Positions 1 through 64,000 of a DNA stretch of 64,000 bases are shown piece after piece. The notes below the pieces were generated by a model. It was not told the origin of the DNA. It saw only the letters and a program-made list of their open reading frames with translations, and did not search any database. A program made the position numbers and the translations under genes. This DNA is from Bacilli bacterium. Lineage in GTDB: Bacteria; Bacillota_I; Bacilli_A; RF39; UBA660. The DNA lies in contig JAFWEE010000013.1 of assembly GCA_017515795.1 (NCBI GenBank), forward strand, positions 2,010 to 66,009, in the 5' to 3' direction. Positions within the stretch are counted from its first letter, which is position 1. Each line of letters opens with the position of its first letter.

Positions 1-48
1 ATGTCCTGAATATGTGTTAACTACATACCATTGCTTTTCTTCTTCCAT
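1..48 (-). CDS. nusG: Transcription termination/antitermination factor NusG, N-terminal 16 codons (runs off window)
   Basis: Reverse complement of 1-48 reads MEEEKQWYVVNTYSGH, the NusG N-terminal motif; directly downstream of secE. Confidence 0.88.
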   Translation of the reverse strand, partial: MEEEKQWYVVNTYSGH

Positions 49-49
49 A

Positions 50-262
50 TTAGAACCATCCTTTAATAGCATTAATTATAGAACTAAAATCAATACCTTT
101 TACTAAACTAATTAATAATTGAATTCCCATAAAGAATAATGCAAAGAATATAACTGTTACTAATGTTACGATAACATTGTTAACTAGGTCTTTTCCTTTA
201 CTCCATCTAATTCTTTTAGCTTCAGTTTTTAAATCTAAAAATAAATCTTTTACTTTTGACAT
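50..262 (-). CDS. secE: Preprotein translocase subunit SecE
   Basis: 70 aa, EAKRIRWS-K motif followed by one TM helix; adjacent to nusG. Confidence 0.9.
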   Translation of the reverse strand: MSKVKDLFLDLKTEAKRIRWSKGKDLVNNVIVTLVTVIFFALFFMGIQLLISLVKGIDFSSIINAIKGWF

Positions 263-328
263 GTTTTCACCTTACTTTATTTCAAAATAAAAAACACTTC
301 TTTGTGTTTCTAAATAAAATATAACATA

Positions 329-353
329 AAAACCGTTATAAGTCAACGGTTTT
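329..353 (-). terminator. Rho-independent terminator of the DUF4417 module
   Basis: AAAACCGTT-7nt-AACGGTTTT inverted repeat 22 nt after the stop of 376..915. Confidence 0.7.
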
Positions 354-375
354 CATGTATATTTGTTAAATAATA

Positions 376-915
376 TTAAAATAATTTATTTACTCTTCTG
401 GAAACATTTACAACTAAGTTATTATCATCACCTTTATAGTCTTCAATAACCTTGTCAATTTCTAATATATCATTAATATCACTGTCAACATTAATGTTCA
501 TAGTTTCCATGAAGAACCAGTCTCTTGAAATAGTATAATCATGTTGATTTGTCTTTAAAATAATAGCTTCATCAAAGGATATTTCATAAGTGCCATCATT
601 TATAGTATCGTTAATTATTTCAATCGATTCAATTCTTTCATTTATGCTAAATTCTTTTACTTTATTATTATCAACTAAAAAGTTGAAATTACTAGTATTG
701 CTTACTTTATCAACAGTAAAATATGAAATAGATTCATTTTCTAAATCTGCAAAATTACTTTCGTGAGTATTGTTGTTAATAACTATACTATAATCCTCAA
801 ATTCTAATACAATATTAGCAAATATAGGATCAGTATATACTATTTTATTTAATATTTTACCTTTTAACTCTTTTAATACATCTAATTCTTTTAATAAAAA
901 ATCTTGTTTTATCAT
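376..915 (-). CDS. Acidic hypothetical protein (possible immunity/partner protein)
   Basis: 179-aa ORF, D/E-rich, GGAGG RBS, 4 nt from the upstream gene; no recognisable motif. Confidence 0.7.
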   Translation of the reverse strand: MIKQDFLLKELDVLKELKGKILNKIVYTDPIFANIVLEFEDYSIVINNNTHESNFADLENESISYFTVDKVSNTSNFNFLVDNNKVKEFSINERIESIEIINDTINDGTYEISFDEAIILKTNQHDYTISRDWFFMETMNINVDSDINDILEIDKVIEDYKGDDNNLVVNVSRRVNKLF

Positions 916-919
916 ATTA

Positions 920-1363
920 TTATTCCTCCTCTATATGAATTTTTTGATTCTTAACAGTAGTTTTTATATTGCTTTTTTTTACATTGATATCTACAGCAGG
1001 TGATTTTCCTTTTCTACTAGTCTTGGTACTAATTCTCATAGTAATTATGCTACCATCTGATAAAGAAGAAATCTTAAAATTATTGTCATTCTTTAATTTT
1101 GTTCCACCTTTTGATATCTTACTAAAAAAGTCATTGGCTGTTTTTATTGGATCTTTTGACTTGATCACTCTTACTTTATAAGAACTACCCTTCTCACCAA
1201 AATAGCCACTACCTGAAATAGGATAAGCATTTTTCATTTTTCCTATATTACTATTGATATTTCCTCTATTAGATTTATTTGTTCTGTTTTCTATTCTAGA
1301 TACAGATGAAGAATAACTATTTATATATTTGCCTGTATCCTTTATTCCATTAATTCTTCCCAT
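920..1363 (-). CDS. Basic hypothetical protein, possible small RNase/toxin-like domain
   Basis: 147 aa, K/R/S-rich; C-terminal DGSIITMR..S....SPAVDINV...QKIH pattern; overlaps the DUF4417 stop. Confidence 0.6.
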   Translation of the reverse strand: MGRINGIKDTGKYINSYSSSVSRIENRTNKSNRGNINSNIGKMKNAYPISGSGYFGEKGSSYKVRVIKSKDPIKTANDFFSKISKGGTKLKNDNNFKISSLSDGSIITMRISTKTSRKGKSPAVDINVKKSNIKTTVKNQKIHIEEE

Positions 1364-2075
1364 TTTTCTTACCTCTGTTTGAAATTCTTAAAGAATTTTC
1401 TGGAATAATAATTTTAACATTATTGTTAACAGCATATTTAAATATATCTAATATAATAGAATCATCATATGTTGTTGTATAAACAATTATAGCATGTAAC
1501 TCTAGATTATCAACAGCATATTTAACAGCTTTTTCTAATAGAAGTCTAGCATCAATATCAGTAATACATGATACTGCACTAAAGCATACTACATGACAGT
1601 CTTTTAAACCATCAACCATTAGTTCAAATGAATCATCATTTGTATATGTCATATTTGGTATTACTATGGTATTTAACTCCATAGTAAACCATAAGGATAC
1701 TAATCTTGCTTCAAATACCCTTATCATATTAACTAGTGGATATTCAAAATTATTGATTAAACTATAATCAGGTGAAATAAAGTATTTAACACCATGATAT
1801 TTCTTTTTAAAATAATCTAATCTCTTTTTATCATTATAAATAATTGAGTTTAATAATCCCTTTTGACCATTAAATAAACTATCCCATTCATAAAATGCTA
1901 CTGCAGTATGTGAAGTATAGTTAAACTTTCCAGGTCTATTAAATGATGTAATATAATCTGGATAAATATCTATATTACATTCTAATTTTGGCATATACTT
2001 ATCTGGAGTAGTAGTTGCCAATAAATCATAATACTCCATATTTATTTTGCTATTTAAATTTTTAGTTTTTCTCAT
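1350..2075 (-). CDS. DUF4417 domain protein
   Basis: FYEWDSLF...ISPDYSL...LWF...VIPNMTY...DGL pattern matches DUF4417 as I recall it. Confidence 0.7.
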   Translation of the reverse strand: MRKTKNLNSKINMEYYDLLATTTPDKYMPKLECNIDIYPDYITSFNRPGKFNYTSHTAVAFYEWDSLFNGQKGLLNSIIYNDKKRLDYFKKKYHGVKYFISPDYSLINNFEYPLVNMIRVFEARLVSLWFTMELNTIVIPNMTYTNDDSFELMVDGLKDCHVVCFSAVSCITDIDARLLLEKAVKYAVDNLELHAIIVYTTTYDDSIILDIFKYAVNNNVKIIIPENSLRISNRGKKNGKN

Positions 2076-2466
2076 TATAACAGGCTCCTTTCAATAAAAA
2101 TTGAGAAAATATTTGAAAAATTTTTTTAAAAATTATTTCAAATATTTGATCAAACATGTTATAATGAAGATGTAGTGAATCACCATTTGAATATAACATG
2201 TTGTGTCTACACGTTTTGTTATTCACAGTAACAAGACGTTTTTTTATACTTTCGTTTATAATTATGTATACCTCCTTTTCTTTAGATTTGAGTATTAGAA
2301 AAAACTCCCTCTACTCATAATTTTATCTTAGCACGGGAAATTATTATAACTATGTTGCAATTGCAAATTTTTTAATAAAATAAGCAAAAAATTAATAGAT
2401 ATATCACATTTTTAAATAATATTTAAATTTTTGTACAAAAAAGGAAGAAATAAATTCTTCCTTTTC

Positions 2467-3054
2467 TTATTCATTATATTCAATTGGTTCTGATCTTGTA
2501 CAAGAACCACCATTATTTTTTATAAAGAAATCTATTTTATCTAATGCTTCATAAGCATCACTTGTATCTATATCTATTATATTTGATAAGTAAGCATCTC
2601 CACCGGCTTCTTTTATTTGTCCTGTTGTCTCATAGTATAAGAATTCATATCCATATGTTTCATCATGTATATTACATGTAATAGATATATTCATAAGTCT
2701 ACCAGAGTTCTTTTCACGAATATTTTTAAATAATATATTGGCTACTATTAATAAAATTGGTAATAGAATTAGTAGGACTACTATTACTTTGATTATTTTT
2801 AATGTTAAACCTGCTAGTTTTTCAGTATTAGATGTTTTTTCTACTAATACTTCTTTTATATCATTATTAGTTAATTCATCTAAACTAACATTAAATATTT
2901 TAGATAATTCTTTTGATTGTTTTAAATCAGGAGAAGTTTCACCTAGTTCCCATTTAGAAATAGTTTGTCTAGCTACTCCTACTTTTTCAGCAAGTTCTTC
3001 TTGTGATAAACCATTCTTTTTTCTTAATTCCATTATCTTTTTTCCAATTTCCAC
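2467..3054 (-). CDS. XRE-family HTH regulator with one TM helix and extracytoplasmic C-terminus
   Basis: LRKKNGLSQEELAEKVGVARQTISKWELGETSPD; hydrophobic IIKVIVVLLILLPILLIVANI; start moved to GTG at 3054 after AAAGGAGG. Confidence 0.85.
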   Translation of the reverse strand: MEIGKKIMELRKKNGLSQEELAEKVGVARQTISKWELGETSPDLKQSKELSKIFNVSLDELTNNDIKEVLVEKTSNTEKLAGLTLKIIKVIVVLLILLPILLIVANILFKNIREKNSGRLMNISITCNIHDETYGYEFLYYETTGQIKEAGGDAYLSNIIDIDTSDAYEALDKIDFFIKNNGGSCTRSEPIEYNE

Positions 3055-3181
3055 AATAATCCCTCCTTTCAAATACAATCATATGATATTTGAAGTATGT
3101 TCTCTACCATTTTTAACTGGAAATTACGCCCTTTTTCTTAACATTTATTATAACATAATAAAAAGCAAATTAAAAATCTGC

Positions 3182-3838
3182 TTAAATTATTAATAGTAAT
3201 ATGACTCCTAAGATATCTGCTAAAAAATGTGGAATCCAACTACACCATGCATTATCTGTTTCTTTAAATACTAATCCAAATAATGATGAATCAATGAATA
3301 CAAATAGTAAGTCATATATTACTACTATAGTACTTCCTGCACTATAATGACCAAACGCAAATAGTATTGAAGATATAATAAGTGCTGGGATAAATTTAAT
3401 ATATTTAGTAGCCTTATTTTGGAAGAATGCCCTCCATGCTATTTCTTCTCCTAATGTAGATACTGCAAGTATTAGTATTGTTTGAATCATTTTTGATGTA
3501 TCTAAAAAACTAATTCTGTCATTTACATGTTCATTTACTTCTGGTAAAAATTTACTTGCAATTACAATAGATAAAATGCATGTTACAAATGGTAGTATTG
3601 CAAATATTATTGCTTTTGGATGATCTTTAAAGTCTTTAAATATTGTTTTAATATTAAATCCTTTGTTTTTAGTATTATTTGTCTTTCTAGTAACGAAATA
3701 AGCTATTACTCCAATGATTACTGATAGACCAGCTAGTTTAATTACTTCTCCATTATATTTAATATTAAATAAATTAGTAAATGATAATAATACCATTACT
3801 ATAAAAAATACTATTACAAGTTTATTACCCTTTTTCAT
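3182..3838 (-). CDS. CPBP (CAAX protease-like/Abi) intramembrane glutamic endopeptidase
   Basis: EEIAWRA, FAFGH and HFLAD motifs; multiple TM helices. Confidence 0.88.
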   Translation of the reverse strand: MKKGNKLVIVFFIVMVLLSFTNLFNIKYNGEVIKLAGLSVIIGVIAYFVTRKTNNTKNKGFNIKTIFKDFKDHPKAIIFAILPFVTCILSIVIASKFLPEVNEHVNDRISFLDTSKMIQTILILAVSTLGEEIAWRAFFQNKATKYIKFIPALIISSILFAFGHYSAGSTIVVIYDLLFVFIDSSLFGLVFKETDNAWCSWIPHFLADILGVILLLII

Positions 3839-3868
3839 ATATACACCTCTATTATAATTATAACATAT

Positions 3869-3892
3869 AAAAAAGATAGATTACTCTATCTT
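3869..3892 (-). terminator. Terminator overlapping the dinD stop; near-identical to the sigH terminator
   Basis: AAAAAAGATAGATTACTCTATCTT; 23/24 identical to 5544..5567. Confidence 0.7.
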
Positions 3893-4678
3893 TTTATTAT
3901 CAATATCTTTAATAGATGATTTAGGAGTTGGTAAGTCTTCTGGCATAGTTCCTTTTATCTTTTTAATGGATTCTCTTACTTCTTTAGCTACTTCGAAGTG
4001 TGTTAAGTTAGCTTCATATTCATTATCTACTTTATCTCTTTTAAGTTTACTATCAGTTTGTATTATTCTAAAGAGATTATCTGCTAGTTCTTCACTACCC
4101 ATAAAGTCTAATATATCTTGTCTATAGTTTAATTCTTTTCTCTTAGCTATATCATTAGCTGTCTCACCATTATAAAGGCCTTTATAGCCTGCATTATGGA
4201 ACTCACCAAGGTTCTTTACTCCAGAGTTTATTGCAGTCCTATTTAGACCATAATTACCGTTTCTAACTTGTTTTCTTATTTTGATTCTTTTATCATCCTC
4301 TGATAAATTCTTAAGTTCATCTTCGAGTAACTCTTGTTTTCTAGTTTGAATAGCAAAATAAGTTTGGCCTAGAGCTACTACTTCTTTTCTAGGATCAGCA
4401 TTTTGAGTTATTAAATAGCAAGCATATCTAGATAACTTATAATCTAATACATTTTGAATATTCCCATTTCCTCCTACTAACGGTTTACTGACCTCAGTAA
4501 ACTGTTCTGATAAAGAAATATTACTATTAATGCAAGATATTTTTGCATTATTAATTACTGTTTTAAAATTCTGCCATTTTTTATATTCTAAAACTACCAT
4601 TAATTCTCTTGCATACCAATATTCATTACCAACTTCATCTATATGTCTTATCTTTTCAAATATACTATTAGTAGTCAT
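3881..4678 (-). CDS. dinD: DNA damage-inducible protein D (BRO-N-like N-terminus)
   Basis: EYWYARELM..LEY..WQNF, YKLSRYACYLITQNADPRKEVVALGQTYFAIQTRKQE; start moved to ATG 4678 after GGAGGT. Confidence 0.85.
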   Translation of the reverse strand: MTTNSIFEKIRHIDEVGNEYWYARELMVVLEYKKWQNFKTVINNAKISCINSNISLSEQFTEVSKPLVGGNGNIQNVLDYKLSRYACYLITQNADPRKEVVALGQTYFAIQTRKQELLEDELKNLSEDDKRIKIRKQVRNGNYGLNRTAINSGVKNLGEFHNAGYKGLYNGETANDIAKRKELNYRQDILDFMGSEELADNLFRIIQTDSKLKRDKVDNEYEANLTHFEVAKEVRESIKKIKGTMPEDLPTPKSSIKDIDNKKIE

Positions 4679-4739
4679 AGACACCTCCAATAGTTATATT
4701 TGATATAAATATTAAAAATCCACTAAAAAAGACTAGTAA

Positions 4740-5489
4740 TTATCCTAGTCTTTTATTTATATTTCTATAAGTCATAGCTTCTTTTGGAAAATCGGCTTCT
4801 ATTTCTTCCTTATTCTCTAATTGTTCTTTTACTGATGCCATAAATGATTTTATAGTATCTGTAATCTTATCAGCTTCTTCTCTTGTAATACCATATTTAA
4901 CTAATTCTTCATCTGTGAAAGCAACTTTTCTTAAATGATATAAGTAGAAGATTTCACCAAGATGTAATCCTTGACTTCTCATCCTAAGAACTTCAGGATG
5001 TTTTCTTAAAGTTTCTATTATATCTTCGTTATCCATATCTACTTGAGATTCAAAGTCATACTTTAAAAATGGAATTGACGAATTTACTTTATCTAACATA
5101 TGAACTATTTTAGCTTCAAGATCTTTTTTCTCTTCAAAAGATGTAGAAGATCCTTCAAAATTCATAATATCATGATATTCACTTATTAAATATTTCATTG
5201 CTATAGCATTTACTCTTTGTTTTTCTTCTGGCGTAACACCTTCAAATCCTGTTATATCTCCTGTTATAACTTCTTCAAAATCATGATTTAAAGCATAATC
5301 AATCATTTTAAGAGTATCTACATTACTTGGTAAATATGGACCTAATAATCTAATCATAACTATTAAGTCTACAACGTGGTCTTTAACATCTTCTGTTCTA
5401 TCTCTTTTTATTTGCCATTGAAGAGGTCCACTTCTTCTTAGATCTCCAAGCATATCATAAGTAACATATAATTTTGCTTCTTTTTTCAT
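4740..5489 (-). CDS. HD-domain phosphohydrolase (YfbR-like nucleotidase)
   Basis: LRRSG..., EDVKDHV and ALNHDFEEVITGDI motifs. Confidence 0.75.
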   Translation of the reverse strand: MKKEAKLYVTYDMLGDLRRSGPLQWQIKRDRTEDVKDHVVDLIVMIRLLGPYLPSNVDTLKMIDYALNHDFEEVITGDITGFEGVTPEEKQRVNAIAMKYLISEYHDIMNFEGSSTSFEEKKDLEAKIVHMLDKVNSSIPFLKYDFESQVDMDNEDIIETLRKHPEVLRMRSQGLHLGEIFYLYHLRKVAFTDEELVKYGITREEADKITDTIKSFMASVKEQLENKEEIEADFPKEAMTYRNINKRLG

Positions 5490-5543
5490 ATTTATTCACC
5501 CCAAAAAGTAATAATATTATATATTATGAATATTATAATGTCA

Positions 5544-5567
5544 AAAAAAGATAGATTTCTCTATCTT
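5544..5567 (-). terminator. sigH terminator
   Basis: AAGATAGA-loop-TCTATCTT hairpin with T-run on the minus strand right after the sigH stop. Confidence 0.75.
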
Positions 5568-6177
5568 ATTCATTATTTTTTAATATATTTTGTACTTTAT
5601 TCTTAATCCTTGAAATAGATCCATCTACTGCTTTAGGAGTTATATTTAATAAAGCTGCTATTTCTTTATAAGTAAATCCTTGCATTCTAAGCTCAAATAC
5701 ATTATATTCTGATTCTGTTAAAACTTCTTTTACTTGATTAAATAACTCATTCTTTTCTTCCATTTCAATAAATGAATCTTCTGGATTAATATTCTTATCA
5801 TCAAATAATAAATCTATTAAAGGTCTACCATTAGTATCAGTAGTAGTATCTATAGAAATAGAATCATTAAGTATTCTATGTTTATCTCTAGTTATATTTC
5901 TAATAAAACTATACATTTGTCTATCAATACAAATATTAGCAAATGTAGAGAATTGAACATTCTTTTGTTCTTTATAGTCTACTATTGCTTGTGATAAACC
6001 AATCATACCTTCTTGTACTAAGTCTCCTAATTCATAACCTTTACTATTTAAGAAACTAGCATACTTCTTAGCTTTAATCTCTATAATATCTTTATATCTA
6101 TCATAAAAGATATCTTTAGCATCCTCATTATTTTCTGATATTAAATATAATAATTCATTATCATTTTCTTTATACAT
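5566..6177 (-). CDS. sigH: RNA polymerase sigma-H-like factor
   Basis: DLVQEGMIGL..AI.DY, FSTFANICIDRQM; region 4 LTESEYNVFELRMQGFTYKEIA; canonical position after rlmB. Confidence 0.85.
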   Translation of the reverse strand: MYKENDNELLYLISENNEDAKDIFYDRYKDIIEIKAKKYASFLNSKGYELGDLVQEGMIGLSQAIVDYKEQKNVQFSTFANICIDRQMYSFIRNITRDKHRILNDSISIDTTTDTNGRPLIDLLFDDKNINPEDSFIEMEEKNELFNQVKEVLTESEYNVFELRMQGFTYKEIAALLNITPKAVDGSISRIKNKVQNILKNNE

Positions 6178-6179
6178 AA

Positions 6180-6872
6180 TTATTCACCTTTTTGTTTAAC
6201 AACTTCATATATAAGGATACCTGCTGCTACAGAGGCATTTAAACTATTTACTTTACCTTTCATAGGTATACCTATAATAAAGTCACTTTTATCTTTAACA
6301 AGCTTACTAACTCCAGCACCTTCATTACCTATTATTAAGCATGTTTTAGAGTCATATTTAACTTTAGTATAGTCTTCTCCATCCATACAAGATGAATATA
6401 CCCAGAAACCATTATCTTTTAGAGTATCAATAGCATTAGCTAAATTACTTACTTCTACTACATCTATATTACTAAGAGCTCCTGCACTAACTTTCATAAC
6501 AGTACCAGTAATACTAACAGATCTCTTATTAGGAATAATTATTGCATCTACTCCAGCAGATTCTGCTGTTCTAATAATAGCTCCTAAATTATGAGGATCC
6601 TCTAAATGATCTAACATTACTACGAAGTTCTTATCAAGTGTATCTTTAATAGATTTATATTTAAAATCTTCTATTTCAAGAACTATACCTTGATGATTTC
6701 CTTCAAATTTTCTATCCATTTCTCTTTTATCCATTTTAATGACTCTAATATTATTATTTGCTATATCTTCTAAAATTCCCTTGTCATCAAAATTATTAGA
6801 TAAATATATAGTTTTTATTTCTTTATCACTATTAATAGTTTCTTTAAATACATTCTTACCATATACTATCAT
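6180..6872 (-). CDS. rlmB: 23S rRNA Gm2251 2'-O-methyltransferase
   Basis: SpoU motifs DPHNLGAIIRTA, GNEGAG, IPMKGKVNSLNASVA. Confidence 0.95.
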   Translation of the reverse strand: MIVYGKNVFKETINSDKEIKTIYLSNNFDDKGILEDIANNNIRVIKMDKREMDRKFEGNHQGIVLEIEDFKYKSIKDTLDKNFVVMLDHLEDPHNLGAIIRTAESAGVDAIIIPNKRSVSITGTVMKVSAGALSNIDVVEVSNLANAIDTLKDNGFWVYSSCMDGEDYTKVKYDSKTCLIIGNEGAGVSKLVKDKSDFIIGIPMKGKVNSLNASVAAGILIYEVVKQKGE

Positions 6873-6873
6873 A

Positions 6874-7257
6874 TTAAACCTCCGTAATTATTCTAATTAA
6901 TTCATTAATTCTATCCATATCTTTCTTTATATATAGATATCCAAATAAACATTCTAAAGAAGTCGCATGTTTATAAGTTAATATATCTGTATTTTTAGGA
7001 TGACTATATACTTTAGCATTTCTACCTCTTTTAACAATATCTATTTCATCATCCATAAGAATATTATTATCTAGTAAATAAGTTATAAACTTAGCTTGAT
7101 TCTTCGCAGTAACATAATTTAATGCTAAAGTTTGTAATTTATTTACTTTGTTATAACCTTTATTAATTAAATACTCTCTAATCATTAGTTCATATATACT
7201 ATCACCAATATAAGCATAAACTAATATATTAATACTATTTAAATCCATTTTTTCCAC
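6874..7257 (-). CDS. mrnC: Mini-ribonuclease III
   Basis: LVYAYIGDSIYEL, KRGRNAK, YKHATSLECLFGYLY; upstream of rlmB. Confidence 0.92.
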   Translation of the reverse strand: MEKMDLNSINILVYAYIGDSIYELMIREYLINKGYNKVNKLQTLALNYVTAKNQAKFITYLLDNNILMDDEIDIVKRGRNAKVYSHPKNTDILTYKHATSLECLFGYLYIKKDMDRINELIRIITEV

Positions 7258-7350
7258 CGCACATATAATAACATATATTATAAAAAAAGCAAATTTCTAA
7301 TTATATTATAATAATATATATAATAGGAAACAATTATAATAGACATGAAT

Positions 7351-8250
7351 TTACAAGATAATGTACTCTATAGGAATAATTCTTTTATTAGAAGTGTATT
7401 CTATATAATAGCCTTTATTTTTTCTACATAATATAATACCTTCGGTATAATTTTCATCATTAGTCTTTAAATGCTTATCTATATAATTCATATATACTTC
7501 TATTTGCCCTATGTGTTCTTTTTTTAATTCAGTTACTTTTAATTCTATAACTATATAACACTTATATTTAATATTATATAAAAGTAGATCTATAGAATTA
7601 TAAGTATCTCCTATTTTAATCCTGTATTCATTCTTTACAAAAGTGAATCCTTCTCCTAGTTCTTCGAGAAATGATGGTATTTTATCAAGAATCATTTCTT
7701 GAAGAGCCCTTTCAGATATATCATCATGATTTTTTGTATCCCTGATAATTATAGGATTCTTAACATAATCAACAACACTTGTTTCTTTACTTTCGATTAA
7801 TTTTTCTTTTGTTTTCTGTGGAAGTCTCTCATATTCATTAGATTTAATTCTCTGTCTTAGTTCTCTAACGGATAGATTATTGCATTCAATTTTACTAATA
7901 TAATAATTTATTTTGTCTATATTACTTAACGATAATAATTCAAGATAATGAGACCAAGTCAATTGGTCAGACATTGTCTGACCTTTTAAAGAATATAGAT
8001 AAAAACTTCGCATATATTTAAGATTTGTAATTCCATATCCTTTACCTAATTCTCTAGTTAATCTAGCAGAATACTCTTTTATAAGCTTATTTCCATATTT
8101 AGCTCTTTCTTCACCGCCTTGGGCTATTACTATTTCTTCGCCTACTTTTAAATAAGTTTCTAGGTCACTTCTATTCTTGCTATAGTCTTTAATTCTTTTC
8201 TTTATTTCATTATTAATTAATAGTTCTTTTATATTATTATAATGGTCCAT
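7351..8250 (-). CDS. YhcG/DUF1016 family PD-(D/E)XK nuclease-domain protein
   Basis: LTWSHYLELL, LSVRELRQRI, FLEELGEGFTFV, IDLLLY...VIELK, GQIEVYMNY. Confidence 0.88.
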   Translation of the reverse strand: MDHYNNIKELLINNEIKKRIKDYSKNRSDLETYLKVGEEIVIAQGGEERAKYGNKLIKEYSARLTRELGKGYGITNLKYMRSFYLYSLKGQTMSDQLTWSHYLELLSLSNIDKINYYISKIECNNLSVRELRQRIKSNEYERLPQKTKEKLIESKETSVVDYVKNPIIIRDTKNHDDISERALQEMILDKIPSFLEELGEGFTFVKNEYRIKIGDTYNSIDLLLYNIKYKCYIVIELKVTELKKEHIGQIEVYMNYIDKHLKTNDENYTEGIILCRKNKGYYIEYTSNKRIIPIEYIIL

Positions 8251-8381
8251 ATAAGCAAATTCCTCCTACATAATATATTTACTTTATTCTTATATAAATC
8301 CACTATTAAAAGGCATAAAAATGCCTATATTTTTTAATAATAAAAAGAATAATTTTTCTTATTTATTTGTGCAAAATGTAA

Positions 8382-8410
8382 TTGTAAAAATATAGTAATT
8401 ATGTTATTAT
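8382..8410 (+). promoter_or_regulatory. Sigma-A-type promoter with no downstream ORF
   Basis: TTGTAA(8382-87)-17 bp-TATTAT(8405-10) with extended -10 TG. Confidence 0.5.
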
Positions 8411-8416
8411 TTAGTT

Positions 8417-8490
8417 GGAATTGAAGGATGACGCTCTAACTAAACAATACGGTTAGATAATAAAAATAGTCGCTAATAGCGGCTATTTTT
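8417..8490 (+). ncRNA. Candidate ~75-nt small RNA
   Basis: Promoter upstream, internal hairpin TCTAAC/GTTAGA, and terminator 8462-8490 whose only mismatch is a G.U wobble on the + strand. Confidence 0.35.
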
Positions 8491-8510
8491 ATTTCATTAA
8501 ATAAGAATAC

Positions 8511-8789
8511 CTATTCAGGTATTCTTATTATTATTTCTCCATCTTTAGAATATAAATACTTTTCTCTAGCGTATTTCTCTATATAATCAGGATCTTGTAA
8601 CTTAGTAACAGTTCCTTTTAATTCTTCTTCTTTATCTTTTAATACTTCTAATTGAGTAGTATATTCTTTCTTTTCAGCTTTCTTCTTATATATATCTACT
8701 ACTGTTGAGCCTACACTTTTTATAAGCACAAAACCAATAGCAATATAAACAATAGCAAATAATAAAGTTTTCTTACTTATATTTTTCAT
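8511..8789 (-). CDS. divIC: Septum formation initiator (FtsB/DivIC family)
   Basis: N-terminal TM, coiled coil, LQDPDYIEKYAREKYLYSKDGEIII. Confidence 0.8.
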   Translation of the reverse strand: MKNISKKTLLFAIVYIAIGFVLIKSVGSTVVDIYKKKAEKKEYTTQLEVLKDKEEELKGTVTKLQDPDYIEKYAREKYLYSKDGEIIIRIPE

Positions 8790-8878
8790 ATGCACACTCT
8801 CCTAATTTTATAGTAGCAACTATAAATATAATTAGCAATATATATAGACAAGGGGTTTACAATAATAAAAGCAGAATA

Positions 8879-9391
8879 TTAATTCTGCTTTTTTATATTT
8901 ATACATATACCTATAATAGATCCCACTACTATAAAAGGAGCTACTCTCATAAATATCCATTCAAATGCTTGATAAAATGTTCCTAATATAGCCCATTCAG
9001 TAATAGTATAATCCCACTTCTCATAAGGTCTATCTAATATAGCAAATAATATAAATAATAAAAGAGTTCCTATACCTATAATAATAAAAGTTTTAATTCT
9101 TTTCTTTCTTTTCTCTTTTTGATAATTAGATAATTGTTCATTAATAACTTCTAATTTTTCAGATATTACTTTTAAATCATTTTTTTCTTTTATTTCTATA
9201 TTTTCTCCAAGTATATCACTTACAGGAGTTTCAAATAACTCAGATATATTTATTAACATCTCAGCATCTGGTACAGATAAACCTTGTTCCCATTTAGATA
9301 TAGTTTGTCTAACTACATGTAATTTAATACTTAATTCTTCTTGTGAAAGTCCTTTTTGTTTTCTTAATGTTTTAAGATTATCTTTTAACAT
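8879..9391 (-). CDS. XRE-family HTH regulator with C-terminal TM helices
   Basis: LRKQKGLSQEELSIKLHVVRQTISKWEQGLSVPDAEML; start moved to ATG 9391 after AAAGGAGG. Confidence 0.85.
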   Translation of the reverse strand: MLKDNLKTLRKQKGLSQEELSIKLHVVRQTISKWEQGLSVPDAEMLINISELFETPVSDILGENIEIKEKNDLKVISEKLEVINEQLSNYQKEKRKKRIKTFIIIGIGTLLLFILFAILDRPYEKWDYTITEWAILGTFYQAFEWIFMRVAPFIVVGSIIGICINIKKQN

Positions 9392-9483
9392 AATAATTCC
9401 TCCTTTCACATATATATTATTATAATTATATGAGGAGCTACAAGCAATGATTTTTAACATTTGTTTATATTATATGTTAGATA

Positions 9484-9533
9484 TATTTTTAGATAAAAAT
9501 ATTAGTTTAAAAATATATTTTTATCTAAAAATA
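9484..9533. repeat. Perfect 19-bp inverted repeat, 12-bp spacer
   Basis: TATTTTTAGATAAAAATAT (9484-9502) / ATATTTTTATCTAAAAATA (9515-9533). Confidence 0.85.
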
Positions 9534-9622
9534 ATATATATAAGGATTAAAATTTTATTTTATATATATTAAAAATTGTATTTTAGTATTACTAAAAAGG
9601 AGTTTTAGTATTGGAACTCTTG

Positions 9623-9814
9623 CAAAAAATAGATTTTTGAGATCAAAAGGACTCAAAAACCAATTTTTTGGAAGAAAAGACTCAAAAAAAGAGATTTAGA
9701 GAGAATAAGGAGCAAAAAAATGATTTTTGTATAACAAAAATGACTTTTTTGCATATATATTTATAGTTTTATATTCAAAAAATAAATTTTTGTATAGCAA
9801 AAATTATATTTTTG
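9623..9814. repeat. Array of six CAAAAA-N5-TTTTTG boxes
   Basis: Copies start at 9623, 9654, 9713, 9735, 9776, 9798; degenerate copies near 9683, 9828, 9881. Confidence 0.85.
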
Positions 9815-9938
9815 AAAGAATATTAATCAAAAAAGAGATTATTAATAGATTTTTATTACTAAAAAGATATTATTGGTAAGTAAAAATAGAATTTTGGGAA
9901 AAGAAAAAGAACCAAAATTGGTTCTTCGTTTGTAACAA

Positions 9939-11441
9939 TTAACTTCTTGCTTCTTTAGACTCAATTATATCATTTAAATCATTAATGATTTTTCTGCATT
10001 CCTCAGCTGATACTTTTACATTATTTTTAATACATTCTTTTGGATGAACAAGATTTCTTGTTACACGTATTTCATGTGCTTTGGTAGACTCATACCAATA
10101 TGGTTTAACAACAATTTTCAATTTTTGAATAATCTTGTTTAATTCTAAATCTCTTCCATCATCACCTAAAGCCACATCTAATATATTATCAGTCTTCTCA
10201 TATTCTGAAAGCCAATCTAACAGAATAGCTTCCAAAATAGAACCACATAGAATAATTGCAGATTTATAAGCGTTATTTTTAAAGCAAGTCTCAACCTCTT
10301 TTAAATCGTCGTTAATTAGTTCTTTAATCACTTTGTTTTTCATTTTAGAAATTGCACTAATAATATCATCATTGATTATTTTTTGTGATTCACTTTTATA
10401 TTCGGATTTATATGAATTTCTAATTAACTCATTGATCTCATATGGAGTAAGTTTTTTCGAATTCATAGTATATTGCATAACTTCATCAGCATTTTTAAGC
10501 ATCTCTTCAGTTGGAACAATTACTTTTAATTCTCCAAAATCCTTTTTCGTTAAAGCAGGAAAATATGAGCAATGTTGTGTAGAATTAAAGTAAATTCTAG
10601 CTTTTTCATCATTTAAATAACTAACTAAATAGTTATTCATTTTCTTCTCTTTAACTCTTAAAATACAATAGTTTCCAGATTTTATGTACACATCATCATA
10701 GTTTTTATTATATAAATAGAACTTTGGCTTTTCACCTACAAGTAAACAAATAATATCTCCATTAACAACTTTTATTGCTCTCGACAATCTTGCCTTAGGC
10801 AATTTTTCATAAACTAACGGATATTCAAAAGATTTTGAATCAATATATTTTGCTTCTATATCCTTATCAGTTGGCGCAGATACTATATCTGCTATATCTT
10901 TTAATAGTTTATATTCACTTTCTTGAAGTTCTTTCCTTATCTTTATGGCCTGCCTTGTATAATATATTGGATTTAGATTATTTTCATCAAACATTGAATA
11001 ATCACTTATGTTAAGATCATCTCTATCTACTTTATTCATTTCAATATAAGAATTAATATTTTCAATAAAATTATTAAAATCTTCAGTTTTATTTTTTAAC
11101 TCATGCCATTTTCCATCATAAGGACTTTTTCCTTGCTTTTCTGCTACTTTACCATTAAATATACCTGTTAAAAAAGTGGATGGTTTTGACATTGTAAAAT
11201 GAATTAAAGCAAAGTTGATTCCTGTCAAAGCAAATGGGCTTGGAATTTGAATAATAATATCTATATATTTATCAGCAATCGACTCACAAATGTTTTTGTT
11301 TAATACTCCTACTGGTAATAATGCATAATCATATTTATATGATCCATCTACAATTGAATCATATAAAGAATCCCTACCTATACCATAAAGAGGATATTTT
11401 TGTCTATATTCAAGTACTTCATCAAAATTCATTTTATTCAC
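9939..11441 (-). CDS. Fusion of a methyltransferase C-terminal remnant, an HsdS-like target recognition domain and a HEPN domain
   Basis: ALLPVGVL...IQIPSPFALTGINFALI (MTase-like, no SAM-binding or NPPY motif); LKDIADI...NGDII...YLVSYLN...ALTKKDFGELKVIVP (TRD); EVETCFKNNAYKSAIILCGSILEA...RNLVHP (HEPN RX4H). Confidence 0.65.
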   Translation of the reverse strand: MNKMNFDEVLEYRQKYPLYGIGRDSLYDSIVDGSYKYDYALLPVGVLNKNICESIADKYIDIIIQIPSPFALTGINFALIHFTMSKPSTFLTGIFNGKVAEKQGKSPYDGKWHELKNKTEDFNNFIENINSYIEMNKVDRDDLNISDYSMFDENNLNPIYYTRQAIKIRKELQESEYKLLKDIADIVSAPTDKDIEAKYIDSKSFEYPLVYEKLPKARLSRAIKVVNGDIICLLVGEKPKFYLYNKNYDDVYIKSGNYCILRVKEKKMNNYLVSYLNDEKARIYFNSTQHCSYFPALTKKDFGELKVIVPTEEMLKNADEVMQYTMNSKKLTPYEINELIRNSYKSEYKSESQKIINDDIISAISKMKNKVIKELINDDLKEVETCFKNNAYKSAIILCGSILEAILLDWLSEYEKTDNILDVALGDDGRDLELNKIIQKLKIVVKPYWYESTKAHEIRVTRNLVHPKECIKNNVKVSAEECRKIINDLNDIIESKEARS

Positions 11442-11495
11442 CTAATTTGATTATATCATATTAAATACTTATTTTTAAAAATAAAAAGAACAATA

Positions 11496-12113
11496 TTATT
11501 GTTCTTTTATATGGCCTATCTTTTTTCCATTAATATCTTCTTGAACTATTTCAAAAGTTTTAGGTGGTAATAAACCAACAATCATTAATGGCGTTGTTAG
11601 AATATTGTTTAATGGTTTTAAATATTCAACATATTTTTCATAACTACCTACAGCGCCATCAAATCCACCTGCTTTTTTCATTTCATCCGTTGCAGCAATT
11701 ATTATTCCAACCTTAGTTTGTATTGCTTTTTGAACGTGATTTAATTCGCTCGATAAAACCGGTTTAATTAAATTCCATGATACGTTTCCCCCATGGTTAA
11801 AAGCTACTTCAATAGCAACATCTTCTTTGGCAAAATCTAATCTCCATGTTCCTTTATTATCTGAATAATCTGGATCAGCAAAGATAAAACTTTGTCTTTC
11901 CCAACCTTTATCAACTAATCTTTCGTCTATTAGTTCATTAATTGCTTGAGAAATACTTTTTGCCTTTCTATGTTCAGTATTAAACTTATCTATAATATCC
12001 TTATCAGTAATATTAGTTAATGCATCAGTTAATTCACTCCATAATTTATTAATATTTTCATCCTCTACAAATATTTCGTGTGCATGTCTATGCGAATAAG
12101 TAATAAATTCCAT
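11496..12113 (-). CDS. BglII/BstYI-family type II restriction endonuclease
   Basis: RLDFAKEDVAIEVAF PD-(D/E)XK-like core, VGIII, GSYEK; divergent from a DNA methylase. Confidence 0.75.
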   Translation of the reverse strand: MEFITYSHRHAHEIFVEDENINKLWSELTDALTNITDKDIIDKFNTEHRKAKSISQAINELIDERLVDKGWERQSFIFADPDYSDNKGTWRLDFAKEDVAIEVAFNHGGNVSWNLIKPVLSSELNHVQKAIQTKVGIIIAATDEMKKAGGFDGAVGSYEKYVEYLKPLNNILTTPLMIVGLLPPKTFEIVQEDINGKKIGHIKEQ

Positions 12114-12172
12114 TTTTTCTCCTTTTAGATCTTGTTTAAATCAAAAAATTGATTTAAAATATAAATATATTG

Positions 12173-12201
12173 TTGATCTTTTTTTATACTTATATTATAA
12201 T
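12173..12201 (+). promoter_or_regulatory. dcm promoter with GATC inside the -35 hexamer
   Basis: TTGATC(12173-78)-17 bp-TATAAT(12196-201); GGAGG RBS before ATG 12242. Confidence 0.75.
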
Positions 12202-12241
12202 ATAAGTACAGTATATAAACAATATCAGGAGGTAACAAAAT

Positions 12242-13486
12242 ATGAAAAAAACAGTTGTAGAATTATTCGCTGGTGTTGGTGGATTTAGATGCGGATTAAA
12301 CAACGTCGAATTGAAAAATGATAAAGTTATTGAAAATGGTGATTGGAAATTTGTATGGGCTAATCAATGGGAGCCAGCAACAAAAACTCAAGAAGCATTT
12401 GATTGCTATGTTAAAAGATTTGGTGATAAAGATGCTAGTAATGTTGATATATTTGAAGTAGATAAAAAGAAAATACCTAATCATACATTACTTGTTGGTG
12501 GTTTTCCATGCCAAGACTATTCAGTAGCTCAAACACTATCAAACAGTAAAGGTATTGAAGGAAAAAAAGGCGTTCTATGGTGGGCAATAAACGATATATT
12601 AAAAATAAAGAAACCTCCATTTGTTTTATTAGAAAATGTTGATAGGTTATTAATATCTCCTGCAAAGCAAAGAGGAAGAGACTTTGGAATAATTCTTAGA
12701 AGTTTTCTTGATAACGGATATGCTGTTCAATGGAGAGTTATAAATGCCGGAGAATATGGACTTCCTCAAAAAAGAAGAAGAGTATTCATATTTGCATATC
12801 ATAAATCAACTAATTACTATAAACAATTATCAAAGAGTAATCCAAAAGATATTATTTTTAAAGAAGGAATGTTTGTTAAACAATTTCCAATTAAAAATAA
12901 AGAATTTGAATTCAACACATCAAACATATCAAAAGACTCATTTGATAATTTAATAGATGTAAGTAATAAATTTAAAACTCAATTCTATAATTCTGGAGTA
13001 ATGATGAATGGAAAAGTATATACTTCAAAAGTAATCTCAGACTGCAACGAAATATTTCCACTAAAGGAAATAATCCAACATGAAGAAGTTGATCAAAAAT
13101 TCTTTTTAAGTGATGAAGCATATAAAAAATTTAAATATTTAAAAGGAAATAAAAAAATACCTAGAGTTAAACCAAACGGGGAAGAATACTTCTATACTGA
13201 AGGTGCTATGCCATGTCCTGATAACTTGGAATCTCCTGCTAGAACAATGCTAACTAGTGAAGGAGGAATAAGTAGAACAACTCATATAGTTGAAGATTAT
13301 AAAACAAAAAGAATCAGACTATTAACTCCAATTGAATGTGAAAGAATTAATTGTTTTCCAGATAATTGGACTAATACCGGAATGACAGATAAAAAACGAA
13401 ACTTCATGATGGGCAATGCTTTAGTAGTTGGAATTATAAAAAAAATAGGTATAGAACTAGATGAAATAATAAAAAAAGAAGATTAG
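12242..13486 (+). CDS. dcm: C5 cytosine DNA methyltransferase, M.Sau3AI-like (probably GATC)
   Basis: ELFAGVGGF, GGFPCQDYS, ENVDRLL, QKRRRVFI, MGNALVV; segments WANQWEP, QRGRDF, PARTMLTSE closely resemble M.Sau3AI as I recall it. Confidence 0.92.
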   Translation: MKKTVVELFAGVGGFRCGLNNVELKNDKVIENGDWKFVWANQWEPATKTQEAFDCYVKRFGDKDASNVDIFEVDKKKIPNHTLLVGGFPCQDYSVAQTLSNSKGIEGKKGVLWWAINDILKIKKPPFVLLENVDRLLISPAKQRGRDFGIILRSFLDNGYAVQWRVINAGEYGLPQKRRRVFIFAYHKSTNYYKQLSKSNPKDIIFKEGMFVKQFPIKNKEFEFNTSNISKDSFDNLIDVSNKFKTQFYNSGVMMNGKVYTSKVISDCNEIFPLKEIIQHEEVDQKFFLSDEAYKKFKYLKGNKKIPRVKPNGEEYFYTEGAMPCPDNLESPARTMLTSEGGISRTTHIVEDYKTKRIRLLTPIECERINCFPDNWTNTGMTDKKRNFMMGNALVVGIIKKIGIELDEIIKKED

Positions 13487-13502
13487 AAAATCTTCTTTTT
13501 TT
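13471..13502. terminator. Bidirectional terminator between convergent dcm and DGQHR genes
   Basis: AAAAAAAGAAGATT-AGAA-AATCTTCTTTTTTT. Confidence 0.8.
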
Positions 13503-14604
13503 AATAATTAAACGGATTAAAATCATCTAAAGATTCATTTTTAATTTTATTACACCAATCTTCCGCTAAAACAGTTGTTGGTGTTTCACCACCAAAAGGA
13601 TTCAAACCTAATGACTTAATATAATTCCCATCTGGATTAAATAAATCTGAAGGAATATAACATTCTGTACCTGTTACTCTCTTTATTGTAGAAGATACAT
13701 ATTTTCTATTAAATAACTCTCTTTCTGATACTGCCTTATCGTATAAAGTAGGTAACATTAATATCATAAATCTAAATCCAGCAATTTTAGAAAACGGAGC
13801 ATAGTTTTTATCTCTATCTGTTATTTTTATTCCAACAGCATCTTCCCAACCGCATAGATATTCTGACAACAATTTAAATGTTATTTCATCAGATAATTCA
13901 TTCCCACCAAGAAATTTAATTTTAGACTTAGCTAAAATATTAATGATTTGTTCTGCCTTAAATCCACCAACTATTTTTTCTCCACCCATTATAATTCTTC
14001 CTTTTAGTGGAGAAGAATTTTCAGTATTTAATAATTCAACTACCTCATGATAAGTTTTTTCTTTATCCGATAACATGTTTAATTGTTTTCTAAACCAAAG
14101 TAATAAATTTGATTCAACTTGTTTTTGTTCCTCATTAGTATTTTTGAATATAAGTCTTCTAGTTCTTAATGATGGTGTTACATACATATTAAACGCTAAA
14201 TCATAATCTACAGAGTCATCAATTTTAATTTTTTCTTCTAAGAAAGAAAATAATCTGTGTTGACCATCCATTATATCAAAACAATTCTTATACTTTTCAA
14301 ATTCCTCTTTTGTTTCAGGAAACTCGGTATAATATAAATTATCTATTTCCGAATCTTCAACTTTTTTTGGATACAATCTATTATCATCACACGTTCCAAT
14401 AACAATTGATGTCGATAATGTTCCACCATTTGAAACGAATTCTGCTATTGAATCTAGTCTTTTAGGATTAACAGGTCTTTGAGCGTCTTGGACCTCATCA
14501 AACTCAGCCTTAGTTGCCATTTTTACTAAATCCCTAGCAGAAGCAGAACCAAGATAACTTGTTTCCTTATTCTGTTTTACTTCTAAAAGATATATTTTTT
14601 TCAT
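13501..14604 (-). CDS. DGQHR (DndB/ParB-like) domain protein
   Basis: QRPVNPKRLDSIAEFV, IMDGQHRL, FKNTNEEQKQV; start moved to ATG 14604 after AGGAGG. Confidence 0.85.
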   Translation of the reverse strand: MKKIYLLEVKQNKETSYLGSASARDLVKMATKAEFDEVQDAQRPVNPKRLDSIAEFVSNGGTLSTSIVIGTCDDNRLYPKKVEDSEIDNLYYTEFPETKEEFEKYKNCFDIMDGQHRLFSFLEEKIKIDDSVDYDLAFNMYVTPSLRTRRLIFKNTNEEQKQVESNLLLWFRKQLNMLSDKEKTYHEVVELLNTENSSPLKGRIIMGGEKIVGGFKAEQIINILAKSKIKFLGGNELSDEITFKLLSEYLCGWEDAVGIKITDRDKNYAPFSKIAGFRFMILMLPTLYDKAVSERELFNRKYVSSTIKRVTGTECYIPSDLFNPDGNYIKSLGLNPFGGETPTTVLAEDWCNKIKNESLDDFNPFNY

Positions 14605-14614
14605 AAAAAACCTC

Positions 14615-15091
14615 CTATACAATCTTTAATAAGTATCTAATCTGATAATCTATACTATCATTTTTCTTTTCATTACAATTACTACATAGCATCTGTAAAT
14701 TATTCTCGAGCTCATCACCAACATACTTAAATGGTACAATATGATCAGCATGAGAATTAATATCTATTTTTTTTCCGCAAAAAGCACATTTATAATTTTG
14801 TTGATTAAGTAATTTTATTCTTATACTATCATCTATTACTTTTCTGAATGAAGACTTATTTAAAAACGCATTCACTAGCAGTAATAATCTGTCAATTTTT
14901 TCATCAGATAAAGTCTCACCATATTCCCTTTCTACGAGTTTCATAATAGAATTTTTAGGAGATGATGAACTTGCTAAAATATTTCTTAATTTATTTCTTT
15001 CATTATAATCATCATATGCAACGCAAATATTTTTAAATATAGAAAGAAGTTGTGCTTCTTCTACAGCATTTAATAAAGACAATTCAGGCAT
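14615..15091 (-). CDS. HNH endonuclease with N-terminal helical domain
   Basis: CAFCG...ADHIVP...NLQMLCSNCNEKK. Confidence 0.9.
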   Translation of the reverse strand: MPELSLLNAVEEAQLLSIFKNICVAYDDYNERNKLRNILASSSSPKNSIMKLVEREYGETLSDEKIDRLLLLVNAFLNKSSFRKVIDDSIRIKLLNQQNYKCAFCGKKIDINSHADHIVPFKYVGDELENNLQMLCSNCNEKKNDSIDYQIRYLLKIV

Positions 15092-15194
15092 CTATTTCAC
15101 CTCAGTTTAATAATACCATAATAAAAGAAAAGTTCCAAGAGGATCTGTTTTTTTATTTACAAGCAGATCTACAATTTAGATCTATAGTTTTAGT

Positions 15195-15944
15195 TTATGT
15201 TTTTTCTTTTATTACCTCTAATACATCTTTAGTCTTATTTAATGGATATGGTACATTCTTCTTTTTGAAGTATTCTACTTTTTGTACTTTAGCTTTTATT
15301 AGTTCTCCTGCTCTATCCACTAGTACTATATCTCCACTAAAGATATCTTTATTATCTGTTTTATAATAATACATTAATCCATCAAAATCTTCTATTAAAG
15401 GATCAAAGTAACATACTGATACATATATATAATCATATTTAGGTAATTTATATTTATTTAGTTTTATTAGGAATTTATCAAATGCTTTTCTTGCTATTAA
15501 GTCATAGTCTAATATTATTCCATGTTTACCATTATATAAGAATGTTTGTTTAATACTATTTCCTATATTTTCATATTCAAAATGACCTGTTTTAAAAGCA
15601 TATTTATCATTATCATCAAATATTTTCATCATATCATCAGATGCTGTATCTGATAGATATTCCATATAATCTTGAAAAAACTTTACTCTATCACCATCAT
15701 ATTCTTCATATTTAGATTTTTTAAAATTTCTTGAATAACTCATATTACAATTAAAACAATGATATTTTAATCTATCTTCTTCTTTTAATAGTTTTTCGGT
15801 ATCATAGTCTTTACTAAAGTATACTTCTTTATATCTATATAATTGAGAAAACACTTCATCTGGAGCATTATAAGATAAATACTTTAATGGTTTGCCACAT
15901 TCAGGACAATTAACATTTAATATATCTAAAGACATTATTATCAC
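15195..15944 (-). CDS. Hypothetical protein with N-terminal Zn-ribbon
   Basis: CPECG...HCFNC; C-terminal beta-rich YYYKTD...GDIVLV segment. Confidence 0.6.
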   Translation of the reverse strand: MIIMSLDILNVNCPECGKPLKYLSYNAPDEVFSQLYRYKEVYFSKDYDTEKLLKEEDRLKYHCFNCNMSYSRNFKKSKYEEYDGDRVKFFQDYMEYLSDTASDDMMKIFDDNDKYAFKTGHFEYENIGNSIKQTFLYNGKHGIILDYDLIARKAFDKFLIKLNKYKLPKYDYIYVSVCYFDPLIEDFDGLMYYYKTDNKDIFSGDIVLVDRAGELIKAKVQKVEYFKKKNVPYPLNKTKDVLEVIKEKT

Positions 15945-15991
15945 CTATACCTATAATAACATATTATTGTTGTACATGCGTTTATATATTT

Positions 15992-17530
15992 TTAAAAAAT
16001 TATTTCCACACAATTTTCGTTAATGATATTTTTAATATAGTTTATAAAAGGTATTAATAATTTTGTGTTATCTTTAACTAATGAATATAAATTATATAAA
16101 TATTCGAAATAACATTTTTCAATTTCTACTTCAGAAAAAACTGTTACTCCATCAAGGAAATATGACATTTTTACTTGATCATTGAATAATAATTTATCTA
16201 ATTTATAAGGTATATTTTCAATTAGTTCTTGTACATTGATTTCAGAAAGTTCATATGATATTTGAAATCTAACATCTAATTCTGAATTACCAAATCTATC
16301 AGTTTTTTCATAATAAACAATATTGTTCATAATATCAGTTAATTGTTCTTTTATTTCCTTATTAGTGATTTTTTTATCCACTATAATCTCTTCATTTACT
16401 TTTTTGCTCTCTTTAAATCTTTTTATATCTTCTTCTATTTGTTCAATACTTTGATATCTTTCGTTTTGATCATTTATTAAACATTTATCAATAATTTTAT
16501 CTAAAAATTCCATTCTAATACCTTTATATTTATCAGTAATAGGTTTGCGGTGTGTTCCTTTATGTGGCTCATTATATACAATCCATTGCATTATTTGACC
16601 TATTGAAAATATATCAGATGCCTCAGTAGGTGTTTTCTTTCTATCTCGCTGTTCAGGAGCAGAAAAATCAAAGTTTGCCAATCTATCTCCTTTTTGAGTT
16701 TTAATATTTATATCAAAATTATCTGGATTATAATATGCTATCCCAAAATCAGCAATATTTAATCTATTATTTTCGTCAATTAGGATATTGTTTGGCTTAA
16801 GATCTCTATGAATAATTCCACTAGAATGTAGCTTTTTTACCGCATTTATTATTTGTGTAAATATCAATATAATTTCATCATCGGAAAATTTTTCTTTATA
16901 GATTAGGCTATTATTATACTTTTTCATAACTATAATAGGAACTCGTGCTTCATTAATTATTATATCATCATAAAAATATTGTTTAACTATTCCTTCAAAA
17001 TTATTAATTTCCATAATAACATTAATAAATTCGCGAAGAAATCTTTCCTTTTTTTCAGCAGTTGAGTTCGTAAGAATTTTAATAGCTACATCATGCTTAT
17101 TTAATTCTCCAAAATATACTTTGCCATTAGCTCCACATTTACATTCAAGAGATACATTTTTTATACATCCCATTCTTGTATTTATTTCAAAGTTGTTTTC
17201 TTTTAAATATTTACTTATATCCATTTCTTTAGAATAAACTTTTGTTTCTACATTCATATTATTCTCCATATTATCAATTAATGGGTAAATTATTTCTTTT
17301 AGTCGATCTCTTCTTTTTTCATATCCACCTATTTTTTGAAATTCGTGTCTTAAATCATGTTTTGTTTTGGATTTTTTTAATTCATTTGGAATATCAACAT
17401 TATATTTAACAAGACATTTCTTTAGACTATTCAAATTATTATAAAATAAATTTTCATCATAATCATTTTTATTATATGTAACAATGTCCTCTAATGCTAA
17501 ATAAAAACCTTTTAACTCTTTTATATCCAT
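15992..17530 (-). CDS. Hanks-type Ser/Thr protein kinase, soluble, with extra N- and C-terminal domains
   Basis: [32 protein letters not shown] all intact; no TM or PASTA. Confidence 0.92.
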
Positions 17531-17562
17531 GATACCCTCCTAAAATAGCTTTATTATATCAC

Positions 17563-17990
17563 AAAAAAAGAGCAAGAGTACAGGTAAATTCCCGCAGTCC
17601 TGCTCAATATTCTTGGTGCACGAAAAGACAGTACAGCAAGTATTTATAATTAGAGCTGTGGGAAATCGGTATGATCGCCCATCAAATGGTGCTCTAATTA
17701 TATAATTAATAGTTGGAGCCTCCAACCACTATCATAGCAACTGGATTAACGCTCCAACTACCGCATTTCTTACTATCCAGTTATATTTAATTAACTATAT
17801 TTCTAATTTGAATCTCCTATAGTAAATCGTAATAAATCTAACATATAAGTATTTTATAATTGTATCTTGTAACAAGCACATAACATGTAATTTGCAAGAG
17901 TATTAAAAAATCTATATTGGATAGTAAAAAACACTTGGGCTAAAAACTTTATATTTTATTTAATCTACAAAATAACTTAGTAGAACCCCA
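17563..17990 (-). ncRNA. Candidate ~430-nt structured RNA downstream of the DIP1984-like gene
   Basis: Helices 17645-56/17691-702 (12 bp), 17710-19/17751-60 (10 bp) crossing 17739-46/17775-82 (8 bp), long-range 17770-79/17918-27 (10 bp); GC-rich hairpin plus U7 at 17563-17605; no credible ORF. Confidence 0.65.
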
Positions 17991-17994
17991 ACTG

Positions 17995-18495
17995 CTAAAT
18001 CTCAAATTCAACAGAATTCAACTTAGATATTTCAAAGTCTGTTTTCTGTATTTCATTATCGATTTCTTCTAGTCTTTCTCTTAGTTGTTTAGAGTCGAAG
18101 TTTACTTTCTTACACTCAAAATAAGAATTATTAACTTCAGTTACTCTCTTTTTCGAATCCTTTAACATTAATAGTTGCTCATAAGTTGATTTAAGCTTTC
18201 TTAAATTAGTATTGTCTACTATTGCTTGTTGTATACTTCTTCCGTCGCTTAGTTTAAACTCGTTGTTTCTATCATATAGAATTCCCTTTAATTTAGATAA
18301 TTCAGTAGCACTTCTTTCTATTTCTTTTAGATCTAGATCAAATTCTTCTTTATTATCTTCAATTACGTTAACTCTTCCATCTAGTTCTTCAACTGATGTG
18401 TTGATAGCATACCCTTTAATAGAATAACATCTACTATTTAAGTATCTTTCATATTCTGATATTAAACTCATTAATGCTGAAATATTAGTTTTCAT
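17995..18495 (-). CDS. Coiled-coil protein, DIP1984/DUF6847-like
   Basis: 166 aa from ATG 18495 (AAAGGAG RBS); helical hairpin pattern, SIQQAI, C-terminal LEEIDNEIQKTDFEISKLNSVEFEI; family call from memory. Confidence 0.5.
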   Translation of the reverse strand: MKTNISALMSLISEYERYLNSRCYSIKGYAINTSVEELDGRVNVIEDNKEEFDLDLKEIERSATELSKLKGILYDRNNEFKLSDGRSIQQAIVDNTNLRKLKSTYEQLLMLKDSKKRVTEVNNSYFECKKVNFDSKQLRERLEEIDNEIQKTDFEISKLNSVEFEI

Positions 18496-18548
18496 TATAA
18501 TCACTCCTTTTGATGTAATTAATATTACTACACTAAAAGACGTAAGTG

Positions 18549-18565
18549 GTCGCGAAAAAAGCGAC
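18549..18565. promoter_or_regulatory. GTCGC-N7-GCGAC palindrome, putative operator
   Basis: GC-rich inverted repeat in an AT-rich 83-bp gap between the HTH gene stop and the next start. Confidence 0.6.
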
Positions 18566-18578
18566 AAAAAAAATACTG

Positions 18579-18947
18579 TTATAAAACAGTACCTGTGTAA
18601 GTATAGAGATAATCGTTTATGATATTTAAATCATAAATCTTCTTATCTAGACAAAACGCAATAACCAAATCAAATCTAGTATTACTTAATGAATATCCAG
18701 CACTATTTAACAATCTGTTAAAGTCATTTCTGTTTAAACATAAAGCAAGTCCTAGTTTGATAACTACATTCCTTCTAGGAATATAGTTGCTACTACATCT
18801 TATCTTAGAAAATAATTTTCTATCTATATCTACCTTTTTGTAAATCTCAGAATCCTTAACGCCCTTTTCATCTATGAAAGAGAAAAGAATTTCGTTAAAG
18901 CACATTGATCTACTGTGACTTAAATAGTCCTTGCAAACCTCTTTCAT
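18579..18947 (-). CDS. XRE-like HTH protein (family also seen fused C-terminally to macro domains)
   Basis: FIDEKGVKDSEIYKKVDIDRKLFSKIR...KLGLALCL...LLNSAGYSLS..FDLVIAFCL. Confidence 0.75.
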   Translation of the reverse strand: MKEVCKDYLSHSRSMCFNEILFSFIDEKGVKDSEIYKKVDIDRKLFSKIRCSSNYIPRRNVVIKLGLALCLNRNDFNRLLNSAGYSLSNTRFDLVIAFCLDKKIYDLNIINDYLYTYTGTVL

Positions 18948-19095
18948 ATGAACCTCCTATAATTTTAAAATTCTTAAATACACCGAATAAGTGTAATTTC
19001 TACCCAAATCATAAGGTTCAATCACTTATAATTACATTAGGACTTTCATATAAAAAATATTTAAATCACAGAGTTGATTTCTCAACTCGTTATAA

Positions 19096-19124
19096 AATAT
19101 ACCATATAATTGTTAATATGTCAA
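19096..19124 (-). promoter_or_regulatory. Sigma-A promoter of the HTH gene
   Basis: TTGACA-17 bp-TATATT with extended -10 TG on the minus strand. Confidence 0.75.
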
Positions 19125-19162
19125 AAAAATAAATATAATATCATATCTCTCCTTATATATTA

Positions 19163-19209
19163 TTTTATATTTTAGAAATATTTTTTAAGATAATTTCTAA
19201 AATATAAAA
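19163..19209. repeat. 17-bp inverted repeat; arms shared with 23620..23668
   Basis: TTTTATATTTTAGAAAT / ATTTCTAAAATATAAAA. Confidence 0.8.
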
Positions 19210-19233
19210 ATAAAACCAAGAATAATCCTGGTT

Positions 19234-21225
19234 TTATAGTTTACTAAACTGTGAATTATATAGGTTAGCATAAAATCCATTTTGTTTCATAAGCTCTTCA
19301 TGATTACCTATTTCTATTATATTACCTTCATTCATAACAAGTATTAAATTAGCATTCTTAATAGTAGATAATCTATGAGCTATTATAAATGAAGTTCTAT
19401 TTCGAGTTAATTTATCCATAGCTTTTTGTACTAGTTCTTCTGTTCTTGTATCTACATTAGATGTAGCTTCATCTAATATTAAGAATGGAGCATCTTCTAT
19501 CATACCTCTTGCTATAGTAAATAATTGTTTTTGTCCAGATGATATAGATTCATTATCTGTAATCATTTCATCTAATCCATTAGGTAATGTTTTAATGAAG
19601 TGGTCTACTCCTACTATTTTACAAGCTTCCATTATTTCTTCATCTTTAATATTTGGTTTATTATATTTAAGATTATCTTTTATAGTACCTTCAAATAACC
19701 AAGTATCTTGTAATACCATACAGAATAACTCATGTATATTCTCTCTAGATAAATCTTTTATAGATATACCATCTATTAATATATCTCCATCATTTATTTC
19801 ATAAAACTTCATAAGAAGATTAACTATTGTAGTTTTACCTGCTCCTGTAGGACCTACTATAGCTATTTTCTCACCAGGATTAACTTTAATACTAAAATCT
19901 TTAATAATAGTTTTACCTTCTGTATATCCAAATTTAACGTGATCAAATATTATTTCTCCTTTTGCCGAAGCTTTATCTAGATGTTTAGTTATATCCTCTT
20001 GATGGTTCATTTCTTTTTCATTTAAGAATTCTAATACTCTTTCAGAAGCTGCTGCTGTAGATTGAAGTGATGTCATAGATTGAGCTATTTGATTTAATGG
20101 ATTAGTAAATAATCTAATATATATCATAAAGGCTACTATAACTCCAAAAGTAATAGTATTCTTAGATACTAATAAAGCTCCAACTACACATACTGATACA
20201 TATCCAAAATTAGATATAAATCCCATAAATGGACCCATCATACCAGATAAAAATTGACTCATCATATTACTCTTATATAGACCTGTATTTAACTTATTAA
20301 ACTCTTTCTTAGTCTCTTTAGTACCATTATAAGTCTTAACTACTACATGAGAAGAATAAGTCTCTTCTATATATCCATTTAGGTCTCCTAATAACTTTTG
20401 TCTCTTATTAAAATACTTTTGAGATTTAGATAACATTATAAACATAAATATAAACCCAAATATACTAGATCCTATAGCAGTTAATGCCATTATATAATTT
20501 GTATAAAACATCATAACTATAGACCCTAAAAATAGTGTTAAATTAGATACTAATGTTATCAAAGAATTATTAAGATTAAATGATATAGCATCTACATCAT
20601 TAGTAACTCTAGAAAGGATGTCTCCTGTTTCATGATTATCAAAATAATTTAATGGTAAATTATTTATTTTAGTAGATATATTAGTTCTAAGTTTCTTAGC
20701 AAACTTATTAGATACTGATGCCATAGAAACCCCTTGTATATAATTAAATAAGGCTCCTAAAATATATAGAATTAATAAGATTATAGATATATGTTTAATA
20801 TTATCTACATTCATTTTAGGTTTAACAAGAGAATAAATACTCTTAGGTAACTTATCAAATTGTTTTAAAGCATTATCTTCATTAGTATTAGACATAATAG
20901 TTATAAACTCTTGTTGATCTTTAACTGTTATTGTAGTGTTATCTATAACTATAGGTCCTCTTAAATAATTATTTTGTACTTTAGTAGAAATTTCCTCTAA
21001 TTTTTCAGTATTAGGTTTAATACCATTAGTTATTTCATCTGTTAAATCAGATAATCTATTTGGAGCAATAATACTGAATATAGAACTTATAATAGCTAGT
21101 ATTAATGCTATAAATAGAACTACTCTCCAAGTTTTTAATTCTTTTAATAGTTTAAATATTGAACCAAAGAAATTCTTTGGTTTTTCTGTAGTATTCATTC
21201 TAGGCATTTTGAAGTTCCTCCTCAC
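19234..21225 (-). CDS. Multidrug-type ABC exporter, TMD-NBD subunit 2
   Basis: GPTGAGKTT, ISSGQKQ, LILDEATS, IAHRL; six TM helices. Confidence 0.92.
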   Translation of the reverse strand: MRRNFKMPRMNTTEKPKNFFGSIFKLLKELKTWRVVLFIALILAIISSIFSIIAPNRLSDLTDEITNGIKPNTEKLEEISTKVQNNYLRGPIVIDNTTITVKDQQEFITIMSNTNEDNALKQFDKLPKSIYSLVKPKMNVDNIKHISIILLILYILGALFNYIQGVSMASVSNKFAKKLRTNISTKINNLPLNYFDNHETGDILSRVTNDVDAISFNLNNSLITLVSNLTLFLGSIVMMFYTNYIMALTAIGSSIFGFIFMFIMLSKSQKYFNKRQKLLGDLNGYIEETYSSHVVVKTYNGTKETKKEFNKLNTGLYKSNMMSQFLSGMMGPFMGFISNFGYVSVCVVGALLVSKNTITFGVIVAFMIYIRLFTNPLNQIAQSMTSLQSTAAASERVLEFLNEKEMNHQEDITKHLDKASAKGEIIFDHVKFGYTEGKTIIKDFSIKVNPGEKIAIVGPTGAGKTTIVNLLMKFYEINDGDILIDGISIKDLSRENIHELFCMVLQDTWLFEGTIKDNLKYNKPNIKDEEIMEACKIVGVDHFIKTLPNGLDEMITDNESISSGQKQLFTIARGMIEDAPFLILDEATSNVDTRTEELVQKAMDKLTRNRTSFIIAHRLSTIKNANLILVMNEGNIIEIGNHEELMKQNGFYANLYNSQFSKL

Positions 21226-22972
21226 TTAATTGTGATAAGGCAATCTCTTTATATACTTCACAAGACTTTAATAATTCTTTGTGAGTACCCATACCTACAC
21301 ATTTTCCATTATCTAGTACTAATATCTTATCAGCATTCATAATAGTACCTATTCTTTGCGCTACTATTAAACTAGTAGCATCTTTAGTATATTTCTTTAA
21401 TTCTTTTCTTAAAGCTAAATCTGTTTTATAGTCTAATGCTGAGAAAGTATCATCAAATATATATATTTCTGGTTTTCTAGCAATAGCTCTTGCTATAGAT
21501 AATCTTTGTTTTTGTCCACCAGAAAGATTAGTACCTCCTCTTGCTACATGGGCTTTTAATTCTCCATCTAACTTAGAAACAAATTCTTCTGCTTGTGCTA
21601 TTTTAATAGCTTCTTTTATATCTTCTTCTTTTACTTTATGATCAGTTTCACCATAAGAAACATTATCTTTAACTGATCCAGTAAATATAACTGCTTTTTG
21701 AGTTATATAACCTAGTTTATTATTTAAGGTTTCAAAAGTATAATCTTTAACATTTATGTTGTCTACTAATACTTCTCCTTCTGTAGCATCATATAATCTA
21801 GGAATAAGGTTAATTAATGTTGATTTACCTGAACCAGTAGATCCTATAAATGCTATAGTTTCACCTTTATTAGCTTTAAATGATATGTTTTCTATTATAT
21901 ATTCATCAGCATCTGGATATCTAAATGAAACATTTTTAAATTCTACAGTACCTGTTTCTTCTGTAGGTTTATTAAATGTTCCTTCTTTAATACTATTTTC
22001 TTCATCTAATACTTCATTAATACGGTTAGCAGATATAGATGCTCTTGGTCCTATCATAAATACAAATGCTAACATTAAGAATGACATAATAACTTGCATT
22101 CCATATGATGAGAATACAACCATGTTTGAGAAGATTTCTACTTTATCTACCATTAATGAGTTAGATATTAGGTAGGCTCCTATTAGATATATACCAAATG
22201 TTAAGAAATGCATTACTATGTTCATAACTGGCCCTAAGACTGCAAATGCTTTTAAGTTAAATGTTTGAGTTTTAGTTAGGTTATTATTAACATCTTCAAA
22301 TCTATCTGATTGGAATTTTTCAGCATTAAATGCTCTAATAACTCTAACACCAGTAATATTTTCTCTAGTAACAGCATTTAGTTTATCTATTAGTTTTTGC
22401 ATTAATTTGAATTTTGGAACTACTACTATAAAGATAGTTATTACAACTGCTAGTAATAGTACTACGCATCCTGCAAGTAACATACTCCATTCTATGCTTT
22501 TACCTATTATTTTAGTTATAGCCATTACACACATAATTGGAGATCTAAGCATCATATGAAGTCCCATAGCTATAAATGTTTCTATTTGAGTTATGTCATT
22601 AGTAGTTCTAGTAATTAATGATGCTGTTTGGAATTTTTTCATTTCTTTTAATCCAAAGGATTCTACTTTATTGAAGATCTTTTCTCTTATGTTTTGGCTA
22701 AATGATGATGATAATCTAGCAGCAAAGTATATAGATATTCCTGCACATATAAAACTACTGAATGCAAATAAAAGCATCCAAGCACCTTGTACTAATATGT
22801 CATGAGACATATTATCTGAACTAGATTGTATTAGTCTAGTAATCTCTGACATATAATCAGGTATTTTTAATTCTAATGTAACATTTATATAAGTTAATAC
22901 TAAACAGAATAAAACTATTAACCATTCTTTAAATGAAAATTGTTTTAAGATTTTAATCATATTGTACTCCAT
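21200..22972 (-). CDS. Multidrug-type ABC exporter, TMD-NBD subunit 1 (degenerate site)
   Basis: GSTGSGKST, LSGGQKQR, IFDDTFS, VAQR: typical heterodimeric exporter partner. Confidence 0.92.
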   Translation of the reverse strand: MEYNMIKILKQFSFKEWLIVLFCLVLTYINVTLELKIPDYMSEITRLIQSSSDNMSHDILVQGAWMLLFAFSSFICAGISIYFAARLSSSFSQNIREKIFNKVESFGLKEMKKFQTASLITRTTNDITQIETFIAMGLHMMLRSPIMCVMAITKIIGKSIEWSMLLAGCVVLLLAVVITIFIVVVPKFKLMQKLIDKLNAVTRENITGVRVIRAFNAEKFQSDRFEDVNNNLTKTQTFNLKAFAVLGPVMNIVMHFLTFGIYLIGAYLISNSLMVDKVEIFSNMVVFSSYGMQVIMSFLMLAFVFMIGPRASISANRINEVLDEENSIKEGTFNKPTEETGTVEFKNVSFRYPDADEYIIENISFKANKGETIAFIGSTGSGKSTLINLIPRLYDATEGEVLVDNINVKDYTFETLNNKLGYITQKAVIFTGSVKDNVSYGETDHKVKEEDIKEAIKIAQAEEFVSKLDGELKAHVARGGTNLSGGQKQRLSIARAIARKPEIYIFDDTFSALDYKTDLALRKELKKYTKDATSLIVAQRIGTIMNADKILVLDNGKCVGMGTHKELLKSCEVYKEIALSQLSEEELQNA

Positions 22973-23011
22973 TCATTTTTTACACAAGTATAATTATAAC
23001 ATAATTTAAAA

Positions 23012-23036
23012 ATAAAAAAACCATGATTTAATCATG
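23012..23036. repeat. 25-bp direct repeat (terminator copy 1)
   Basis: ATAAAAAAACCATGATTTAATCATG, identical to 23660..23684. Confidence 0.85.
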
Positions 23037-23045
23037 ATTTAATTA

Positions 23046-23585
23046 TTAAAAACTTCCTGGTCCCCCACATCTATATTCACCAGCTCTTCTAGCGCCTTCT
23101 ATTCTTCTAGCTTCATTTTGTTCTAATCTACGAACTAACGCTTCATGACATTGTCTATCATATACAGGATCAATTTTAACTTTATGTACTTTTATTATTC
23201 CGTGTCTTATATCATAATCAAGTTTGATTTCTGGACTATATACAACTAATCCGTTCTTAATAGCCTTTCCTTTTGAACAATATTGTTCATCATATAAATC
23301 TTTAAATGAAGATGATAGTTCCTTAGCAGCGTTTATTTGATTACTTTTTTTAACAAGGTTATCCATATCTCCACTTTCACTTGCAGAACTTAATTCTTCA
23401 GCACTAATTGTAGTAGAACATAGTTTTCTTAAATAATCTCCTAATAAAAATGATTTATCTTCTATTAAAGTCTTTAATTCTTCATCATCGGGAAAATTTG
23501 CAAGTGCTTTATCAATAAATTCCTGTGGAAATTCCATTTTATCCTTGCATAATTCTCTTCTCATTTCATCAACCCAATTTGCCAT
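23046..23585 (-). CDS. Hypothetical protein
   Basis: ORF with GGAGGT RBS before ATG 23585; no recognisable motif. Confidence 0.65.
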   Translation of the reverse strand: MANWVDEMRRELCKDKMEFPQEFIDKALANFPDDEELKTLIEDKSFLLGDYLRKLCSTTISAEELSSASESGDMDNLVKKSNQINAAKELSSSFKDLYDEQYCSKGKAIKNGLVVYSPEIKLDYDIRHGIIKVHKVKIDPVYDRQCHEALVRRLEQNEARRIEGARRAGEYRCGGPGSF

Positions 23586-23619
23586 AACCAATACCTCCAA
23601 CTAAAAATATTATACCATA

Positions 23620-23668
23620 TTTTTTTATATTTTAGAATTGTCTTAAAATGTTCTAAAATATAAAAAAA
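23620..23668. repeat. 18-bp inverted repeat; arms shared with 19163..19209
   Basis: TTTTTTTATATTTTAGAA-13 bp-TTCTAAAATATAAAAAAA. Confidence 0.8.
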
Positions 23669-23689
23669 CCATGATTTAATCATGGTTTT
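23660..23689 (-). terminator. spoVG terminator (direct repeat copy 2)
   Basis: AAAACCATGA-loop-TCATGGTTTT hairpin plus T-run on the minus strand. Confidence 0.8.
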
Positions 23690-23711
23690 ATAAACTAAAT
23701 TAGTCTCTCAT

Positions 23712-23984
23712 TTATTCTTCTGTACCTTCTTCTGCTTTGTCGTATTCTTCTAAGATAGCTTTTTCAATCATTTCTCTTCCTTCTTGAGAAATTGGATGAA
23801 CGATATCTCTATATCCGCCAGTAGCGGTCTTTCTACTAGGCATAGCAACAAATAATCCGTTGTCTCCCGAAATAATTCTAATGTCATGAATAGCAATTAA
23901 ATCATCAAGTAATACAGATGCTATTCCTTTCATTCTTGACCCTTCTTTTTCAATCTTCTTAACATTAACTGATGTAACCTTCAT
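23712..23984 (-). CDS. spoVG: Septation regulator SpoVG
   Basis: MKVTSV...ASVLLDD..AIHDIRII.G.NGLFVAMPSRK...YRDIVHPI. Confidence 0.95.
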   Translation of the reverse strand: MKVTSVNVKKIEKEGSRMKGIASVLLDDLIAIHDIRIISGDNGLFVAMPSRKTATGGYRDIVHPISQEGREMIEKAILEEYDKAEEGTEE

Positions 23985-24028
23985 TTTACCCTCCTCTAGT
24001 TTATGCTACCTTAATTATAATATATTTT

Positions 24029-24631
24029 TTATTCTTTTTCAATATATTTAGCTTCCTTTACATTATCCTCTTTCTTTGATTTCTTATTGAAAACATAGAT
24101 GATAATGCACTCTGCTAAATCAAGTAGTGAGTATACTACTAAGAATATACCTATAATCACTGTAAGAGCTACTGCTCCAGAGAATGGATTAAGTACTAGT
24201 AATAATCCACAAGCTAATATAAATAAAGCTACAATAATACTTGCAATAGACTTTATTGTTTTGTTTATTAATATTGAATAATATAGTTTAATAACTCCAT
24301 TTATAATCATCCAAATACCAATTAATAAAGGTACTATAGATCCTACTATTTTTGGATTAATAATAATTACTATACCAACAATAATACATACTATTCCAAA
24401 TAGGAAACTAATATCTAAGTATTTTTGATTCTCTTTTGAAATAAAGAAGTTAATTGTAGGTATTAAACCTGTTACTAAAAGTATAATTCCTGCCCCATAA
24501 GATAGGAACGATAATGTTGTTTCAGGATACATTATTAAAAATATACCTACTAGTATTAAAGCTAGCGAAACAATTATTGATGTTCTAAACATACTTTTTA
24601 ATTTTGAATCAATGTATTCCATGTTATTCAC
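24029..24631 (-). CDS. HdeD/DUF308 family membrane protein
   Basis: Repeated G-x-rich TM pairs with NP motifs (IIINPKI, VLNPFSG). Confidence 0.7.
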   Translation of the reverse strand: MNNMEYIDSKLKSMFRTSIIVSLALILVGIFLIMYPETTLSFLSYGAGIILLVTGLIPTINFFISKENQKYLDISFLFGIVCIIVGIVIIINPKIVGSIVPLLIGIWMIINGVIKLYYSILINKTIKSIASIIVALFILACGLLLVLNPFSGAVALTVIIGIFLVVYSLLDLAECIIIYVFNKKSKKEDNVKEAKYIEKE

Positions 24632-24642
24632 CTCTAATATAA

Positions 24643-25230
24643 TTATAGCATATTTTTATTTATAAATTCATCTACTTGTTTTTCTATTTCTTCATAACTA
24701 GTATCTGTATTAATAACATAATAATTATTATCTATCGTATTTGTGTTTTTCTTTAATTTATCTAAATATATATAATAATCTTCCCTTGTTGCTCTTGATT
24801 TGTTATCACTTTTACCAAAGGATAATGCTCTATTATCAAGACGTTTAAGTATTGTTTCTTCACTACATTCTAATTTAATAACTATCATTTTAGCATTATA
24901 ACTATTATATATTCTTTTATATTCATCATAATAAAATTCAGAATCCCCATCGATAATATGACATATTTTATTTTCTAATAGATAATGTAATCTATCAATA
25001 ACTAATTTTACGACTAATTCTTTTGTTTCTGGAACATCATTATTTTCATTAAATAATCTACGTACTGCATCATTAGATGCTATAAATAGATTTAATTTAC
25101 TAGATAACATCTTAGTAATAGTAGATTTACCAAATCCTGGGCCTGCTATAAATAGTATTCCATATACATTTTCACTTTTATTTAATGGTATTTCATTAAT
25201 TAGTTGATTATAAATCTCGTTATATTCCAT
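24643..25230 (-). CDS. P-loop kinase (AAA_33-like)
   Basis: GPGFGKST Walker A, IIDGD, LECSEETILKRLDNR lid. Confidence 0.7.
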   Translation of the reverse strand: MEYNEIYNQLINEIPLNKSENVYGILFIAGPGFGKSTITKMLSSKLNLFIASNDAVRRLFNENNDVPETKELVVKLVIDRLHYLLENKICHIIDGDSEFYYDEYKRIYNSYNAKMIVIKLECSEETILKRLDNRALSFGKSDNKSRATREDYYIYLDKLKKNTNTIDNNYYVINTDTSYEEIEKQVDEFINKNML

Positions 25231-25270
25231 ATTACTACCTCTTATTGAAATTATAGCATAAAAAAAGATA

Positions 25271-26167
25271 TTATTTCTTAATATCTTTTTTACTTACTGG
25301 ATTAACATGTACCATTACATGTTTAACTTTATCATATTTCTTTTCTAACTTATCATGAATAGTCTCTGCTATATCATGTGCTTCTCTTAAAGTAAGATTT
25401 TCATCTAAACATATTTCAAGATCTATATATACTTTACTACCAAATAATCTAGTCCTAAGTAAATCAATTTCTTTAACATCTTTATTTTTCTTAACATAGT
25501 CATATATTTCTTTTTCAAACTCTTCATCACAAGAATGGTCTACTACTTTATTAGTAGCATCCATAAATATATCTATTGAAGCTTTAACTATAAATATAAA
25601 GATAACTATACTTGCTACTGAGTCCATTATTGGATAACCTATTCTTGCAAAGAATATACCTATTAGAGCTCCTACTGAAGATAAAGCATCTGATCTATGA
25701 TGCCAAGCATCTGCCATTAAAGCGCTTGAATCTATTTTTTTAGCATTATATCTAGTATACCAATACATAGATTCTTTAACTACTATGGAAACTAAGGCTG
25801 CTATTAGTGCAAAAACACCTGGAATAGTTATACTGCCAGTATTACCATCTAATATATTTTTAAGTGCACTATAAAATATACCTGAACCAGTTAAAAATAG
25901 TATTACTGAAAGTATCATAGCAGCTACACATTCTAATCTTTCATGTCCATATGGGTGTTCTTTATCTGGTTCTTTAGAAGATAATTTAATACCTATTATA
26001 ACTACAAAAGAACTAAATACATCTGAAGCGGAATGAATAGCATCACTTATCATTGCACTTGAATGTGAAAAGATACCTGCTAATAATTTGAATACTGCTA
26101 ATAATATATTTCCTATAATCGAAATAATAGATACCTTGTTAGCAACCCTTTTAAATTCATTTTTCAT
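25271..26167 (-). CDS. Cation diffusion facilitator transporter
   Basis: SDAIHSASD, HPYGHERLE, ADAWHHRSD, HVMVHVNP; start moved to ATG 26167. Confidence 0.93.
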   Translation of the reverse strand: MKNEFKRVANKVSIISIIGNILLAVFKLLAGIFSHSSAMISDAIHSASDVFSSFVVIIGIKLSSKEPDKEHPYGHERLECVAAMILSVILFLTGSGIFYSALKNILDGNTGSITIPGVFALIAALVSIVVKESMYWYTRYNAKKIDSSALMADAWHHRSDALSSVGALIGIFFARIGYPIMDSVASIVIFIFIVKASIDIFMDATNKVVDHSCDEEFEKEIYDYVKKNKDVKEIDLLRTRLFGSKVYIDLEICLDENLTLREAHDIAETIHDKLEKKYDKVKHVMVHVNPVSKKDIKK

Positions 26168-26184
26168 ATTTTCCTCCTTAAAGG

Positions 26185-26285
26185 ACAAAAAAACATCCTA
26201 GTTCAATGTAATTACACTGTCCCATGGATGTTTATCCACTGTTATATATTATAACCCGACTCCTAATGGTCTGATCAGTTTTACT
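26185..26285 (-). promoter_or_regulatory. NiCo (czcD) riboswitch with terminator
   Basis: Minus strand AAACTGATCAGACC..GTCGGGTT..AACAGTGG..CCATGGGACAGT matches the NiCo aptamer pattern; ACATCC/GGATGT-U7 terminator; upstream of a CDF gene. Confidence 0.8.
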
Positions 26286-26334
26286 TAATTAAATGTAAGT
26301 AAATTATAATATATGAAGTTATATTAGTCAATTA

Positions 26335-27042
26335 TTAATTATATATAAATACCATTCTATCTCTACCTTGCATATCTTTTTTACATTCAATAGAGGCTTC
26401 TGGTAAATATAATTCTTTTAGAGATTTAATTCTATCATATTGAGTCATACCTATTTCAAAAGCAATTATATATTTATCCTTTAAAATAGTTTTAATGTCT
26501 TTTAATATTCTTTCATAGAACTCTAACCCATCATTATCAGCATATAAAGCAATATTTGGTTCATTTTTATATACTATATCCATTATTTCTTCATCTTTTG
26601 ATATATATGGTGGATTAGATATTATTATATCAAATTTATTATTTATTCCTGTGTATAAATCAGTATTAATAAATGTTATATCAGTATTATTTAATTTAGA
26701 GTTATTTTTAGCTACTTCTAGGGCATCTTTTGATATATCTGAGGCAAATACATTAGAATCTATCTCTTTAGCTAAAGAAATAGCTATACAACCTGATCCA
26801 GTGCATAAATCTAATATATCTATTTTAGTATTAAATGTAGATTTAATCCTTTTAATAGTTTCAGAGACTAATTCCTCTGTTTCAAATCTAGGTATTAATA
26901 CACTATGATTAACATTAATTATATTACCCATAAAATCTACATTACCTACTATATATTGAACAGGTTCTCCATTATTAAGTCTTTCTAATGCTTCATCTAG
27001 ATTACCATTATAATATTTCTTTAAATATTCTATATCTGTCAT
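26335..27042 (-). CDS. prmC: Release factor glutamine methyltransferase
   Basis: VLIPRFETE, DLCTGSGCIA, SNPPYI; follows prfA. Confidence 0.95.
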   Translation of the reverse strand: MTDIEYLKKYYNGNLDEALERLNNGEPVQYIVGNVDFMGNIINVNHSVLIPRFETEELVSETIKRIKSTFNTKIDILDLCTGSGCIAISLAKEIDSNVFASDISKDALEVAKNNSKLNNTDITFINTDLYTGINNKFDIIISNPPYISKDEEIMDIVYKNEPNIALYADNDGLEFYERILKDIKTILKDKYIIAFEIGMTQYDRIKSLKELYLPEASIECKKDMQGRDRMVFIYN

Positions 27043-27068
27043 ATTATATTAAAAATAACATATAAAGA

Positions 27069-28136
27069 TTATATGTTATTATTTTCCCCTTCTAGTTTTC
27101 TTCTTTGATCTTCATTTATTAATGCTTCTATTAATTTATCTATTTCACCTTGCATAATTCTATCTAGAGCCATTAAAGTTAAGTTAATTCTATGATCAGT
27201 TACTCTATTTTGAGGATAGTTATAAGTTCTAATCTTTTCAGATCTATCTCCTGTACCTATCTTACTTCTTCTTTCAGAACCAACAGCTTCTTCTTGCTTT
27301 CTAATTTCTTCATCATAGATTCTTGATTTTAAGATTTCCATTGCTTTTTCTTTATTCTTAAGTTGGCTTCTTTCATTTTGACAAGTAACTACTATACCAG
27401 TAGGCATATGAGTAATTCTAACAGCAGAGTCAGTTGTATTAACACCTTGTCCACCAGCTCCAGAAGATCTATAAACATCAATTCTTAAATCTTCTTCTTT
27501 AATTTCTACATCAACATCTGTCATTTCTGGCATTACTAATACTGTTGCAGTTGATGTATGAACTCTTCCTTGTGATTCTGTTACTGGAACCCTTTGAACT
27601 CTATGAGCACCTGATTCATATTTTAGTTTAGAGTAAACATTTTCACCCTTAACCATGAATTCTATTTGAGAATATCCACCAGCAGTGCCTTCTTCAGCAT
27701 TAATTATTTCTATTCTCCAACCTTTACTATCTGCATATCTACTATACATTTCAAATAAGTCACCAGCAAATAGATTAGCTTCATCTCCACCAGCAGCTCC
27801 TCTTATTTCAACAATGATATTTTTATCATCGTTAGGATCCTTTGGAATTAGTTCTACTTCTATTTGTTTTTCTAATTCTTCTTTTTCAGTTTCTAAAGAA
27901 TTAATATCTTCTTTAGCAAGTTCTGCCATTTCAGGATCATTAACTAATTCTTTAGCTTCTTCTAAATTCTTTAGAACTTCTTTATATCTTTTATATAAAT
28001 TAACTACAGTTTCAAGACTAGATGCTTCTTTTGATAAGCTAGTCATAAGCTTAACATCATTTATAACTTCCATCTTTGTAAGTTCTGTAGATAATTCATT
28101 ATATCTATTTAAAATTGTCTCTAGTCTTTCTATCAT
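27069..28136 (-). CDS. prfA: Peptide chain release factor 1
   Basis: GGQ motif and PVT anticodon; ATG 28136 preferred over GTG 28145. Confidence 0.97.
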   Translation of the reverse strand: MIERLETILNRYNELSTELTKMEVINDVKLMTSLSKEASSLETVVNLYKRYKEVLKNLEEAKELVNDPEMAELAKEDINSLETEKEELEKQIEVELIPKDPNDDKNIIVEIRGAAGGDEANLFAGDLFEMYSRYADSKGWRIEIINAEEGTAGGYSQIEFMVKGENVYSKLKYESGAHRVQRVPVTESQGRVHTSTATVLVMPEMTDVDVEIKEEDLRIDVYRSSGAGGQGVNTTDSAVRITHMPTGIVVTCQNERSQLKNKEKAMEILKSRIYDEEIRKQEEAVGSERRSKIGTGDRSEKIRTYNYPQNRVTDHRINLTLMALDRIMQGEIDKLIEALINEDQRRKLEGENNNI

Positions 28137-28145
28137 AGTTATCAC

Positions 28146-28583
28146 CTATTCGTCTAAATCTTCTTCATCTATAATAGTTAATTCGTTAAAGTCATCTTCA
28201 TCATTATCAGAATCATCAGTAGCTTCATCAGAATAATCATCTTCTAAATCATCACTAACTACATCATCTTCATCTTCTTCAGACTTTTCAACATCTTCTG
28301 TTTCTTCCTCTTCATCATCAACTACTATATTTGCTTTATGATTTTCTTTTAAATCCCATAAAGAACTATTTATTAATATAAATCTACCATCAGTAGTTAA
28401 AGCAGTAAAGAAATCACCAATTTTTTCTTCAAATTCAGCATCATCAAGTTTTAATAACTTACATACTTCTTTAAATAAATTAGGTGTATTAAATTTCTTA
28501 CCCTTTTCCTTAATTACTTCATAAGCTATATCAGTATAACTCATTTGTTCTAATTCTTCGATTGTTTTTTCTTTTAAACTCAT
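28146..28583 (-). CDS. rpoE: RNA polymerase delta subunit
   Basis: SYTDIAY...FFTALTTDGRF...WDLK plus acidic tail. Confidence 0.9.
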   Translation of the reverse strand: MSLKEKTIEELEQMSYTDIAYEVIKEKGKKFNTPNLFKEVCKLLKLDDAEFEEKIGDFFTALTTDGRFILINSSLWDLKENHKANIVVDDEEEETEDVEKSEEDEDDVVSDDLEDDYSDEATDDSDNDEDDFNELTIIDEEDLDE

Positions 28584-28592
28584 TATATCCTC

Positions 28593-30284
28593 CTACATCT
28601 TATTTGGCATTTCAATACCAAGTAAATTCATACCAGATTTTAATATTTCACCAACCATGCTAATTAAGTATAATCTCGTTTTTCTTATTTCATCATTGTC
28701 ATCTAAAACTTTATTATTACTATAGAATGAACTATATTCATTAGCTAATTTAATTAAATATCTAGATAATAGATATGGTTCTTTCTTATTAATAACTTCA
28801 TTTAATACACTATTATAACTATAAATAGTTTTAATTAGTGCATATGACAAATCATCTGTTAATTTATCATAACTAACATTATTTAGCAATACTTCATCAT
28901 TTGTTTTCTTTAATATACTTTGAATTCTTACATACATATATTGAATGTATGGACTAGTTTCACCTTGGAAATTAAGCATAGTATCTAAATCAAATACTTC
29001 ATCTTTAATTCTTGAATTATATAAATCACTAAAGATAACTGCACCAATACCAACTTTTTTAGCAGTTTCATCTATATCTTCTAATTCAGGATTCTTTTCT
29101 AATATTACTTCTTTTGCTCTAGATATAGATTCATTAATAACGTCTTCTAGTTTAATAAAATTACCTTTTCTAGTAGACATTTTACCTTCTTTTAATGAAT
29201 ATAATCCATAAGAAACATGTTCTAATCCATCAACATATTTTTTATCTAAATCAAGATATTTAGCTACTGCAAATACTTGTTTAAAATGTAAATCTTGTTC
29301 ATAACCTGTAACATATATACATTTATCAAAATCATATGTTCTTGCTCTATATAATATAGCAGCTAAGTCTCTTGAAGCATATATACTACTTCCATCACTC
29401 TTTTTAACAATACATGGAGCATTAATACCTTCATCTGTTAAATCTACTATAGTAGCTCCTTCACTTATTTGAAGTTTGTTTTTAGCTTCTAACATATTAA
29501 TTACTTCATCAATTGAATCAACATAAGAAGCTTCTCCTCTAATACTATCAAAATGAATACCAAGCATATCATATGTCTTTTTAAATTCTTTTAAACTTAA
29601 TTCTTTAAATTGTTCATATAATGCAACGCATTCAGGATCTTTATCTTCTAATTTTCTAAAGTTTTCTCTACATCTTTCTAGTACACTTTCATCATTAGCA
29701 CATAAATCATTTATTCTTACATAGATTTCTACTAATTTATCCATAGAATCAGTACTTAAATCATATTCAGAACCCCATAATCTATAACCTTCAATTAATT
29801 TACCAAATTGAGTACCATAGTCTCCTAAATGGTTAATACTAATAGTGTTATATCCCATATATTTAAATATGTTATATAATGCATGTCCTATTAATGTAGT
29901 TCTCATATGTCCTATATGAAATGGCTTACATACATTTGGAGATGAATATTCAATTAATACAGTTTCATCATGTTTTTCTTTACCATAGTTTTCTTTATCA
30001 TTATCATATTCACTAAGAACAAACTTAGCTAAATATTCTCTATTAATAAAGAAATTAAGATAACCATTAACACTCTCTATTTTATCTATTCTTTCATCTT
30101 TAATCTTTTCTACTAATTCATTAGCAATATCTACTGGTGATTTATGCATTTCTTTAGATAAACTAAAGCATGGAAAAGCATAGTCTCCTTTAGAAGAATC
30201 CTCTATTTCCTTAATATAATCATAAACATCAATATTTATCTCTTTTTCAATTAAAGAAGAAATAATTTGTTTTATATCTGTCAT
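28593..30284 (-). CDS. argS: Arginine--tRNA ligase
   Basis: SSPNVCKPFHIGH, HLGDYGTQFG, KMSTRKG, YIQYMYVRI. Confidence 0.97.
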   Translation of the reverse strand: MTDIKQIISSLIEKEINIDVYDYIKEIEDSSKGDYAFPCFSLSKEMHKSPVDIANELVEKIKDERIDKIESVNGYLNFFINREYLAKFVLSEYDNDKENYGKEKHDETVLIEYSSPNVCKPFHIGHMRTTLIGHALYNIFKYMGYNTISINHLGDYGTQFGKLIEGYRLWGSEYDLSTDSMDKLVEIYVRINDLCANDESVLERCRENFRKLEDKDPECVALYEQFKELSLKEFKKTYDMLGIHFDSIRGEASYVDSIDEVINMLEAKNKLQISEGATIVDLTDEGINAPCIVKKSDGSSIYASRDLAAILYRARTYDFDKCIYVTGYEQDLHFKQVFAVAKYLDLDKKYVDGLEHVSYGLYSLKEGKMSTRKGNFIKLEDVINESISRAKEVILEKNPELEDIDETAKKVGIGAVIFSDLYNSRIKDEVFDLDTMLNFQGETSPYIQYMYVRIQSILKKTNDEVLLNNVSYDKLTDDLSYALIKTIYSYNSVLNEVINKKEPYLLSRYLIKLANEYSSFYSNNKVLDDNDEIRKTRLYLISMVGEILKSGMNLLGIEMPNKM

Positions 30285-30287
30285 ATT

Positions 30288-30659
30288 CTACTCCTTTATA
30301 ATTATTTTAATTTCAAAATTACCAGTATATTCGCTTTCAATATAAAGTCCGTAATCAATTATAACTGATTTTTCAGTTATTTCAAGACTATTTGTAATTA
30401 TATTTAAATTAAAAGTGGTATTCATTTCTTTTATTTCATATAATCCGTTAGATTTATTATCTTTATCAAATAATATACTTATTTTAGATTCTTTATTTTC
30501 TTTATTCATTTTAATAGTTTTATCTATTATAAACTCATAATTATCTTCATCAGTATTAAATGATAGTTTATTACCTTTTTTAGTATAATTAATACCTTTA
30601 AATTCAGTTAAACCATCATTATTTTTAATAAATAAATCTAACATGTAATATTTCACCAC
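30288..30659 (-). CDS. DUF1934 (YwiB-like) beta-barrel protein
   Basis: Beta-strand pattern, position upstream of argS as for B. subtilis ywiB. Confidence 0.5.
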   Translation of the reverse strand: MVKYYMLDLFIKNNDGLTEFKGINYTKKGNKLSFNTDEDNYEFIIDKTIKMNKENKESKISILFDKDNKSNGLYEIKEMNTTFNLNIITNSLEITEKSVIIDYGLYIESEYTGNFEIKIIIKE

Positions 30660-30738
30660 TTTTTCAAGTAAAAGTATATCATATATATAATAAAAAACCT
30701 ATTATTTTTCAATAAAAAAATGAAGATTTACATCTTCA

Positions 30739-31761
30739 TTATTCATTATCAATTATCTTTATTACAAATTGAGATATGTTACCAAACTTAAATTTGTCAT
30801 ATGAAGCTTTTACACCTTGATTAGATAAACTATTAACTAGTTCTACTATTTTTTGTTCAGCAAGTTCTGAATCAGGTTTATCTTCTATCATATTAAGTGT
30901 ATTATCTTCAATTAATTCAGGCTCTTCATATGTAATTGAACTAGATGAGAATCCTCTTGATTTAATAGGTTCTCTATATTCAGGAGATTCTAATACTTCT
31001 CTATGATCTTCTTCTTTTTGTAATTCATCAATTTTCTTTTGAATTCTAGCCATAATAGAATCAATATCAAATTCATCGTCGTCTTTTGATTTTTCTGGTT
31101 CATTATATGGATTACTATATGGTTTTTCTTCTACTGTTGGTTTAGATAACATTTCATTTATCATATCATCAGTATCTTTAACATTAATTCTATTTTCAAT
31201 TATAGTATCTAATAATTCTTCTTGTTTAGTTTTATCTTCTATTCTAAGTAAACTTCTAGCATGTCTTTCAGATATTTTATTATTTAATAAAGCATCTTGA
31301 ACTTTAGGACTAAGATTTAATAATCTAAGTTTATTAGAAATAGTTGCTTGAGTTTTACCCATACGAGTAGCTAATTGTTCTTGAGTTAAATATCCTCTTT
31401 CAAGAAGTTTCTTATATGATTTAGCTTCTTCAATTGGAGATAAATCTTTTCTTTGAATATTTTCTACTATTGCTACTTCAGCAGACTCATTATCATTTAA
31501 ATCTATAGTAACAGCAGGTACTTTATGTAATCCTGCTATATAAGCTGCTTTATATCTTCTTTCACCAGCAATAATTTCATATTTATTACCAATTCTTCTT
31601 AATACTAGGGGTTGTATTATTCCATGTTCTTTAATAGATTTAGCAAGTTCATTTAAAGCACCTTCATCGAATGCTAGTCTTGGTTGGAACCTATTAGGAA
31701 TAATATCATCTAAAGCTACTTCAATAACTTCTTTATCTAATGTATTTATCATGACAAACAC
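30739..31761 (-). CDS. noc: Nucleoid occlusion protein Noc (ParB family)
   Basis: IIPNRFQPR, AGERRYKA, ENIQRKDL, TQATISNKLRLL; follows rsmG; perfect NBS in window. Confidence 0.75.
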   Translation of the reverse strand: MFVMINTLDKEVIEVALDDIIPNRFQPRLAFDEGALNELAKSIKEHGIIQPLVLRRIGNKYEIIAGERRYKAAYIAGLHKVPAVTIDLNDNESAEVAIVENIQRKDLSPIEEAKSYKKLLERGYLTQEQLATRMGKTQATISNKLRLLNLSPKVQDALLNNKISERHARSLLRIEDKTKQEELLDTIIENRINVKDTDDMINEMLSKPTVEEKPYSNPYNEPEKSKDDDEFDIDSIMARIQKKIDELQKEEDHREVLESPEYREPIKSRGFSSSSITYEEPELIEDNTLNMIEDKPDSELAEQKIVELVNSLSNQGVKASYDKFKFGNISQFVIKIIDNE

Positions 31762-31799
31762 CTCTTTATTCTAAATATAATAATACTATAAAAGACCAT

Positions 31800-32507
31800 T
31801 TATTTCAATGGTCTTTTTTTAATTTGATCAAAGTTTCTAGGATATATTCTTTTATTCTTTCCTAGTTTCTTTATCTTAACTAGGTTTCTAATTGAGTTTT
31901 CAATTGGTAATTCAAAACTAATTACATCTTCTAATCTAGATTCTAGAAGTTCTATAGCTTTCATAGAGTCTTTTACTTCATCATCTAGGTTTGCTTTCAT
32001 GGCAACAAAGTAACCATTTACTTTTACCATTGGCATACAGATTTCTACTAAAGTATTTAGTTTAGAAACTGCTCTAGATACTACTAAATCATATTTTTCT
32101 CTATGTCTTTTAGCATAATCTTCTCCTCTAGTATGAATAACTTCTATATCAGTAAGTTCCAATTCTTTAATTACTTTGTTTAAGAAGTTACATCTTTTCT
32201 CTAAAGCATCTACTAGAGTAATCTTTAGATTTGGAAAGCAAATCTTTAGAACGATTCCAGGAAATCCAGCTCCTGTACCGAAGTCTAAAACACTTAATTC
32301 TTGGTTTAAATCTATTGCTTTAATTAGAGTTAAAGAATCATAAAAGTGTTTTAAATAGAAATCTTCTCTTTCAGTAATCCTAGTTAAATTAATTTTTTCA
32401 TTTTCTTCGATTACTAGTTCATAGTATCTATGTAATTTCTTACCTTGATTCTTAGTTAAAGTAATACCTATTTCACTTAGTAATTCTCTTAATTTATCTA
32501 TTGTCAT
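31800..32507 (-). CDS. rsmG: 16S rRNA m7G527 methyltransferase
   Basis: KHFYDSL, DFGTGAGFPG, SRAVS. Confidence 0.96.
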   Translation of the reverse strand: MTIDKLRELLSEIGITLTKNQGKKLHRYYELVIEENEKINLTRITEREDFYLKHFYDSLTLIKAIDLNQELSVLDFGTGAGFPGIVLKICFPNLKITLVDALEKRCNFLNKVIKELELTDIEVIHTRGEDYAKRHREKYDLVVSRAVSKLNTLVEICMPMVKVNGYFVAMKANLDDEVKDSMKAIELLESRLEDVISFELPIENSIRNLVKIKKLGKNKRIYPRNFDQIKKRPLK

Positions 32508-34317
32508 TGAAATACCTCTTCATATATACAGATAATATAGATATATCTGATGGATTAACACCACTTATTCTTAATGCTTGTCCTAAAGATAATGGTCTAA
32601 CTTCTTTTAATTTAATTCTAGCTTCTGATGCTAAGTTTGGAACATCATCATAATTGATATTCTCAGGAATCTTTTTATCCTCTAATTTATGCATCTTTTC
32701 AGCTTCTTTTCTTGCTTTCTTGATATATCCTTCATATTTGATTATTATTTCTGCTTGTTCTAATTCTAAGTAATCATATTTAGTAGATAATTTATCTTCT
32801 ATTTCAAAGATTGAATTCTCTACCCTCTTAACATAATCAAATAATGTCATTTTCTTATCTGCTTTAATAGTTAATTCTTTTAACTCTTCAATTATTTTAT
32901 TAATATTTTCTTCTTTTTTAACTAATTTATTATATTGTCTCTTATTTATTAGACCTACTTCATATCCATGTTTTCTAAGTCTTAAATCAGCATTATCACT
33001 TCTAAGAAGAAGTCTATATTCTGCTCTTGATGTTAGTAATCTATATGGATCTCTAACTCCCTTAGTTACTAAATCATCTATTAATACACCAATATATGCT
33101 TCATCTCTTCCAAGTATTAATGGTTCTTTATTCTCTATTTTTAATGAAGCATTAATACCTGCCATTAAACCTTGGCAAGCAGCTTCTTCATAACCACTAG
33201 TACCATTAATTTGTCCTGCTGTATAAAGATTTTCTATTATTTTTGTTTCTAATGATGGATAAAGGTCTCTTGGATCTATTGCATCATACTCAATAGCATA
33301 CGCATATCTAAGTATTTTTGCATTCTCGAGTCCTGGTAAAGAATGAACCATTTTTTCTTGTACATCATGAGGCATACTTGTTGAGAATCCTTGAACATAT
33401 ATATCATCAAAGTATCTTGATTCTGGTTCTAGGAATAATTGATGTCTTTCTTTATCTTTAAATCTAACTACTTTATCTTCGATAGATGGACAATATCTTG
33501 GTCCTGTACCTAATTTTTCTTGAATAGCACCATACATACTAGATTTATCTAAATTATCCATTATTATTTTATGAGTTTCCCCTGTTGTATAAGTTAAATA
33601 ACATGGTTCTTGTTCATCTAATTTATAATATGGTTTATCATCAAATGAGAATGTATAGTATTTATCATCTCCAGGTTCCATCTTAGTCTTAGAGAAATCA
33701 ATTGTATCTCTTTGAATTCTAGGAGGAGTACCTGTTTTTAGTCTTAGTATTTTAAATCCTAGTTTTTCTAAGTTATCACTTAAGAAAAGTGAAGGTCTAG
33801 TTCCAGCAGGACCAGATACTGTTCTTGTATCCCCTACTAAGATATTAGCTTTCATATAAGTACCTGTTGTTAATATTACTGCTTTAGCATTAATAATATC
33901 ACCATTAGATAATTTAACTGCTTTAATAGTATTATCTTCAATAATTAGGTCTTCTACTAAGTCCTCTACTATATCTATATTCTTATGTTTTTGTAATTCT
34001 TCTTGCATTAATTTTGGATAAGCAACCTTATCTGCTTGAGCTCTAAGCGATCTTACTGCAGGTCCCTTACTAAAATTAAGCATTTTCATTTGAAGTAAAG
34101 TCTTATCTGCAACTTTACCCATTACACCACCAAGGGCATCTATTTCTCTTACTACGATACCTTTAGCAGATCCTCCAATGTGTGGATTACATGGCATCAT
34201 AGCTATTTTATCAATAGATCCTGTAACTAATAATGTTTTATGTCCTTTATTAGCAGATGCAAAAGCTGCTTCACAACCAGCATGTCCACCACCTACGACA
34301 ATAACTTCATAGTCCAT
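32494..34317 (-). CDS. mnmG: tRNA uridine-5-carboxymethylaminomethyl modification enzyme
   Basis: GGGHAGCEAA, MPCNPHIGG, PRYCPSIEDK, GQINGTSGYEEAA. Confidence 0.97.
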   Translation of the reverse strand: MDYEVIVVGGGHAGCEAAFASANKGHKTLLVTGSIDKIAMMPCNPHIGGSAKGIVVREIDALGGVMGKVADKTLLQMKMLNFSKGPAVRSLRAQADKVAYPKLMQEELQKHKNIDIVEDLVEDLIIEDNTIKAVKLSNGDIINAKAVILTTGTYMKANILVGDTRTVSGPAGTRPSLFLSDNLEKLGFKILRLKTGTPPRIQRDTIDFSKTKMEPGDDKYYTFSFDDKPYYKLDEQEPCYLTYTTGETHKIIMDNLDKSSMYGAIQEKLGTGPRYCPSIEDKVVRFKDKERHQLFLEPESRYFDDIYVQGFSTSMPHDVQEKMVHSLPGLENAKILRYAYAIEYDAIDPRDLYPSLETKIIENLYTAGQINGTSGYEEAACQGLMAGINASLKIENKEPLILGRDEAYIGVLIDDLVTKGVRDPYRLLTSRAEYRLLLRSDNADLRLRKHGYEVGLINKRQYNKLVKKEENINKIIEELKELTIKADKKMTLFDYVKRVENSIFEIEDKLSTKYDYLELEQAEIIIKYEGYIKKARKEAEKMHKLEDKKIPENINYDDVPNLASEARIKLKEVRPLSLGQALRISGVNPSDISILSVYMKRYFNDNR

Positions 34318-34399
34318 GAATCCACCTCCTTTTTTTAAAGCAAAAGTATTATACTACAATATTTATATTATATCAAATAAAAAGAGCATTAGCTCTTTT

Positions 34400-34921
34400 T
34401 TATTCCCATACAAATGAATTTGCTATATATTCTGCGGCTTCTATAACACTATCTTCATCATCAAATTCAAATATAGTTGCATATATCATTACATATTTAT
34501 GATCACCCATAATATAATATTGAATTGCTTTTTGATCTTTAGCTTCCATATTAAATCTAAGTAATGGATAACCATTAGTTGTGGTAGAACCACTAGATGT
34601 TAAAGTAGCATTATACGCTTTAGCTTGATATGCCATTTGTTGCATTATAGCATTTTTAAAAGTATCTACTTGATCTATTGAATAGTAATTAGTTCCACCA
34701 TTAACAGATATATTATTTGGTCTAGAAGAATGTTCATCTTTTTTATCTACAAAGAATGGTTTTTCTTTAGTAGAATGGTCTTCCCTCATCATATAGTTTT
34801 CACTTATAGAAAATGATCCATAATTATCTAATTTATATGTTTTTTCTTTATTTTTACTATTAGTTAAACTACAACCAGTTACTAACAATAATATTCCTAA
34901 TATAACTAATATCTTTTTCAT
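34400..34921 (-). CDS. Lipoprotein of unknown function
   Basis: Signal peptide with lipobox LVTGC. Confidence 0.7.
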   Translation of the reverse strand: MKKILVILGILLLVTGCSLTNSKNKEKTYKLDNYGSFSISENYMMREDHSTKEKPFFVDKKDEHSSRPNNISVNGGTNYYSIDQVDTFKNAIMQQMAYQAKAYNATLTSSGSTTTNGYPLLRFNMEAKDQKAIQYYIMGDHKYVMIYATIFEFDDEDSVIEAAEYIANSFVWE

Positions 34922-34930
34922 TTATGACTC

Positions 34931-35872
34931 CTAAAATATTTTATTTAAAGACTTGTCATTCTTATAAACATCATCTTGATGTATTTGATAGTATAAACTA
35001 GTTATTTCAGGACAATCTAAATTATGTTCTTCTATAACTTTATATGCAGAATCTAAAGCATTTAACCCCTCTATTGTCATACCTACTTCATTCTTTATTT
35101 CTTCTAATTTTTTACCTTTTCCAAGAAGTATTCCACATTTAAGATTTCTACTATCTAAACTACCAACAGTAGTTAATAAATCTCCTAAACCAGAAAATCC
35201 AAGGAATGTTTCGGGTTTAGCTCCTAAAGCTGTACCAATTGAAATCATTTCTCTAAATGCCTTTGATAAATATGCAGATGTTGTATTTGTATCTTGATTA
35301 AGTCCATGAGCTTTACCATATCCTATTGCTATGATATTCTTTAGGGCTGCTCCTAATTGCATACCTAAAGGATCATTACAATCTTCTAATGTAATATAAT
35401 TATTTTGAAATACTCTTTTATATTCTTCAGGTCCATAATAATCAAAATATGTTGGTTTTTCAACATAAATTTGTTCTGCATGTGAAGGTCCTGATATAAC
35501 ACCTATTTCTCTATTTAATTCTTCTTTAGCAACTTCTGATAATACTTTATCTCCCTCTAATCCTTTAGAAGCTATTATTACTTGTTGATTACCAATAGTT
35601 TGAGCTATCTCTTTACAAGTATTTCTAACAGCAAATGAAGGAGTAACAATTAATATCAAATCTGTATCTTTAATTGCTTCTTCAATTGAAGTAGTACATT
35701 TAACATCTTCATTAATATGTCCTTGTATATATCTACAATAATGATATTCATTTATTGCTTCTTTTTCTTCTTCTGAAAAAGACCAAATTTTAACTTCATG
35801 TCCATTTTCTTTAATTAAATTTGCAAGAACACATCCAAAACTTCCACTTCCTATAACGGCTACTCTACTCAT
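34931..35872 (-). CDS. gpsA: NAD(P)H-dependent glycerol-3-phosphate dehydrogenase
   Basis: GSGSFG, ASKGLE, SGPSHA, LKNIIAI, GLGDLLTT...SRN. Confidence 0.92.
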   Translation of the reverse strand: MSRVAVIGSGSFGCVLANLIKENGHEVKIWSFSEEEKEAINEYHYCRYIQGHINEDVKCTTSIEEAIKDTDLILIVTPSFAVRNTCKEIAQTIGNQQVIIASKGLEGDKVLSEVAKEELNREIGVISGPSHAEQIYVEKPTYFDYYGPEEYKRVFQNNYITLEDCNDPLGMQLGAALKNIIAIGYGKAHGLNQDTNTTSAYLSKAFREMISIGTALGAKPETFLGFSGLGDLLTTVGSLDSRNLKCGILLGKGKKLEEIKNEVGMTIEGLNALDSAYKVIEEHNLDCPEITSLYYQIHQDDVYKNDKSLNKIF

Positions 35873-35877
35873 ATTAC

Positions 35878-37215
35878 CTACTTTCCTAGACAGAAGTTTG
35901 CAAATAATCTATCAATTAGCTTATCATCATAACTTTCGCCTATAATTTCATTTAATGTTTCACATATTTCTTTTATATCTATTTCAAGTATATCAATTGG
36001 AATACCACTATTAAATGATTCCATTAAGTGATTATTAATTGATATAGCTTTCTTAACTAATGATATTTGTCTACTATTAGATAAATATGTTAGTTCTTTA
36101 TTATTTAATTCTTCTAGATTATATAAATCAGATATCTTATCTTTTAGAATATCTATATCTTTAGTAGCACTTACCTTTACTACATCTAATCCTGTTGTAT
36201 CTAATTTAGTTTCTAGATCTATTTTATTAACCACAATTATTCTCTTTTTATCTTTTGTAATCTCTAATAGTTTCTTATCTTCTTCTGTTAGAGGTTCATT
36301 ATTATTTAATACTAATATAATTAGGTTAGCATCTTTAATTAGATTTAATGATTTTTCTACACCTATCTTTTCTACTACATCTTCAGTCTCTCTAATACCT
36401 GCAGTATCTATAATATTTAGTAAAACACCGCCTACTCTAATTTGTCCTTCTACTATATCTCTAGTTGTTCCAGCTATATCAGTAACTATTGCTTTATCCT
36501 CATTAATTAGTTTATTCAGTATAGAACTCTTCCCGACGTTCGGTCTACCTAATATTAATGTATTTATACCCTCTTTTATGATTTTTCCATTTTCAGATTC
36601 AATTAATAACTTCTTTAACTTCTCATCTATAAATTTAGATACTTCTTGTATTTGACTTTCAGTCATAACTTCAATATCTTCGTACTCAGGGTAATCAATA
36701 TTAACTTCTATATTAGAATTTATATCATATAACTTATCTACAATTTCATGAATAAGATTAGATATCTTACCTTCAATACCATTCATAGCAAGTTTTCTAG
36801 CATTTTCTGTTTTAGCATCTATCATATCCATAACAGATTCAGCTTCTACTAGATTTATTCTTCCATTTAAGAATGCTCTTTTAGTAAATTCTCCAGGTTC
36901 AGCTAGTCTTGCACCATTAGTTAATAATAATTCTAATACTTTATTAGTAGAACTAATACCACCATGACAGTTTATTTCTACTATATCTTCTTTTGTAAAT
37001 GTTTTAGGAGCCTTCATAATAGATACCATTACTTCATCTATTATTTCATTTCCATCTACTATATGACCGTAATTAATTGTATGACTATCCATTTTAGTTA
37101 GATCTCTATCAAATATCTTATTAACAATACTAATAGCATCTTCTCCACTAACTCTAACTATTGATATAGCCCCTACTCCAACAGCAGTTGAAATAGCACA
37201 AATAGTGTCGTTCAT
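35878..37215 (-). CDS. mnmE: tRNA modification GTPase
   Basis: GRPNVGKSS, AGTTRD, DTAG, NKID, C-terminal FCLGK. Confidence 0.97.
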   Translation of the reverse strand: MNDTICAISTAVGVGAISIVRVSGEDAISIVNKIFDRDLTKMDSHTINYGHIVDGNEIIDEVMVSIMKAPKTFTKEDIVEINCHGGISSTNKVLELLLTNGARLAEPGEFTKRAFLNGRINLVEAESVMDMIDAKTENARKLAMNGIEGKISNLIHEIVDKLYDINSNIEVNIDYPEYEDIEVMTESQIQEVSKFIDEKLKKLLIESENGKIIKEGINTLILGRPNVGKSSILNKLINEDKAIVTDIAGTTRDIVEGQIRVGGVLLNIIDTAGIRETEDVVEKIGVEKSLNLIKDANLIILVLNNNEPLTEEDKKLLEITKDKKRIIVVNKIDLETKLDTTGLDVVKVSATKDIDILKDKISDLYNLEELNNKELTYLSNSRQISLVKKAISINNHLMESFNSGIPIDILEIDIKEICETLNEIIGESYDDKLIDRLFANFCLGK

Positions 37216-37370
37216 GATATCCCTCCTTTTTTTGATTTACTTATTATAACTCTAAATAGTTTTTTTGACTACAATATCCTATTATAATAATACCATTTTT
37301 ATTTATATAATAGTTAAATAATAACTAAATTTAACATTAATAGTGTAAAAAAAACAATCTTTCGATTGTT

Positions 37371-37979
37371 TTATTCTACTGGTTTAATAACTACTGCTCT
37401 GTTTGGTTCTTCCCCTTCACTTTCAGTAGTAATACCTTTGAAGTCTTTTAATACTTCATGTATTAATCTTCTTTCATAAGAGTTCATAGAATCCATTCTA
37501 ACTGGTTCTTTAGTCTTTTGAACTTCTTTAGCTAAATTCTTAGCTAGTCTTTCTATATGTTTTTGACTCTTTTCTTTATAGTTTTCAACATCTAGAATTA
37601 TATTTATATGCATACCAGTTTCTTTTGTTAAAACTGCTCTTAAAACATTTTGAATTGATGAAAGTGTTCTTCCTTCTTTACCAATTAATATAGAACTATT
37701 ATCTGGATGAAGAATAATCTTTAAATAGTTATCTTTTCTAAGTGTTTCAAAGTTAACTTTTAATCCCATTCCTTCAACTAATGTCTTTAAATATTCTTTA
37801 GAGAATGCTAATACATCACTTTTTAATACAACATTTAATGTATATTTTTTCTTTTTTAATAATCCAACAGTTTCTTCTTTTGTTGAAGTTAACATTTCAT
37901 CTTCTTTAACATTTAATTCTTTTAATGCTTGAAGTGTTAATTCTTCAAGGTTTTTACCCTCGTATGTATATATTTTCAT
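37371..37979 (-). CDS. jag: Jag/EloR (KhpB) RNA-binding protein
   Basis: Jag N-terminus, KH LIGKEGRTL, R3H MNSYERRLIH. Confidence 0.93.
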   Translation of the reverse strand: MKIYTYEGKNLEELTLQALKELNVKEDEMLTSTKEETVGLLKKKKYTLNVVLKSDVLAFSKEYLKTLVEGMGLKVNFETLRKDNYLKIILHPDNSSILIGKEGRTLSSIQNVLRAVLTKETGMHINIILDVENYKEKSQKHIERLAKNLAKEVQKTKEPVRMDSMNSYERRLIHEVLKDFKGITTESEGEEPNRAVVIKPVE

Positions 37980-37980
37980 T

Positions 37981-38919
37981 TTATTCTGCCTTTCTTTTTT
38001 TAATTAATATAATAACTAAATTTTGAACTATTGTAAATAGTGTACTTGCAATCCAATATAATGATAATGCTACTGGTAAATTTAATGCCATAAATGTAAT
38101 CATACCAGTCATCATAATTGGCATTACATTTGGATTCATACCTCCTTGAGAAGGAGTAGCATTTTTATTCATAAAGAATGAAATAAATGTAGTTATTGCT
38201 ATTAATAATACTATTATAATATATGCCCAATGTCCACCAGCCATTGCTTTCATTGGAGTTGTTCCTAGAACTAAACCACATAGTTTACCTTCAAATATAA
38301 CTGGAACTCTATTAACTGCTTCATAAAATGCCATAATTAATGGAATTTGAATTAATGCAAATAAACAACTTGATACAGGATTAATCTTATATTTCTTATA
38401 TAATTGCATCATTTCCATAGATTTCTTTTGTTGTGATTCTTGATCATTCTTATTTTCATATTTCTTATTTAATCTATCAAGTTCTGGTTGCATCTTTTTC
38501 ATATTTTCTTGTTGTTTAATAGTCTTAATTGAGAATGGTGCAAGTATTAATCTAATTAGAATACCAAGTAATACAATAGTTATACCATAATTCTTAATTA
38601 ATTTATTTGCTCTAACTATTAACCAAGCAAGTGGTTTAACAAGTAGATTTTCCCATAAACCTTCATATTTACTATCTTTTACCTTAAAATTATCACATTT
38701 TGGTAATTTAGATATATCAACTTTTTTCTTATATTTGTTGTATTCTTTAACTAATCCTTTAGTTTCAGGTTGACATAATATATTTTCATATAATGTTAGT
38801 CTAACTGAATTGTTTTCATATACAACAGCTTTTTTACCATCTTTTAGTACTTTAGTACATCCTGTTAATAAAAATAAAGCAAAGAATAGTACTAATATTT
38901 TTTTTTTGTTCTTCTTCAT
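37981..38919 (-). CDS. yidC: Membrane protein insertase YidC
   Basis: Lipobox LTGC, ILIRLILAP, NPVSSCLFALIQIP, LYWIAS. Confidence 0.93.
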   Translation of the reverse strand: MKKNKKKILVLFFALFLLTGCTKVLKDGKKAVVYENNSVRLTLYENILCQPETKGLVKEYNKYKKKVDISKLPKCDNFKVKDSKYEGLWENLLVKPLAWLIVRANKLIKNYGITIVLLGILIRLILAPFSIKTIKQQENMKKMQPELDRLNKKYENKNDQESQQKKSMEMMQLYKKYKINPVSSCLFALIQIPLIMAFYEAVNRVPVIFEGKLCGLVLGTTPMKAMAGGHWAYIIIVLLIAITTFISFFMNKNATPSQGGMNPNVMPIMMTGMITFMALNLPVALSLYWIASTLFTIVQNLVIILIKKRKAE

Positions 38920-38920
38920 A

Positions 38921-39259
38921 TTATTCTCCTAATTGTTTTAATAAACTTAATAATTCATCTCTCTTTTGATCAAAATTAAGTAAATTAATGTCTTTCCTAA
39001 GTATTATAACATAATCTTGATTGCTTTTAAATGTTAAATTACTCTTATCTATAATATCTTTAACTTGCCTTTTATTCTTATTTCTAATAACAGCATTACC
39101 AAGCTTTTTAGATACACAAATACAAAATCTATAATATTTATTATTACTGTTTTCCTTATTATATATATAGTAATATCTATTATATAATCTTTTACCAGTA
39201 TTTATGATATCATTAATTTCTTGTTCTTTCTTTATAATATTTAATTTTTTCATATACAC
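38921..39259 (-). CDS. rnpA: Ribonuclease P protein component
   Basis: VSKKLGNAVIRNKNKRQVK. Confidence 0.93.
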   Translation of the reverse strand: MYMKKLNIIKKEQEINDIINTGKRLYNRYYYIYNKENSNNKYYRFCICVSKKLGNAVIRNKNKRQVKDIIDKSNLTFKSNQDYVIILRKDINLLNFDQKRDELLSLLKQLGE

Positions 39260-39292
39260 CTCTATACAAAAAAAACCACATGTAGTGGATAA

Positions 39293-39415
39293 TTATTTAG
39301 ATAATACTTTTCTTCCTTTTTTTCTTCTGCTGTTTAAAACGTTACCTTTTACTCTTGAGAAGAATCCATGAGTTTTTTTCATTTTTCTATTATTTGGTTG
39401 AAATGTTCTTTTCAT
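39293..39415 (-). CDS. rpmH: 50S ribosomal protein L34
   Basis: [11 protein letters not shown]...HGF...[10 protein letters not shown]; ATG 39415 after GGAGGTG. Confidence 0.93.
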
Positions 39416-39569
39416 TACTACACCTCCCAGGTCCATAAAACATATAAAATTATACTTATTTTTTATTGGTATGTCAACAAAATAATGCAATTTTTATAAA
39501 TATTGATAAATTTGTTAATTTCCTGTGTACAAATCATCATTTATTCCTTATAATATATAACTAATAAAA

Positions 39570-39725
39570 TTATCCACAATTGTCCACAGTTTTACAGATA
39601 TATGTATATTTGTTAATAACTTATAGTGTGGATAATGTAATTTGTGGATTGTGTGGAAAACTATATAATAAGTAATAAAATCAACAAAAATTTATCAACA
39701 GGATACTGTGGAGTATTGTGAATAG
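39570..39725. other. oriC, upstream DnaA-box cluster
   Basis: Perfect boxes at 39570 (TTATCCACA) and 39627 (TGTGGATAA); 1-mismatch boxes at 39580, 39652, 39692; gene strand bias flips here. Confidence 0.9.
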
Positions 39726-39806
39726 TGTATTTTTTGTTGAAAAATAAGAAAATTGTGATATTATTTAGTTAGAATGTAACTACAAAAATAGGGTGGTGAG
39801 GACAAA

Positions 39807-41177
39807 TTGGAAAATAAGGATTTATTGTGGAAAAAATTTTTATCGTTAATTAAGAAAAAAGTGTCCTCATTAGGATACGATATCTGGTTTAAAGATACTG
39901 AACTCATTGATTTAAATGAGGATGCAGTAGTATTAGTTCCAACATCAACTCATAAAAAACACTTAGAACAATCATATAAAGATATGATGGAGGAAATACT
40001 ATCAAGTATATTAGGTACTAATTTTAATATAGTATTCGTATTAAAAGATGAATATAATGTAGAAAATAAAGAAGAACCTATTAAAAGAGAAGAGGAAGAA
40101 GTAGATCTTAGTTATAAAAATAAGAAAATAACTAATTTGAATCCTAATTATACCTTTAATAGTTTTATGGTAGGGGAGAGCAATGAATTTGCTAGAACCA
40201 CAGCATTAGCTGTAGCAGAAAGTCCTGGTAAAATATATAATCCTTTCTTTATATATGGTAATAGTGGACTTGGTAAAACACATTTAATGCATGCAATTGG
40301 TAATTATATTGTGCAAAACTCAAATTTAAGAGTCTTATATGTAACAAGTGAAACATTTATTAATGATTTTCTTGGAATTAGTAGAAAACATATAGATGGT
40401 AATAATTTTGATTATATAGAAGCATTTAAAGATAAATATAGAAATATAGATGTATTATTAATAGATGATATACAATTTCTTGGAACTGCTCCTAAATCAC
40501 AAGCAGAGTTTTTCCATACATTTAATACATTATTTGATGATAAAAAACAAATTATAATATCTTCTGATAATTCACCAGATGATTTAAAAAATCTAGAAGA
40601 TAGACTTAAAACTAGATTTAATTGGGGATTAAAAGTTAATATTTTTCCACCAGATAATGAATTAAAAATTAAAATATTAAAAAACAAAGTATCAAATATG
40701 AATATTGCACAACATATATCAGACGATGTATATGAGTTTATTGCTAATATATGTGATTCTGATATAAGAACACTTGAAGGATCATTAACTAGAGTAATTG
40801 CTTATTCCACAATGTTCTTTGAAGAAGAAATAACCGTAGATTTAGCAATGGAAGCTCTAAAAGGAACATTTAATATAAATATAGAAAATAAAAATGATAT
40901 ACAAAAGATACAAAGAATAGTAGCTGATTACTATAATATAACTATAGATGATTTAAAAGGTAAGAAAAGGGCAGCTAAAGTATCATTTCCTAGACATGTG
41001 GCTATTTATTTAGCTAGAAATATGACAGATGAGTCTTTTCCAAGAATTGGAATGGAATTTGGTGGAAGAGATCATTCCACAGTAATGAATTCATGTGATA
41101 GAATACAAAGTGAATTAAAAACTAATGAAAATTTAAAAGAAGTAATAGAGGAGTTGAAGAAAAAAATTAAAAAGTAG
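39807..41177 (+). CDS. dnaA: Chromosomal replication initiator DnaA
   Basis: GNSGLGKTHL, LLIDDIQF, FGGRDHSTV; TTG start. Confidence 0.98.
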   Translation: MENKDLLWKKFLSLIKKKVSSLGYDIWFKDTELIDLNEDAVVLVPTSTHKKHLEQSYKDMMEEILSSILGTNFNIVFVLKDEYNVENKEEPIKREEEEVDLSYKNKKITNLNPNYTFNSFMVGESNEFARTTALAVAESPGKIYNPFFIYGNSGLGKTHLMHAIGNYIVQNSNLRVLYVTSETFINDFLGISRKHIDGNNFDYIEAFKDKYRNIDVLLIDDIQFLGTAPKSQAEFFHTFNTLFDDKKQIIISSDNSPDDLKNLEDRLKTRFNWGLKVNIFPPDNELKIKILKNKVSNMNIAQHISDDVYEFIANICDSDIRTLEGSLTRVIAYSTMFFEEEITVDLAMEALKGTFNINIENKNDIQKIQRIVADYYNITIDDLKGKKRAAKVSFPRHVAIYLARNMTDESFPRIGMEFGGRDHSTVMNSCDRIQSELKTNENLKEVIEELKKKIKK

Positions 41178-41270
41178 TGGATAAATATAAATTATTAACA
41201 ATTTATAAACAACCAAAAATCATTATATAATAAAGAAATAGGGTAGTTATAAACATTATCCACACTAATA
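41176..41270. other. oriC, dnaA-dnaN DnaA-box cluster and AT-rich region
   Basis: Perfect TTATCCACA at 41256; near matches at 41176, 41192, 41203, 41247. Confidence 0.85.
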
Positions 41271-41306
41271 AAAATAAAATACTAAAAAAAAATAGGAGGA
41301 ACAAAA

Positions 41307-42428
41307 ATGAAATTTTCAATTAAAAAAGAAATATTATTAGAAAGTCTTAATATAGTAAGTCATGCTATATCAAGTAAAAACATTATTCCAGTACTAGGAG
41401 GAATAAAATTTGATTTAAAGAAAGATGGTTTATACTTAGAAGCTAGTGATAATGAAATAGATATTAAAACATTTATAGATAAAAAGATGATAGATTCTAT
41501 AGAAAAAGAAGGATCTATAGTAGTACAAGGTAAATATTTATTAGATATTGTTAGAAAGTTACCAGATGTACTTATTAATATAGAAGTAGTAGATGGATTA
41601 AAAATACTTATTTATACAAATAATAGTAAATTTAATTTAAATGGCATTGATTCGGATGAATTTCCTGATATTAAAATAGAAAAATCATCTAATCCTATAT
41701 CTATAAGTAAAAAATTAATTAAACAATTAGTTAATCAAACAATATTTGCAACTTCTTCACAAGAAACTAGACCAATATTAACAGGTATTAATTTTAAAAT
41801 AGATAAAGATGTTATGGAAGTAGTAGCTACAGACTCTTATAGATTAGCTAAAAAGACTATTAAATTAGATAAAGCTGTGGATAATGTTATTAATATAGTA
41901 GTACCATCTAAAAATATAGGAGAACTTATTAAAATAATAGATGATTCTGATGATGAAATTAAGATTCATATATTTACTAATAAGATATTATTTGAAATTA
42001 ATGATATTTATTTCCAATCTAGATTATTAAATGGTAATTTTCCAGATATTAATAGATTAATACCAACTGAATATAAAATAGTAGTTAAAGCATCAACATC
42101 TGATTTATATGATGTTGTTGATAGAGCTTCTTTATTAACATCAGAAAAAGAAAAGAATGTTATTAAGTTTGAAATAAATGATAATGAATTAATAGTAACA
42201 TCTAATACACCAGAAATAGGTAAAGTAGAAGAGAGATTAAATATTTCAAATGAAACTGGTAATGATCTAAGTATTAGTTTCTCAGCTAAATATATGCTAG
42301 AGGCTCTTAGAACTATTTCATCTAATAATGTTAAAATTTCATTAAATGGAGAAATTAATCCTATTATATTAACTAATGAAGAAAATGATGATTTAATTCA
42401 ACTTCTATTACCAATTAAAACATATTAA
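41307..42428 (+). CDS. dnaN: DNA polymerase III beta clamp
   Basis: PVLGGI, VATDSYRL, SRLLNGNFPD, LLLPIK. Confidence 0.97.
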   Translation: MKFSIKKEILLESLNIVSHAISSKNIIPVLGGIKFDLKKDGLYLEASDNEIDIKTFIDKKMIDSIEKEGSIVVQGKYLLDIVRKLPDVLINIEVVDGLKILIYTNNSKFNLNGIDSDEFPDIKIEKSSNPISISKKLIKQLVNQTIFATSSQETRPILTGINFKIDKDVMEVVATDSYRLAKKTIKLDKAVDNVINIVVPSKNIGELIKIIDDSDDEIKIHIFTNKILFEINDIYFQSRLLNGNFPDINRLIPTEYKIVVKASTSDLYDVVDRASLLTSEKEKNVIKFEINDNELIVTSNTPEIGKVEERLNISNETGNDLSISFSAKYMLEALRTISSNNVKISLNGEINPIILTNEENDDLIQLLLPIKTY

Positions 42429-42514
42429 GAGAACTATGTTCTCTTTTTTTAGTGGTATTTTTTTACAAAAAGAGAAAAATATATATGATAAGTTCCTGAA
42501 AGGGGGAGTTATAT

Positions 42515-42964
42515 ATGGATATTTATGAAATAAATAAAAATACTTTAGCTATTATTCCTATTGGTTATAATAAATCTAAAGTAATAGAAAAAGATAATGA
42601 ATTTGTAGTAAATATGGAACCATTAAGTATAATTAAATATAGTTGTGAATATTTTGGTTCAACATACGAAGGAAGACATGCAGGCACAAAATCTATAATG
42701 AACATAACTCATAAATCACCAATTATAATAGAAGAATCTCATAATTTAATATGTTTTCCAACTACATCACCAAGACTTACTGGATGTTCATGGATTATAT
42801 TAAATAATATTAAGTCATTTAATGGTAATCATGAATCTACAGACATTATATTTGATAATAATTATGTATTAAATATAGGTATTTCTATTAATTCATTTGA
42901 GAATCAAGTACATAGATCATATATGTTAGAATCATTACTTAGAAAAAGAATAGAAAATTATTAA
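42515..42964 (+). CDS. comK: ComK-family competence transcription factor
   Basis: PLSIIKYSCEYFGSTYEGR...THKSPIII...FPTTSP...CSWI. Confidence 0.8.
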   Translation: MDIYEINKNTLAIIPIGYNKSKVIEKDNEFVVNMEPLSIIKYSCEYFGSTYEGRHAGTKSIMNITHKSPIIIEESHNLICFPTTSPRLTGCSWIILNNIKSFNGNHESTDIIFDNNYVLNIGISINSFENQVHRSYMLESLLRKRIENY

Positions 42965-43111
42965 AATTAGGAAACTCAATTACTAAAAAAATTGAGTTTT
43001 TTTACTAAATTTTAATTTATTTACCCATTTTTATGATATAATATACATGTATGGGTAGGTAATTGGTTTTACTATAAAGGTGTTAAAAATGGGCTTTAAA
43101 ATAGGTTAAAA

Positions 43112-46124
<3,013 letters not shown>

Positions 46125-46135
46125 GAGGTTAGGTT

Positions 46136-48619
46136 ATGGATCACAGTAGAGATAGATTAGAAGAAAACAATATAGTAAAAGAAATAGAAACATCATTCCT
46201 AGAATATTCAATGAGTGTTATTGTATCTAGAGCATTACCGGATTTAAGAGATGGTTTAAAGCCTGTTCATAGACGTATTTTATGGTCAATGTATGAATCA
46301 GGTTATACACCAGATAAACCTCATAAAAAGTCGGCTAGAATAGTCGGAGATGTTATGGGTAAATATCATCCACATGGTGATAGTTCAATATATGAAGCAA
46401 TGGTACATATGGCACAAGACTTTAGTTATAGAAATATACTAGTAGATGGTCATGGTAACTTTGGTAATATTGAAGGTTATGGAGCAGCTGCTATGCGTTA
46501 TACAGAAGCTAGACTTTCAAAATTATCATTAGAATTACTTAGAGATATAAATAAAGAAACTGTAGATATGGTATCTAACTTCGATGAATCTGAAGAAGAA
46601 CCTGCTGTATTACCATCTAGATTTCCTAATATATTAGTTAATGGTACTATGGGTATTGCTGTTGGTATGGCAACAAACATTCCACCACATAACTTAGGAG
46701 AAGTAATAGATGGATGTGTAGCTTATATAGATAATCCTGATATTGATACATTAGGACTTATGAATTATATAAAAGGTCCTGATTTTCCTACAGGAGGTAT
46801 AATTCTTGGTAATAGTGGTATTAAACAAGCTTATGAAACTGGTAGAGGATCTATTACTATCAGAAGTAAGGCTACTATTGAAGAAAAAGATGGTAAACAT
46901 TATATAGTAGTAGACGAAGTTCCATATGGAGTTAGTACTTCTGCTTTAAAGAATAAAGTAGCAGAACTTGTTCACAATAAAACTATTGAAGGAATTTCAG
47001 ATTATCATACAGATTTAAAGAATGGTGTTAAAATCACTATTACATTAAAGAAAGATGCTAATGCACAAGTTGTATTAAATAATCTTTATAAACATACAGA
47101 TTTTCAAAAGAATTTTGGTATTATCTTCTTAATGCTTGATAAAGGCGTTCCTAAAACTCTAGGATTAAAAGAAATAATAGCAAAATATATAGACTTCCAA
47201 AAAGAAGTAATTATTAGAAGAACTAAATATGATTTAGGTAAAGCAGAGGCTAGAGTACACATCTTAGAAGGTTTAAAAATAGCTTTAGATCATATTGATG
47301 AAGTAATTAAGTTAATCAGAGCATCTAAGACAGATGAAATAGCAAGAGATGGATTAATGAGTAAGTTTGGTTTAACTGAAATCCAAGCAAATGCTATTTT
47401 AGAAATGAAGTTAAGAAGATTAACTGGATTAGAAAGAGAAAAGATTGAAGAAGAATTAGCTGAATTATTAAAGAAAATTGAAGAATTTAAAGCAATTCTT
47501 GCTTCTGAAGCAAAAGTTCTTGAAATAATTAAGAAAGAATTATTAGAAATTAAAGATAAATATTCAGATGATAGAAGAACTAAGATTGATATGACTGCTA
47601 TTGATTATATTGAAGATGAATCTTTAATTCCAGTAGATAATATAATAGTTAATATTACTAAGAATGGTTATATTAAGAGAGTTCCTACTGATACTTATAA
47701 GGTACAAAATAAAGGTGGAGTAGGAGTTAAAGGTATGACTACTAATGAAGAAGATATTGTGGAAAACATGATATCACTTCAAACTCATGACCATGTATTA
47801 TTCTTTACTAATAAAGGTAAAGTATATAGAATTAAGGGTTATGAAATACCTGAATTCTCAAGACAATCTAAAGGATTACCAGTAGTTAACTTATTACCAA
47901 TTGAAAAAGAAGAAAAGGTAATGTCTATATTACCAATAAGAGATCATGATGAACTAGGTACTATGAAGATTACGTTCGTAACTAAACAAGGATTTGTTAA
48001 GAGAACAGATATAGCTGAATTTGAAAGTATTAGAAAAACTGGTAAGATTGCTATAGGATTAAGAGAAACTGATGAAATCTTAACTGTAATGCTTACTAGT
48101 GGTAATGATGATATACTTATTTGTGCAGATAATGGTAGAATGATAAGATTTAATGAAACTGAAATAAGAGTTCTAGGTAGATCTGCTAGTGGTGTTAAGG
48201 GTATTGAAATACCTGATGATGCTAAATGTGTAAGTGCTGTTGTTGTTAAACCTGAAGATGAAATACTTATAGTAACTGAAAATGGTTATGGTAAGAGAAC
48301 TAATGCTGAAGAATATAGACTAACTCATAGAGGTAGTAAAGGTGTTAAAGCCATGAATATTACTGAAAAGAATGGTCCAATAGTTTCTGTAAGTAAAGTT
48401 GAAGAAGATTCAGACTTAATAATTATTACAAATAATGGTATGATTATAAGAATTCCATTAGATCAAGTATCTAAAATGAGTAGAGTCACTCAAGGAATTA
48501 GAGTTATTACACTAAAAGATGATCAAAAAGTATCTTCTACATCTATTTCTAAGATTGAAGAAGAAAAAGATGAAAATGTAGAAGAAATTACTCAAGAAGC
48601 ATCTGAAAGTGTAGAATAA
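46136..48619 (+). CDS. gyrA: DNA gyrase subunit A
   Basis: HPHGDSS, AAMRYTE, GyrA-box-like QNKGGVG. Confidence 0.98.
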
Positions 48620-48636
48620 TCGAACAAAATAGCGAA

Positions 48637-48662
48637 CAAAATATTTCCCGGGAAATATTTTG
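48637..48662. promoter_or_regulatory. Noc-binding site within a perfect 26-bp palindrome
   Basis: CAAAATATTTCCCGGGAAATATTTTG; core 48643-56 is ATTTCCCGGGAAAT, the B. subtilis NBS consensus. Confidence 0.8.
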
Positions 48663-48693
48663 AATATAAAAATAGTATATTTTAGTTAATTTA

Positions 48694-48722
48694 TTGACTA
48701 TAAATACTAAATATAGTATATT
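48694..48722 (+). promoter_or_regulatory. Sigma-A promoter of ffs-tadA
   Basis: TTGACT-17 bp-TATATT, placing the start near 48729. Confidence 0.75.
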
Positions 48723-48728
48723 AAACAT

Positions 48729-48799
48729 GCACAACGAGAAAATTGGAACCTGGTCAGGACAGAGATGTAGCAGCCATAACAGTTCCTTCTCGTGTGTGC
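48729..48799 (+). ncRNA. ffs: Small signal recognition particle RNA (4.5S-type)
   Basis: GGAACC-TGGTCAGG-ACA-GAGA-TGT-AGCAGCC helix 8 signature; terminal stem GCACA.CGAGAA/TTCTCG.TGTGC. Confidence 0.88.
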
Positions 48800-48819
48800 T
48801 TTTTTATTGGAGAAACACT

Positions 48820-49224
48820 ATGAATCAATTAATATATGATGAATTAAATAAATTAGTAGATAAAGCTATTAAAAAAGATGAGGTTCCAGTAGCAGCCCTA
48901 ATAGTAAAAGAGGGTAAGATAATAGCTAAAGCATATAACAAAACTAATATATCAAATAATGTATTAGATCATGCAGAAATTATATGTATTAATAAAGCAT
49001 CAAAGAGATTACATAACTGGAGGCTTAATGATTGCGAATTATATGTTACATTAGAACCTTGTTCTATGTGCAAAGAAGTAATTAAGAAATCTAGAGTAGG
49101 TAAAGTATACTATATTCTTAATCAAAATGAATATGAAACAGAGAGTAATCCATCATATATTAAACTAGTTGATAATATAAATATTGAAGGGAAATTAAAA
49201 CAATTTTTCAAAGATAAAAGATAA
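48820..49224 (+). CDS. tadA: tRNA adenosine deaminase
   Basis: DEVPVAA, HAE, TLEPCSMC; start moved to ATG 48820. Confidence 0.88.
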   Translation: MNQLIYDELNKLVDKAIKKDEVPVAALIVKEGKIIAKAYNKTNISNNVLDHAEIICINKASKRLHNWRLNDCELYVTLEPCSMCKEVIKKSRVGKVYYILNQNEYETESNPSYIKLVDNINIEGKLKQFFKDKR

Positions 49225-49228
49225 TCAA

Positions 49229-49244
49229 TGTTCCACGTGGAACA
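49229..49244. other. parS site 1 (intergenic, within a 28-bp palindrome)
   Basis: TGTTCCACGTGGAACA. Confidence 0.92.
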
Positions 49245-49319
49245 TTGATTTTTATTTACAAAAATAATATATAATATAGTGTAAAATATGTTATAATTAT
49301 TAGAGAAAAAGGTGATGAC

Positions 49320-50957
49320 ATGATATATAAAGCATTGTATAGAAAATATAGACCTAAAACATTTAATGATGTATGTGGACAAGAAATAATTGTACAAACA
49401 TTAAAGAACATGATCATTAGTGATAAATTAACTCATGCTTACTTATTTGTAGGTCCTAGAGGAACAGGAAAAACAAGTATAGCTAAGATATTTGCTAAGA
49501 CTTTAAACTGTGAGAATCCTAAAGATGGTTGTTCTTGTGAAAAATGTTCTATCTGTGAAGCAAGTAATAATAATGAAAATATAGATATTATTGAAATGGA
49601 TGCTGCATCAAATAATGGTGTAGATGAAATAAGAGATATAAAGAACCATGTTACATTACTTCCAACTATATCTAAATATAAGATATATATAATCGATGAA
49701 GTACATATGCTATCTATGGGAGCTTTTAATGCATTATTAAAGACATTAGAAGAACCTCCTAAACATGTAATCTTTATATTAGCTACTACAGAACCACAAA
49801 AAGTTCCTTTAACTATACTATCTAGATGCCAAATGTTTGAATTTAAACCAATATCTGCATCTAAAATAGAGGAAAACTTAAGTAATATTTGTAAAAAAGA
49901 AAAAATAAAGATAGAAGATGAAGCATTAAAACAAATATGTGAGTATTCTAATGGTGGAATGAGAGATGCTATTGGATTATTAGACCAATTAAATGCATAT
50001 TCTGGTGGAAATATTAAACTAGAAGACGTAATTCTATTAAATGGTAGATTAAGTATAGAAGAAATAACCAACTTCTTTGATTTAGTTAATGATAATAAAA
50101 CAGAAGAACTATTTAAGTTTAGTGATTCTATTGATGTAGAAGGTAAAAACTATATATCAATATGTGAGGATTTTATTAAATATCTAAGAAATAATTTAAT
50201 AGATTATCAAATAAATAGTTCAAATGATGTAGTTAAGAAGTTTGGTAAAGATAATATAACTAAGATGATATTCACAATAACTGATTATATTAGTCAAATG
50301 AAGCTATCAAGTGATAAGAAGATATATTTTGATCTATTAATTATTAGATTATTAGATATATTTGATAAAAAAGAAGATAATGTTCCACGTGGAACATCAA
50401 AAGAAGAAGTAAAAGAAACTAAAAAAGAATCTAAAAAGACTGAAGAACTAGTTAAAGTAGAAAAAGAGAACAATGTTCCACGTGGAACATTGAAAGATAA
50501 TCCGTTATATAAGCAATATGATGAATTAATGAATATAAGAATTAACAATATATTAATAAAAGCTGATAAAAAATCTCTTACAGACTATAAAAATATATTA
50601 ACTAGTGATTCAGAACAATATAATTTAGATGAATTAAGGTTTAAAAATATATTATCTGACTGTGAAATTAAAGCTGCTAGTCCAAATGGAATAGTTATTG
50701 TTACTTCAGATGATAGTATTAGATATGAAATGTATGATAATTTTGATCTAATAGAGAAATGTGTACAAGATAAACTTAAAAATGAAGTATTAGTATGTAT
50801 ATATGATGAAGAAAAGTGGAATACCACTAGTGAATCATATAGAAAAAGACTAAGAAATAAAGAAGTAATTGATGAAATAGATGAATCAAGTGTATTAATT
50901 AATATAAAAAGTTCAAATAAAAGTGAATTTGATGACTTATTAGAGATAGGAGAGTAG
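49320..50957 (+). CDS. dnaX: DNA polymerase III subunit gamma/tau
   Basis: ALYRKYRP, GPRGTGKTS, IIDEVHML, SRCQ. Confidence 0.96.
   Translation: MIYKALYRKYRPKTFNDVCGQEIIVQTLKNMIISDKLTHAYLFVGPRGTGKTSIAKIFAKTLNCENPKDGCSCEKCSICEASNNNENIDIIEMDAASNNGVDEIRDIKNHVTLLPTISKYKIYIIDEVHMLSMGAFNALLKTLEEPPKHVIFILATTEPQKVPLTILSRCQMFEFKPISASKIEENLSNICKKEKIKIEDEALKQICEYSNGGMRDAIGLLDQLNAYSGGNIKLEDVILLNGRLSIEEITNFFDLVNDNKTEELFKFSDSIDVEGKNYISICEDFIKYLRNNLIDYQINSSNDVVKKFGKDNITKMIFTITDYISQMKLSSDKKIYFDLLIIRLLDIFDKKEDNVPRGTSKEEVKETKKESKKTEELVKVEKENNVPRGTLKDNPLYKQYDELMNIRINNILIKADKKSLTDYKNILTSDSEQYNLDELRFKNILSDCEIKAASPNGIVIVTSDDSIRYEMYDNFDLIEKCVQDKLKNEVLVCIYDEEKWNTTSESYRKRLRNKEVIDEIDESSVLINIKSSNKSEFDDLLEIGE
50381..50396. 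other. parS site 2 (inside dnaX)
   Basis: TGTTCCACGTGGAACA. Confidence 0.9.
50474..50489. other. parS site 3 (inside dnaX)
   Basis: TGTTCCACGTGGAACA. Confidence 0.9.
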
Positions 50958-50960
50958 AAA

Positions 50961-51254
50961 ATGAATATACAAGCATTAATGAAACAAGCACAAAATATGC
51001 AAAAAGAAATACAAAAGGCACAAGAAGAAGTAGGTAAAATGGAATTTATTTCTAAAAAAGAATTAGTAGAAGTTACTGTTAATGGTAATAAACAAGTATT
51101 AAGTGTTAAAATCGATGAAAATATAGAAAAAGATGATATTGAAGTATTACAAGATATGATTTTAATAGCTACTAACGATGCTATTAACCAAGCAAATGCA
51201 GAAATGGAAAAGAGATTAGGAAAGTATAGCCAAGCTATGCCAGGATTATTCTAA
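50961..51254 (+). CDS. ybaB: YbaB/EbfC nucleoid-associated protein
   Basis: LMKQAQNMQ, VEVTVNG, LQDMILIATNDA; between dnaX and recR. Confidence 0.92.
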   Translation: MNIQALMKQAQNMQKEIQKAQEEVGKMEFISKKELVEVTVNGNKQVLSVKIDENIEKDDIEVLQDMILIATNDAINQANAEMEKRLGKYSQAMPGLF

Positions 51255-51856
51255 TGAAATTTCCTAAAAGTTTAGAAGATTTAATAGAAAACTTTAAATT
51301 ATTACCTGGTATAGGTGAAAAGAATGCAGAACGATTAAGTTTTGCAGTTTTAAAGTTTAATGAAGAACAAATAGAAAACTTTTCCAATTCAATATTAAAT
51401 GTATCAAAAAAGATTAAAAAGTGTAAAAAGTGTAATAACTTAACTGAAGATTCTGATCTATGTACTATTTGTGAAGATGAATCTAGAGATGGAAGTGTAT
51501 TATGTGTAGTAGAAAGTACTAAAGATTTAATCTTATTTGAAAAATCAAATGCCTTTAAAGGTAAATATCATGTATTAGAGGGACTAATATCTCCACTTGA
51601 AGGTATAAATCCTGATGATATTAAGATAAATGAATTAATAAATAGAGTAAAAGAAGAAAAAATAAAAGAAATTATTCTTGCTTTAAACTTAAGTATGGAA
51701 GGTGAAACTACTTCCCTTTATATAATTAAGATGCTAGAAGGTATGGATGTATCTATTACTAAGATTGCAGCTGGTATACCAGTAGGTGCAGATATGGAAT
51801 ATTTAGATTCATTAACAATTCAAAAGGCATTAGAGGGCAGAATAAAAGTAGAATAG
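51254..51856 (+). CDS. recR: Recombination mediator RecR
   Basis: LPGIGEKNAER, CKKC...CTIC, MEGETT, GIPVGADMEYLD. Confidence 0.96.
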   Translation: MKFPKSLEDLIENFKLLPGIGEKNAERLSFAVLKFNEEQIENFSNSILNVSKKIKKCKKCNNLTEDSDLCTICEDESRDGSVLCVVESTKDLILFEKSNAFKGKYHVLEGLISPLEGINPDDIKINELINRVKEEKIKEIILALNLSMEGETTSLYIIKMLEGMDVSITKIAAGIPVGADMEYLDSLTIQKALEGRIKVE

Positions 51857-52774
51857 GTGGTGATAGATATGCTTGAAGATTATTTAAATGAACAAAAATT
51901 AGTTACTAAGATCTTATTAGATAGTTTGAATAATGATAAATTAGTTCAAGCATATTTATTTACATGCAATGATTTAGACTATTTAGAAAAATATGCTATA
52001 TCATTCTCTAAAAAGATACTATCTTCTGATAATAATGAGAAAATATGTAAGCAAATAGATGAAGGAAACTATCCTGATTTAACTATTTTATATCCTGATG
52101 GTAAAAATATTAAGAAGGAACAACTATCCGAACTCCAAAAAGAGTTCCAAAATAAACCTATTATTTCTAATAAAAAAATATATATAATTACTGAATGTGA
52201 GAAAATGAATGCAGCATCAGCTAATTCTATACTTAAATTCTTAGAAGAACCATCAGATGATATTATAGCTATACTGCTTACAACTAATCAAAATATGGTT
52301 ATACCAACTATATTATCTAGATGTCAGATCTTAAATCTAAATAATATAGCTACTAATAAAGATGTATATGAAATCTTTAATGAAAGATTTACTGAACTTG
52401 AAAGAGAAGATACTTTTGATACATATTTTAGTAAACTTTTAGAGTTTACTACAGATATAGATTCTATGAAAAAGAAGTTTTTTATCAAATATAAAGAGTA
52501 TGTAGATTATTTTAGTAACAAAGAAGATATTAAAATAGTTGTTGATTTTATGCTTTTCTTCTATTATGATATATTAAACCTTAAATTTGAGAGGGACCCT
52601 ATATATTTTTTAAAATATATAGACTTCTTAGAAAAGGTTGAAAAGAATAATTCTAAGGAAAGTATTAATTATAAGTTAGAAGTCTTAGAAAGAACTAAGC
52701 TTAGATTAACTTCTAATTCTAATATCAAGATGGTATTAGATAAGTTGATCATAGAACTTGGAAAGGAAATATAG
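51857..52774 (+). CDS. holB: DNA polymerase III delta-prime subunit
   Basis: SAANSILKFLEEP, TILSRCQ. Confidence 0.85.
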   Translation: MVIDMLEDYLNEQKLVTKILLDSLNNDKLVQAYLFTCNDLDYLEKYAISFSKKILSSDNNEKICKQIDEGNYPDLTILYPDGKNIKKEQLSELQKEFQNKPIISNKKIYIITECEKMNAASANSILKFLEEPSDDIIAILLTTNQNMVIPTILSRCQILNLNNIATNKDVYEIFNERFTELEREDTFDTYFSKLLEFTTDIDSMKKKFFIKYKEYVDYFSNKEDIKIVVDFMLFFYYDILNLKFERDPIYFLKYIDFLEKVEKNNSKESINYKLEVLERTKLRLTSNSNIKMVLDKLIIELGKEI

Positions 52775-52775
52775 T

Positions 52776-53570
52776 ATGAATATAGATGTTTATGGTGTTA
52801 CATTTAAAAAGTTTGGAAGAAAATATTATTTTACTCCAGGTAAATTAGATATTAAATGTGGTATGAATGTCATTGTTGAAACTGAAAGAGGTTTCCAATA
52901 TGCAGAAGTAGTTACTGATAGAGTAAGTATTAATAAAAAAACATTACTATCTCCAGTAAAGAGTATTGTTAGAGTATCTACTAAAGAAGATGACATTATA
53001 TATCAAAATAATCTAAAAGATGCAGAAATAGCTGCTAAAAAATGTAATGAATTAATTGAAAAGTTTAATCTTGAAATGAGATTAATAGATACTTCATATA
53101 ATTTTGAAAGAACACATTTATATTTCACTTATTTATCTAGTGATAGAGTTGACTTTAGAGAACTAGCTAAAGAACTTGCTAAGATATTTAAGGTTAGGAT
53201 AGAACTACGCCAGGTGGGTCCAAGAGACAAAGCAAAAGAAATTGGTGGTATTGGTCCTTGTGGAAGACCACTTTGTTGTTCTGAATTCTTATATTCATTT
53301 AATAACATCACTATAAACATGGCTAAGAATCAAAATATTTCTTTAAATCCTACTAAGATTAATGGTTTATGTAATAGACTTCTATGTTGTTTAGATTATG
53401 AAGATGAAACATATACTATATTAAAGAAAGATTTACCTAAAGTAGGTACAATCAAGAATTATGATGATAAAAAAGGAAAGGTTATATCTGTTGATCCAAT
53501 AAGTATGACTTATAAAGTTCAATTTGAAGATGGAGAAATTACAGATATGAGACGTAATGAAGGTCGTTAA
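52776..53570 (+). CDS. yaaT: PSP1-domain protein YaaT/RicT
   Basis: RVDFRELAKEL, IGPCGRPLCC, GLCNRLLCCL; start moved to ATG 52776. Confidence 0.92.
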   Translation: MNIDVYGVTFKKFGRKYYFTPGKLDIKCGMNVIVETERGFQYAEVVTDRVSINKKTLLSPVKSIVRVSTKEDDIIYQNNLKDAEIAAKKCNELIEKFNLEMRLIDTSYNFERTHLYFTYLSSDRVDFRELAKELAKIFKVRIELRQVGPRDKAKEIGGIGPCGRPLCCSEFLYSFNNITINMAKNQNISLNPTKINGLCNRLLCCLDYEDETYTILKKDLPKVGTIKNYDDKKGKVISVDPISMTYKVQFEDGEITDMRRNEGR

Positions 53571-54300
53571 TGATTTATTAAATATTAATGATATGAAAAT
53601 AGTTCAGGATACTGACTATTTTAACTTTTCATTAGATTCAGTAATACTTTCTGATTATGTTACTCCTAGAAAAGGAGATAAAATAATTGATTTTTGTTCA
53701 GGTAACTGTCCTGTTCCTATGATATTATCTACTAAAACTAAAGATAAGATATATGCTGTGGAACTTCAAAAGGAAATATATAAGCTTGGACTTGAATCAA
53801 TTAAGTTAAATAAACTAGAAAAACAAATAGAATTATTAAATATGGATGTAAAAGACTTATGTGATAAGTTTGAGACAGATACATTCGATATAATTACATG
53901 TAATCCACCATATTTTAAAATTAATGAACAAACTAAACAAAATGATAATGAAATAAAGAGAATTGCAAGACATGAAATATATCTTAATTTAGATGATATA
54001 TTTAAAGTATGTAAGAAATTACTTAAGAATAATGGTAAAGTTGTTATGATTCATAGACCAGAAAGACTAGAAGAAATCATGAAATCTATGACTGATAATA
54101 ACATTACACTAAAAATAATAAAATTCATTTATCCTAAAGAAGGACAAAATTCTAATATGATTATTATTGAAGGTAGAAAGAATGCTAGAAAAGGTATTAA
54201 AGTATTACCTCCATTAATTGTCCACAGTAAAGATAATGAATATAGAGATGAAATAAAAAAGATGTTTGGGGGCGATAGAAATGAGTCAAAAGAGTTATGA
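53557..54300 (+). CDS. yabB: YabB-like tRNA adenine N6-methyltransferase
   Basis: FSLDSVIL, DFCSGNC, CNPPYF, ARHEI, HRPERL. Confidence 0.85.
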   Translation: MKVVNDLLNINDMKIVQDTDYFNFSLDSVILSDYVTPRKGDKIIDFCSGNCPVPMILSTKTKDKIYAVELQKEIYKLGLESIKLNKLEKQIELLNMDVKDLCDKFETDTFDIITCNPPYFKINEQTKQNDNEIKRIARHEIYLNLDDIFKVCKKLLKNNGKVVMIHRPERLEEIMKSMTDNNITLKIIKFIYPKEGQNSNMIIIEGRKNARKGIKVLPPLIVHSKDNEYRDEIKKMFGGDRNESKEL

Positions 54301-55123
54301 TAATACTCCAACTTTATATCTTGTACCAACTCCAATTGGTAATCTAGAAGATATAACTTTTAGAGCAATTAATGTTTTAAAAGAAGCTGAAGTAATTTTT
54401 TCTGAAGATACACGTGAAACAAAGAAACTATTAAATTATTATAATATTGATAAGAAATTAATCGCATCACATAAATTTAATGAGAATGAATCTTCTAAAA
54501 AGATACTTGAATATTTAAAAAACGGACATAATGTAGCAGTAGTATCTGATAGAGGAACTCCAAGTATATGTGATCCTGGATTTGAACCAAGTTATCAAGC
54601 TATAGAGAATGGATTTAATGTAGTGTGCCTTCCTGGTGCAACTGCTTTTACACCTGCTTTAGCTATGAGTGGTCTTAATCCAAATAAATTTTTATTCTAT
54701 GGATTTCTTGATAGTAAAAAGAGTACTAAAAAGAAAGAATTAGAGAATTTAAAGAACGAAAAACATACAATAATAGTATATGAATCACCATACAGAGTTG
54801 TAGAGACGCTTACGTTAATAAAAGAGATAATGGGTGATAGAAATATTAGTGTTGCAAGAGAGATATCTAAGAAGCACGAAGAAGTTTATAGAGGTAAAGT
54901 AGATACTATTATTGAAGAATTAGGAGAACCAAAAGGTGAATTTGTAATCCTAATTGAAGAAAATAAAGATAAAGAATCATATGAGGATATAGATATAATT
55001 TCTCATGTGGACAAATTAATAAGTGAAGGTGAATCTGATAAAGATGCTATTAAAAAAGTAGCTAAGATGCATGGACTTATTAAGAATGATGTATATATAA
55101 AATATAAGGAGGCAAAGAAATGA
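54281..55123 (+). CDS. rsmI: 16S rRNA C1402 2'-O-methyltransferase
   Basis: LYLVPTPIGNLEDIT, SDRGTPSICDPG, YESPYR; TGA stop. Confidence 0.95.
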   Translation: MSQKSYDNTPTLYLVPTPIGNLEDITFRAINVLKEAEVIFSEDTRETKKLLNYYNIDKKLIASHKFNENESSKKILEYLKNGHNVAVVSDRGTPSICDPGFEPSYQAIENGFNVVCLPGATAFTPALAMSGLNPNKFLFYGFLDSKKSTKKKELENLKNEKHTIIVYESPYRVVETLTLIKEIMGDRNISVAREISKKHEEVYRGKVDTIIEELGEPKGEFVILIEENKDKESYEDIDIISHVDKLISEGESDKDAIKKVAKMHGLIKNDVYIKYKEAKK

Positions 55124-55680
55124 AATTAATCGTTGGACTAGGTAATCCTGGAAAAGAGTATGAACATACTCGCCACAATGTTGGGTTTGATGTTATTGAT
55201 TTTTTTGCTTCTAAGGTAGGAGCATCTATCGATAAAGATAAGTTTCAAGGATTATATACTAAAGGAAAAGTAGATGGAGAAGATATCATTCTTCTTAAAC
55301 CACAAAAGTTTATTAACTTAAGTGGTGATGTAATGAGAAAATATGCAGACTACTTTAAAGTAAATGAAAGAGATATATTAGTTATTCATGATGATCTAGA
55401 TTTAGAAGTAGGTAAGATCAAATTAAAAGAAAGATCTTCTTCTGGTGGTCATAATGGTATGAAAAATATTGAAGCTAATTTCAAGAATAATGAATATAAA
55501 CAATTAAAAATTGGTATATCAAATAATAAAGAATCTGATACTAAAGACTATGTACTTGGTAAATTTAGTAAAGATGATAGAGAAAAGATTGAAGAAGCTA
55601 TTAAAAAATCATACGATATTATTATTGATTATATAAATTTAGACTTTAATGAATTACAAAATAAATATAATAAGAGATGA
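55120..55680 (+). CDS. pth: Peptidyl-tRNA hydrolase
   Basis: VGLGNPG, TRHNVGF, HDDLD, GGHNG. Confidence 0.97.
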   Translation: MKLIVGLGNPGKEYEHTRHNVGFDVIDFFASKVGASIDKDKFQGLYTKGKVDGEDIILLKPQKFINLSGDVMRKYADYFKVNERDILVIHDDLDLEVGKIKLKERSSSGGHNGMKNIEANFKNNEYKQLKIGISNNKESDTKDYVLGKFSKDDREKIEEAIKKSYDIIIDYINLDFNELQNKYNKR

Positions 55681-55684
55681 TATT

Positions 55685-58600
55685 ATGATAGAGGATTTAA
55701 TCAGAATAGATAAATTTAATAATATAGGTATCACGGGGTTAACTAAGCAATTAACCTCTTTTTGCGTTGTAGACATTAAAAAGAATTCTGATAGAGATAT
55801 AGTATTATTAACTAATTCTATATATGAAGGAAATATGTTATATAGAGCTATATCTAAGTTATATAAGAATACTTTCTTCTTCCCAATGGATGACTTTATA
55901 ACAGAAGAATCAATATCTATATCACCAGATTTATTATCTATAAGATTAAGTACTCTAGATGGTTTAATTAATAATAAAGGAAATATCTTAATTACTAACC
56001 TTAACGGGTTACTTAGATACATGCCATCAAAAGAAGTATGGGCAAAAAGTATATTAAATGTTTCAAAAGGAGAATGCAATAAAGATGATCTAGAAAGAGA
56101 TTTATCTAACATTGGATATGAAAGAAGTCCTTTTGTTACTAAAACAGGTGAATACTCATCAAGAGGATTTGTACTTGATATATTCCCATATAATTTTGAA
56201 AACCCAATAAGAATAGAATTCTGGGGAGATGAAATAGATTCAATTAGAGAGTTTGATATAGACTCTCAAAGATCTATTAAAGATATAGATAAAGTAGAGA
56301 TATACCCAGTAAGTGAATTTATCAACAGTAAAAATATAGATATAGAACCTAAACAAAAGAATATTCCACAGGTTTTAGATGATTATGTCTCTATTTTTGA
56401 TTATTTAGATAATCCTATAACAATATATGATGACTTTGGAACTATTAGAAAGTCATATGATAGATTAACTGAAGATATATTAAATCTAAATAATGAATTA
56501 AAAAGAAATGATAAATATATGTTTAGTCTTGAAGATATTAATATTAAGGAAGAAATATATTTATTAAAGATAGATAATCTTATAGAAGGTAAGAAATTAG
56601 ATCATATCTATAATCTAAAAGGTAGAGAAGTAGATAGATTTAATTCTAATATTAATTATATTAATGAATACTTAACTAATGCTTTATTTAAGAAGAAAAT
56701 AGTTATTATATCTATTAAAGATGATAATAAAGTTAAGAACTTAGAGAAATTCCTAGATGTTCCACTATATAAAACTACTGTGGATAATATAGATAATACT
56801 AGAATAAATATTATTAAAACTGATTATGACTATGGTTTTGAAGTAGATAATCTAATTCTTTTAACAGAATATGAGTTATTCTCAAGTAATGAAAGACCTA
56901 ATACATATAAGAATAAGTTTAAAGTAGGTACTAAGATTGGTAACATAAATAACTTATCTATTGGAGACTATGTAGTTCATATTAATCATGGTATTGGTGT
57001 TTATAATGGTTTAAAGACTATTAAAAAGGGTGATATTAATAAAGATTACCTAGAAATCTTATATCATGGTAAAGATAAACTATATATTCCTGTGGATAAA
57101 ATAGATTTAATTACTAAATATGCATCTAGTGATAGTTATGTACCTAAGTTAAATAAACTAAGTGATACAGAATGGCAAAAGACTAAACTTAGAATTAAGA
57201 ATAAAGTAAAGGATATAGCAGGTAAATTACTTGAAATAAGTGCAAAAAGAAAACTTAAAGAAGGTTTTGCATTTGAAAAAGATAATGAAGAACAAATTAG
57301 ATTTGAATCTGAATTTGAATATGAACCTACTAAAGATCAATTAATTGCTATAGATAAAATAAAAGAATGTATGGAAAGAAAATATCCAATGGATATGCTT
57401 TTATGCGGGGATGTTGGATATGGTAAAACTGAAGTTGCATTTAGAGCTATATTTAAAGCTATACTTTCTGGTAAGCAAGTAGCTTACTTATGTCCTACAA
57501 CTATACTTTCATCTCAACAATATAAATCTGCTGTGGAAAGATTTAAGAATTATGGAGTAGAAATAGCATTATTAAACAGATTTACTACAGCAAAAGATGA
57601 AAGAATTATTAAAGAAAAACTAAAAGAAGGTAAAGTAGACCTTCTTATAGGGACACATAAATTACTTAATAAATCAATAGAATACAAGGATTTAGGACTA
57701 CTTGTAGTAGATGAAGAACAAAGATTTGGTGTTATGCATAAAGAAAGAATTAAAGAATATAAAGAAAATATAGATATTCTTACATTAAGTGCAACTCCAA
57801 TACCTAGAACACTTCAAATGTCTTTAGTTGGTTTAAGAGATTTAGCATTAATAGAAACACCACCTGCTGCTAGATATAGTGTTCAAACATATGTAATTGA
57901 AGAATCAGATCAAATACTTAAAGAAGCAATATATAAAGAGATGTCTCGCGGTGGACAAGTATTTGTATTATTTAATAATATAGAACATATTGAGCAAAAG
58001 TATCATGATATAAAGAGAATTGCTCCTGATGCAGAGATTAGAATAATACACGGACAAATGTCTAAAGAAGAAGTTGAAGACACAATGCTTTCATTTGTTA
58101 ATAATGAATTTGATATATTACTTTGTACTACTATTATTGAAACCGGTATTGATATTCCTAATGTTAATACATTAATAGTATTTGATTCTGATAGATTTGG
58201 ATTATCACAACTATACCAAATAAGAGGTAGAGTTGGTAGATCTGATAAGATAGCTTATGCTTATCTAACATATAAGAAAAATAAGAGTTTGACTGAGACT
58301 TCTGTTAAGAGATTAAATGCTTTAAAAGAATTTACTAACCTAGGTAGTGGATTCCAAATAGCTATGAAGGATCTATCTATTAGAGGTGCTGGAGATATAT
58401 TAGGATCTGAACAAGCTGGATTTATAGATTCAGTTGGATATGATTTATACACAAGAATTCTTAATGATGAAGTTGAAAGATTAAAAGGTAATATGGTTAA
58501 AGAAGTAGAAGAAATTGAAGATGAAAAACCACTTGTTGATGTAGATAACCATATTAAGAATGAATACATTAAAGATGAGAGTACTAAGATAGAAGTACAT

Positions 58601-58975
58601 AAGTTAATTAGTACAATTAACTCTCTTGATACACTTGGAGTAGTTAAAGAGGAAATTGAGGATAGATTTGGTAAAATTGATGAAGATCTTGAAATCTATA
58701 TGTATAGTAAGTTATATGAAAGTATGGCTAAAGAAAATGATATAGATCCTCTAATTAAGACTAATTTATATGTAGAATTTGTACTTAAGAATCCAGATAT
58801 CATTAACATAGATAAACTATTTATGGATTCATATAATATTACAGATAAGTTTAAATTCGAAAATAGAAATAATGGATTACATATAAAACTATTTACTCAT
58901 AACTTAGATAAACATTACATTTATTATTTAATTGAGTTTATGGATTTATATAAAAAGTGTTTAAAAGATAATTAA
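55685..58975 (+). CDS. mfd: Transcription-repair coupling factor
   Basis: GDYVVHINHGIG, GDVGYGKTEV, DEEQRFG, SATPIPRT, QIRGRVGR. Confidence 0.96.
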   Translation: MIEDLIRIDKFNNIGITGLTKQLTSFCVVDIKKNSDRDIVLLTNSIYEGNMLYRAISKLYKNTFFFPMDDFITEESISISPDLLSIRLSTLDGLINNKGNILITNLNGLLRYMPSKEVWAKSILNVSKGECNKDDLERDLSNIGYERSPFVTKTGEYSSRGFVLDIFPYNFENPIRIEFWGDEIDSIREFDIDSQRSIKDIDKVEIYPVSEFINSKNIDIEPKQKNIPQVLDDYVSIFDYLDNPITIYDDFGTIRKSYDRLTEDILNLNNELKRNDKYMFSLEDINIKEEIYLLKIDNLIEGKKLDHIYNLKGREVDRFNSNINYINEYLTNALFKKKIVIISIKDDNKVKNLEKFLDVPLYKTTVDNIDNTRINIIKTDYDYGFEVDNLILLTEYELFSSNERPNTYKNKFKVGTKIGNINNLSIGDYVVHINHGIGVYNGLKTIKKGDINKDYLEILYHGKDKLYIPVDKIDLITKYASSDSYVPKLNKLSDTEWQKTKLRIKNKVKDIAGKLLEISAKRKLKEGFAFEKDNEEQIRFESEFEYEPTKDQLIAIDKIKECMERKYPMDMLLCGDVGYGKTEVAFRAIFKAILSGKQVAYLCPTTILSSQQYKSAVERFKNYGVEIALLNRFTTAKDERIIKEKLKEGKVDLLIGTHKLLNKSIEYKDLGLLVVDEEQRFGVMHKERIKEYKENIDILTLSATPIPRTLQMSLVGLRDLALIETPPAARYSVQTYVIEESDQILKEAIYKEMSRGGQVFVLFNNIEHIEQKYHDIKRIAPDAEIRIIHGQMSKEEVEDTMLSFVNNEFDILLCTTIIETGIDIPNVNTLIVFDSDRFGLSQLYQIRGRVGRSDKIAYAYLTYKKNKSLTETSVKRLNALKEFTNLGSGFQIAMKDLSIRGAGDILGSEQAGFIDSVGYDLYTRILNDEVERLKGNMVKEVEEIEDEKPLVDVDNHIKNEYIKDESTKIEVHKLISTINSLDTLGVVKEEIEDRFGKIDEDLEIYMYSKLYESMAKENDIDPLIKTNLYVEFVLKNPDIINIDKLFMDSYNITDKFKFENRNNGLHIKLFTHNLDKHYIYYLIEFMDLYKKCLKDN

Positions 58976-59004
58976 AATGATATATAATATTTTATAGATT
59001 TGGA

Positions 59005-59496
59005 GTGATAACTATGAGAAAATTTGAAATAGTAACTAAAGAAGAATACTTAAAGAATGTAGAAGAAATGGATCATTTAGAATATGATGATCTAATGTGC
59101 CCAGTAAGGGGCACAAAACATAGTGCAGGATATGATTTTAGAAGTCCTATCTCATTTACTTTAAAACCAAATGAAATTATTAAAGTTCCAACTGGTATTA
59201 AAGCCTCAATGGAAAGTGACGAATATTTAGCATTATTAGTTAGAAGTTCTATGGGATTTAAATATAATATGAGACTATGTAATCAAGTTGGAATAGTAGA
59301 TAGTGATTACTATAATAATCCTGATAATGAAGGACATATATTTATAAAGATCCAAAATGAAGGTGAAAAAGACATAGTTATCAATAAAGGTGATAGATTT
59401 GCTCAAGGAATATTTAGCAAATATTTACTTGTAGATGATGATTCATCTGATAGCGAAAGAGCCGGTGGATTTGGATCTACAGGAAAGGGTGATTAA
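59005..59496 (+). CDS. dut: dUTP diphosphatase (trimeric)
   Basis: SAGYD, RSSMG, GIVDSDYY, RAGGFGSTG. Confidence 0.93.
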   Translation: MITMRKFEIVTKEEYLKNVEEMDHLEYDDLMCPVRGTKHSAGYDFRSPISFTLKPNEIIKVPTGIKASMESDEYLALLVRSSMGFKYNMRLCNQVGIVDSDYYNNPDNEGHIFIKIQNEGEKDIVINKGDRFAQGIFSKYLLVDDDSSDSERAGGFGSTGKGD

Positions 59497-59497
59497 T

Positions 59498-61060
59498 TTG
59501 AATAAATTTTATATAACAACACCAATATATTACCCTAGTGGTAAGTATCATATTGGTACAACATATACGGAAGTATTAGTAGATAGTTTAAAGAAGTATC
59601 ATAAGATGCTTGGTGAAGATTCATTTATGCTTACTGGTGCTGATGAACATGGACAAAAGATTGAAAATATAGCTAAAGAAAAAGGAATTACACCAAAAGA
59701 ACATGTTGATGAAATGGCTAAAATAGCTAAAGATTTATGGGCTTTAATGAAGATTGATTATGATAAGTTTATTAGAACTACTGATGATTATCATGAAAAA
59801 GTTGTTCAAGATATCTTTGAAAAGTTCTTAGCAAATGGTGATATTTATCTAGGTGAATATGAAGGTCTATATTGTACTCCATGTGAATCATTTTGGACAG
59901 AAAGTCAATTGGTTGATGGTAAATGTCCTGATTGTGGAAGAGAAGTTAAACCTGCTAAAGAAGAAGCTTATTTCTTTAATATGAAAAAATATCAAGATAG
60001 ATTACTTGAATATTATGAATCTCATCCAGATTTTATTAAACCAGATTATAGAAAACAAGAAATGTTAAATAACTTTATTAAACCAGGTCTTGAAGATCTA
60101 TGTGTTAGTAGAACTTCATTTACTTGGGGTATTCCTGTTCCATCAAATCCAAAACATGTTGTATATGTATGGTTAGATGCTCTAACAAACTATATAACTG
60201 CTTTAGGATATGGACAAGAAAATGATAATTTATTTAATAAATATTGGCCATGTGATATGCATGTAATTGGTAAAGATATTGCTAGATTCCATTTAATATA
60301 TTGGCCAATATTCTTAATGGCATTAAATTTACCATTACCAAAGACTATATTTGTTCATAACTGGATTAACATGAAAGATGGTAAGATGAGTAAATCAAAG
60401 GGTAATGTAATTTATCCAGAAGATTTAATTAGTAGATATGGTCTTGATGCATTAAAGTTCTATCTACTTGTAAGTATGCCTTCTTCTACTGATGGTATAT
60501 TTACTCCAGAAGACTTTGTTGAAAGATATAATTCACATCTATGTAATGATTTAGGTAACCTAGTTAATAGAACTATTTCAATGATTAATAAGTACTTTGA
60601 AGGAAATATTCCTGATTATAAAGGACATATTAATGAGGTTGATGAAACATTTGAAAATAATGTTAATAGTTATATTAAAGAAGCTAAGAGATATTTAGAT
60701 AACTGTGAATTCTCACAATGTGTATCTACTATATTCTCTATAGTATCTAGAACTAATAAATATATTGATGAAACTGCTCCATGGGCATTATATAAAGAAG
60801 AAAAGATGGAAGAACTTGCTTCTTGTATGAACCATTTAGCTTATGGAATTAAAACTATAGCTATTCTAATTAGACCATTTATGGAGGAAACATCTGATAA
60901 TATCTTAAGACAAATGGGATTAGATAATAATGTTACTATTGAAGATCTAAAGAATTGTAAGAACTTTGATGGTATAAAGGTTATTGAAAAAGGTGAACCT
61001 ATATTTGTTAGATTAGAAGATCAAGTAGAAGTTGAATATATAAAGGGATTAATGAGTTAA
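59498..61060 (+). CDS. metG: Methionine--tRNA ligase (short form)
   Basis: YITTPIYYP, HIG, YVWLDAL, KMSKS; TTG 59498 after GGAAAGGG. Confidence 0.96.
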   Translation: MNKFYITTPIYYPSGKYHIGTTYTEVLVDSLKKYHKMLGEDSFMLTGADEHGQKIENIAKEKGITPKEHVDEMAKIAKDLWALMKIDYDKFIRTTDDYHEKVVQDIFEKFLANGDIYLGEYEGLYCTPCESFWTESQLVDGKCPDCGREVKPAKEEAYFFNMKKYQDRLLEYYESHPDFIKPDYRKQEMLNNFIKPGLEDLCVSRTSFTWGIPVPSNPKHVVYVWLDALTNYITALGYGQENDNLFNKYWPCDMHVIGKDIARFHLIYWPIFLMALNLPLPKTIFVHNWINMKDGKMSKSKGNVIYPEDLISRYGLDALKFYLLVSMPSSTDGIFTPEDFVERYNSHLCNDLGNLVNRTISMINKYFEGNIPDYKGHINEVDETFENNVNSYIKEAKRYLDNCEFSQCVSTIFSIVSRTNKYIDETAPWALYKEEKMEELASCMNHLAYGIKTIAILIRPFMEETSDNILRQMGLDNNVTIEDLKNCKNFDGIKVIEKGEPIFVRLEDQVEVEYIKGLMS

Positions 61061-61102
61061 TCTCTTTTTTGTGTTATAATTAACAAAGAAACAGGTGATA
61101 AT

Positions 61103-61864
61103 ATGAAAATAATTGATACACATTGTCATATATATCCTAGTGAAATGGAAAATGCTGTGGATATTATTAAAGAATGTGCTAGTAATAATATAGATGTAAT
61201 ACTTAATGGTGTAGATATAGCTAGTAATAATGAAATAATCGAGTTATCTAAGAAATATGATAATGTTTATGCTGCTATTGGATTAAATTATGATGGGATA
61301 GATACATTTACAGATGAGGATTTAATACTATTAGAAGAACAAATTAAGAATAATAAAGTAGTAGCTTTAGGAGAAATAGGTATAGATTTTTATTGGACTA
61401 AAGAAAATAGTGATAAACAAATATATTTCTTTAAAAAGCAATTAGAATTAGCGAAAAAATATGACCTACCAGTGATTGTGCACGCAAGGGAGGCTTCTCA
61501 GAAAGTATTTGATATTATTAAAGAATCTAATGTTAGAAAAGGATCTATGCATTGCTATTCTGGAAGTACTGAATTAGCTAAAGAATATATAAAATTAGGT
61601 TTCTATATAGGAATTGATGGACCTGTTACATATCCAAATAATAAAAAAGGAATAGATTTAATTACTAATATTCCTGTGAAAAATCTATTATTAGAGACGG
61701 ATAGTCCTTATTTATCACCTGAAAGTAAAAGAGGGCAAGTAAATACCCCATTAAATTTAAAAGAGATTGCTGAAAAAGTATCTGAGGTAAAAGAAATTCC
61801 TATTGAAGAAATAATAGAAAATACATATAATAATGCAAAAATATTATTTAGATTGGAGGAATAA
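61103..61864 (+). CDS. tatD: TatD family hydrolase
   Basis: IDTHCH, GEIGIDF, VHAR, HCY, LETDSPY. Confidence 0.95.
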   Translation: MKIIDTHCHIYPSEMENAVDIIKECASNNIDVILNGVDIASNNEIIELSKKYDNVYAAIGLNYDGIDTFTDEDLILLEEQIKNNKVVALGEIGIDFYWTKENSDKQIYFFKKQLELAKKYDLPVIVHAREASQKVFDIIKESNVRKGSMHCYSGSTELAKEYIKLGFYIGIDGPVTYPNNKKGIDLITNIPVKNLLLETDSPYLSPESKRGQVNTPLNLKEIAEKVSEVKEIPIEEIIENTYNNAKILFRLEE

Positions 61865-61865
61865 T

Positions 61866-62663
61866 ATGAGTGATATATCAAATTTTGAATTTAAAAAGAA
61901 GTTTGGTCAAAACTTTTTAAAAGATAACAATGTTTTAAATAATATTGTGGAAAAAAGTGATATAGAAGATGATACTTTAGTTATAGAAATAGGTGTAGGT
62001 GCTGGTTATCTTACTAAATATATTGCATCTAAAGCTAAATATGTAGTAGGTTTTGAAATAGACGAAAGTCTAAAAGCTATTATTTATAATAATTTAAAAG
62101 ACTTTAATAATGTAGAAATAGTATATGAGGACTTTTTAAAGGCTAATGTAACTGAAATATTAAAGAAATATGATTATAAACATGTATATGTTATAGCAAA
62201 TCTACCATATTATATAACTACTCCAATTATAGAAAAGATAATAGAACTAAATATTGCAGAAAGATTAGTAATAATGGTTCAAAAAGAAGTAGGAGATAGA
62301 TTTAATGCTAAAATGGGTACTAAAGACTATAACTCTCTTACATTATATTTAAACTATTACTTTAAGATATCTAAGGTAATGGATGTATCTAGAAACTCAT
62401 TTATACCTAAACCTAATGTAGATTCTGCTGTTATTAGATTTGATAGATATTATAGAAATGATGCTAAAAGCGAAAATAGGCTATTTACTTTAATTAGAGA
62501 TTCATTTCAATTTAAAAGGAAGAATTTAAGAAATAATCTTAAGAATTACAACTTAGAAAGAATAGAGAATACTCTTAAGAAATATGGTAAGGATTTAACT
62601 GTTAGAGCAGAAAATATCTCTCTAGAAGAATTCATAGATATTAGTAATAATTTAGAAGGCTAA
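61866..62663 (+). CDS. rsmA: 16S rRNA dimethyltransferase
   Basis: KKFGQNFL, EIGVGAG, ANLPYYIT, PKPNVDSAV. Confidence 0.96.
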   Translation: MSDISNFEFKKKFGQNFLKDNNVLNNIVEKSDIEDDTLVIEIGVGAGYLTKYIASKAKYVVGFEIDESLKAIIYNNLKDFNNVEIVYEDFLKANVTEILKKYDYKHVYVIANLPYYITTPIIEKIIELNIAERLVIMVQKEVGDRFNAKMGTKDYNSLTLYLNYYFKISKVMDVSRNSFIPKPNVDSAVIRFDRYYRNDAKSENRLFTLIRDSFQFKRKNLRNNLKNYNLERIENTLKKYGKDLTVRAENISLEEFIDISNNLEG

Positions 62664-62764
62664 AAAGCCTTCTTTTTTGTATTTTAAAAAAGGTCAAATT
62701 ATTTGACATATAATTAGTCTTGTGGTATTATAGAGCACGTTTATTTCAAAGGGGGAATAACAAT

Positions 62765-63910
62765 ATGGAAAAGAAAGATAGATTATGGTATGAAAAGAAA
62801 TACATATCTAAACTTGAAAAAATGAATGCTTTAAAAAATGATGATGAATTAGAAGAAGCAAGAGATGATTTAAACGAATTTAAAAACAATGGTTTTTATG
62901 CTTCATCTAAAGCGGGATCATTAAGCAAAGAAGAATTCTTTGAATCAGAAAATAATAAAAATTATAGAAAATTCGTTACTAAAAATGCTTCACATATAGA
63001 TGAAGTTATTGATGGTAATAAATCTGCAGAAAAAGAAGTAAAAAGAGTTAAAAGAAAAATCGTATTTAGAAGATTTGTAAAAGTAGTTGGTAGTATAGCA
63101 ATAGTTGGTTTAATTGCTTATGGTGTTCATTCTTGTAGTAAAAACAAGAATAATACTAAAGTAATAGCTATTGGAGAAACAACTCCAACAACAACTTATG
63201 CTACAGAAGGTGAAACAACTTCAACTGTTATTACAGAAACTGCTTCAGTAGTAACTGAAAACACTGAACCAAATGAACCTACAACTAGTTATGATGAAAG
63301 TGGTGTTATACCTTCAATATCTGGTGATATGTCTGGTATAGTTATTGGAGAACCAACAACAACTAATGAAACTACAATTCCAACAACAAATGGTACAACA
63401 ACTCCAACAACAAATGGTACAACAACTCCAACAACAAAACCTACAGAAGGAACTGAACCAACATATACTACATTACCTACTGAACCATCAATTCCATCTG
63501 AAACAACAATTCCAACAACAAAACCTACAGAACCTACAACAAATCCAAGTTATGAACCTGGACCAAGTGGAATGCCTGTAGATCCAACTGGTGAACCAGA
63601 ACCAACAACAACATATACTACATTCCCAACTGAATCTACAATTGTTGAACCATCAGAACCAACAACAAAACCTAGTGATGAAACAGGACCAAGTGGAATG
63701 CCTATTGAAACTGGTGGACCAACAGAAACAACTGAAACATATTTCACTATTCCAGGTACTTCTACAAATGTAGAAGCTCCATCAGAAGGTTTATATTATG
63801 ATGGAATGATAATTGATGAAGTATCATATTATGGTTATAGAACTGAAATACCATTTAAAACAAAAACAAATCCTCTTAATACTAAGAGATTAGTTTTAAC
63901 TAGAAAGTAA
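62765..63910 (+). CDS. Single-TM protein with long Thr/Pro/Glu-rich repeat stalk
   Basis: Basic N-terminus, TM VVGSIAIVGLIAYGV, PTT/GPSGMP repeats. Confidence 0.75.
   Translation: MEKKDRLWYEKKYISKLEKMNALKNDDELEEARDDLNEFKNNGFYASSKAGSLSKEEFFESENNKNYRKFVTKNASHIDEVIDGNKSAEKEVKRVKRKIVFRRFVKVVGSIAIVGLIAYGVHSCSKNKNNTKVIAIGETTPTTTYATEGETTSTVITETASVVTENTEPNEPTTSYDESGVIPSISGDMSGIVIGEPTTTNETTIPTTNGTTTPTTNGTTTPTTKPTEGTEPTYTTLPTEPSIPSETTIPTTKPTEPTTNPSYEPGPSGMPVDPTGEPEPTTTYTTFPTESTIVEPSEPTTKPSDETGPSGMPIETGGPTETTETYFTIPGTSTNVEAPSEGLYYDGMIIDEVSYYGYRTEIPFKTKTNPLNTKRLVLTRK
63380..63438 (+). repeat. 24-bp in-frame tandem repeat (2.5 copies)
   Basis: CCAACAACAAATGGTACAACAACT, encoding PTTNGTTT. Confidence 0.9.
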
Positions 63911-63920
63911 GGTGTTAATA

Positions 63921-64000
63921 ATGAAAAAAATAAATGAATTATTAAAATTAAATAAGAAACAATTAGGAGCTTTAATATTAGCATTTACAATGGCTGGTTC
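63921..64000 (+). CDS. Partial ORF with signal peptide/TM (runs off window)
   Basis: AAGGTG RBS; MKKINELLKLNKKQLGALILAFTMAG. Confidence 0.6.
   Translation, partial: MKKINELLKLNKKQLGALILAFTMAG

Follow-up and report, generated by a model that had tools for sequence, protein, structure and literature searches.

A helically phased array of palindromic A/T-tract boxes at the edge of a defence island, a predicted platform for a ComK-family regulator

About 330 bp of non-coding DNA bordering a defence island of an uncultured gut bacterium hold twelve helically phased copies of a 17-bp palindromic box, C-A5-N5-T5-G. We lean towards reading this array as some twelve predicted sites for a ComK-family regulator encoded 33 kb away, together forming a stand-alone platform. 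The box itself is probably a K-box-type site with an extended consensus, which would have been multiplied into a phased array of twelve away from promoters. Positions given below are those of the window, that is, the whole stretch of 64,000 nucleotides analysed here.

The array and the border of the defence island

The features of the locus are, from left to right:

8879 to 9394, minus strand: membrane-anchored XRE-family HTH gene, monocistronic, neighbour of the array
9484 to 9533, no strand: two perfect 19-bp palindromic arms, TATTTTTAGATAAAAATAT / ATATTTTTATCTAAAAATA, 32 bp apart
9536 to 9568, no strand: 33-bp block ATATATAAGGATTAAAATTTTATTTTATATATA, which accompanies the array and is near-identical in both module copies of the sister species
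9570 to 9897, no strand: the whole array, twelve helically phased 17-bp palindromic boxes (C-A5-N5-T5-G), six exact and six with two mismatches
9570 to 9586, no strand: degenerate box TAAAAATTGTATTTTAG, two mismatches
9592 to 9608, no strand: degenerate box CTAAAAAGGAGTTTTAG, two mismatches; holds the first copy of a 13-bp repeat
9623 to 9639, no strand: exact box CAAAAAATAGATTTTTG
9654 to 9670, no strand: exact box CAAAAACCAATTTTTTG
9683 to 9699, no strand: degenerate box CAAAAAAAGAGATTTAG, two mismatches
9713 to 9751, no strand: double box (9713 + 9735) with the 5-bp spacer TATAA
9776 to 9814, no strand: second double box (9776 + 9798) with the 5-bp spacer TATAG and an AT-box spacer of 8 bp
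9828 to 9844, no strand: degenerate box, two mismatches
9859 to 9875, no strand: degenerate box, two mismatches; holds the second copy of the 13-bp repeat
9881 to 9897, no strand: degenerate box, two mismatches, the final one before the island border
9906 to 9927, minus strand: intrinsic terminator of the HEPN-fusion gene, at which homology with the sister species stops

Exact matches to CAAAAANNNNNTTTTTG start at 9623, 9654, 9713, 9735, 9776 and 9798. An earlier note made from the sequence had named these six positions and had suggested counting the motif genome-wide against a null; the positions hold, and the count is far above expectation, since dinucleotide-preserving shuffles of the window contain 0.05 exact boxes on average and never more than 1, and none was found elsewhere in the 684-kb assembly (17 contigs, 66% complete). 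Two-mismatch boxes start at 9570, 9592, 9683, 9828, 9859 and 9881; those at 9683, 9828 and 9881 had been noticed before and are real, and the other three are additions. The 13-bp direct repeat TATTACTAAAAAG, which had been described as bracketing the array, does occur at 9587 and 9854 but forms no separate bracket, as its copies are parts of the degenerate boxes 9592 and 9859. The start-to-start spacings of the twelve boxes are 22, 31, 31, 29, 30, 22, 41, 22, 30, 31 and 22 bp, which places all of them on one helical face (Rayleigh R=0.85 for a period of 10.3 bp, a value that 0.05% of random-gap arrays attain, p ~5e-4) and bears out the helical phasing claimed earlier. The array consists of units about 30 bp and about 63 bp long that occur in duplicate, the second double box being part of the 63-bp unit.

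The ORFs that run across the array are all mechanical, 32-50 codons long, and every one except a 34-codon frame is disrupted in the sister species by stops or a frameshift; the earlier statement that the array contains no ORF is thus right in substance if not to the letter. With a permissive E-value, Rfam returned nothing beyond chance-level matches for 8800-10300. Promoter-like sites in the array region number 6, compared with 6.5 +/- 2.2 in shuffles, and our promoter scan of the region placed no convincing promoter adjoining any array box. In DNA sequencing runs the array is present, with variation, in other gut-metagenome strains, and in one DNA sample the sequence departs from the window after 9540. 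Four metatranscriptome runs yielded short, diverged contigs from relatives only.

The locus is chromosomal. To the left of the array lie secE, sigH, rlmB, mrnC, a YhcG-type nuclease gene, divIC and the XRE gene, and to the right lies the defence island, with a HEPN fusion, a BglII-like nuclease, Dcm, a DGQHR/DndB-like protein, an HNH protein and a kinase. The origin of replication is at about 39.5 kb of the window, roughly 30 kb from the array, in the gene order rnpA, dnaA, dnaN, comK, recF, gyrBA. The array sits in a gap of 500 bp that separates the XRE gene from the HEPN-fusion terminator. Its distance upstream of the nearest promoter, that of the XRE gene (TTGCTT-17-TATAAT at ~9419-9447; the gene also has its own terminator), is 175-480 bp. 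The two palindromic arms in the same gap (9484-9502 and 9515-9533) have the reversed, MogR-like form TTTT-N5-AAAA with a 19-bp spacer and fall inside a highly conserved proximal segment (99.4%). Indeed, the 175 bp adjoining the XRE start (9395-9569) are 99.4% identical in the sister species, above every flanking gene, and a 41-codon ORF at 9447-9572 (SD GAGGAG, 9 nt, ATG) is intact there.

The XRE gene is itself accessory. The window encodes two paralogous XRE-HTH proteins with C-terminal membrane segments less than 7 kb apart (2467-3078 and 8879-9394), each adjoining accessory genes, and another relative (G004) has an 83% identical orthologue (L119, G004 C53, 1504-2919) placed after an ABC-transporter permease and before a Fic-domain gene. 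By comparison of the loci, this orthologue has the same promoter and does without the array. We considered the XRE protein as a general binder of the box and rejected it: full-length orthologues occur only in the sister species and in G004, where the gene lies elsewhere in the genome with the same promoter and no array, and boxes occur in many genomes that lack it.

The sister species (G006) belongs to the same genus as the window genome (G000), with core genes at 93-96% nucleotide identity. It shares the XRE gene and the array, its version of which has five exact boxes and two additional degenerate ones; array copy number differs between the two species by a 39-bp indel. Beyond the border it carries a type III Res gene in place of the window's cargo. 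Because homology stops at the terminator 9906-9927, the left border of the variable defence cargo is placed by sequence comparison at ~9910, and since the cargo differs beyond that point the array is on the conserved side of the border. The suggestion in the earlier note that bent DNA marks an island boundary agrees with the phasing and with the end of homology near 9910, but bending is a property rather than a function.

Array identity between the two species is 89.7%, compared with ~78% for ordinary intergenic DNA. Within 9615-9822 only 1 of 72 box-specified positions has changed, against 13 of 136 others (Fisher p=0.04), and among the six paralogous exact boxes the 12 specified positions are 100% identical while N5 is at 35% and the flanks at 29%. 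Because the box positions are kept, N5 and flanks are randomised and few box changes separate the species, the alignments indicate that the 17-bp palindromic box is under selective constraint.

The sister species also has a second module copy, shortened and inverted, consisting of the palindrome, the near-identical 33-bp block and an array that ends in a double box. By synteny with comK it lies at the far side of the same variable region (the contig adjacency is inferred), and both array copies have a terminator on their island side. The array appears to be a stand-alone platform because terminators wall off both copies and neither abuts a promoter. On the same deduced contig order, the segment between the copies holds Res, a CI-like repressor, a tyrosine integrase and a RelA/SpoT-domain gene; these element genes (L148 59-2079) include a repressor of CI/LexA-like type and a RelA/SpoT-domain protein of 938 aa. 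Direct repeats of the form TTGTTCCC(N3-4)TTGTTCCCAAGAA stand just inside each inverted module copy (L011 7858-7885 and L013 3010-3035, on contigs C9 and C2). From its gene content and repeats, this segment looks like an integrative defence element with att repeats, and the arrays fall outside these putative att repeats. In the window we found no second module or att-like repeat and, in its island, no integrase or transposase.

The box at promoters of related genomes

Pairs of exact boxes at a distance of 21-45 bp were sought in 401 genomes of the family and turned up only in the window genome, its sister species and a member of another genus (G090). The array itself is limited to the window's species and one sister species among these 401 genomes and, being confined to the two, shows itself to be a recent, dispensable elaboration.

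The single box is more widespread. It is found directly upstream of the -35 element of a stand-alone ssb gene in at least 10 related genomes from several genera. When stand-alone ssb orthologues from 20 genomes were compared, 11 of ~19 had at least one box (up to one mismatch, within 260 bp upstream), against an expected total of 0.07 boxes, and none of the eight housekeeping rpsF-ssb-rpsR copies had one. The usual layout at stand-alone ssb is the box, 2-4 nt, TTTGCA or TTTGTA, ~17 nt and TAnTAT. Where the dyad recurs at orthologous promoters in several genera, its N5 sequences are unrelated.

A scan of 185,579 prokaryotes, one genome per species, for the double box with a 5-bp spacer returned 10 genomes, seven of which are uncultured gut Bacilli or Tenericutes-type MAGs. 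A triple box (22 + 31/32 bp) stands directly before ssb in HRGM_2006, Clostridium sp. CAG:433 and UMGS855 with the same TATAA spacer, and the first double box of the array, whose TATAA spacer is identical, therefore has counterparts at ssb promoters in other genera. Our metagenome scan added at least six contigs with a triple box at a stand-alone ssb, and all low-GC matches among those listed were ssb promoters. The double boxes of Prevotella pallens, a Woesearchaeote and Saprospiraceae were set aside as unrelated repeats in genomes without ComK, as were metagenome matches with periods of 19, 29 or 37-39 bp, which are tandem repeats of other organisms. Contigs of Bacteroidota type (GC ~0.42) carry intergenic repeats of GCAAAAAC-N-CTTTTTGCA, four to five copies with a period of strictly 22 bp (L155, L168 and at least about 45 other metagenome loci, with Prevotella pallens among the genome matches); they are superficially similar and unrelated to the array.

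In G090 we counted 13 exact boxes, and the reversed control motif did not occur. Three precede a small stand-alone ssb and two precede comEA-comEC, so that paired exact boxes stand before both; two lie at a contig end, and the other six form triple-box modules (42-bp period) before TTGACA-17-TAATAT promoters of a multicopy gene. This gene (~340 aa, at least five copies, L052-L057 on six contigs, several at contig ends) has no Pfam match, and on a full-length match to the Rpn-type model TIGR01784 at a sub-threshold E=0.0045 its product weakly resembles Rpn-type nucleases. G007, of the same genus, has boxes ahead of two YhcG-type nuclease genes and one adhesin gene.

The window's own genome has 16 AAAAA-N5-TTTTT cores outside the array, most of them terminator hairpins. 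Two of the three intergenic cores that are not terminators lie at the ssb and ftsW-comEA-comEC promoters, and the third lies inside the promoter of one uncharacterised gene. The ssb promoter of this assembly is on contig C2 at ~4740-4830, the window being on contig C10. At contig C7:8585-8640, outside the window, an 18-bp box variant, CAAAAAATAATATTTTTG (N6), fills the spacer of a TTGACA-17-TAATAT promoter that serves a 259-aa gene with no Pfam match; a paralogue adjoins this gene. Relaxed boxes (one to two mismatches) outside the array showed no excess over the reversed control, and a composite search of this genome for a box followed by TTTGCA yielded nothing useful.

Boxes at comEA are confined to genus g78, and comEA was rejected as a general member of the regulon. 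In most genomes comEA follows ftsW, and the ftsW-comEA promoter lacks a conserved box in most of them, so the competence link rests mainly on ssb. Across 20 genomes (L275-L298) comEA is in most cases directly behind a ftsW/rodA-like gene, and a conserved element, TTGTAAATAAAGTGTTATTTAAT, is present upstream of the ftsW gene in the genus.

ComK as candidate reader, and the alternatives

One further feature of the window is needed here:

42515 to 42964, plus strand: gene for a ComK-family regulator, with dnaN and recF on either side; proposed reader of the box

The homologue of ComK that the earlier note had placed at 42515 is genuine, with a full-length match to PF06338 (E=4e-44). ComK is single-copy in 29 of 41 relatives and present in nearly every genome of the family; it is encoded in all seven related double-box genomes and absent from the three unrelated chance-match genomes. 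At class level the co-occurrence of ComK with boxes at stand-alone ssb is consistent, though from a small sample. We found no published description of ComK targets in these uncultured small-genome gut Bacilli.

A ComK K-box consists of two AAAA-N5-TTTT AT-boxes with spacers of 8, 18 or 31 bp, which are whole helical turns, with ComK making its contacts in the minor groove, which is narrow at the A-tracts of the curved DNA (PMC3536758, PMC8170675). The AAAA-N5-TTTT pattern is satisfied at eight array positions, including all six exact boxes. K-box registers are found with spacers of 18 bp (9594 to 9625 and 9625 to 9656, so that the register at 9625, in box 9623, has type II geometry on either side) and of 8 bp (9715 to 9736, the type I geometry of the first double box, and 9779 to 9800), and one gap of 28-30 bp is one base short of the 31-bp class. 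As a family, the box meets the K-box position just upstream of -35, at ssb in more than 10 genomes and at comEA-comEC in G090; the array itself has no K-box-like promoter position, being 175-480 bp from the XRE promoter with a terminator opposite.

Several observations temper the link to competence. The comK promoter has no box here or in six relatives, and comK autoregulation through the box was rejected, as nothing stands upstream and the AT-box just past comK is its terminator. No strong T2SS-E/ComGA match was found in the window's genus, which removes comG as a marker, and the PilB loci of 30 other genera showed no box enrichment. At whole-genome level G000 and G006 have no T2SS-E/ComGA/PilB-type ATPase at E<1e-20, compared with two to three in almost all other family genera, and the window's genus keeps comK, comEA, comEC and the stand-alone ssb despite this missing ATPase. 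Our reservations about ComK and competence are thus the boxless comK, the missing ComGA-type ATPase, the restriction of comEA boxes to one genus and the C/G flanks, which are invariant and outside the described ComK site.

On the sequence evidence, ComK is still the most likely reader of the box, and quite probably the actual one. The multi-site ComK-type platform proposed in the earlier note is accordingly the favoured reading for its AT-box core, its spacers and the ssb and comEA-comEC boxes, with the qualification that the array is not at a competence promoter and that comK is boxless; the co-occurrence it had suggested checking appears as boxes at ssb and comEA-comEC in relatives and as an array at the island border, not as an array at a competence gene. 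We propose that ComK would read the box, with each box taking one dimer and all sites presented on one helix face of intrinsically curved A-tract DNA, and that several dimers or tetramers would occupy the array once ComK accumulates. The likeliest role would be that of a high-affinity sink, buffering or sharpening the response to ComK; we place it first because all six perfect boxes of the assembly lie in the array. Alternatively, the array may serve as a nucleoprotein block, architectural or insulating, at the edge of the variable defence region; that it is a classical promoter element is less likely. Rosenblum et al. observed no extra cooperativity with four synthetic boxes (PMC8170675), and the array is therefore unlikely to be just a stronger activator site.

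A more specific version of the sink, in which the array is a natural ComK decoy that titrates the first dimers and so sets the threshold for ssb, DNA-uptake and nuclease genes, seems to us improbable as a whole. Such a decoy would stand in for the autoregulatory K-box that is missing from the comK promoter here. In a variant of it, ComK-loaded inverted modules would mark or insulate the borders of defence cassettes that are swapped during transformation.

The rival that survives best is that another dimeric A/T-tract regulator, such as a repressor of DNA-processing or nuclease genes, reads the boxes and that the array is its multi-operator. The invariant C/G flanks and the strict 17-bp dyad do resemble a classical HTH-dimer operator, one box of the own genome sits inside a promoter spacer as a repressor site might, and MogR is a precedent for an unrelated protein that reads phased T4-N5-A4 sites. 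The boxless comK promoter fits as well, as does a regulon (ssb, YhcG-type and Rpn-like nucleases) that is only partly one of competence. However, no protein offers itself as a candidate, the XRE protein being absent from most box-bearing genomes, and spacing by two, three or four turns combined with an AAAA-N5-TTTT core is a signature specific to ComK. A MogR-type operator in particular was rejected, as the array has the opposite polarity and PF12181, the MogR family, had no match in 17 genomes in a search run without a positive control. We regard a regulator other than ComK as unlikely, though as the alternative most worth keeping in mind.

It would take no dedicated protein at all if curved A-tract modules resembling UP elements had been tandemly duplicated as a by-product of the repeated replacement of cassettes at a recombination hotspot. 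Units of 30 bp and 63 bp are duplicated within the array, which varies in copy number by the 39-bp indel, is restricted to one lineage and lies exactly at the border of variable cargo, and promoter-like hexamers are no commoner in it than in shuffles. Such an origin is hard to reconcile with the 12 specified positions kept in six boxes whose N5 and flanks are randomised, or with the same dyad at orthologous promoters of several genera with unrelated N5; nor are UP elements dyad-symmetric. We think this improbable.

Arrays of sites spaced by 22 bp are typical of Tn7-type and Mu-type ends, and the module of palindromes, block and array could likewise be the end of a mobile or recombining unit, serving as a recombinase or transposase platform or as cassette-flanking homology. 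The second, inverted copy in the sister species speaks for this, together with the Res, CI-like repressor, tyrosine integrase and RelA/SpoT-domain genes that by synteny lie between the copies and the TTGTTCCC..TTGTTCCCAAGAA repeats just inside each. Yet the adjacency of the two contigs is itself deduced, the arrays lie outside the putative att repeats, and the window has a single module and no island integrase or transposase. The boxes are moreover palindromic rather than directional and the same box serves ordinary chromosomal promoters, so that we consider a mobile end very improbable. The earlier note's iteron-like array would amount to a replication origin of iteron type, or to a partition centromere, belonging to an integrated plasmid or phage. 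This reading has in its favour a repeat period of ~22 or 31 bp in AT-rich DNA but can be practically dismissed, as the units are palindromes and not direct repeats, the genes within 10 kb include no rep, par or phage gene, a Pfam scan of the flanking genes matched no rep, viral contigs gave no match to the double box, the locus is chromosomal and 30 kb from oriC at dnaA, and the same box is an ordinary promoter element elsewhere.

Significance and relation to known systems

A large group of uncultured gut Bacilli with small genomes keeps comK beside the origin of replication, and for this group the phased pairs or triplets of C-A5-N5-T5-G are a concrete cis-element. The promoters described above give a first sketch of its regulon, namely stand-alone ssb, comEA-comEC in one genus and PD-(D/E)XK-type nucleases, and the twelve-site array is the strongest concentration of the element that we found. 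If the array is a ComK sink or a boundary element of a defence-island hotspot, control of competence would be linked to the replacement of defence genes; should ComK not bind it, the array points to an undescribed regulator that reads A-tracts.

Several known systems share features with the array. MogR of Listeria reads the reverse motif, TTTT-N5-AAAA (PMC1435793). Its sites are alike in being multiple phased A/T-tract sites with a dimeric reader and whole-turn spacing, but they have the T-tract first, overlap promoters and repress flagellar genes, and this polarity fits only the palindromes at 9484-9533 and not the array. Decoy or titration arrays of transcription factor sites, such as synthetic tandem operators and natural buffering repeats, also place many high-affinity sites away from the regulated promoter, whereas titration by the present array is purely deduced; to our knowledge, no natural ComK decoy has been described. 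With Tn7 and Mu ends and the iterons of theta plasmids the array shares the ~22-bp site spacing at the edge of accessory DNA and, in the sister species, an inverted copy, but its sites are palindromic, no transposase or Rep accompanies it and its box is used at housekeeping-type promoters.

The closest comparison is with the K-boxes of B. subtilis, which stand at the comG, comK, addAB and ssbB promoters among others. The array differs from them in having 12 sites instead of 2, A/T runs of five bases with invariant C/G flanks, and no adjoining recognisable promoter or competence gene; unlike in B. subtilis, comK here is without a box, and the host genus is without comG. The AT-box core is nonetheless identical to that of the array boxes, and the two are alike in the single helical face, the attainable 8-bp and 18-bp spacers and the curved A-tract DNA. 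A ComK-family protein is likewise encoded, and in relatives the box stands just upstream of the -35 element of an ssbB-like gene.

Follow-up and report, generated by a model that had tools for sequence, protein, structure and literature searches.

A family of methylase-remnant/TRD/HEPN fusion proteins as candidate restriction-linked abortive-infection RNases

A gene from a Bacilli bacterium encodes a protein in which the C-terminal part of a DNA methylase and a single target recognition domain (TRD), both of restriction-modification (R-M) origin, are joined in one chain to a putative HEPN RNase. We propose with moderate confidence that this is a defence effector complete in one protein and carried along with restriction systems, namely a restriction-linked abortive-infection RNase for which the dead methylase/TRD module would act as the sensor. 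Since members of its family mostly lie at the end of restriction operons, the gene product probably serves against phages as a suicidal second weapon behind restriction. No bacterial defence is commoner than restriction, which phages disarm as a matter of routine. To our knowledge, only PrrC, PARIS, Ronin and some retrons are understood among the second-line systems that answer such disarming. With a recognition module of restriction origin and a putative RNase in one chain, the protein is a candidate for a compact guard, and its family offers a simple system in which to study the switching-on of a HEPN nuclease.

The gene lies in a window of 64,000 nucleotides, the whole stretch of DNA analysed, to which all coordinates refer. 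The open reading frame (ORF) listed for it begins at a GTG codon (9939-11441, minus strand) and would give the 500-aa product of the first-pass annotation. The frame is indeed intact, but the start has had to be moved. An AGGTG ribosome-binding site at 11439-11443 (minus strand) takes in the listed GTG (11441), and an ATG at 11432, six bases downstream of the GTG, agrees with the starts of homologues (MNFEE.., MDFEK..). Because the GTG sits within the ribosome-binding site and the ATG fits the homologue starts, the start is, as read from the sequence, most likely the ATG at 11432 and the protein length 497 aa. The features of the gene and its surroundings are as follows.

9906..9927, minus strand: intrinsic-terminator-like hairpin and T-run, 12 nt past the stop codon
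9939..11432, minus strand: coding sequence of the 497-aa fusion protein, stop codon counted in
9942..10277, minus strand: DUF4145-type HEPN domain, residues 386-497, the family's most conserved part
10044..10067, minus strand: putative catalytic motif R456-V-T-R459-N460-L-V-H463, from conservation among relatives
10278..10457, minus strand: helical spacer, residues 326-385, with one helix of ~38 residues
10458..10916, minus strand: single HsdS/TaqI_C-type target recognition domain, residues 173-325, from profile and PDB matches
10917..11087, minus strand: helical linker from methylase remnant to TRD, residues 116-172, with helices at 117-132 and 155-171
11088..11432, minus strand: gamma-class N6-adenine methylase remnant, residues 1-115, the strands and helices after motif IV (motifs V-VIII)
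11450..11479, minus strand: promoter-like site with an extended -10 (TG-n-TATAAT), 18 nt upstream of the start codon
11496..12113, minus strand: BglII-like type II restriction endonuclease, immediately upstream of the fusion gene and in the same orientation
12242..13486, plus strand: C5-cytosine DNA methyltransferase, divergent, the partner of the BglII-like nuclease

A hairpin at ~11479-11510 comes after the BglII-like endonuclease gene. The fusion gene's own promoter-like and terminator-like sites are counted among the signs of its autonomy. Neither a small antitoxin-like ORF nor an Rfam RNA was found adjoining it.

The N-terminal two thirds of the protein are a former fused type I/IIG-like methylase-plus-TRD module from which the SAM-binding and catalytic half has been lost. 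In an hhalign comparison residues 32-86 align with residues 375-437 of a neighbouring-type HsdM, past its NPPF (probability 77%, E 2e-5). This match, together with colinearity with the N6_Mtase region of long relatives, identifies the C-terminal part of a gamma-class N6-adenine methylase (PF02384) catalytic domain (motifs V-VIII). Alignment with full-length relatives shows that the protein begins past the position of motif IV. The SAM-binding motif I (FxGxG) is absent, as is the catalytic motif IV, (D/N/S)PP(Y/F/W), including NPPY/F, and the initial description of a methylase C-terminal part without either motif is upheld. Pfam N6_Mtase itself is matched by 3 of 43 family members. The top Foldseek matches are the methylase+TRD enzymes CamA, M.BseCI, BpuSI and PglX, and the matches also include Ocr-bound structures of the same fold class (7eew, 2y7c, 8q56, 8zek). 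A frameshifted N-terminal half upstream, already discounted at first reading, is ruled out because just 54 nt separate the listed ORF from the intact BglII-like nuclease gene. A split methylase completed in trans was considered and rejected, the genome's sole N6_Mtase-like match (window 26335-27042) being a PrmC/MTS-type housekeeping methylase. In an Anaerolineales relative an overlapping upstream gene of 208 aa encodes a generic class I SAM methylase; this gene was not found upstream of another member of the same branch.

The TRD (residues ~173-325) matches PADLOC Specificity_I (E 5e-7) and the PDB S subunits 7vru_C (E 2e-9) and 2y7c_A, in agreement with its first description as a single HsdS-like domain; among relatives Methylase_S is matched by 13/43 and TaqI_C by 7/43. 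The spacer at residues 326-385 resembles a conserved coiled-coil spacer found after a TRD. Relatives are labelled ‘restriction endonuclease subunit S’ in public records, and this annotation, together with a long helix after the TRD as in HsdS, could be taken to indicate an alternative specificity subunit, an HsdS-like protein that joins HsdM/HsdR and brings with it an RNase or a mere extra helical domain. We regard this as very improbable. The fusion protein has one TRD instead of the HsdS layout (PF01420) of two TRDs with two conserved coiled-coil regions between them, which assembles with two HsdM, and its own methylase remnant takes up, in cis, the HsdM site on the TRD, an arrangement shared with fused methylase-TRD enzymes. 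Moreover, the gene is found without any HsdM, and the invariant HEPN motif argues for a catalytic role. The database label ‘specificity subunit’ should be corrected for this family.

The HEPN domain is the conserved business end of the family. Among members of the close clade the HEPN domain has a pairwise identity of 0.71, compared with 0.57 in the TRD and 0.43 in the methylase remnant. Pfam DUF4145 (PF13643) matches the window protein below threshold (16.9 bits against a cut-off of 23.1) and is matched by 25/43 relatives at E<=0.01 (best 9.9e-7). An AF2 model of residues 340-497 (pLDDT 82.7) is an all-alpha bundle of five to six helices. With the isolated domain as query, the Foldseek PDB list is almost all HEPN (2hsb, Csm6, sacsin HEPN, HepT, AbiV), at TM scores of at most 0.73 and weak E values of at least 0.085. 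The C-terminus had been read as a HEPN domain with an intact RX4H in RNLVHP. The domain assignment stands on the DUF4145 matches of relatives and the Foldseek results, but RNLVHP is R-x3-H (R459 to H463); counted from R456 to H463 the spacing is R-x6-H, which is within Rx4-6H. Such an Arg-His spacing (R-x3-H / R-x6-H) is unusual. Residues R459, N460 and H463 are invariant in the family (R459-N460-x-V-H463) and R456 is present in at least 90% of sequences; the pattern R..RN..H was found in 123 of the top 146 representatives.

Family-wide sequence comparison indicates that this is a large, widespread family without a name and not a pseudogene. At least 220 clusters, formed at 50% identity, match at E<=1e-30. 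Most members are of ~500 aa, with lengths of 450-560 aa in 106 of the top 146 representatives; a separate search gave ~70 full-length homologues. The same ~500-aa architecture recurs in more than 100 clusters at identities down to ~25%. The original proposal of R-M parts fused to a HEPN toxin, rather than a pseudogene, is borne out by the architecture and by the homologues of the same length. A few relatives of 736-800 aa retain the whole methylase domain (Pfam N6_Mtase, E 1e-21 to 1e-72), mostly with degenerate catalytic motifs, motif IV reading SPPF, QPPF, IPPF, YPPF, NVPA or DLPM. They align colinearly with the short form, which begins just past motif IV. The decay of a methylase into a non-catalytic part is in this way visible in steps across the family, some members having the complete domain with degenerate motifs and others no more than a stump. 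In a FastTree phylogeny of short and long forms the five forms of more than 700 aa need at least three changes, although with its many long branches the tree is too weak for a call on a single truncation.

A pseudogene or truncated gene was rejected as a candidate on the intact frame, the many homologues of the same length and the absence of upstream room for a lost N-terminal half. A related reading, in which the gene once encoded a full methylase-TRD-HEPN protein and is now decaying without a function, could draw on the missing N-terminal methylase half and on the remnant being the least conserved part. It is hardly credible in view of the invariant motif, the intact frame and constant architecture across so many clusters, the confident model of the whole protein (pLDDT 84.5) and the gene's own promoter-like and terminator-like signals. 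The gene is absent from 40 related genomes, which marks it as an accessory gene. No homologues were found in plasmid and phage collections; IMG/VR held two relatives only, each matching the HEPN domain alone.

The suggested link to restriction is shown by gene context in relatives. A restriction nuclease gene lies directly upstream in 11 of the 13 loci of close relatives, the window counted in. Nine of these genes directly follow type I hsdR or hsdS (L003, L007, L008, L009, L019, L020, L022, L035, L036), one follows GmrSD (L025) and the window copy follows the BglII-like nuclease; no recognisable restriction gene was found directly upstream in L001 and L034. In some close-relative loci the start overlaps the hsdR stop codon. 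Distant members often do not adjoin restriction genes (L005, L031, L033, L044). In most cases a family member closes a restriction operon, yet it moves independently of the operon's specificity subunit and nuclease. Between L022 and L009 the fusion proteins are 98.4% identical, HsdR 99.7% and HsdM 92.6%, but HsdS just 36%; between L020 and L036 the fusion proteins are 84% identical and the HsdR proteins 25%. Because near-identical copies adjoin type I systems with differing specificity subunits or unrelated HsdR, the fusion gene is, to judge from these neighbourhoods, an autonomous module. No universal partner gene emerged when a conserved one was sought, a 163-aa PD-(D/E)xK-like gene following in one clade only. 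HsdM, HsdR and HsdS were not found in the part of this genome that was searched; the genome is 66% complete, so that a type I system elsewhere is possible.

The position directly after type I genes at nine of the 13 close-clade loci, some with overlapping stop and start codons, is what would be expected of a latent guard of the PrrC kind, in which the methylase/TRD remnant docks on HsdR/HsdM or some other nuclease until a phage inhibitor disables the complex and so frees the RNase. A precedent exists in PrrC/EcoprrI, cited in the Ronin paper (bioRxiv 10.1101/2023.04.06.535777). Such docking is nevertheless improbable here. Proteins that are 84% identical adjoin HsdR proteins of just 25-27% identity, the family also follows GmrSD and a type II nuclease, and type I genes were not found in the incomplete genome searched; a conserved, specific protein partner is therefore unlikely.

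A second possibility is that DNA itself is sensed, the TRD and methylase remnant binding a fixed motif or feature on incoming DNA and a pair of protomers forming the HEPN site that cuts RNA. In its favour, the TRD has an intact fold and is reasonably conserved, DNA-bound methylase+TRD enzymes such as CamA and M.BseCI are the nearest in structure, and HEPN RNases mostly work as dimers (PMC13017515). Direct sensing is still unlikely. Without motifs I and IV the fusion protein cannot itself methylate DNA and so label it as self, and a short TRD half-site would therefore recur many times, unlabelled, in the host chromosome. Nor does the TRD co-vary with the specificity of the neighbouring system, and in the window the partner methylase belongs to a type II system and is a C5 enzyme. 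Sensing that follows the specificity of the neighbouring R-M system is likewise unlikely, and a specificity shared with the neighbouring HsdS was rejected: the near-identical copies of L022 and L009 lie beside divergent HsdS, and the similarity of the fusion-protein TRD to neighbouring HsdS is no greater than the generic TRD level.

The trigger that we prefer, though tentatively, is a DNA-mimicking anti-restriction protein (Ocr/ArdA type) of phage or plasmid origin. A DNA mimic would bind the vestigial DNA-binding groove, the module serving as bait as HsdMS does in Ronin. The HEPN domain would be an RNase, as in the DUF4145 protein RAZR, and would stay inactive until the methylase-remnant/TRD module binds its trigger. 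Binding could then cause HEPN dimerisation or rearrangement and so create a composite active site, and the cutting of RNA would arrest the infected cell's growth, so that restriction is backed up by abortive infection. In its full form, with the dead methylase/TRD DNA-binding groove, a surface that mimics such as Ocr and ArdA attack, baiting these proteins and their capture switching on the fused HEPN RNase, the protein would be an ‘integrated decoy’ immune receptor, a possibility that we put forward with some doubt. If it were true, the accompanying restriction system, whether of type I, II or IV, would be guarded against counter-defence.

The association of DUF4145 HEPN domains with R-M is an already published theme, and the methylase-remnant/TRD/HEPN fusion matches no named system that we found; PADLOC, NCBIfam and Pfam gave no match to a described system at system level, as had been anticipated. 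DUF4145 is a HEPN domain that is fused to or encoded with R-M components (PMC3710099, PMC3632139). The DUF4145 fusions of Anantharaman et al. (2013) and Makarova et al. (2013) resemble the present family in being fused to, or in operons with, such components, but the partners listed are restriction endonuclease, SF-II helicase, DndF and other domains, and no mention of a methylase-remnant/TRD fusion was found in the papers searched. RAZR (PD-T7-4) belongs to the same Pfam HEPN branch and acts by abortive infection. Its DUF4145 domain cleaves RNA by means of a conserved Arg and His, R146 and H154 being required (PMC13017515), as against R456/R459-H463 in the fusion protein. RAZR is without R-M-derived domains; its N-terminal domain is a zinc finger, and assembly around phage ring proteins activates it. 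In the fusion protein the Cys4 zinc finger is absent, the N-terminus is the methylase remnant and the PADLOC match is to Specificity_I only.

PrrC (EcoprrI locus) and RloC are likewise HEPN-type RNases in or beside R-M operons and are thought to be a suicide back-up upon blocked restriction; encoding next to an R-M locus is shared by the 11/13 close-clade loci described above. They differ in having an N-terminal ABC-type ATPase (RloC also a Rad50-like coiled coil) where the fusion protein has a dead methylase remnant and TRD, and no NTPase domain was found in it in Pfam, NCBIfam and PADLOC scans. The fusion-protein HEPN domain is also of the DUF4145 branch and its neighbours are not conserved. 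The decoy system Ronin (RonA + HsdM + HsdS, E. coli ECOR55) similarly uses type I methylase and specificity parts as an anti-restriction sensor linked to a toxic effector, without hsdR; there HsdMS serves as bait and methylase activity is dispensable (bioRxiv 10.1101/2023.04.06.535777). Ronin, however, is encoded by three genes, for a 61-aa membrane toxin, a full HsdM and an HsdS with two TRDs, whereas the fusion is one chain with a truncated methylase, one TRD and a putative HEPN RNase; no adjacent small ORF of note and no separate HsdM or HsdS was found for the window gene. The best structural matches, CamA, M.BseCI, type IIG BpuSI and BREX PglX, have the methylase C-terminal subdomain, helical linker, TRD and terminal helix in the same order. 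These enzymes methylate actively, possess motifs I and IV and are without HEPN, whereas the fusion protein, with HEPN at its end, is missing the catalytic half.

The first-pass annotation had divided the product of this gene (the fusion protein) into a methylase remnant, a target recognition domain (TRD) and a HEPN domain, and profile and structure matches bear out all three parts:

Residues ~1-115: methylase remnant, the least obvious part, on which several results concur
Residues ~173-325: TRD (PADLOC Specificity_I, E 5e-7)
Residues ~386-497: HEPN domain (DUF4145 sub-threshold, 16.9 bits against a cut-off of 23.1)

The TRD, of which there is only one, also matches the NCBIfam MAD5 S subunit, weakly, and the solved S subunits 7vru_C (E 2e-9) and EcoKI 2y7c_A. 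Assignment of the C-terminus to HEPN is based on an invariant motif, on profile matches at family level and on a fold resemblance whose E-values are weak. DUF4145 is matched in 25 of 43 aligned relatives (best E 1e-6), and residues 340-497, modelled with AlphaFold2 (pLDDT 82.7), find almost only HEPN proteins in the PDB (AF_0298, Csm6, sacsin HEPN, HepT and AbiV), with TM scores up to 0.73 and weak E-values (at least 0.085). The family alignment shows no variation at R459, N460, V462 and H463 and hardly any at R456; of the 146 best representatives, 123 carry the pattern R..RN..H. The motif had earlier been given as RX4H, which is a miscount: RNLVH reads R-x3-H, and R456 to H463 is R-x6-H. In RAZR, an experimentally studied DUF4145 protein, the essential pair is R146/H154 (PMC13017515).

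Residues 32-86 of the family profile align to residues 375-437 of an HsdM that adjoins a relative's gene, a stretch C-terminal to its NPPF (hhalign probability 77%, E 2e-5), and Pfam N6_Mtase matches 3 of the 43 relatives. The best PDB matches of the full-length model (pLDDT 84.5, pTM 0.73) are the methylase+TRD fusions CamA, M.BseCI, BpuSI and PglX (E 4e-9 to 1e-3). A joint alignment with longer relatives showed that the ~500-aa proteins start right after motif IV and that the fusion protein has neither this motif nor the SAM-binding motif I, as had been noticed at first reading. Nor has an N-terminal half been lost upstream, where the gap of just 54 nt leaves no room for one.

That the gene might be a pseudogene is not borne out, as many homologues of the same length form a family. 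A word-indexed search found ~70 proteins of ~500 aa, and an exhaustive profile search at least 220 clusters (50% identity) at E<=1e-30. Among the top 146 clusters 106 are of 450-560 aa, nine are longer and 31 are below 450 aa, many of these last probably being fragments. The most direct evidence for a methylase origin comes from relatives of 736-800 aa in the exhaustive search, in which an extra 260-300 N-terminal residues complete N6_Mtase (E 1e-21 to 3e-72), one of them additionally carrying HsdM_N. In the six longer relatives that retain N6_Mtase (one has 601 aa, the other five 736-800 aa: P0175, P0185, P0187, P0197, P0217 and P0144), motif I is often degenerate and motif IV mostly non-canonical (SPPF in one; otherwise QPPF, IPPF, YPPF, NVPA and DLPM). 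These few sequences suggest that methylase catalysis may have been lost before truncation. The long forms do not group together in a quick tree, which is too noisy for counting truncation events. Members appear in public records as 'restriction endonuclease subunit S' or 'hypothetical'. A helical spacer and HEPN make up the whole of ~250-aa proteins, 41% identical to residues 342-493, that were also seen in metagenomes and one predicted viral contig (L045, L046 and the IMG/VR contig L074). In Actinomycetota, the most similar HEPN domain is carried by ~272-aa DUF4145 proteins (L012:5521-6339, L013:5704-6531), whose genes overlap the 3' end of ~1500-aa SF1-helicase/MTES_1575-nuclease genes, a further 'HEPN after a nuclease' arrangement.

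The window is strongly AT-rich (G+C ~25%). The open frame at 9939-11441 on the minus strand has 500 codons counted from a GTG at 11441, which falls within the ribosome-binding site AGGTG. Since an ATG six bases further on, at 11432, corresponds to the N-terminus in all close homologues, the protein is most likely 497 aa long. Two signals flank the gene:

11479-11450, minus: promoter-like site, extended -10 (TG-n-TATAAT), the best-scoring of the region
9927-9906, minus: terminator-like hairpin and T-run, after the stop codon

The promoter-like site lies just 5' of the gene and 3' of the hairpin that trails the preceding gene; three terminator-like sites were found against 0.4 expected. With its promoter-like site and terminator-like hairpin, the gene looks like a transcription unit of its own, and neither a small companion ORF nor a known RNA family was found beside it. 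The hairpin at 11479-11510 (AGAACAAT-AAT-ATTGTTCT and a T-run, 3' of a BglII-like gene) gave sub-threshold matches to plastid psbA 3'UTR hairpin families and is probably merely a terminator. Downstream, the AT-rich spacer at 9470-9935 (~480 nt) has no credible ORF and is packed with short CAAAAA/TTTTTG-type repeats.

The surrounding genes in the window are:

7351-8250, minus: YhcG/DUF1016 PD-(D/E)xK nuclease family protein
11496-12113: BglII-like type II endonuclease (Pfam E 4e-11), which the fusion gene follows
12242-13486: its C5 methylase, divergently transcribed
13501-15091, minus: HNH nuclease (158 aa) overlapping a DGQHR/DndB-like protein (373 aa; TIGR03187 E 3e-23)
15992-17530, minus: 512-aa protein; Ser/Thr protein-kinase domain (Pfam E 3e-27) between unassigned regions

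The kinase gene belongs to the same accessory cluster as the fusion gene, and the YhcG/DUF1016 gene lies on the opposite side, past divIC and an HTH/membrane protein. Near the HNH/DndB-like pair there are no dnd or dpd genes. A search of 40 related genomes, among them 13 of the same genus, found no copy of the fusion gene, and the assembly (684 kb, 66% complete) contains no HsdM, HsdR-type ATPase or HsdS.

Context in relatives was sampled from 13 distinct close loci (at least 54% identity, the window included) and a handful of distant ones. A co-oriented type I operon lies directly upstream in nine of the 13 (L003, L007, L008, L009, L019, L020, L022, L035 and L036), where the gene follows hsdR or hsdS, at times overlapping the stop codon. 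L019 has a GmrSD gene in between, L025 has GmrSD alone upstream, and L001 and L034 have nothing recognisable directly upstream. Distant members (about 25-30% identity) have a less regular context and some stand alone; one (L041) overlaps an hsdR and another, from Anaerolineales (L005), overlaps by 4 nt an upstream 208-aa generic class I SAM methyltransferase (L005:7378-8004, P0078, motif GDFGCGWG) that was not seen upstream in L033 of the same branch. The family is essentially absent from plasmid and phage collections. In one clade a 163-aa protein, 90-98% identical across loci, is encoded directly 3' of the fusion gene:

L036:6542-7033, L037:1185-1676, L038:561-1055, L020:5412-5906, L022:8551-9042, L008:3654-4175, L023:7022-7465: 163-aa protein

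This protein carries a D...ExK-like motif (GVDIKLV...YIECKGK), gives a weak NOV_C (PD-(D/E)xK-like) match and is encoded neither in the window nor in L009.

Between L022 and L009 HsdR is 99.7%, HsdM 92.6% and the fusion protein 98.4% identical, HsdS only 36%; the predicted DNA specificity of the restriction system is changed and the TRD of the fusion protein is not. The pair is also a clean case of specificity-subunit replacement within one type I system. Conversely, when L020 is compared with L036 and L022, fusion proteins 84% identical lie beside HsdRs that share just 25-27% identity. At 22-29% identity over 49-88 residues, the fusion-protein TRD is by alignment no closer to the adjoining HsdS than to any TRD. 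These comparisons, the sites after type IV or type II nucleases and the window's own assembly, which has no type I genes, show the gene as a portable module attaching at the 3' end of restriction operons, and a protein that would neither read its neighbour's target site nor co-evolve with a particular partner. Such interchangeable neighbours make it difficult to see the protein as the tightly bound guard of a single restriction complex.

DUF4145, a branch of HEPN, recurs in fusions with restriction-modification (R-M) components or is encoded alongside them (PMC3710099, PMC3632139). RAZR is an abortive-infection RNase that a phage protein assembles and that then cuts single-stranded RNA; in HEPN nucleases generally the active site is built across a dimer (PMC13017515). 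PrrC, according to the work cited in bioRxiv 10.1101/2023.04.06.535777, is latent on a type I enzyme and freed by a phage inhibitor. In Ronin HsdM and HsdS are bait for Ocr/ArdA-type anti-restriction proteins and methylase activity is dispensable (bioRxiv 10.1101/2023.04.06.535777). By analogy, we infer that the fusion protein may be a latent RNase with the dead methylase/TRD module as its switch. A switch that senses DNA sequence alone seems less likely, as the protein has no means of marking self DNA and a single TRD would read a short half-site present in the host chromosome too. Since a single-complex guard also fits the neighbours poorly, we tentatively favour a bait, as a possible rather than a probable switch. 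The vestigial DNA-binding groove would capture an inhibitor of restriction enzymes, a DNA mimic or the like, and this would license HEPN dimerisation and then RNA cleavage. Ocr-bound structures of the groove's structural class are among the Foldseek matches (7eew, 2y7c, 8q56 and 8zek).

The first reading had recognised no named system here, and PADLOC (2023), NCBIfam and Pfam indeed have no model for the architecture, which is also undescribed in the literature searched in full text on HEPN with HsdS or target recognition domains. The theme itself, back-up effectors of HEPN type at R-M loci, is well known. The closest systems in function are PrrC/RloC and Ronin, but the fusion protein lacks the NTPase of the former and the separate HsdMS and RonA of the latter. 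RAZR is closest in domain family and has a zinc finger that the fusion protein does not. The fused methylase-TRD enzymes are closest in structure, although their catalytic motifs are absent here. HsdS has two TRDs and the fusion protein only one; moreover, whereas the TRDs are the variable part of true HsdS, the reverse holds in this family, in which conservation is highest in HEPN (pairwise identity within the close clade averages 0.71, against 0.57 for the TRD and 0.43 for the methylase remnant).

Follow-up and report, generated by a model that had tools for sequence, protein, structure and literature searches.

A conserved two-gene cassette of an HNH nuclease and a DGQHR-domain protein with a palindromic operator: a candidate anti-phage nuclease system

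The HNH endonuclease gene and the adjacent DGQHR gene described here, found in a 64,000-nucleotide stretch of DNA from a Bacilli bacterium (hereafter the window), are considered to be a nuclease module that is autonomous and regulates itself, and whose most likely function is defence of the host against phages or other incoming DNA, a reading to which a probability of roughly 0.55 is given. A preliminary description of the locus had proposed a sensor/effector anti-phage pair. Given that no catalogued system is matched, that the co-occurrence of the two genes is near-absolute and that their context resembles a defence island, a sensor/effector nuclease module remains the best reading of the pair, which most probably represents an anti-phage nuclease system not described before; its anti-phage role, as well as the nature of its trigger or target, is something that we infer.

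Composition and layout of the pair

The genes of the locus are as follows.

11496-12113, minus strand: type II restriction endonuclease of the BglII/BstYI family, partner of the methylase, 205 aa (PF09195 E=3.8e-11)
12242-13486, plus strand: C5 cytosine methyltransferase (dcm) of the M.Sau3AI-like family (PF00145 E=1.6e-62; PADLOC MTase_II PDLC03329 E=3e-168)
13501-14604, minus strand: DGQHR (DndB/ParB-fold) gene, 367 aa, with a predicted ParB/Srx-like nucleotide-binding N-terminal domain and a helical C-terminal domain
14605-14617, minus strand: coupling junction, in which the HNH stop codon TAG overlaps the DGQHR Shine-Dalgarno sequence GGAGG (TAGGAGGTTTTTTATG)
14615-15091, minus strand: HNH endonuclease gene, 158 aa, with an N-terminal four-helix bundle and a C-terminal zinc-finger HNH domain

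Both genes of the pair lie on the minus strand as an operon that converges on dcm, with 14 nt separating the stop codons of the DGQHR and methyltransferase genes. This arrangement, including the N-terminal helical domain of the HNH protein, had been reported in the preliminary description and was confirmed by profiles, AlphaFold2 models, and coordinates. The DGQHR open reading frame spans 13501-14622, and its actual start is assigned to the ATG at 14604, 18 nt inside the frame, because homologues align from that methionine, GGAGG is located 7 nt upstream, and gene calls on conspecific contigs give a protein of 367 aa. A gap of 10 nt consequently separates the HNH stop from the DGQHR start, and the same type of junction (TAGGAGG/TAAGGAGG, with a gap of 8-14 nt or a 4-nt overlap) recurs in nearly all lineages. 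An upstream Zn-ribbon protein (15195-15944) and a PD-T4-6-like kinase were each rejected as parts of the module, being found beside the pair in no other lineage.

The HNH protein was recognised in a profile search by PF01844 (E=1.7e-10) and PF14279 (E=3.8e-9), and its AlphaFold2 model (pLDDT 95) displays a four-helix bundle at residues 2-78 followed by an HNH fold, with the Cas9 HNH domain, EcoKMcrA, and Cap5 as the best Foldseek matches. The CxxC...DH...N...CxxCN residues of the family are kept throughout 19 homologues, in the alignment of which C102, C105, H117, N131, C139, and N140 are invariant and D116 and C136 are more than 90% conserved. All the hallmarks of a PF01844 endonuclease are present, namely the catalytic His and Asn, the zinc Cys pairs, and the beta-beta-alpha-metal fold, and the protein is predicted to be the effector nuclease. 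Its nuclease domain is of the canonical zinc-finger HNH type, with no match to DUF1524 (PF07510) in the Pfam profile search, and aligned by hhalign with the HNH domain of a single-chain GmrSD_N-HNH fusion protein at 97% probability (E=3.8e-11).

The DGQHR protein scored 82.8 bits against TIGR03187 (cut-off 58.85) and 31.4 bits against PF14072, the DndB profile (cut-off 29.1), the latter match covering only residues 14-178 and profile positions 5-163 of 338, which correspond to the N-terminal half. The QRP, MDGQHR, and FKNTN(E) motifs are invariant in 27 sequences of the family, so that membership of the DGQHR domain family is indicated by the TIGR03187 and PF14072 scores, the pentapeptide, the QR pair, and the FxxxN motif alike. 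DndB proper is another matter, as TIGR04172, whose cut-off is 450, gave only 40.9 bits. Foldseek searches with the AlphaFold2 model (pLDDT 86) retrieved ParB-CDP, Noc, and PadC as the best matches, at a probability of 0.89-0.98 with E ~0.01-0.08 and low TM-scores; the C-terminal domain gave no structural match in Foldseek, and no solved structure was found among the sequence relatives of the protein. HARE-HTH domains occur fused to distant DGQHR proteins, as do Mrr-type nuclease and HEPN domains at scores that fall short of the Pfam cut-offs. The DGQHR protein is predicted to be an NTP-gated DNA-binding sensor and autoregulator. To our knowledge, the DGQHR proteins characterised so far, namely the regulator DndB and DpdB, the ATPase of a modification machine, do not include a defence sensor, which counts against the main reading.

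Linkage, co-evolution, and spread

A scan seeded with the DGQHR protein located the HNH gene directly upstream in all 20 assessable genome loci, which belong to Bacillota, Saccharibacteria, and Actinomycetota, and likewise in eight more metagenomic lineages. In the reciprocal HNH-seeded scan, the DGQHR gene was adjacent in 20 of 21 assessable loci, the exception being one short contig with an HNH gene and no DGQHR gene, where the promoter has also been lost. In five distant relatives, which are 27-34% identical, the gene order is reversed, and the start and stop codons overlap in most of them. Between loci, conservation is limited to the HNH and DGQHR genes, the flanks being variable, and the distance matrices of the two proteins are correlated with a Mantel r=0.80, a value reached in none of 5000 permutations; the two proteins co-evolve. 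The co-occurrence elsewhere by which the preliminary description was to be judged has therefore turned out to be near-absolute and independent of gene order. No natural HNH-DGQHR fusion was present among the best 150 of 725 relatives, and a stop codon lies between the two genes in lineage L019.

The pair is widespread in the gut Bacillota of humans and animals, and its cultured carriers include Butyrivibrio sp. AE3009, Selenomonas ruminantium S137, and Alloscardovia criceti DSM 17774. Its distribution is sporadic and bears the mark of horizontal transfer between phyla, the cassette moving as a unit of 1.6 kb that is sometimes found beside integrases or recombinases. Such behaviour, together with the persistence of a DGQHR-only lineage, would also be expected of a selfish homing-like nuclease cassette or of a non-defence chromosomal regulator in which the DGQHR protein merely controls transcription. 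This explanation is judged very improbable, since neither an intron or intein nor a fixed target site was observed, the insertion contexts of the pair are all different, and the pair is missing from phage genomes and nearly so from plasmids. The search of 50,697 phage genomes returned no match, while one distant match was obtained among plasmids and another among 2.9 million viral contigs, on which grounds the pair was also rejected as a phage or plasmid gene.

The HNH gene is lost or broken more often than its partner: it is deleted in lineage P0052 (721 collection blocks), which has kept the DGQHR gene and the operator, truncated by a recombinase insertion in L045, and split in L040. The retention of the DGQHR gene and operator in P0052 indicates that the DGQHR protein may have a nuclease-independent role. 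The same pattern of loss is what a toxin-antitoxin or abortive infection system would leave behind, in which the DGQHR protein would restrain an HNH toxin and repress the operon until infection frees the HNH protein, host and phage DNA are degraded, and the cell dies. The tightly coupled, probably autoregulated architecture with its operator (see below) is typical of type II toxin-antitoxin modules, and the sole HNH-only contig has lost its promoter. This reading is nonetheless regarded as unlikely. The loss pattern carries an ascertainment bias, the DGQHR protein having served as the seed for most loci; at 367 aa, the putative antitoxin is large and, in contrast to labile antitoxins, bears an enzymatic motif that is conserved; the gene of the putative toxin precedes its partner in most lineages and follows it in others; and the related single-chain SspE, DndI, and GmrSD attack foreign DNA and are not suicidal (PMC11662687).

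The palindromic operator and the GATC connection

Upstream of the HNH gene, the following features were delineated.

15092-15194, minus strand: promoter/operator region of the pair, from a consensus scan and reading of the sequence
15138-15133 and 15115-15110, minus strand: promoter-like site, TTGGAA and TATTAT with a 17 nt spacer and an upstream TG, from a consensus scan whose score alone is not significant in AT-rich DNA
15178-15183: operator site 1, core AGATCT, reading TATAGATCTAAA on the minus strand, with 11/12 matches to the family consensus TTTAGATCTAAA
15165-15170: operator site 2, core AGATCT (TGTAGATCTGCT), 13 bp from site 1
15141-15146: degenerate third site, CAGATCC on the minus and GGATCT on the plus strand, abutting the -35 box, with GATC at 15142

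The 12 bp palindrome TTTAGATCTAAA, with its AGATCT core, overlaps the promoter in up to four copies in 19 of 25 lineages and does not occur in the upstream regions of the other six. Across these 25 regions of 150 nt, AGATCT was observed 43 times against 0.9 expected, a 48-fold excess (P ~8e-56), and a spacing of 13-14 bp or 26-28 bp between sites recurs from lineage to lineage. The operator is present even in L073, a reversed-order relative that is 34% identical. Genome-wide, the paired-site pattern is essentially confined to the pair's own promoter, from which it follows that there is no regulon outside the cassette, a further point against a chromosomal regulator. In the promoters of neighbouring restriction-modification genes, GATC or AGATCT was present as scattered single sites only, an observation of no diagnostic value. 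DndB is itself autoregulatory, and its promoter contains two palindromes to which it binds (PMC4507180). By analogy, and because the palindrome remains directly upstream of the DGQHR gene in P0052 after deletion of the HNH gene, the DGQHR protein probably binds the operator and regulates its own expression. The operator and the autoregulatory role that it implies are additions to the preliminary description.

The surroundings of the pair are chromosomal and repeatedly defence-island-like, with neighbours that include Wadjet, PIN7, Fic, an SLFN helicase, type I/II restriction-modification, GmrSD_N-HNH, Abi_2, and integrases; ordinary housekeeping genes are also found in the flanks. The six operator-free lineages of 25, the HNH-less P0052, the HNH-only contig, these housekeeping flanks, and the weak ParB similarity (Foldseek E ~0.01) with a C-terminal domain lacking a structural match are observations that count against the main reading.

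Several of the neighbours belong to families of GATC-type enzymes. The window dcm is 72-74% identical to the pair-adjacent methylases in L012 and L033, and a Sau3AI-type Dcm has come to lie beside the pair in at least four independent events on the DGQHR tree. The best solved relative of the window endonuclease is BstYI (RGATCY), to which it is collinear (E=0.001), and family membership makes a GATC core in its own recognition site likely; a 45%-identical homologue adjoins the pair in L051. A neighbouring endonuclease is Sau3AI-like (E=7e-39), a D12 methylase and an AlwI-family enzyme lie directly upstream of the pair in L001, and DpnII/MboI and DpnI_C genes are located near it in L033 and L053. 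The GATC-type families that recur beside the pair are thus Sau3AI-like, BstYI/BglII-like (in this window), AlwI-like, DpnII, and DpnI-like, their specificities being taken from family membership only. Among carrier genomes, 7/17 have a Sau3AI-type Dcm, compared with 14/198 genomes of a background that was drawn from the window's own class and was not matched to all carriers.

These neighbours, the GATC within the operator core, and the reading of a self mark by DndI and SspE through the same kind of NTPase (PMC11662687) raise the prospect that the pair acts as an accessory to restriction-modification of the GATC type, serving either as a methylation-state reader with a nuclease for which GATC methylation is the self mark or as a methylase-controlled switch. 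Such a role is thought improbable: nine of the 17 carrier genomes, three isolates among them, possess neither a Sau3AI-type Dcm nor a Dam-type/D12 methylase, most lineages have no restriction-modification genes adjoining the pair, and GATC systems are common in the carrier phyla. A strict need for GATC methylation is not supported by these nine carriers, which have neither of the two methylase families typed. Dcm was likewise rejected as an obligatory third component, since only the pair is conserved and the Dcm family is missing from 10/17 carrier genomes; it is a recurrent neighbour and not a component of the pair. The earlier suggestion that the pair reads DNA modification state accordingly gains circumstantial backing from the AGATCT-core operator and the adjacent GATC systems, and is weakened by the carriers devoid of Dcm and Dam-type enzymes.

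A more specific and rather doubtful version holds that the DGQHR protein is an NTP-gated reader of TTTAGATCTAAA whose binding or release is set by methylation of the embedded GATC, which would tie the HNH nuclease to GATC methylation. If so, the pair could be a restriction partner or back-up with GATC methylation (Sau3AI-type m5C or m6A) as its self mark, parallel to the use of phosphorothioate by DndI and SspE, or else the methylation could constitute a heritable on/off switch of a costly nuclease. Either option would explain why at least five GATC-related enzyme families recur beside the pair.

Relation to known systems and proposed mechanism

The absence of dnd genes from the window, as initially described, was confirmed and extended: DndC (TIGR03183) and DndE (PF08870, in a search run without a positive control) gave nothing over cut-off in the window's assembly (66% complete) or in the 16 other carrier genomes, and no DpdA (NF041059) match exceeded the cut-off in the same 17. 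With DndC, DndE, and DpdA missing from 17/17 carriers, the idea that the pair belongs to a Dnd or Dpd modification system was rejected. A match to a catalogued system, which the preliminary description had named as a refutation, did not appear in PADLOC-DB v2.0.0, where no system was matched by both proteins, the DGQHR protein matching only DpdB (E=3.3e-4) and the HNH protein only generic PtuB/Cas9 HNH models. No published description of an HNH and DGQHR pair was found in a literature search.

GmrSD, BrxU, SspE, and DndI are type IV or phosphorothioate-sensing restriction systems. They combine an HNH-type nuclease with an NTPase of the ParB/Srx fold that carries a D-G-Q-x-R motif, much as is predicted for the pair, and they too are stand-alone units within defence islands. 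The families nevertheless differ, being PF03235 with PF07510 in the former and PF14072/TIGR03187 with PF01844 in the pair; the DGQHR protein had no match to PF03235 (DUF262) at E<=0.01, and hhalign against a DUF262 protein yielded a motif-level match of 21 columns, DGQHR on DGQQR, at a probability of 6%. The pair is moreover always made of two polypeptides, its HNH protein has a four-helix bundle of its own, and a conserved palindromic operator is a feature of the pair. GmrS and GmrD also occur as two separate genes (PMC4619093).

DndB is a fellow member of the DGQHR family; the pair differs in that its 17 carrier genomes lack dnd genes, its partner is a nuclease, and its operator is TTTAGATCTAAA instead of TACGN10CGTA. 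DpdB, the ATPase of the 7-deazaguanine Dpd system, is similarly a DGQHR-domain ParB-like protein, from which the DGQHR protein of the pair is set apart by a score of 21.2 bits against NF041060 (cut-off 300) and by the lack of DpdA in its 17 carriers. Septu (PtuA ATPase and PtuB HNH) is a two-gene defence system of an NTPase and an HNH nuclease and so resembles the composition predicted for the pair, and the PADLOC PtuB models match the HNH core weakly (E=1e-7 and weaker), but its NTPase is of the ABC type as opposed to the predicted ParB fold, and no PtuA-like protein was present among the pair's neighbours in the PADLOC and Pfam scan. ParB and KorB are CTP-gated DNA clamps loaded at palindromes. 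Their ParB-type nucleotide-binding fold (a weak Foldseek match by E-value) and their short promoter-region palindromes, conserved over a large evolutionary distance, recall the pair, which has no ParA or KorA partner and no recognised ParB HTH, and includes a nuclease.

It is about an even bet, leaning in favour, that the pair is a split analogue of GmrSD, SspE, and DndI, in which an HNH effector works with a ParB-fold sensor/regulator that is NTP-gated and sequence-specific. In SspE and DndI, which are DUF262 and HNH enzymes, NTP hydrolysis gates nicking (PMC11662687), and a DndB-like protein binds ATP and GTP (bioRxiv 10.1101/2025.10.10.680097). In the mechanism envisaged, the DGQHR protein would bind copies of TTTAGATCTAAA across the -35/-10 region of the cassette and hold the operon in a repressed state, in the manner of DndB at its own promoter. 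Binding or hydrolysis of NTP at the DGQHR motif would then, in analogy to DndB, SspE, DndI, and GmrSD, toggle the protein between a DNA-bound and a released or active state, and through this gated switch the HNH partner would be licensed for the nicking or cutting of target DNA. The two proteins presumably form a physical complex, in which the HNH protein would be held, probably, through its N-terminal helical bundle.

Enzymes that combine a ParB-fold NTPase with a His-Me nuclease (GmrSD, BrxU, SspE, and DndI) constitute an emerging class of immune nucleases, to which the pair would add a third architecture that is split, with a DndB-type instead of a DUF262-type sensor and a canonical HNH. 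As the 12-bp site is defined and highly conserved, what the NTPase domain reads and how the nuclease is gated are directly testable, and the abundant HNH-less lineage offers a natural experiment on the DGQHR protein alone. Should the GATC connection prove real, classical methylation-based restriction would be linked to a ParB-type switch in a manner hitherto undescribed.

Conservation and linkage of the HNH and DGQHR genes

The preliminary description of this DNA reported a gene for an HNH nuclease immediately before one for a DGQHR-domain protein, converging on dcm. Both genes were confirmed and are listed below with their restriction-modification neighbours.

14615-15091, minus strand: HNH endonuclease gene, 158 aa (PF01844, E=1.7e-10; PF14279 match)
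13501-14604, minus strand: DGQHR-domain gene, 367 aa (TIGR03187, 82.8 against a cut-off of 58.85 bits; PF14072, 31.4 against 29.1)
12242-13486, plus strand: C5 methyltransferase (Dcm), converging with the DGQHR gene and paired with a BglII/BstYI-family endonuclease
11496-12113, minus strand: BglII/BstYI-family endonuclease, partner of the C5 methyltransferase

The first two genes are separated by 10 nt. The DGQHR open reading frame as listed opens with a TTG at 14622; its true start is the ATG at 14604, because all homologues align from that methionine, a GGAGG overlapping the HNH stop codon lies just upstream, and gene calls on conspecific contigs give 367 aa. The reported absence of dnd genes held beyond the window, DndC, DndE and also DpdA being absent from the own assembly (684 kb, 66% complete, 25% GC) and from 16 other carrier genomes.

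A DGQHR-seeded scan that took a single genome for each prokaryotic species returned 22 loci with DGQHR relatives, and an HNH homologue was found immediately upstream in all 20 that had upstream DNA. The carriers comprise several classes of Bacillota, one Saccharibacteria MAG, and Alloscardovia (Actinomycetota), and the same arrangement was seen in eight more metagenomic lineages. To offset the bias of seeding with one partner, metagenome contigs were scanned reciprocally with the HNH alignment, which revealed an adjoining DGQHR gene in 20 of 21 assessable loci; the co-occurrence expected of a genuine pair was thereby found in both directions. Five of the HNH-seeded loci contain distant relatives (27-34% identity) in the reversed order, DGQHR before HNH, where in most cases the stop codon of one gene overlaps the start codon of the next; that the two genes stay linked despite this inversion argues strongly that they function as a unit. 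Where HNH comes first, the Shine-Dalgarno sequence of the DGQHR gene overlaps the HNH stop codon (TAGGAGG or TAAGGAGG) in almost every lineage, with 8-14 nt between the genes. Pairwise distances of the two proteins are correlated (Mantel r=0.80, a value reached in 0 of 5000 permutations; r=0.70 minus the two long branches), and all-against-all clustering of the flanking ORFs left only the HNH and DGQHR genes common to the loci.

The neighbours vary by locus and are often defence genes, including Wadjet JetA/B, PIN7, Fic, SLFN-type helicases, type I/II restriction-modification, GmrSD_N-HNH, and Abi_2, together with integrases and housekeeping genes. No copy of the pair was found in 50,697 phage genomes; plasmids gave one distant match, as did a set of 2.9 million viral contigs. 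PADLOC-DB v2, searched for a catalogued counterpart, held no matching system and gave only a weak DpdB match for the DGQHR protein and generic HNH matches; no description of the pair was found in the literature searched.

The window's defence island lies about 25 kb from the chromosomal replication origin, which is inside the window, as located by the dnaA-dnaN-recF-gyrB-gyrA cluster (39807-48619) and a GC-skew switch from negative to positive near 39.5 kb. Upstream of the pair, a Ser/Thr kinase gene (15992-17530, minus strand; PADLOC PD-T4-6, E=4e-32; mad6, E=5e-32) is followed by that of a 249-aa Zn-ribbon-like protein with no family match found (15195-15944, minus strand); the two occur together in conspecific strains, never with the HNH-DGQHR pair elsewhere, and may form a separate kinase-based defence unit. 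A 500-aa protein (9939-11441, minus strand) carries a type I specificity-subunit TRD-like region (PADLOC Specificity_I, E about 5e-7; MADS5 also matches weakly) and, at its C-terminus, a weak match to DUF4145/HEPN; it is solitary, neither HsdM nor HsdR being encoded close by. Two proteins are encoded at the far end of the island (17995-18947, minus strand): one of 190 aa, a coiled-coil member of the DUF6847/DIP1984 family, and one of 122 aa that matches a PHROG weakly.

Gene loss has affected the HNH gene more often than its partner. It is precisely deleted, with the DGQHR gene retained, in P0052, an abundant human-gut lineage (721 collection blocks); at locus L045 it is truncated by a serine recombinase insertion and fused to a RhuM fragment (5566-5988), and at L040 it is split. 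On the 1.9-kb contig L065 (2-805) it is joined in frame to the end of a miaA-like gene as a fusion, the promoter and DGQHR gene being missing; the L065 and L045 copies are decaying. Such a bias is expected of a costly effector. It is likewise predicted by a toxin-antitoxin arrangement, in which the DGQHR protein would restrain an HNH toxin, and this alternative, although unlikely, therefore keeps appreciable weight. In P0052 (L023-L032, about 5815-7098) the DGQHR gene is followed by Fic, DUF1016/YhcG, and type I HsdM.

Palindromes in the promoter of the pair

In 19 of 25 lineages surveyed, the 150 nt before the first gene contain a perfect 12-bp palindrome (consensus TTTAGATCTAAA) in one to four copies, with at least two copies in 17. 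AGATCT was counted 43 times in these upstream stretches, where the remainder of the loci predicts 0.9 (a 48-fold excess, Poisson P about 8e-56). The copies in the window are as follows.

15178-15183: operator site 1, AGATCT core
15165-15170: operator site 2, AGATCT core
15141-15146: operator site 3, degenerate, abutting the -35 box

Across lineages the sites are spaced at regular intervals of 13-14 bp or 26-28 bp and flank, or fall between, good -35 (TTGACA) and -10 boxes, which is the layout of a putative repressor-controlled promoter. The motif recurs three times around a TTGACA at L073, a locus of reversed gene order whose DGQHR protein is 34% identical. In the 17 whole carrier genomes, two sites within 24 nt are essentially confined to the cassette's own promoter, and in P0052 the promoter with its sites now stands directly before the DGQHR gene. 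DndB, a characterised member of the DGQHR family, is an autoregulator that binds two palindromes in its own promoter (PMC4507180). The motif pattern across lineages, its restriction to the cassette promoter, its retention in P0052, and the DndB precedent together point to the DGQHR protein as the likely binder.

Association with GATC-type restriction-modification

The AGATCT core is identical to the BglII site, conforms to the BstYI site RGATCY, and includes the GATC of Sau3AI and DpnII. The family of the window's Dcm (PADLOC MTase_II PDLC03329) also adjoins the pair at L010, L011, L012/L033/L061, L051, and L063, an adjacency that implies at least 4-5 independent gains or losses on the DGQHR tree, and the endonucleases that accompany it either resemble Sau3AI (E=7e-39 to its structure) or are BstYI/BglII-like. 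A D12 (Dam-class) methylase and an AlwI-family enzyme lie directly upstream of the pair at L001, a DpnII/MboI enzyme is also present at L033, and at L053 a D12 methylase and a DpnI_C protein are encoded no more than a few kb away. The GATC-type specificities of these enzymes are predictions from family membership only, which weakens the case for a strict link.

The Dcm family occurs in 7 of the 17 carrier genomes; among 198 genomes sampled within the window's own class it occurs in 14, a rough background not matched to all carriers. Neither this family nor a D12 methylase is present in 9 of the 17 carriers, most lineages have no restriction-modification system adjoining the pair, and the host genome does not avoid AGATCT (251 observed, 213-305 expected), all of which counts against strict dependence on GATC methylation. 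That the pair is a reader or switch of such methylation is improbable. A broader form, in which an NTP-gated DGQHR reader tied to the HNH protein would bind or release the palindrome depending on methylation of the embedded GATC, is an unlikely prospect. The sensor/effector reading offered in the preliminary description is partly supported, as regards a conserved two-gene unit with flanks that often include defence genes.

The window's endonuclease and Dcm genes (11496-13486) are divergently oriented as a type II restriction-modification pair, and the intergenic region between them (12114-12241) contains AGATCT and GATC sites. On the conspecific contig L077 (9131-9770) the endonuclease is split by a frameshift, the methylase and HNH-DGQHR pair being intact. 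Dcm homologues with 5-8 in-frame TGA codons were encountered in same-class genomes (G032, G046, G066, G092, G136, G171, G216, and one of two copies in G147), in which TGA probably encodes tryptophan; the window's own genes are open under table 11.

Protein models and a proposed mechanism

The predicted HNH model (pLDDT 95) comprises a four-helix N-terminal bundle (residues 2-78), with no specific Foldseek match, and a zinc-finger HNH domain matching Cas9 HNH domains, EcoKMcrA, and Cap5; its CxxC, H, N, and CxxCN residues are invariant and the catalytic Asp is at least 90% conserved. In the DGQHR model (pLDDT 86), the top Foldseek matches of the N-terminal alpha/beta domain are ParB-CDP, Noc, and PadC (probability 0.89-0.98, with E only about 0.01), nothing matched the helical C-terminal half, and no sequence relative with a solved structure was found. 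An exhaustive profile search placed 55 clusters (50% identity) in the DGQHR family at E<=1e-30 and 134 at E<=1e-10. No HNH-DGQHR fusion was seen among the best 150 of 725 relatives; more distant DGQHR proteins include HARE-HTH fusions and, at scores below Pfam cut-offs, fusions to an Mrr-type nuclease and Swt1-like HEPN.

Locus L041 encodes, 3 kb upstream of its pair, a single-chain protein of GmrSD_N (DUF262) and a canonical HNH (1646-2734, 362 aa), adjoining an EcoRI-type methylase, so that fused and split ParB-fold/HNH nucleases coexist in one locus. The HNH domains of the two align at 97% probability, and the DGQHR motif falls on a DGQQR of the fused protein (hhalign, 21 columns, probability 6%).

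ParB-NTPase and HNH restriction enzymes (GmrSD, BrxU, SspE, and DndI) are mechanistically closest to the pair, yet it lies outside their families, and the best-supported reading is that it would be a split functional analogue of them. In SspE and DndI, NTP hydrolysis changes when a DNA mark is recognised and in turn controls nicking (PMC11662687; PMC13251355), and a DndB-like protein binds both ATP and GTP (bioRxiv 10.1101/2025.10.10.680097). By analogy, the DGQHR protein would bind a specific DNA sequence and repress its own operon; its ParB-fold domain, on binding or hydrolysing NTP, would alter this DNA-bound state and so license the HNH partner to cut. The pair, uncatalogued in the libraries searched, is on comparative genomic grounds a conserved, autonomous, and apparently self-regulated two-gene module.

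Follow-up and report, generated by a model that had tools for sequence, protein, structure and literature searches.

A structured RNA encoded directly behind DUF6847 genes of gut bacteria and phages, a candidate partner of a DIP1984-like protein

We analyzed a 64,000-nt stretch of DNA from a Bacilli bacterium (assembly GCA_017515795.1, contig JAFWEE010000013.1), here called the window, and within it a gene-free interval on the minus strand. Read along that strand, the locus consists of a promoter, a gene for a 122-aa protein (18579..18947), a gene for a 166-aa DUF6847/DIP1984-like protein (17995..18495), 464 nt without genes, and a Ser/Thr kinase gene of 512 codons (15992-17530). The promoter is a prediction of the sigma-70 type (19096..19124), with TTGACA, a 17-nt spacer and TG-n-TATATT (11/12 matches, with the TG). 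A hairpin, GAGUUGAGAAAUCAACUC, lies at 19071-19088 in the presumed 5’ leader. The 122-aa protein had no match in Pfam, NCBIfam, PADLOC or the PDB and a weak one to PHROG 4031. The kinase matched the PADLOC defense models PD-T4-6, mad6 and Stk2 with E-values down to 4e-32; its gene has an extended -10 element of its own, TGTGATATAAT, at 17563-17553, and past it lie genes for a zinc-ribbon protein, an HNH nuclease, a DGQHR protein and a restriction-modification pair.

The 166-aa protein reached the Pfam family DUF6847 (PF20935) exactly at its cut-off (27.0 bits, cut-off 27) and scored 29.9-30.4 bits against the NCBIfam model DIP1984_fam (NF038048), below that model’s curated cut-off of 70 bits. 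By these scores it is a distant relative of DIP1984 and, by the curated threshold, no member. An AlphaFold2 model (pLDDT 93) showed helices alternating with beta-hairpins, and its best and only fold match was PDB 3KDQ (TM 0.62), the DIP1984 protein deposited in 2009, a solved structure without known function from a family labeled ‘septicolysin’. More than 1100 homologues were present in gut metagenomes. The most conserved residues, KLSDGRSIQ and RVTEVNNSYFE, lie in and beside the predicted beta-hairpins, a position in the model that would suit a binding surface. The protein contained no recognised RNA-binding domain and matched no PADLOC model, and a BLAST search of GenBank phages with the protein and with the 3’ half of the downstream interval gave no match. 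We found no paper naming DUF6847, PF20935 or NF038048; ‘DIP1984’ and ‘septicolysin’ were found only as annotation labels.

A preliminary description, made from the letters of the window, had read the interval behind this gene as a structured RNA of about 430 nt that partners the coiled-coil protein encoded upstream. Every sequence element it listed was present where it had been placed (string check). The minus strand of 17540-17995 folded at -122.3 kcal/mol, compared with -90.4 +/- 5.2 for shuffled sequences (z -6.15), while the plus strand of the same interval gave a z of -3.3. Between the DUF6847 gene and the RNA we found neither a terminator nor a convincing promoter, and gene and RNA are presumably co-transcribed.

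The RNA matched no known class, as the preliminary description had supposed from its pattern. A comparison of the whole window with Rfam 15 at gathering thresholds returned two RNAs only, both elsewhere: a NiCo riboswitch (26215-26288, minus strand) upstream of a cation-efflux gene (25271-26188), and a small SRP RNA (48719-48812, plus strand). With E-values up to 10 allowed on 17400-18100, three chance-level matches appeared (best E 0.42), and nothing matched in the RNA regions of related loci. A scan of the window for tRNA and tmRNA found none, and no tandem repeats were found in the region. Coding potential was equally absent: the longest open reading frames in the RNAs had a median of 25 aa and were alike only between near-identical loci, so that no conserved small ORF emerged. 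The RNA family is thus undescribed, having neither an Rfam family nor a paper that we could find.

We assembled a set of 86 distinct regions that lie downstream of genes whose proteins are 49% to 100% identical. Comparison with about 90 related loci divided the region into a conserved core and a GC-rich 3’ half. The alignments delimit a predicted core RNA of about 285 nt, 17991-17708, that recurs family-wide; the earlier reading of a folded RNA therefore stands for this part, whereas the last 140 nt of its 430 are specific to the lineage of the window. The preliminary description had suggested a search for covariation at homologous loci, and across about 85 of them the core covaries strongly. 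RNAalifold, run on 11 close relatives, recovered the four helices P1-P4 unaided and left the interior open.

The most conserved part of the RNA had been omitted from that description. About 55 nt are conserved in the family right after the stop codon, and alignments, pair counts, the covariance model described below and RNAalifold agree on a three-helix junction there (17935..17991 in the window). P1 (17991-17987/17939-17935) has the family form NNGG/CCNN. P2 (17984-17980/17968-17964) has 5 bp and a conserved loop, UAAGUUAUUUU at 17979-17969, with the consensus nAAGUUAUUyn. A junction segment, UUAAAU at 17963-17958 ((U)UAAAU in the family), leads into P3 (17958-17954/17945-17941). Two alignments were made, one fitted to the structure and one not. 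In the unfitted MAFFT alignment, 79.7% of cells were paired, compared with 66.5% in shuffles, and double-sided changes numbered 206 against 81, a value reached by 0/500 shuffles; controls with slid registers were 27-53% paired. P2 was 99.4% paired in this alignment, with covariation in 5/5 pairs. A kissing interaction between the P2 and P3 loops looked attractive in some loci (AGGUAU/AUACCU in L102 versus AGUUAU/AUAACU in L110), but overall it was no better than cross-locus controls (-2.02 versus -1.56 kcal/mol).

Beyond this domain the RNA is organized by one long helix around a large loop. The 10-bp long-range helix of the preliminary description, TTACTATCCA (17927-17918) with TGGATAGTAA (17779-17770), proved to be the loop-proximal part of P4, whose true length in the window is 17 bp (5’ arm GUGUUUUUUACUAUCCA, 17918..17934; 3’ arm UGGAUAGUAAGAAAUGC, 17763..17779; -21.8 kcal/mol). 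In the family, P4 begins 2-4 nt past the 5’ domain and has a median of 18 bp, with a sequence that differs in almost every locus. At -18.9 kcal/mol it is more stable than helices formed by shuffled arms (-10.3) or by arms that belong to different loci (-11.5). G.U pairs account for 8%, and in 55/75 loci pairing is better on the sense strand. In L166, the closest relative that has sequence in this region (99% identity for the protein, 84% for the RNA), P4 is maintained by a paired deletion of one base and by a change from U.G to C-G.

P4 closes a loop that is A/U-rich and 100-190 nt long in the family; in the window it measures 138 nt (17780..17917) and has no conserved internal structure. What recurs in the loop is a set of strand-specific motifs of the type UUACAAU/UUAUAAU. 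The sequence TTACAATT is 25-fold enriched in family loops, and TTACA occurs there 147 times forward versus 16 times as its reverse complement. TTA triplets spaced 6-7 nt, flagged as a weak signal in the preliminary description, reflect a 7-nt period that is real across the family: the autocorrelation peaks at lag 7, with 227 TTA pairs against 61 expected and 72 TTA[CT]A pairs against 2 expected. The window’s own loop is less regular than those of many relatives. Its UUAYA-type motifs start at 17890, 17883, 17872, 17859, 17848 and 17832, at start-to-start spacings of 7, 11, 13, 11 and 16 nt, so that 7 occurs once. A promoter inside the loop was considered and rejected, as no -35/-10 pair stands at the correct spacing.

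Right after P4, nearly all loci have an intrinsic terminator, a hairpin followed by a U-run; relatives show CCAAC...GUUGG and a run of 5-7 U at this position. The window has at this position the hairpin T1 (17708..17762; stem 17760-17751/17719-17710, TAGTTGGAGC/GCTCCAACTA) in rearranged form, with a duplicated GUUGGAG (17729-17720) and no clean U-run. The sequence that follows the stem is UAUUAAUUAU, and a strong terminator comes 140 nt later. L166 keeps T1 by way of one compensatory change from G-C to A-U. The second GTTGGAG copy noted in the preliminary description does exist, but is confined to the window’s own sub-lineage. The same description had drawn an H-type pseudoknot and switch, in which AACTGGAT (17782-17775) leaves the long-range helix to pair with ATCCAGTT (17746-17739). 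We found no support for it as a conserved feature because this alternative helix, AACUGGAU/AUCCAGUU, keeps only 4/8 of its pairs in L166, while P4 is kept there; it is a complementarity specific to the window and broken in its closest relative. In another sub-clade (L097:3254-3400, also L100, L103, L109, L120, L134, L136 and L139), the terminator stem is interrupted by a structured element of about 125 nt that has a closing helix GAAAAUUAAC/GUUAAUUUUC and two hairpins. It had no Rfam match and is not present in the otherwise similar L118. This insertion differs from the addition in the window, so that 3’-end additions are recurrent.

The addition in the window is a GC-rich 3’ extension (17563..17702, minus strand) made up of a 12-bp stem that closes a GC-rich loop (17702-17691/17656-17645), a hairpin A (17640-17612) and a terminator B with its U7 (17605-17570 and 17569-17563); this U-run adjoins the -10 element of the kinase gene. 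The GC contrast reported earlier is genuine: 17563-17705 has 38.5% G+C, compared with 26.1% for the window, and ranks in the top 0.7% of its 143-nt windows. Likewise the 12-bp stem and the GC-rich hairpin with U7 of the preliminary description are present and keep their pairing, but they are conserved solely in one close relative, the metagenome contig L167, and the extension was not found in other family members. Every substitution in L167 within the 12-bp stem, hairpin A and terminator B preserves pairing, and several yield G.U pairs that are possible solely on the minus-strand RNA. An exact-pattern metagenome scan for the GC-rich loop of the 12-bp stem gave no match. Since T1 in the window’s lineage has lost its U-run, the transcript there would probably run through this 140-nt add-on to the terminator at 17605-17563 and reach about 430 nt. 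Hairpin A and terminator B recur, at 84-94% identity and with compensatory changes, behind unrelated genes in other species of the genus (G006:C2:6030-6117, G011:C12:21238-21270, G012:C12:7274-7306), together or singly. Congeners also have them singly after other genes, which gives them the look of borrowed terminator modules, as if such modules were exchanged between loci.

The boundaries of the unit could be read from L167, which carries the same RNA and no kinase gene. The window from 19111 to 17553 is 93.85% identical to this contig over 1561 bp, both flanks are unrelated, and the homology begins inside the predicted promoter, at 19111. The conserved cassette (17553..19111, minus strand) thus holds the promoter, the 122-aa gene, the DUF6847 gene and the RNA with its extension. 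The leader hairpin described above is also kept in L167, with one change in its loop. Because L167 shares the extension between unrelated flanks, the extension is part of the DUF6847 cassette and not of the kinase island. From such alignments, the module appears to move horizontally as a 1.56-kb cassette. A role of the RNA as a riboswitch or T-box leader of the kinase gene was considered and rejected: the downstream genes differ from lineage to lineage, L167 has no kinase gene, and the kinase gene has its own -10 element.

To follow the RNA across genomes, we built a covariance model of its 5’ domain, R1, and ran it on 88 loci, from gut bacteria and a phage contig. In 85/88 of these, R1 found exactly one match, right behind the DUF6847 gene. 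The genome of the window had a single significant match, at 17991-17935 (78.1 bits, E 5e-16). Among 401 genomes of the family, R1 matched 12; 11 of these were among the 12 carriers of the gene, and the match always lay directly after it. The partnership of RNA and protein put forward in the preliminary description fits this genetic linkage. None of the genomes of the same genus had the module, and because of this we regard it as accessory and horizontally spread. The start of the RNA falls 3-10 nt past the stop codon in most loci, 6 nt in the window, and 42-47 nt in two loci.

The neighborhood is otherwise variable. In the first contigs compared, a gap of some 500 nt invariably came after the 122-aa and 166-aa gene pair, with outer flanks that varied (Fic/integrase; RecG...RNase Y; MMPL...DUF285). 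The only recurrent neighbor was the 122-aa gene upstream, in 41/86 loci; downstream genes were not conserved, and no repair, replication or recombination gene recurred near the loci. The two exceptions to the pairing of gene and RNA were L052 and L154. L052:1999-2120 (G199) keeps the DUF6847 gene and has lost the 5’ domain and the 5’ arm of P4; with part of the loop, the 3’ arm of P4 and the terminator left, it looks like a natural 5’-truncated RNA. L154:1501-1549 (G346:C7:53986-54034) is an orphan 5’ domain (R1, 37 bits) with no DUF6847 gene upstream, placed among small ORFs and an XRE-like gene in a region that looks phage-derived. At L110:1585-1870, a group II intron (Rfam D1-D4 models, 131 bits) lies right after the terminator of the DUF6847 RNA, a site as expected for terminator-targeting bacterial introns.

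A related arrangement extends to the wider protein family and to phages. Behind genes for DIP1984 proper in other Bacilli there is likewise a stretch of 230-350 nt that lacks ORFs and contains a long-range helix and a terminator. R1 had no match in these RNAs, and the likeness of the RNAs across the whole protein family appears to be architectural. The viral contig L161 carries the same RNA as the window (R1, 60 bits). In two large phage contigs, L163 and L164, a tRNA array (7 tRNAs in one contig; 18 tRNAs and a tmRNA in the other) is followed by a DUF6847 homologue, a region of about 340 nt, a dUTPase-like gene and an RNA ligase gene. The ~340-nt region is closed by a 12-bp helix, GUAAGAGAAUAU/AUAUUCUCUUAC, and contains ACAAUU motifs. 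Inside the array of L163, upstream of the DUF6847 homologue, we also observed a skipping-rope RNA (L163:2500-2687; RF02924, 50 bits). Past the DUF6847 homologue of a 103-kb viral contig (L162:6505-6660) are strings resembling the D-arm and T-arm of a tRNA, GGCGGAATAGGTAGACGC ... GGGTGCAAATCCCAACC, for which ARAGORN made no tRNA call. Near the bacterial loci of the clade, tRNA genes were not enriched (10/60, about the expectation from tRNA density).

Taking the observed conservation, covariation, strand, genetic linkage and cassette boundaries as the starting point, we consider it rather probable that the gap contains the RNA component of a conserved DUF6847 module with two parts, an undescribed ribonucleoprotein, of which we infer the binding and the function. 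In the mechanism we propose, the DUF6847 gene would be transcribed jointly with the structured RNA downstream, and the protein, as an oligomer, would bind the RNA on the 3’ side of its own gene. Its binding sites would be the loop motifs, which at their regular spacing would make a multivalent single-stranded platform, and the P1-P3 domain together with P4 would provide a rigid handle. A common transcript for gene and RNA would permit assembly of the particle in cis. The phage contexts, with tRNA arrays and an RNA ligase gene, point to a probable role of the module in the surveillance of RNA or tRNA or in conflict between phage and host.

Tentatively, a wider reading can be drawn, in which DUF6847/DIP1984 proteins and their RNAs would constitute a ribonucleoprotein widespread among bacteria and phages, active on tRNA or on damaged RNA in phage-host conflict, with the 7-nt units (U-UAY-AA-U) in the P4 loop as the sites of a protein oligomer. 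More speculatively, these units could pair in a codon-like manner with tRNA anticodon loops, an idea that arises because UAC and UAU are the tyrosine codons and stand here with a purine next; in T-box specifier loops, too, the codon is followed by a purine.

The same linkage could arise if the RNA were a cis-acting 3’ untranslated region that stabilizes, localizes or feedback-regulates the DUF6847 mRNA with no working particle involved, either because the terminating ribosome unfolds P1 or because the protein binds the tail of its own mRNA. The linkage is indeed strict and always in cis, no promoter or terminator separates gene and RNA, and, as most loci have the RNA start 3-10 nt past the stop codon, the 5’ strand of P1 would be covered by a ribosome that terminates there. 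We nevertheless judge this reading unlikely. An RNA of some 285 nt that combines a motif array with a conserved three-way junction and four covarying helices far exceeds the needs of known stabilizing 3’ hairpins, two loci have the domain start 42-47 nt past the stop, and the extra domains specific to lineages (in the window and in the L097 group) suggest an RNA evolving in its own right.

We are more doubtful still of a toxin-antitoxin-like or abortive-infection module in which the RNA neutralizes the protein in the manner of type III systems. The patchy distribution (12/401 genomes of the family, no congeners), a small cassette that moves horizontally beside defense genes, integrase or Fic, and short motifs repeated in the RNA are what such a module would present, and the type III systems ToxIN, CptIN and TenpIN likewise join a protein to an adjacent non-coding RNA in small mobile modules that are often near defense genes. 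Their RNAs, however, are tandem 34-45-nt repeats upstream of an endoribonuclease toxin, whereas here one structured RNA without a tandem repeat array lies downstream of a gene for a non-nuclease fold. The protein is unlike nucleases of the ToxN/AbiQ type and matches no PADLOC model, and the phage copies, in tRNA arrays beside an RNA ligase gene, are atypical for an addiction module. Membership in type III was accordingly rejected on the missing tandem repeats, the position of the RNA downstream of the gene and a fold that matches 3KDQ only.

It is very improbable that the element works at the level of DNA, as iterons, a promoter array or a recombination site. The TTACAAT/TTATAAT motifs are direct repeats that resemble -10 hexamers. 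Against this reading, the helices show covariation and retain G.U pairs, which the opposite strand would turn into A.C; the motifs have a 9:1 strand bias, an intrinsic terminator closes the unit in almost every relative, and no replication or recombination gene is conserved nearby. Least credible of all is a chance composite of the terminators and leaders of neighboring genes with no function of its own, which the lack of conservation of the 3’ 140 nt in the family and the solitary recurrence of hairpin A and terminator B behind other genes in congeners would allow for 17702-17563 at most, and which is refuted for the core (17991-17708), since that is conserved and covaries over about 85 loci with protein identity down to 49%.

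Several known systems resemble parts of the proposed ribonucleoprotein. Ro60 (Rsr) and the bacterial Y RNAs of the YrlA type share its layout: next to the protein gene stands a structured RNA devoted to that protein and some hundreds of nucleotides long, remote segments of this RNA are brought together by a long helix that encloses a large loop or module, and the pair is present in bacteria and phages near genes for tRNAs and RNA repair, represented here by a phage tRNA array with an RNA ligase gene. Ro60, however, is a ring of HEAT repeats, while the DUF6847 model alternates helices with beta-hairpins; no Rfam Y RNA matched, the clade has no tRNA-like domain, the loci examined contained no rsr gene, and the heptad motif array has no counterpart in Y RNAs. 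We therefore rejected membership in the bacterial Y RNA/Ro60 family, given in addition that the neighbors are the 122-aa gene, the kinase and ABC transporters.

The loop recalls TRAP with the trp leader, CsrA with CsrB, and Hfq, in which a small oligomeric RNA-binding protein meets short single-stranded motifs at regular spacing in an otherwise unstructured stretch; that DUF6847 proteins also oligomerize is suggested only by the partly coiled-coil fold of the model. The motif here is UUAYAAU with a 7-nt period, in contrast to their GAG/UAG or GGA, and the RNA is encoded with its putative binding protein and is not a target of it. TnpB omega RNA similarly starts at or just past the 3’ end of its gene, on the same strand, and is inherited with it, but here there is no nuclease domain, transposon end or variable guide segment. 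Finally, the large orphan RNAs OLE, ROOL, GOLLD and raiA of Firmicutes, whose functions are at best partly known, are conserved, ornate, covarying RNAs of low-GC Gram-positive bacteria and their phages as well; no Rfam model of them matched, and the DUF6847 RNA is smaller and linked with a single protein family.

Whole fields have grown from dedicated pairs of protein and RNA, among them SmpB-tmRNA, Ro60-Y RNA, SRP and the guide-RNA nucleases. The features to point to in the present case are the strong covariation in all four helices, the unusual 7-nt motif array and the phage setting between tRNA arrays and an RNA ligase gene. The RNA adds to the gut Bacilli, largely uncultured, a family that current annotation has missed, and its cassette, at only 1.56 kb, is small enough for cloning. 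For DUF6847/DIP1984, whose structure has been solved (3KDQ), it supplies a specific candidate RNA partner, through which the function of the protein becomes directly approachable.
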